From NCBI GenBank assembly GCA_038213805.1, contig JBBQSO010000096.1:1-19016 (forward strand): a DNA stretch of 19,016 nucleotides. The letters run 5' to 3'. This document shows, one piece after another, positions 1 through 19,016 of the stretch. Position numbers and translations under genes: made by a program. Under the pieces are notes generated by a model, which saw only the letters and a program-made list of their open reading frames with translations, had not been told where the DNA came from and did not search any database. This DNA is from Planctomycetota bacterium. GTDB taxonomy: Bacteria > Planctomycetota > UBA11346. Every line of letters starts with the position of its first letter. Positions within the stretch are counted from its first letter, which is position 1.

Positions 1-1018
1 TGATGTCGGTCTGCACCAGACCGGCGACCGCGCCCCACACCGCAGTGGCGCAGCCCACCACCAGCACCCACTGCAGCGGGGTGAGGCCGAGGACGGTCAC
101 GGTGGCGTGCGCGTAGAGGTCGGAGAGGCGCGCGAGCAGGTCGACGCCCGAGGTCACCATGGTCGCGGCGTGGAGCAGCGCCGACACCGGCGTCGGGCCG
201 GCCATCGCATCGGGCAGCCAGGTGACCAGCGGGATCTGCGCGCTCTTGCCGGTGCAGCCGAAGAAGATCAGCAGCGCCGCGGCGCTGATCAGGCCGCCCT
301 GGGCGGCGATCGAGGCGACGCGGCCGCTGGTGCCATCCTGGAACCACACCGCGATGTCGCGGTAGTTCAGGCTGCCGTGGCCGTCGCTGTTGAGGACCAT
401 GAACAGCGCGAAGGCACCGAGCAGGAAGCCGAGGTCGCCGATGCGGTTGACCACGAAGGCCTTGCGCGCGGCATCGTTGTACTCGTTGTTGGTGCTCCAG
501 AAGCCGATCAGCAGGTACGAGCACAGGCCAACCCCCTCCCAACCCAGGAAGGTCGCGGGCAGGCTGTCGCCGATGACCAGGGTGATCATCGAGAACATGA
601 ACAGGTTGAGGTAGGTCATGAAGCGCGCGAAACCGCGGTCGCTCCACATGTAACCGATCGAATAGACGTGGATGAGCGTGCCGATGCCGGTGACGAACAG
701 CAGCATCATGCTGGTCAGGCGGTCAAACAGCAGCCCGAGCGTCAAATTGAAATTGAAAGTGCCGGTCGATACGCCGAACCACTGCCAGAGATCCTGGGTA
801 AGCGCGACATTGCCGCCCTGCAGCTGGTTGAGGCGGATGGTCGCGACCACGGTCAGCACGAAGCTCAGGCCCGGCATCAGCACCGCGATCATCGAGACGA
901 AGCCGCGGCTCGGCCCGCTCAGGCTGCGCGCCGCGCCAAGGCTCAGCATGCCGTTGATGAGCGCCCCGAGCAGGGGCAGGAAGGGGATGAGCCAGAGCAG
1001 CTCGAACGTGGACTTCAC
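1..1018 (-). CDS. nuoL: NADH-quinone oxidoreductase subunit L (5' part; runs off the left edge)
   Basis: Not in the ORF track because it has no stop in the window. Manual translation from GTG at 1018 (AAGGA upstream): MKSTFELLWLIPFLPLLGALING...GWEGVGLCSYLLIGFW...AARKAFVVNRIGDLGF...GKSAQIPLVTWLPDAMAGPTPVSALLHAATMVT...QTDI. These are NuoL/ND5 signatures, and the gene directly follows nuoK. Confidence 0.96.
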   Translation of the reverse strand, partial: MKSTFELLWLIPFLPLLGALINGMLSLGAARSLSGPSRGFVSMIAVLMPGLSFVLTVVATIRLNQLQGGNVALTQDLWQWFGVSTGTFNFNLTLGLLFDRLTSMMLLFVTGIGTLIHVYSIGYMWSDRGFARFMTYLNLFMFSMITLVIGDSLPATFLGWEGVGLCSYLLIGFWSTNNEYNDAARKAFVVNRIGDLGFLLGAFALFMVLNSDGHGSLNYRDIAVWFQDGTSGRVASIAAQGGLISAAALLIFFGCTGKSAQIPLVTWLPDAMAGPTPVSALLHAATMVTSGVDLLARLSDLYAHATVTVLGLTPLQWVLVVGCATAVWGAVAGLVQTDI

Positions 1019-1022
1019 CGGC

Positions 1023-1340
1023 TTATTCCTTCATGTCCGCGTAGGCGTCGCTGTCGAGGGTGTCCCGACCGCGGAAGATGCAGATCACCATCGCCAGGCC
1101 GACGCAGGCCTCGGAGGCGGCGATGGCGATGATGAACACCGGGGTCAGCTGCCCGGCGATCGAGGCCTCGCCGGCGAAGGTGCGGCTGAAGCCCAGGAAG
1201 CTGAGATTGACCGCGTTGAGCATCAGCTCGACGCCCATCAGCAGCAGGAAGAGGTTGCGGCGCGCCAGCACCACGGCAATGCCGAGCGCGAACAGCACCG
1301 CGGCCAGGGTCTGGACCTGGAAGGGTTCGATGTGGTTCAT
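1023..1340 (-). CDS. nuoK: NADH-quinone oxidoreductase subunit K
   Basis: 105 aa with three hydrophobic segments and the motifs RRNL, GVELMLNAVNL and AASEACVGLA (both conserved membrane Glu). Start overlaps the nuoJ stop (TGATG). Confidence 0.96.
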   Translation of the reverse strand: MNHIEPFQVQTLAAVLFALGIAVVLARRNLFLLLMGVELMLNAVNLSFLGFSRTFAGEASIAGQLTPVFIIAIAASEACVGLAMVICIFRGRDTLDSDAYADMKE

Positions 1341-1903
1341 CAGTGGTGCTCCTCGGCCGGGATCTCAGGCGGGGGGCTGTCGAGGTTGCGCTTGGCCAGC
1401 ACCAACGCACCCACCACCGCGGCGAGCAGCAGCACGCCGATCAGCTCGAAGAGCAGGTAATAGCCGGGACCCGCGCGCGAGAAATCGAACATGGTGGCTG
1501 CCATGGTCGCGACCTCGCCGCGCACCGCGCCCGCCGCCACCGGGGTGCGTTCCCCGACCGCGCCGACCAGGGCCGCGCCGAGCGCCACCGGCAGGGCGAG
1601 CGAGACCAGCGAGAACCAGTCGAAGAACGGGATCTGGTGATCCTTGGCCTGGTTGAGCACCATGATCACGAACACCACCAGCATCATGATTGCGCCGGCA
1701 TAGACCAATACCTGGAGCACCGCCAGGAACGGACTGTCGAGCAGCGCGTAGATGCCCGAGAGGCTGACCATCACCCCGATCAGGTAGATGGCGCCGTTGA
1801 GCGGGTGGCGCGCCAGCAGCAGGCCGAGGCCGCATAGCACCGCGATGCCGGCGAACAGCCAGAAGTAGGCCGGGCCGAGGTAGATGTCGAGGGAATGGAG
1901 CAT
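1340..1903 (-). CDS. nuoJ: NADH-quinone oxidoreductase subunit J
   Basis: 187 aa hydrophobic protein with FLAVLQVLVYAGAIMMLVVFVIM and FELIGVLLLAAVVGA (ND6/NuoJ signatures); lies between nuoI and nuoK. Confidence 0.96.
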   Translation of the reverse strand: MLHSLDIYLGPAYFWLFAGIAVLCGLGLLLARHPLNGAIYLIGVMVSLSGIYALLDSPFLAVLQVLVYAGAIMMLVVFVIMVLNQAKDHQIPFFDWFSLVSLALPVALGAALVGAVGERTPVAAGAVRGEVATMAATMFDFSRAGPGYYLLFELIGVLLLAAVVGALVLAKRNLDSPPPEIPAEEHH

Positions 1904-1941
1904 AAGGGTGTCTTGGCTGCGTTGAGGAGGGTGGCCGCGGC

Positions 1942-2517
1942 CTAGTGGTAGGTGCCGGAATGGAATTCCTTGAGCGCTTCCGCGTTCAGGGTGCCGCCGG
2001 GGGCCTTCTGACTCTGCAGGTCATCGGCCGGGTAGTCCTTGGGATTCCAGTCCATCAGCCCGCCCTTGTCGATGATGAAGCCGCGGCGGTCGCCGCCGGA
2101 CAGCACCGCCAGCTTGGTGTCCATGCGGATCGCGTCGCACGGGCAGGCCTCGACGCAGAAGCCGCAGAACACGCACAGCAGCAGGTCGATCTCGAAGCGC
2201 ACCGGGCGCTTCTCGATGTGCTTGTCGGGCGCCTCCTCAGCGATGATGTTGATGCAGCGCGCCGGGCACGCGGTCGAGCACATGAAGCAGGCCACGCAGC
2301 GCGGACTGCCGTCGGGGCGCTTCATCAGGCGGTGGCGCGCGCGGTAGTCGCGCGGCAGGTCCGGCTTGACCTCCGGGTACATGAGGGTCGGGAAGTGGTT
2401 CGGGTCGACCAGGCTCTTGCCCGCATGGCGGATGGTCGTGGCGAGGCCTTTGAAGATCTCGACGAAGTAGATCTTCTCCCAGAAGGTCAGCTCGGGACGG
2501 GGGATGACTTTAGCCAT
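1942..2517 (-). CDS. nuoI: NADH-quinone oxidoreductase subunit I (2x[4Fe-4S])
   Basis: 191 aa; TLMYPE...RARH followed by two ferredoxin motifs, CVACFMCSTACP and CVFCGFCVEACP. Confidence 0.96.
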   Translation of the reverse strand: MAKVIPRPELTFWEKIYFVEIFKGLATTIRHAGKSLVDPNHFPTLMYPEVKPDLPRDYRARHRLMKRPDGSPRCVACFMCSTACPARCINIIAEEAPDKHIEKRPVRFEIDLLLCVFCGFCVEACPCDAIRMDTKLAVLSGGDRRGFIIDKGGLMDWNPKDYPADDLQSQKAPGGTLNAEALKEFHSGTYH

Positions 2518-2562
2518 CGGCAGGCTCCAGACGCACGACGAGGATGGGGCTGCAAGGACGCA

Positions 2563-3966
2563 TCACTTCACCAGCTTGGCGATCAGCGCCGTGATGAGCA
2601 GGTTGACCAGGGCGATGTTGAGCATGACCTTCCAGCCCAGCGCCATGATCTGGTCGTAGCGGAAGCGCGGCAGCGTCCAGCGCACCCAGATGAACAGCCA
2701 GGCCACCGCCAGGGTCTTGCCGATCACCACGTTGAGCTGCACCGCCGCGGTAACGATGCCAACCCACAGCGGGTAGACCGGGTGGGCATCGACCACCATC
2801 GCGCCGACCGGCTCGGTATGCACCAGCGCGGCCACGGCCATGCCGGCGAACATCAGGACGATGCCGAGGAACAGGAAGACGCTGACGTAGACGCCGTACT
2901 CCTTGAGGCGCAGGTCGCGGTCGCTGGCGTCGAGCTTGGCGTAGTGCTTGCGGCGGCCCGAGACCAGGTGCGCGAAGCCAAGCAGGCCGAAGCCGGTGAT
3001 CACCAGCATGCCGCCGGCGACCAGCCCGAGGTTGGCCTGCAGCCAGGCGGTGTCGAGGTGCAGCCACGGCTTGTCCAGCCCGCCCACCGGCAGGGCGAAC
3101 GGCACTAGGTCGTAGCCGCCCAGGTAGAGCGTCGCGATCAGCGCCGAGGCGACCAGCACGTGCAGGTATTCCGCGGTCATGAAGCACATGAACTTGGTCG
3201 AGCCGTATTCGGTGTGGAAGCCGGCGACCAGCTCCGACTCGCCCTCGGCGACATCGAAGGGGTTGCGGTTGCACTCCGCGAACATCGAGACCAGGAAGAG
3301 CAGGAAGCCGACCGGCTGGACGACGATGCCCCAGGTGTGGTGCGCCTGCCACTCGACAATGTTGGTCAGGCTCAGGTCGCCGACGATGAGCAGCAGGCCG
3401 AGCACCGACAGGCCCATGCTGACCTCGTACGAGATCATCATCGCCGAGGCGCGCATGCCGCCGAGCAGGGCATACTTCGAGTTCGACGCCCAGCTGCCCA
3501 GCACCACGCCGTAGACCGACAGCGAGCCGATCGCGAACAGCACCAGCAGTCCGGCGTTGGCGTCGAAGATCTGGCCGGAGACCGTCACCGGGCCGTTGGC
3601 GCCGGCCCAGGTCATGGGCGCGAACCACGGCAGCACGGACGGCGTCATCAGGCCGGTGATCACCGGGATCGCGGGCGCGAGGATGTAGAACCACTTGTGC
3701 GCGAACGGCGGGGTGAAGTTCTCCTTGAAGAGCAGCTTCACCAGGTCGCAGGCGTTGTAGATCATGCCGAACGCACGCAGGCGGCCGATGATCGGCAGCG
3801 GGATGTACGCGCGGTGCGGGCCGATGCGGTCCTGGATGAAGGCGGCGCCGCGGCGCTCGGCCAGCACCAGCAGGGGCAGCAACTGGAAGAGCAGCGCGAC
3901 GATCAGCACCGGCTTGAGCACGGTGATGATGACGTCGAGGTTGCCGTAGAGGAAGTCCACGTTCAC
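2563..3966 (-). CDS. nuoH: NADH-quinone oxidoreductase subunit H (467 aa, with internal insert)
   Basis: ERRGAAFIQDRIGP, WASNSKYALLGGMRA, ISYEV, AECNRNPFDVAEGESELVAGFHTEY and WVRWTLPRFRYDQIMALGWK. Start placed at GTG 3966, which overlaps the nuoG stop (GTGA); the ORF-track start at 4077 lies inside nuoG. Confidence 0.95.
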   Translation of the reverse strand: MNVDFLYGNLDVIITVLKPVLIVALLFQLLPLLVLAERRGAAFIQDRIGPHRAYIPLPIIGRLRAFGMIYNACDLVKLLFKENFTPPFAHKWFYILAPAIPVITGLMTPSVLPWFAPMTWAGANGPVTVSGQIFDANAGLLVLFAIGSLSVYGVVLGSWASNSKYALLGGMRASAMMISYEVSMGLSVLGLLLIVGDLSLTNIVEWQAHHTWGIVVQPVGFLLFLVSMFAECNRNPFDVAEGESELVAGFHTEYGSTKFMCFMTAEYLHVLVASALIATLYLGGYDLVPFALPVGGLDKPWLHLDTAWLQANLGLVAGGMLVITGFGLLGFAHLVSGRRKHYAKLDASDRDLRLKEYGVYVSVFLFLGIVLMFAGMAVAALVHTEPVGAMVVDAHPVYPLWVGIVTAAVQLNVVIGKTLAVAWLFIWVRWTLPRFRYDQIMALGWKVMLNIALVNLLITALIAKLVK

Positions 3967-5612
3967 ACTCCTGCGGCGACCGGCTTGGGCGCCTCGACGA
4001 GCTGGGCGCCCAGAGGGCCGATGGCACGGTAGGTGAGGCCGGCGAACTGCGGCACGCGCGCCACCGCCGCGCGCCATACCTCAATCTCGCTCGACCACGC
4101 GGGGAGCGCGGCGCCGGCCGCGGCGCCGATGGCTCGCAGGGTCAGCCAAGCCGGTTCGAGTTCCGGGTTGGGCACCGCCGGGCAGGCCTGGAGGAGCTGG
4201 ACGCGCCCGTTGCAGTTGACCATCGAGCCGCGCACCTCGGCCCAGGCGCGGATGCCGAGCGCGACCGTAGCCTTGGCCACGGTCGCATCCTGCCAGCTGG
4301 ACAGCACGATGCGGCTGGGGATTGCCTCGAGCTTGGCGGCCTTGGCGGCGTCGGCCTTCCACAGGTCGTTGCCGACCACCACCAGCGCGGCGAACTCGCC
4401 GGCGCGCGCGACCAGGGCGTCGAGGTTGTCGGCGATGCCGAGCAACTGCAGGCCCTTGCGGTTGGCGACCGGGTCGCCGCTCTTGGCGATACCGTCGGCC
4501 TTGCCGACCGGCAGCCACGAGCCACCGAAGACTTCAGCCTGCGCGCCCAGCGCCTCGGCGAGCGCCAGCACCGCGACGTTGTCCTCGGTGGTGAGATGGC
4601 CGCTGGCGACCAGCGCGATCTTCTTGCCCGCGGCCTTGGCCGCGGCGAGCGCCGCTCCTGCGGCGCTGGTGGCCGCGGCGAGGGTCACGTCGACGCCGGC
4701 GTGCTTGCCGTCGGCGAGACGGTCACGGTTCAGATCCTGGTAGAGCATGCGCGTGCTGTTGGCGATCCAGCTCTTGTTGACCGCGGCGTTGCGGCGCGGC
4801 ATCAGGCGCCACACCTGGCCGTTGTTGTACTCGACGGTCAGGTTCGCGCCGAGCGCGTCGCTGGGGTCGATCGACTCGACGCTCTTCAGCATCCACACGC
4901 GCTGCTGGAAGCGGAAGTGCTTCGCGGTGAGCGCGCCCACCGGGCAAATGTCGGTGGTGTTGAGGTCGTACTCGTGGGCCAGCGGGTCGCCAGGGAAGGT
5001 GGTCAGGTAGGCGTGGTCGCCGCGGCCGGCGATCTCGAGCTGCGGCGACTTCGCGACGTCGTCCATGAAGCGCACGCAGCGCGTGCAGATGATGCAGCGC
5101 TCCTGGTCGAGGATGATGGTCGGCCCCAGGTCGATCTTCTTGCCGCCGCGCTCGACGCCCTTGACGTCGGTGAAGCGGTGGTCGGCGCCGCCCTTGTACT
5201 GCTTGCCAACCTCGTCATCCAGGCGGCTCTCGTGCCGGCCCTGGCCCATGTAGTGCTCTTGCAGGGTGCATTCGCCGGCCTTGTCGCAGATCGGGCAGTC
5301 CAGGGGATGGTTGACGAGCAGGAACTCCATCACGCCCTTGCGCACCTTGACGATCTTTTCACTCGACACCTGGGTGCGCACCTTGAGTCCGGGCGCGGTC
5401 TGCAGGTGGCACGAGATGCCCAGCGCCCAGCCGCGCGGGCCTTCGGTCTCGACCAGGCAGATGCGGCAGTTGCCGGCGACCTTGAGATCCTGGTGGTAGC
5501 AGAACGCCGGGGTGTCGGTCGCGGCCTGGTTGCGCAGCGCCTCGATGAGCTGGATGCGCGGCGGGACCTGCACGTCCTTGCCGTCGACGGTGATGGTGAT
5601 GAGGTCGGCCAT
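3963..5612 (-). CDS. nuoG: NADH-quinone oxidoreductase subunit G (short form, 549 aa)
   Basis: N1b motif CYHQDLKVAGNCRIC...C, N5 motif HPLDCPICDKAGECTLQ, N4 motif RCIICTRCVRF...DICPVGAL, then a molybdopterin-oxidoreductase-like region (AEVRGSMVNCNGRVQ). Confidence 0.94.
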   Translation of the reverse strand: MADLITITVDGKDVQVPPRIQLIEALRNQAATDTPAFCYHQDLKVAGNCRICLVETEGPRGWALGISCHLQTAPGLKVRTQVSSEKIVKVRKGVMEFLLVNHPLDCPICDKAGECTLQEHYMGQGRHESRLDDEVGKQYKGGADHRFTDVKGVERGGKKIDLGPTIILDQERCIICTRCVRFMDDVAKSPQLEIAGRGDHAYLTTFPGDPLAHEYDLNTTDICPVGALTAKHFRFQQRVWMLKSVESIDPSDALGANLTVEYNNGQVWRLMPRRNAAVNKSWIANSTRMLYQDLNRDRLADGKHAGVDVTLAAATSAAGAALAAAKAAGKKIALVASGHLTTEDNVAVLALAEALGAQAEVFGGSWLPVGKADGIAKSGDPVANRKGLQLLGIADNLDALVARAGEFAALVVVGNDLWKADAAKAAKLEAIPSRIVLSSWQDATVAKATVALGIRAWAEVRGSMVNCNGRVQLLQACPAVPNPELEPAWLTLRAIGAAAGAALPAWSSEIEVWRAAVARVPQFAGLTYRAIGPLGAQLVEAPKPVAAGV

Positions 5613-5641
5613 ACGTGTTCTCTCGAGACCGCGCGGGCGGT

Positions 5642-6159
5642 CTACTTGGCTCCGGCGGCGGGCTGGGGGGCGGCGGGCGGCAGCGCGGGCGCGGCGGCCT
5701 GCTGCTCCTGCAGGCGGGCGGCAATCTTGGCGCCGAGGGCGGCGCCCCAGGTCTCGCCGGCGGCCATGGTGTCCTTGATGATCAGCGGCTGCGCGGCGAC
5801 GAAGTTACGGCCGCCCGCGGTCTCGTAAAAAGCGATCGCGGCTGCGACGTCGGCGGCGGTGAGGTGCTGCTCGTAGGCCGGCACCGCCATCTCGACGAAG
5901 TCCTTGGGGTCGATCTCCGCCACCACCTGGTCCCAGAAGGACTGCGGGACGTGCGGGGCGCTGACCTTGAAGCTGCCGACCATCTGGGCGACCACCTGCA
6001 GCGCGATCTTGTCGGCACCGGTGAGCAGCAGCAGCTTGCGGATGTCCTCGCGGCGCGCGGGTCCGGACGCGGCCGGCGCCGGCGCCGGCGCCACTGCCGG
6101 CTGCTCCACCACGGCGAAGCCGGACTGCAGCGCGAGACTGAGTACGAGCAGGCGCACCA

Positions 6160-6160
<1 letters not shown>
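5642..6160 (-). CDS. DUF2059-like protein with probable N-terminal signal peptide (172 aa)
   Basis: ATG at 6160 overlaps the nuoF stop (TGATG). N-terminus MVRLLVLSLALQSGFA looks like a signal peptide. The core FWDQ...AVPAYEQHLTAADVAAAIAFYETAGGRNFVAAQPLIIKDTMAAGETWG matches the DUF2059 pattern as I recall it. Ala/Pro linkers flank the core. Confidence 0.8.
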
Positions 6161-7506
<1,346 letters not shown>

Positions 7507-7510
7507 GGCG

Positions 7511-8557
7511 TCAGACCTTCGCCGGGGCGGGAGCGGGAGCCGGAACGGGCGGGGGCGGCGGGTTCTCGCCGGTGGCGGTGACCACCGGGCTGGGCCGCGC
7601 GGCGCGGTCCTTCTCATGGGCGATCACGCGGTAGCTGGCGCTGACGCCGACCGCCAGGGTGTCGACCGCCTTCTGATCCTTGGGACCGGGCGTGGCCAGC
7701 TCGCGCCACGACGCGCCCTGGTCGTCGGAGCGCTCGACCACGACCTTGGAACAGCCACCGTCGTTGATCCAGCTGAGGTTGATGGTCGAACCAACCGCCT
7801 TGGCCGCGACCTTCAGCGCGGGCGGCGCCGGGCTGTATCCGGCCGGCAGGACCTTGCCGGCCGCACCGGTCGCGCCCGGGTGGCCCTTGGTGTTGAGCAC
7901 CGGCTTGCCGATGGCGTCGGCGATGACCGGCTGCTTGCTGGCGCCGGGATTCTTGGCGTGCTCCGCGCGCAGGAAGGCGAGCCACGCGTCGAGAATGGCC
8001 GCGGTCGGGTGGAAGTCGGGGACTTCGAGGTGCGCCTCGCGCAGTTCGCCCTGGCCGAGCGTGTGCGGCACCGGGCCGATCGCCTGGTCGTCGATCATCA
8101 CGCCGGGGCCAGAGCCACACAGCGCCAGGCACTCGACGCGCACCAGGGTGAAGAGCCCGTCCGCGGAGGTGCCGCCGGCGTGCACGCCAAGGGCCTTTTC
8201 CAGATGCGCGATGAGGTCTTCCGAACCCTGCTGGAAGCAGCACATGGTCTGGCAGATCTGGACGAGGTGCTTCCCCGTCGGGACCTGCCGGTACATGGTG
8301 TAGAACTCGGTGACCCCGAAGGCGTGCGCGGGCGACACGCCGCTGACTTCAGCGGCCCACTTGATGCCGGTGCGGGGCACCCAGCCAAACTCCTCCTGGA
8401 CCAGCCACAGCGCCTGCAGCAAGGCGCCGCGCTTGACCGGGTAACGGCGCCACAGTTCCTCGACGCGGGGCTGGTGGCGGGCCATGCGGCCCTGGACCAC
8501 CTCGGGCGTGAGGTCGGCGGGCTGGTGTTCAGCGGGATTGACGGTGCATCCACTCAC
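7511..8557 (-). CDS. nuoE: NADH-quinone oxidoreductase subunit E with C-terminal FN3-like extension (348 aa)
   Basis: RYP...ALLQALWLVQEEFGWV...GVTEFYTMY and N1a ligands CQTMCC...VECLALC. GTG start with AAGGA upstream. About 190 residues follow the second Cys motif, including an FN3-like domain. Confidence 0.93.
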   Translation of the reverse strand: MSGCTVNPAEHQPADLTPEVVQGRMARHQPRVEELWRRYPVKRGALLQALWLVQEEFGWVPRTGIKWAAEVSGVSPAHAFGVTEFYTMYRQVPTGKHLVQICQTMCCFQQGSEDLIAHLEKALGVHAGGTSADGLFTLVRVECLALCGSGPGVMIDDQAIGPVPHTLGQGELREAHLEVPDFHPTAAILDAWLAFLRAEHAKNPGASKQPVIADAIGKPVLNTKGHPGATGAAGKVLPAGYSPAPPALKVAAKAVGSTINLSWINDGGCSKVVVERSDDQGASWRELATPGPKDQKAVDTLAVGVSASYRVIAHEKDRAARPSPVVTATGENPPPPPVPAPAPAPAKV

Positions 8558-8594
8558 GGGGTCGGTCCTTGGACGGGCGGCGCGCAGCGAACGA

Positions 8595-9788
8595 TCATCG
8601 ATCCAGCTCCCCGGCGATGATGTTGATCGAACCGAGCGACGCGGCGACGTCGGCGAGCATGCCGCCCTCGATCATCGCGCCGTACGCGGCGTACTGGGTG
8701 AAGCAGGGCGGCCGCACCTTGATGCGGTAGGGGTTGGTGCCGCCGTCGGAGACGATCAGGAAACCGAGCTCGCCGTTGGCCGCCTCGGTGGCGTCGTAGC
8801 ACTCACCGGCGGGCGGGCGCACGCCCTCGTAGACCAGCTTGAAGCTGTTGATCAGCGCTTCCATGTCGTGGTAGACCTGGTCGCGGCTGGGCAGGCTGAG
8901 GCGCGCGTCGGTGGTGTTGATCGGGCCGGGCTTGAGCTTGCCCAGCGCCTGGCGGCAGATCGACACCGACTCGATCATCTCGTAGATGCGCACCATGATG
9001 CGGTCGAAGGTGTCGCCGGTGGTGCCGATGACGGTGTCGAACTGGTACTGGTCGTAGCCGTAGTACGGCTCGTCCTTGCGCAGGTCGCGATCGACGCCCG
9101 AGGCGCGCAGGCACGGGCCGGTCCAGCCCCAGCTAATCGCGTCTGCAGCACTGACCACGCCGACGTCCCTGGTGCGGTCGATGAAGATCTTGTTCTTCTC
9201 GATCAGGCCGCGCACTTCCTTCACCGCGCTCTCGATCTTGAGCAGCACGCCGGCGACGTCGGACGCGAAGTCCGGGTAGACGTCACGGTACATGCCGCCG
9301 ATACGGGTCACGGTGTTGGTCAGGCGCGCGCCGCAGAGCTTCTCCCAGATCTTGTACACCTCTTCGCGGGTGTTGAAGAAGTACCAGAAGTTGGTCAGGG
9401 CGCCGAGGTCGACAAGGTTGGTGCAGGTGCACACCATGTGGTCGATGATGCGCGAGAGCTCGCTGAGGATGACGCGCACGATGATGCAGCGCTCGGGCAC
9501 CTCGACGCCGAACATCTTCTCGACCGCCTTGCAGAAGCCGATGTTGTTCATCATCGCGCTGCAATAATTGAGGCGGTCGGTGTAGGGCAACACCATCGAG
9601 TAGGTGCCCTGCTCGACCATCTTCTCGAAGCCGCGGTGCAGGTAGCCCATCTCGAGCGCCGAGGCGACAATGGTCTCGCCGTCGAGGGCCGCGAAGATGC
9701 GCAGCGTCCCGTGCGTGGCGGGGTGGCTGGGGCCGACGTTGACCGTCATCAGGTCGAGCGGCTCGCCGGCGGGGGTGAGGACCTTCAT
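8595..9788 (-). CDS. nuoD: NADH-quinone oxidoreductase subunit D
   Basis: 397 aa; NVGPSHPATHGTLR, GYLHRGFEK, YTDRLNY, GWTGPCLRASG, EAANGELG and C-terminal GELDR. No Ni-binding CxxC pairs. Start overlaps the nuoC stop (ATGA). Confidence 0.97.
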   Translation of the reverse strand: MKVLTPAGEPLDLMTVNVGPSHPATHGTLRIFAALDGETIVASALEMGYLHRGFEKMVEQGTYSMVLPYTDRLNYCSAMMNNIGFCKAVEKMFGVEVPERCIIVRVILSELSRIIDHMVCTCTNLVDLGALTNFWYFFNTREEVYKIWEKLCGARLTNTVTRIGGMYRDVYPDFASDVAGVLLKIESAVKEVRGLIEKNKIFIDRTRDVGVVSAADAISWGWTGPCLRASGVDRDLRKDEPYYGYDQYQFDTVIGTTGDTFDRIMVRIYEMIESVSICRQALGKLKPGPINTTDARLSLPSRDQVYHDMEALINSFKLVYEGVRPPAGECYDATEAANGELGFLIVSDGGTNPYRIKVRPPCFTQYAAYGAMIEGGMLADVAASLGSINIIAGELDR

Positions 9789-10576
9789 GATTTGGCTCCC
9801 GCGACCGTGCCGGCCGGGGCCGCGCCCGCTGCGCCGGTGGTGGCCGGCGCGCCCGCGCCGACCGCGCCGGCGCCGCCCGAGGTCTTCACCGTGGCCGTTG
9901 TGCGATCGCCCAGCGGCACACTGCCCACCGCGCTGATCGGTACGCCGTTATGCGCTTCGCCGCGCTCGACCACGGTGTAGCCGCGACGCTTGAGCTGGGC
10001 CTCGAGCTGGTCGACCATCGGGTCGTTGGTTGAGAGCTTCTGCCGCTTCTGGCAGGGGTAATCTTTGCGCAGCGGATGGCCGACGAACTCGTGGTGGTTC
10101 AGCAGGCGCTTGAGATTGGGGTGGCCGATGAAGACGATGCCGTACTGGTCCCAGGTCTCGCGCTCGGCCCAGTCGGCGCTCTTGAACAGGTCGTGCAGGC
10201 TGGGGACCTTGGCGTCCTCCTCTTCGACCCACACCTTGAGCGTCACGCGGTGGCGATAGGCCACGCTCTTGAGCGGGTAGGTGACCGCATAGCGCGCGCC
10301 GCGGTGGTCGGGAAAGGCCAGGTAGTCGATGCCAACCACGTCGAGCAGCATGCCGAAGCGCAGTTCGGCGTCGTCGCGCAGGTGGCGGACCACCTCGCGC
10401 AGGCGGCTGGCCGGCACGATCACGGTCAGGCCCCAGCGATCGCGCGGGTCGCGCTCGGGGTTGAAATGCGCCAGTTTCGCGAGCAGTTGCTCGGCGCTGA
10501 GGCCGGGCTGGATGGCCTGGGTGGTGATGGCGGTGCTGGCGCCGTGCGCCGCGGCCGCGGGGGGATGCGCGCTCAT
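9785..10576 (-). CDS. nuoC: NADH-quinone oxidoreductase subunit C (263 aa, low-complexity tail)
   Basis: LLDVVGIDY and [27 protein letters not shown]...GHPLRKDYP. Start placed at ATG 10576, overlapping the nuoB stop (ATGA). Confidence 0.95.
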
Positions 10577-11091
10577 ACGCCGACCGTCCGCTGTTCCTTG
10601 ATGGATTCCTGCGCAATCTTGTCCTGCAGCTGGACCACCGCCTCGAGGAAGGCCTCGGGGCGCGGCGGACAGCCGGCGATGTAGACGTCGACCGGGATGA
10701 TCTCGTCGATGCCGGGCACCGTGCAATAGCAGTCATAGAAGCCGCCCGACGTGGCGCAGGCGCCGGCCGAGATCACCCAACGCGGCTCGCACATCTGTTC
10801 GTAGATGCGGCGCAGCACCGGGGCCTGCTTGTAGGTCACCGTACCGGCGATGATCAGCAGATCGGCCTGGCGCGGGCTGAAGCGCACCAGTTCCGCACCG
10901 AAGCGCGAGATGTCGAACATCGAACTGACCACGCCCATGAACTCGATGGCGCAGCAGGCGGTGCCGAACGGGAACGGCCACAGGCTGTTGCGGCGACCCC
11001 AGTTGACCACCGCATCGACGCGGGTGGTGATGAAGCTGTCGCCGAGGTTGATCTCGGGGGTGACGCCGGCGGGGACGGGCTTGTAAGTCAT
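10573..11091 (-). CDS. nuoB: NADH-quinone oxidoreductase subunit B
   Basis: 172 aa; N2 ligands [12 protein letters not shown] and GCPPRPE, plus [14 protein letters not shown] upstream of the ATG. Confidence 0.97.
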
Positions 11092-11136
11092 GGGGTTCCT
11101 TGGCTGGGGAGCTGGGTCATGCGCGGGTGTTGCCCG

Positions 11137-11622
11137 TCACTTGTCCCAATCCAGCGCACCCTTCTTGTAGAGATAGAGGTAGCCGACCTCGAGCAGGACC
11201 AGGAAGACCACCAGAGCGCCCACCATGCCCCAGCCACCCAGCTTGAAGTGCATGGCCCACGGATAGAGGAAGGCGACCTCGATGTCGAAGGCCAAGAAGA
11301 GCATCGCGATAAGGTAGAACTTGACGTCGAAGCGCTCGCCGGCCGTGCCGAGGATCGAGGCCAGACCGCTCTCGTACGGCTCATTGCGCGCCGGATTGGT
11401 GTTGCGCGTGCCGTGGGCGAACTTGCTCAGCACATAGTTCGCGATGAGCAGCGCCGCAGGCACGGCCACGCCCAGGATCAGGAGCATGGTGAGCGGGAAA
11501 ACCTGGCTGAACACACTGGAGCCGTCTGGGGTGGCGAGGTGCGCCTGGGCGGGTCCCGCCATGGCAGGGGCATCGGCCTGGAGGAGCACCTGGGCCAGGC
11601 TTCCGACGATCGCCGCATCCAT
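11137..11622 (-). CDS. nuoA: NADH-quinone oxidoreductase subunit A (161 aa)
   Basis: PYESG...RFDVKFYLIAMLFLAFDIEVAFLYPWA...YLYKKGALDW. Start placed at ATG 11622, preceded by GAGGA; the longer ORF-track start (11877) runs through the intergenic repeats. Confidence 0.94.
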   Translation of the reverse strand: MDAAIVGSLAQVLLQADAPAMAGPAQAHLATPDGSSVFSQVFPLTMLLILGVAVPAALLIANYVLSKFAHGTRNTNPARNEPYESGLASILGTAGERFDVKFYLIAMLFLAFDIEVAFLYPWAMHFKLGGWGMVGALVVFLVLLEVGYLYLYKKGALDWDK

Positions 11623-11676
11623 GGGTTTTCCTCGCGCAAAACGGCCGTCAGGTGACCGGGCTTCTGGGGCGCGGGG

Positions 11677-11705
11677 TTTATAAAGGCATGCCCGCGCAAC
11701 ACCAA
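11677..11705 (-). promoter_or_regulatory. Candidate sigma70-type promoter of the nuo operon
   Basis: Minus strand reads TTGGTG-17 nt-TATAAA about 55 nt upstream of nuoA. The last T of the -10 consensus is missing, so the call is tentative. Confidence 0.4.
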
Positions 11706-11797
11706 CGGAAAAAGCGCTTTCGCATGCGGCATCCGGCAGCAATTCACGCGATCCATGCCTAAAGCGGCGCAGTTGGACATGAGGGTGGGTGCCGCAC

Positions 11798-11930
11798 GGT
11801 CCGGAAGTCCGGGGTCCGAAAGTCCGGGAGTCTCGTGTGCACTGGGCGCAAATCCGAATCTGAAGGTTCACTCTCATACGTCCTCATACGAGACTTCCGG
11901 ACTACCGGACTACCGGACTTCCGGACTTCC
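11798..11930. repeat. Inverted pair of tandem octamer arrays (consensus GGAAGTCC / GGACTTCC)
   Basis: Left arm 11798-11839: ggtcc ggaagtcc ggggtcc gaaagtcc gggagtct cgtgtg. Right arm 11885-11930: catacg agacttcc ggactacc ggactacc ggacttcc ggacttcc. The right arm is the imperfect reverse complement of the left. A ctcatacg direct repeat lies at 11873-11880 and 11883-11890. Confidence 0.9.
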
Positions 11931-12004
11931 CGCTCTCCGCCTTGCCGACCGCCACCCCCCTTGCTCCTTGTCCCGCCTGAGGTTCGGATAGAAGCCGAGT
12001 GAGC

Positions 12005-12544
12005 ATGCACAGCGTCACCTGCCAGATTTGCGGCAAGCGTCCCGCCACCACCCACCTCACCGAACTCGATGGCGAGAGCGCGGCGGGCCGGCAGGAGCTC
12101 CACCTCTGTGCGACCTGCATCCAGCGCCTGGACCTGAAGCTGGAATCCGGGCCCCCGGCGATCGCCACCATCCTCAGCATGAAGGCCGAGGACGTGGGCG
12201 GCGCCAAGCCCCTCACGCTGACCGCCACCACCGAGGACGGGGCGGACGAGCGCTGCCCGCACTGCGGCCTGTCCTTCGGCGAGTTCGGCTCGGGCAAGCT
12301 GTTCGGCTGCCCGCACGACTACACCGCCTTCAGTGTGCAGATCGACCTGCTGCTGGGTCGCTACCACGGCACCACCCGCCACATCGGGCGCGGGCCGCGC
12401 AACGCCCCGGCGGCGGGCGACGACCTGTCCTCGCGGCGCACCCTGCTCGACAACGCCCTGCGTGCGGCGGTCGCTGGCGAGCACTACGAGGACGCCGCGC
12501 GCCTGCGCGACGAGCTGCGCCGCCTCGATCGGCCGGGCGCATGA
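12005..12544 (+). CDS. mcsA: McsA-like protein-arginine kinase activator (Zn-binding motifs + UVR domain)
   Basis: CQIC, CATC, CPHC and GCPHDY motifs, HG...HIGRGP, and a C-terminal UVR motif AVAGEHYEDAARLRDEL. Stop overlaps the mcsB start. Alternative start: GTG 11999. Confidence 0.92.
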   Translation: MHSVTCQICGKRPATTHLTELDGESAAGRQELHLCATCIQRLDLKLESGPPAIATILSMKAEDVGGAKPLTLTATTEDGADERCPHCGLSFGEFGSGKLFGCPHDYTAFSVQIDLLLGRYHGTTRHIGRGPRNAPAAGDDLSSRRTLLDNALRAAVAGEHYEDAARLRDELRRLDRPGA

Positions 12545-13608
12545 GCCTGGACGACCTGCTGGCGCGGCCGGCGGCCTGGCTGGACAGCCCGGGCGCGCAC
12601 GGCGGCATCGCCGTCTCCAGCCGCATCCGCCTGGCGCGCAACCTCTCCAGCTTCGCCTTCCAGCGCAAGCTGAGCAAGGTCCGCCAGCAGGAGCTGGTCG
12701 GCCGCCTGATGGAGACGACCGCGCGCGTCACCGGCTGGAAGGACGCGCGGCAATTGCGCCTGGGCGCGCTCACCGAGCTGGAGCGCACCGCCCTGGTCGA
12801 ACGCCAGCTGGTCTCGCGCGACCTCGCCAACGGCAAGCATCCCACCGGGGTGTTCATCAGTCGCGACGAGATCCATTCGCTGATGTTCAATGAAGAAGAC
12901 CACGTACGCCTGCAAGTGATCAGCGCCGGGCTGTGCAGCAACGCCAACCTTGAGCTGGCGGTGGCCCTCGACCAGGCGTTGGAGGGCGAGCTGGGCTGGG
13001 CTTGGCACGCCCAGTACGGCTACCTGACCGCCTGCCCGACCAACGTCGGCACCGGCCTGCGCGCCTCGGTAATGCTCCACCTGCCGGCGCTGGCCGAGAG
13101 CGGCGAGCTGAAGCAGGTGCTGCGCGGGCTGACCAAGCTGCACATGACGGTGCGCGGCCTGCACGGCGAGGGCAGCGAGCCCACCGGCCACTATTTCCAG
13201 ATCAGCAACACCCGCGCCCTGGGCGCCAGCGAGCGCGCCATCGTCGACCAGCTGAATGAGACCGTCGAGCGGCTGATCGCCTACGAGCAGCTCGCCCGCC
13301 AGTCGTTGCTGACCACGCAGCCGTGGCGCCTGGAGGACAAGGTGTTCCGCGCCTGGGGCATGCTCACCCACGCGCGTAGCCTGACCACCGAGGAGCTGAC
13401 CGAGCAACTCAGCTGGGTGCGCCTGGGCGTGGCCCTCTCGCTGCTGGAGTGGCGGAATTGGAAAATCCTGGATAGAATCTTCTTGCAGTGCCAGCCGGCC
13501 CACCTGCAATTGCAGCATGCGGAAGCCGGCGAGACCGAGCAGCGCGACCGCCTCCGTGCGGATTTGGTACGGAAGTGGCTTTCTTCACCACCGGCCTCCG
13601 CGAACTGA
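12541..13608 (+). CDS. mcsB: McsB protein-arginine kinase (ATP:guanido phosphotransferase family, 355 aa)
   Basis: SSRIRLARNL, NEEDH, GYLTACPTNVGTGLRASVMLHLPAL, VRGLHGEGS, FQISN and C-terminal QPAHLQ...RDRLRA. ATG at 12541 overlaps the mcsA stop (ATGA). Confidence 0.95.
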   Translation: MSLDDLLARPAAWLDSPGAHGGIAVSSRIRLARNLSSFAFQRKLSKVRQQELVGRLMETTARVTGWKDARQLRLGALTELERTALVERQLVSRDLANGKHPTGVFISRDEIHSLMFNEEDHVRLQVISAGLCSNANLELAVALDQALEGELGWAWHAQYGYLTACPTNVGTGLRASVMLHLPALAESGELKQVLRGLTKLHMTVRGLHGEGSEPTGHYFQISNTRALGASERAIVDQLNETVERLIAYEQLARQSLLTTQPWRLEDKVFRAWGMLTHARSLTTEELTEQLSWVRLGVALSLLEWRNWKILDRIFLQCQPAHLQLQHAEAGETEQRDRLRADLVRKWLSSPPASAN

Positions 13609-13667
13609 GCCATACTGCGTTCAACACTCGCTGTTCGAGCCATCCTGACACCCCGGGTCCCCCTGCC

Positions 13668-16238
<2,571 letters not shown>

Positions 16239-16285
16239 TTGGGAATAAGGTTAGGCACGTCACTCTGGTCGCCGGAAGTATCCGG

Positions 16286-16313
16286 TTGACCAGGGGGGCG
16301 AGGGGTCTAGATT
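16286..16313 (+). promoter_or_regulatory. Sigma70-type promoter for tRNA-Lys
   Basis: TTGACC-16 nt-TAGATT followed by a GC-rich stretch (ctgccccc), 19 nt upstream of the tRNA; this layout is typical of stable-RNA promoters. Confidence 0.7.
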
Positions 16314-16332
16314 CTGCCCCCTCAAGCGGTTG

Positions 16333-16408
16333 GCGCGATTAGCTCAGTTGGTAGAGCAAGGGATTCTTAATCCCTGGGTCCATGGTTCGAGTCCATGATC
16401 GCGCACCA
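16333..16408 (+). tRNA. tRNA-Lys (anticodon CTT)
   Basis: 76-nt cloverleaf: acceptor GCGCGAT/ATCGCGC, D arm GCTC-AGTTGGTA-GAGC, anticodon arm AGGGA-TTCTTAA-TCCCT, T arm CATGG-TTCGAGT-CCATG, discriminator A and encoded CCA. Confidence 0.97.
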
Positions 16409-16413
16409 TAACG

Positions 16414-16461
16414 ACTGTGCCACAGGGACTTAAAAGAAATTTTAAGTCCCTGTAACACAGT
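16414..16461. repeat. Long inverted repeat immediately 3' of the tRNA
   Basis: actgtg-cc-ACAGGGACTTAAAA-gaaa-TTTTAAGTCCCTGT-aa-cacagt: perfect 14-bp inner arms (16422-16435 / 16440-16453) plus 6-bp outer arms. Confidence 0.9.
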
Positions 16462-16481
16462 TTGTATCAGTGTGCAAATTG

Positions 16482-16509
16482 ACCCGGATGGTTTTCCATC
16501 CGGGTTTTT
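16482..16509 (+). terminator. Rho-independent terminator downstream of the tRNA
   Basis: ACCCGGATGG-tttt-CCATCCGGGT hairpin followed by a T run. Confidence 0.75.
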
Positions 16510-16589
16510 CAACCAGATTGTTGTTAAAATTATTTTTAATTCCATGGGTCTGCTATCCCAAAGCGGTGAGGGGTTCCTAATGTACAAGG

Positions 16590-16889
16590 GTGCGCGCTCA
16601 CTCGAAGGCAACGCGACCGCTCAATCCACTCGGGATCGCCCTTACCAGGCTTCTCGAGGCTCGCGGTATGAGCGATGCGGATTTCTGCCGGAAAACCGGA
16701 CTCAGCCCTGCGCTGGTCAGCATCATCAAACGTCGCCCCCCCAGCAAGCTGCCGAAGCAGGTCCAACCCATCCGGTGGGCCAAAATTCTCGACCTTACGA
16801 GCACCGAAACGACCGCGCTGCACATTGCCGCTCTTCTGGCTTGGTCACCAGAAGGCGTATTGGAACTCGTGACCAAACAAAAAACTTAA
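16590..16889 (+). CDS. Xre/Cro-like helix-turn-helix protein (99 aa)
   Basis: LGIALTRLLEARGMSDADFCRKTGLSPALVSIIKR...IRWAKILDL fits the Xre HTH pattern. GTG start. A possible extended -10 (TGtTAAAAT) lies at 16522-16530. Confidence 0.75.
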   Translation: MRAHSKATRPLNPLGIALTRLLEARGMSDADFCRKTGLSPALVSIIKRRPPSKLPKQVQPIRWAKILDLTSTETTALHIAALLAWSPEGVLELVTKQKT

Positions 16890-16970
16890 GCTGCTCCAAT
16901 CACTGGGGTTGGATCCGTCTGGGATCGGGCTCTCTAGGACGCACCTCTAGAGGCAGTCCTGAAGGCACAT

Positions 16971-17414
16971 CTATCCAGTCAGAATCTCTCTGTTCCGAAT
17001 TCTGCCCGTGGCGTAGGCCAAGACAAATTCGTTCCCGTAATGAACAAGCCCAGACTCTTGAGTTGCCTCCCGAAGGAAGTCGACATCAACCGGTGCGCGC
17101 TGGCGCTCTTCCTCATCAACGAGGAACGCCGAGAGTTCAGCCTCTTTGCCGCTGTGCGCCAATCGGCAGAGATAACGCGGAATTTGCCCCATCGGTTCTT
17201 CGCAGAGATTCCACAACTCGTCCTTCAAAGGCTTCATGGCCATCGAATAAGCCGGGGCCGAGCCTCCCCTCACATGATCTTGATGTCGTGCACCCTCCAC
17301 TACAGCAACACAGTCCATGCAATTCTTATAGAGAAGATCGACGCGGCCCACCCTGGCGCAGATCTCATTCGAGTGGCATGCCATGATTTTCAACCGCGAC
17401 CTTTTCGCTGTCAT
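16971..17414 (-). CDS. Hypothetical protein (true start may be ATG 17243 or 17237)
   Basis: The C-terminal ~90 aa (MAMKPLKDELWNLCEE...EFVLAYATGRIRNREILTG) has globular, protein-like composition and converges on the HTH gene. No family recognised. Confidence 0.35.
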   Translation of the reverse strand: MTAKRSRLKIMACHSNEICARVGRVDLLYKNCMDCVAVVEGARHQDHVRGGSAPAYSMAMKPLKDELWNLCEEPMGQIPRYLCRLAHSGKEAELSAFLVDEEERQRAPVDVDFLREATQESGLVHYGNEFVLAYATGRIRNREILTG

Positions 17415-17448
17415 TCATCTGATTTCAGCGTGAAAACACCGCAAATAT

Positions 17449-17991
17449 ATGGTCAAACGAGCTCGAATAGATTTCGATCAATACGACATGTGCACTACTC
17501 AGCACGGTCTCATCGCCACCTTTACCCGCCTTTCTCGTGATGGATTGATCGAACGGACCGACGGAAAACTCAGATTCCTCGGTCCGGCAGCAGGTGACGA
17601 CACCATGATTCTGGGGTGCCAATTCGCGCTCTCCTCTCATGGAAAATTGTTTGCCCGCGTGTTAGACATGCTCGTCTTGGCATCAACGGATAAACCGCCT
17701 GCATGGGCCCCCATCGGTTCTCCGATGCTATCATGGCGGAGTATTCCTTTCTCGATGCGCACCATCGCCGAAGGATCTTACCAGGATATCCGCGCTTTAG
17801 CCTCCGTGCATTCACAATTTCAGCCTGATCAAAGATTTTCTATTTCGTTGAACGTGACCACTCAAGCAAAGACATGTGCGCACGATCTGCTTCCGAGGAA
17901 TTCCAAACTCACGTCACCAATTCCTGATTTTTTCGACCGCTCATCAACCAACCCCCTGGAATCCGGATTTAAAGGAGGTTTAATTTCATGA
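17449..17991 (+). CDS. Hypothetical protein (180 aa)
   Basis: Long ORF in AT-richer DNA whose stop overlaps the next ORF's start (ATGA). No family confidently recognised; start uncertain. Confidence 0.4.
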   Translation: MVKRARIDFDQYDMCTTQHGLIATFTRLSRDGLIERTDGKLRFLGPAAGDDTMILGCQFALSSHGKLFARVLDMLVLASTDKPPAWAPIGSPMLSWRSIPFSMRTIAEGSYQDIRALASVHSQFQPDQRFSISLNVTTQAKTCAHDLLPRNSKLTSPIPDFFDRSSTNPLESGFKGGLIS

Positions 17992-18206
17992 CCATTAAAT
18001 CACGATTTGAAGGAATGTCTGTTTTGTACGTGTCTGATAACGACGCAGTCATTGCAATTCTTCCTACATCTGAAAAATTGTTTTTCAGCGTAGGCACATC
18101 AGAAACCGATGCGCTCTGGAATCTCCTAAAAGACGAGGCGTTTACTAATAAAGAAAGGAATGAAATCTTGCAAAACCACGTAAATATGACAATCGTTGGA
18201 ATTTGA
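17988..18206 (+). CDS. Small hypothetical protein (72 aa)
   Basis: Strong Shine-Dalgarno AAAGGAGG (17971-17978) 9 nt upstream of the ATG; composition looks globular. Confidence 0.6.
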   Translation: MTIKSRFEGMSVLYVSDNDAVIAILPTSEKLFFSVGTSETDALWNLLKDEAFTNKERNEILQNHVNMTIVGI

Positions 18207-18219
18207 CCATGGCCAGAAA

Positions 18220-18248
18220 TTGCACATGTGCTCATCCGTGAATATTGT
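18220..18248 (+). promoter_or_regulatory. Candidate sigma70 promoter for the metallophosphoesterase gene
   Basis: TTGCAC-17 nt-TATTGT; a perfect 10-bp palindrome, GCACATGTGC (18222-18231), overlaps the -35 box. Confidence 0.4.
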
Positions 18249-18320
18249 ATAGACAAAGAACCTATATACTGACTGTCACGCGTCGTCAATGCGGTCATAC
18301 CCGCGAGCGGAAAACCTCAC

Positions 18321-19016
18321 ATGAGGATTCATGTACTCTCCGATCTTCATCTAGACCATACTCCATACACCTATACGGCCCCGCCAGGCGGAGCGGACCT
18401 CGTCGTTCTCGCGGGAGACATCGCCTCAGAAACCGAGGCCGGTTGGTCACGGCTTGGTCAGTTCCTGCAGAAACTTAGCGATTGCGGGAGCCGTATAATC
18501 TATGTTCCTGGAAACCATGAATTTTATGGGGGCGATGTCGATCAAACTCTCATTAGACTCCGTACCCTTTCAATGCGCTTTCCAAGCTTGTCGGTTCTCG
18601 ATTGTGAATGGACTACGATTCTTGGATTCCGGATCGCCGCTGCAACCTTGTGGTCAGATTTTTCGCTGGATAAGGATAGCAATGGAGGACTTCGCGCAGA
18701 AGCATGTATATCCGATTTCACACACATATCCGAAGCCGGGTCGCGTTTGACGTGGAAAGAGATGGCAAGCCGCTCTCGCAAAGCACAACAATTTCTAAGG
18801 CTTCAGGCCCCGCAATCGGATTTGGTTATCACGCATTTTTTATCGAGCATACATTCAATTGATATGCAATTTTCAAATAGCACTCTGAACTCTTATTTCG
18901 CGGTAGACCTTTCACGGCTTGTCTCTGAAGTGGATGGCATTTGGATTCATGGACATACTCACACGTCATGCGACTACAAATTAGGAAGGTGCCGTGTGAT
19001 TTGCAATCCGCGAGGA
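18321..19016 (+). CDS. Calcineurin-like metallophosphoesterase (3' end beyond the window)
   Basis: Not in the ORF track because it has no stop in the window. Manual translation gives 232 open codons: MRIHVLSDLH...DLVVLAGDI...IIYVPGNHEFY...ATLWSDF...VITH...WIHGHTH...VICNPRG, which covers all five metallophosphoesterase motifs. Confidence 0.93.
   Translation, partial: MRIHVLSDLHLDHTPYTYTAPPGGADLVVLAGDIASETEAGWSRLGQFLQKLSDCGSRIIYVPGNHEFYGGDVDQTLIRLRTLSMRFPSLSVLDCEWTTILGFRIAAATLWSDFSLDKDSNGGLRAEACISDFTHISEAGSRLTWKEMASRSRKAQQFLRLQAPQSDLVITHFLSSIHSIDMQFSNSTLNSYFAVDLSRLVSEVDGIWIHGHTHTSCDYKLGRCRVICNPRG

Follow-up and report, generated by a model that had tools for sequence, protein, structure and literature searches.

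A fibronectin type III domain fused to the complex I subunit NuoE in Planctomycetota

The usual picture of bacterial complex I is that of a minimal core of 14 subunits. NuoE, the N1a [2Fe-2S] subunit, lies at the tip of the enzyme where NADH is oxidised. Fibronectin type III (FN3) domains are best known from secreted and surface proteins. A contig of a planctomycete genome (GCA_038213805.1, contig JBBQSO010000096.1), analysed here over its entire length of 19,016 nucleotides (the window), appears to join the two in one polypeptide, which raises two questions: is the FN3 domain a genuine part of this cytoplasmic subunit and, if so, what could it be doing there? A sequence-only reading of the window had proposed such a fusion, in an uninterrupted frame that ends 4 nt before nuoF, and had suggested that the extra domain might dock a partner enzyme, shield FMN/N1a or make up for a part missing from a short NuoG.

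The frame is as had been described. It is open, without interruption, from the PF01257 core to the PPPPPVPAPAPAPAKV tail, and the gap between its TGA stop (7513-7511) and the nuoF ATG at 7506 is 4 nt. The peptide quoted for the domain proved exact and corresponds to nuoE codons 243-329 (7571-7831), the gene lying on the minus strand. The start position agrees with the M-S start of 39 homologues. The features of the locus that concern us are as follows.

7511-8557, minus strand: nuoE coding sequence, 348 aa plus TGA stop, GTG start, defined from the open reading frame and its translation
8072-8461, minus strand: thioredoxin-like [2Fe-2S] core of NuoE, residues 33-162, Pfam PF01257
7925-8065, minus strand: post-core segment, residues 165-211, with an invariant FHP at 182-184 and an amphipathic helix at 186-202 (W192, L196)
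7838-7924, minus strand: linker, residues 212-240, with a conserved DAxG...LNTKGHPG motif (221-228 = 7874-7897)
7565-7837, minus strand: FN3 domain, residues 241-331, seven strands, assigned with AF2, Foldseek, VIA-align and hhalign
7514-7564, minus strand: Pro/Ala-rich tail, residues 332-348, of variable length and with zero invariant columns
6160-7506, minus strand: nuoF, 448 aa, with Pfam Complex1_51K, SLBB and NADH_4Fe-4S, translationally coupled to nuoE
3963-5612, minus strand: nuoG, short, 549 aa, with Pfam Fer2_4, NADH-G_4Fe-4S_3, Fer4_Nqo3 and Fer4_NDSU1

Pfam assignments give a minus-strand gene order of nuoA, B, C, D, E, F, a DUF2059 ORF, G, H, I, J, K and L, so that nuoE is placed between nuoD and nuoF in the nuo operon; nuoG is context for the fusion and lies outside it. 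A profile search of the 5.5-Mb genome, which is 90% complete, returned nuoE as its only PF01257 gene. Because this is the sole NuoE of a genome with a full nuoA-L operon, the FN3 domain should travel with the cytoplasmic N-module.

The N-terminal part of the protein is that of a NuoE. The core scores 138.4 bits against PF01257 (cut-off 24.8, E 2.1e-40), and a clade profile matches NDUFV2, Nqo2 and NuoE chains of the PDB with E values down to 7.5e-37. Cysteines C102, C107, C143 and C147 are invariant in the core across a 40-sequence alignment, and by their spacing they are the cluster cysteines. In its core (residues 30-164), its four cluster cysteines and its nuoD-nuoF position the protein is the same as canonical NuoE/Nqo2/NDUFV2 (24 kDa, PF01257). 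The difference lies beyond the core: solved bacterial chains measure 155-245 aa, whereas the planctomycete NuoE adds about 180 residues that include a folded FN3 domain. Plain NuoE in 60 metagenomic loci ends 4-53 residues past the core.

Structural and profile comparisons support the identification of the C-terminal segment as a genuine FN3 domain, a diverged member of the superfamily. A full-length AF2 model, fed with the 40-sequence alignment, has a mean pLDDT of 73 and contains the post-core helix at 186-202 (block pLDDT 73-93) followed by seven strands between residues 250 and 330 (250-255, 258-263, 271-277, 285-288, 296-300, 306-315 and 326-330; block pLDDT 75-95). When residues 240-335 were modelled alone, with 43 rows, the identical seven strands were predicted, with a pLDDT of 87.9 and a pTM of 0.79. 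Comparison of this domain model with the PDB by Foldseek gave 195 matches at E <= 1e-3 (best E 4.7e-6; TMq 0.65-0.77), and all of the matches listed are FN3 domains or FN3-containing proteins, fibronectin, titin, myomesin, Robo3, Dscam and monobodies among them. Matches by VIA-align to the full-length model have a Z of 11.8-13.9 and an rmsd of 1.6-3.3 A, align 83-95 residues and lie without exception within residues 238-337; a clade profile run against the PDB matched titin FN3 A77-A78 at residues 244-331 (E 2.6e-5). The hallmark core residues of FN3, a Trp in strand B, a Leu near strand E and a Tyr in strand F, correspond to W263 at the end of strand B, L301 after strand E and Y309 in strand F, and are invariant in the 40 sequences. 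The VIA-align matches also include intracellular FN3 domains, for example that of the integrin beta4 tail.

The Pfam family model does not see this domain. The gathering score of PF00041 was not reached, with no fn3 match at E <= 1 for either the whole protein or residues 220-348, and the NuoE domain is not among the genome's 7 PF00041 matches at E <= 0.01. The only other Pfam row for the protein, DNA_binding_1, has an E value of 0.25, which is chance level, and was discarded. In the ESM Atlas, residues 165-348 gave best scores of 0.80-0.85, under the meaningful level of 0.9, and the FN3-named clusters found there are a lead only.

The relationship to bacterial FN3 repeats emerges from profile searches. 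An extension-only profile, searched against 1.8 billion representatives, retrieved 3022 proteins at E <= 0.001, of which the best 150 are mostly proteins of 600-6800 aa with 4-40 matched stretches. Twelve of these 150 were scanned, and PF00041 was present in all seven multi-repeat proteins among them (E 6.7e-30 to 3.3e-284). In hhalign, the clade alignment was matched to the FN3 repeat of one such protein, P0211, with 95.3% probability and an E value of 2.1e-8, the pattern L-x-W ... VERSxDGG ... YRV being common to both. Fold and sequence pattern are the same in NuoE and in these giant proteins, but the PF00041 repeats stand in tandem, alongside carbohydrate-binding or hydrolase domains of the same long proteins, whereas NuoE, a redox subunit of the cytoplasm, has just one copy, with loops of its own (KDQK and R-x-A-[RK]-P-S) and a sub-threshold score in Pfam. 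On the turn between strands C and C', residues 277-284 (S-D-D-Q-G-A-S-W) resemble, by eye only, the S-x-D-x-G-x-[TS]-W hairpin of the Asp-box motif. This Asp-box-like ERSDDGG turn, typical of the bacterial FN3 subtype, is probably structural.

Since the window derives from a MAG of 180 contigs, it was conceivable that an assembly chimera or a frameshift had joined an unrelated FN3 frame to nuoE. That provenance is the sole hint in favour of such an artefact. Core, FN3 domain and nuoF are bridged without gaps by independent contigs of three DNA runs from two studies: one contig of 866 nt spans 7282-8147 with 0 differences from the window, and another of 1059 nt, from a different study, spans 7264-8322 at 5% divergence and with no gaps. 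The same architecture moreover recurs in 94 plus 29 protein clusters, 23 species-level genome loci and 20 metagenomic loci, and the probability of an artefact is accordingly negligible. It is nearly certain that NuoE with its C-terminal amphipathic helix, linker, bacterial-type FN3 domain and Pro/Ala tail is a natural, conserved fusion. An RNA library yielded a 225-nt contig over 7524-7749 that lacks 3 nt of the tail, in frame, which hints at transcription in a relative but does not prove it. Coverage peaks at 7171-7341 derive from conserved nuoF of other organisms.

Conservation was assessed by searching with residues 165-348, which identified 94 protein clusters in a pool of 4847 candidates; PF01257 is present in 91 of them, with lengths of 225-368 aa, and three are short fragments. 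The 40-sequence alignment was drawn from this set (P0001 and 39 other clusters, full-length and spread over the E-value range), and the extension aligns along its entire length. The core averages 0.77 in pairwise identity, against 0.48 for residues 165-211, 0.52 for the linker, 0.64 for residues 241-331 and 0.51 for the tail. The value of 0.64 for the FN3 domain, set against 0.77 for the core, points to purifying selection on the domain, in which 20 of the 91 columns are invariant.

The tail behaves differently from the domain that precedes it, and is missing altogether in some genera. Where its end is conserved, it reads K-A or K-V, encoded by AAGG(C/T) codons. In the window the last tail codons contain GAAGG (7516-7520), which resembles a Shine-Dalgarno sequence for nuoF, and the window and all 13 loci with a resolved start codon have GAAGG, GGAGG or AGGAG at 7-12 nt upstream of nuoF (18 loci were tried; L008, L014, L016, L017 and L023 were left out). 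The conserved terminus would therefore seem to be the ribosome-binding site of nuoF and not a feature of the protein.

To what extent is the fusion shared? A sample of 301 Planctomycetota genomes gave a NuoE match in 263, and the best 150 of 450 matches were listed. Among the matches listed, NuoE extends beyond the core only in rows of family f1, the family of the window: 14 f1 rows, the window included, reach residues 328-348, and one (G100) stops at 233, while none of the 135 listed matches from other Planctomycetota exceeds residue 172 without an internal stop. Family f1 is the only family of the window's class, and within this class 39 of 48 genomes, from 15 of 18 genera, have the extension. 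Nine genomes gave no match: in two a contig end interrupts the sequence, three lack an orthologue and four are 72-89% complete. The three genomes of genus g246 are regarded as lacking a NuoE orthologue because their NuoE-like genes are merely 33-34% identical. Three apparent irregularities were rejected. In-frame TGA codons in genus g4 are not internal stops, the alignments there crossing the nuoE stop into the overlapping nuoF start; and P0165, whose C-terminus looks frameshifted by eye, and P0206, whose C-terminus looks, again by eye, like unrelated low-GC sequence, were not counted as losses of the domain. The 23 species-level genome loci are all titled Planctomycetota MAGs except two labelled Candidatus Kuenenia.

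Through a divergent match, P0185, a second group of 29 further clusters was reached, two members of which are source-labelled Fibrobacteria bacterium and Fibromonadaceae bacterium. This group has the full layout, from the same core to the FN3 domain, its core being 48-56% and its FN3 domain 30-38% identical to those of the window. Residues invariant in both groups include the linker positions D214, G217 and G225, then P243, P246-A-L, W263, E275, W284, D294, Y309, R310, R318, A320 and S323. A maximum-likelihood tree was built from 131 core columns only, with 12 f1 sequences, 9 of the second group, 21 from other Planctomycetota and 4 from g246 as outgroup. Both FN3-bearing groups form one clade in this core-only tree, with support of 99/99 and apart from the 21 other Planctomycetota NuoE, which suggests a single origin for a fusion that two phyla now carry.

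These data also bear on whether the domain is a functionless evolutionary passenger, kept because it is harmless. The failure of the Pfam fn3 model to detect it could be read in this way, as could the variable tail, the last residues of which are accounted for by the nuoF ribosome-binding site. However, more than a fifth of the FN3 columns (the 20 of 91 given above) do not vary, loop residues are kept between the two groups despite their low FN3 identity, and the domain is retained in every genus with an orthologous NuoE. A passenger is thus very unlikely. The FN3 domain on NuoE is a lineage-specific add-on, and the fusion is real, old, under selection and common to two phyla.

The earlier suggestion that the domain replaces a C-terminal part missing from the short NuoG (549 aa) has points in its favour. 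NuoG of the window aligns to just the first ~300-390 residues of solved chains of 674-910 aa. Metagenomic loci were informative here. The full NuoE architecture was found in 20 of the 80 loci examined; in 13 of the 20, nuoF directly follows nuoE-FN3, and 12 of these have a complete short nuoG, the remaining one (L067) ending just past nuoF. All 12 complete NuoG beside FN3-NuoE are short, ~520-540 aa by match position. The converse does not hold. A NuoG match was present in 58 of 121 sampled genomes, and many of those outside f1 run to ~535-549, in frames of ~506-697 aa. Short NuoG of ~500-600 aa occurs in many Planctomycetota families whose NuoE stops at the core: in genomes G099, G094, G005, G089 and G064, NuoG matches extend to 535-548 of 549 in frames of 538-597 aa, with no FN3 domain and a NuoE end at 155-164, and metagenomic loci L079, L087, L089, L099 and L111 combine NuoG frames of 472-558 aa with plain NuoE. 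With a short NuoG so widespread beside plain NuoE, the replacement idea is weakened and very unlikely.

A trait that does go with the domain lies in NuoF. NuoF of the window ends in RPGAFW (residues 443-448 = 6163-6180), and the clade pattern for this end is ...KNPxHAxxR...RPGAFW, with G445, A446 and F447 invariant in 19 sequences. RPGxFW ends NuoF in all 18 aligned clade homologues as well as in the window, and NuoF of the 13 metagenomic loci with FN3-NuoE ends in RPG[AIG]FW in every case, at an overall identity of only 59-69%. Complete NuoF proteins adjoining FN3-NuoE have RPGxFW in 31 of 31 cases, as against 0 of 28 for those adjoining plain NuoE. In the phylum sample, five f1 rows reach residue 448, and among the 145 NuoF matches listed from outside f1 one does, with an internal TAG. 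A word-based search with NuoF residues 405-448 gave 21 matches of 57 candidates and is uninformative on the tail elsewhere; the five with a source name are all Planctomycetes or Planctomycetota. Because the NuoF tail and the FN3 domain descend from one ancestor, their co-occurrence counts as one evolutionary event and not as independent replication. It is nevertheless a specific, testable pairing.

Which surfaces of the domain are conserved? Clade-invariant non-core residues of the FN3 domain fall in three loops: N265 and D266 in the B-C loop; P292 and D294-Q-K296 in the C'-E loop; and E315, R318, A320, P322 and S323 in the F-G loop. Both groups retain D294 as well as R-x-A-[RK]-P-S. When these loops are placed on the AF2 strand map, with the loop-to-pole assignment of the canonical FN3 topology, they would share one pole of the domain, beside its N-terminus and the conserved linker. 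Residues 212-237 of this linker are predicted to be disordered (pLDDT <50 in the full-length AF2 monomer); a segment that is conserved and yet disordered would imply a bound partner.

Taken together with the NuoF pairing, this arrangement leads us to a model, to which we assign roughly even chances, in which the FN3 domain belongs to the N-module as a built-in accessory domain and docks inside complex I, with the NuoF tail as candidate contact. The linker motif and one FN3 pole, formed by the B-C, C'-E and F-G loops (N265/D266, P292/D294-Q-K296, R318/A320/P322/S323), would dock onto adjacent complex I surfaces, the leading candidate partner being the lineage-specific C-terminal tail of NuoF, KNPxHAxPR...RPGxFW. 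Docking might then stabilise NuoE-NuoF or aid its assembly, an effect that other complex I enzymes owe to supernumerary subunits and extensions. Several observations count against this model. The pTM of the full-length AF2 model is 0.43, which leaves the orientation of the FN3 domain relative to the core unfixed; the GHPG linker motif is not kept in the second, Fibrobacteria-labelled group; and in 6 of 6 low-GC, Fibrobacteria-type loci nuoE-FN3 is solitary, with no nuoF or nuoG within the locus.

Some of the same observations would suit the main rival to docking, in which the FN3 domain is a flexible adaptor on a ~30-residue linker that recruits an external cytoplasmic partner, such as a dehydrogenase that makes NADH, a regulator or some other enzyme of respiration, to the NADH site. 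We consider this doubtful. Linker disorder and an undefined domain orientation are what a tethered adaptor would display, FN3 domains often mediate protein-protein contacts, a single pole is conserved here, and the gene can occur outside the nuo operon. Yet no partner gene is conserved in the neighbourhood: the neighbours in the window, in L031 and in L058 differ, those in L058, one of the six solitary loci, being a phosphofructokinase, YfhO, an LPG-synthase-like membrane protein and an ABC transporter. Nor was a paralogue of this FN3 domain found in the genome, where a query with the FN3 domain alone returned only that of NuoE, and the invariant linker residues fit a fixed docking site equally well. 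A further possibility, which we think unlikely, is that the conserved FN3 pole and the NuoF RPGxFW tail together form a docking platform at the NADH-oxidising tip. Such a platform would recruit another protein, be it a dehydrogenase, a regulator or a further enzyme of respiration. If this were true, a bacterial complex I would possess a built-in adaptor for substrate channelling or control, and the solitary nuoE-FN3 of the Fibrobacteria type would serve a module outside the classical nuo-encoded enzyme.

Docking of the FN3 domain within complex I would have parallels in other enzymes of the family. In mitochondria and alpha-proteobacteria, the N-module of complex I has supernumerary subunits, NDUFV3, NDUFS4, NDUFS6 and NDUFA12. 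They share with the FN3 domain the proposed role, extra protein mass on the NADH-oxidising module, and differ in being separate polypeptides with other folds; no homology is claimed. In Mycobacterium smegmatis, complex I has extensions on NuoB, NuoC, NuoH and NuoJ, which bind adjacent subunits and have been proposed to lend stability to the enzyme or to its NuoEFG module (PMC10068793). Those extensions are helices or tails on other subunits, whereas the FN3 domain of NuoE is a complete, autonomous domain, and no extension on NuoE is described in that paper.

The sequence-only reading knew of no FN3-type NuoE. A literature search, with subscription journals outside its coverage, likewise found no description of the FN3-NuoE architecture or of such a C-terminal extension of NuoE; the architecture is, on the other hand, less unique than that reading implied, being fixed throughout a class-level clade and recurring in the second, Fibrobacteria-labelled group. 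A genome paper on Melioribacter contains the terms NuoE and Fn3 once each. Because Pfam misses the FN3 domain, databases list FN3-NuoE proteins as plain NuoE, which leaves a gap in annotation.

Lineage-specific additions such as this one show the recruitment of accessory mass by complex I, a process that has taken place on a large scale in mitochondria. Here an FN3 domain has become fixed on the module through which electrons enter from the cytoplasm. It comes together with a matching change in NuoF, and two phyla carry it. NuoE-FN3 thus offers a small and tractable case in which to study the role of supernumerary domains at the NADH site, and it also bears on the movement of complex I genes between phyla.

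Within the nuo operon of the window, NuoF carries a C-terminal extension specific to the clade, the sole family of the window's class. This tail and further features, in the operon and beyond it, are:

6163-6225, minus strand: clade-specific NuoF C-terminal tail, residues 428-448, with an invariant terminal RPGAFW
5642-6316, minus strand: DUF2059-domain ORF, with the domain at residues 139-195 (E 1.4e-13)
9785-10726, minus strand: NuoC ORF with a putative start, extending ~100 residues N-terminal to the Pfam domain
12028-13608, plus strand: McsB-like ATP:guanido phosphotransferase (PF00217)
13488-16238, plus strand: ClpC/ClpB-type double-AAA+ ATPase with Clp_N and UVR motifs

Among the matches listed and the metagenomic loci compared, the NuoF tail was observed solely alongside NuoE bearing the fibronectin type III (FN3) domain. 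Window positions 7524-7749, corresponding to the second half of the FN3 domain and the proline/alanine tail, are spanned by a contig of library X19, a peat metatranscriptome; it shows 11 differences from the window and lacks 3 nt, in frame, at 7551. Metagenomic loci L055-L060, which belong to the Fibrobacteria-type group and are low in GC (0.40-0.46), carry nuoE-FN3 as a solitary gene, with no nuoF or nuoG within up to 6 kb on each side; in one of these (L058:6001-6990), its neighbours are phosphofructokinase, YfhO, LPG-synthase-like, and ABC-transporter genes.

The DUF2059 ORF separates nuoF from nuoG in the window and was detected only in its two nearest relatives, L002 and L003. An internal segment of this ORF, MVRLLVLSLALQSGFA, looks like a signal peptide. 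In the clade member L031, nuoG directly adjoins nuoF with no insert; in clade members L006 (~0.7 kb) and L014 (~1 kb), the insert at this position differs from the DUF2059 ORF.

The NuoC ORF ends in a low-complexity C-terminus rich in Gly and Ala. The McsB-like gene and the ClpC/ClpB-type gene that follows it form a pair divergent from the nuo operon. Across 16001-19016, G+C drops from ~0.66-0.71 to 0.56, 0.52, and 0.47; this segment may be foreign DNA. It holds two ORFs with no match in Pfam (16472-17386 and 17449-17991) and a final ORF encoding a calcineurin-like phosphoesterase.

Genus g246 (genomes G326-G328; loci L027-L030), of the same family as the window, is without an orthologous NuoE and has several NuoE-like genes (26-34% identity) adjoining NuoF-like genes, pairs that are possibly hydrogenase or formate dehydrogenase modules. 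In other Planctomycetota, some of the NuoE- and NuoF-like matches listed fall within long open frames, ~590-700 and ~1030-1130 aa (for example, on contigs G024:C177, G021:C349, G054:C20, and G079:C129), which suggests that several other families of the phylum have NuoE-NuoF fusions or larger fused modules.
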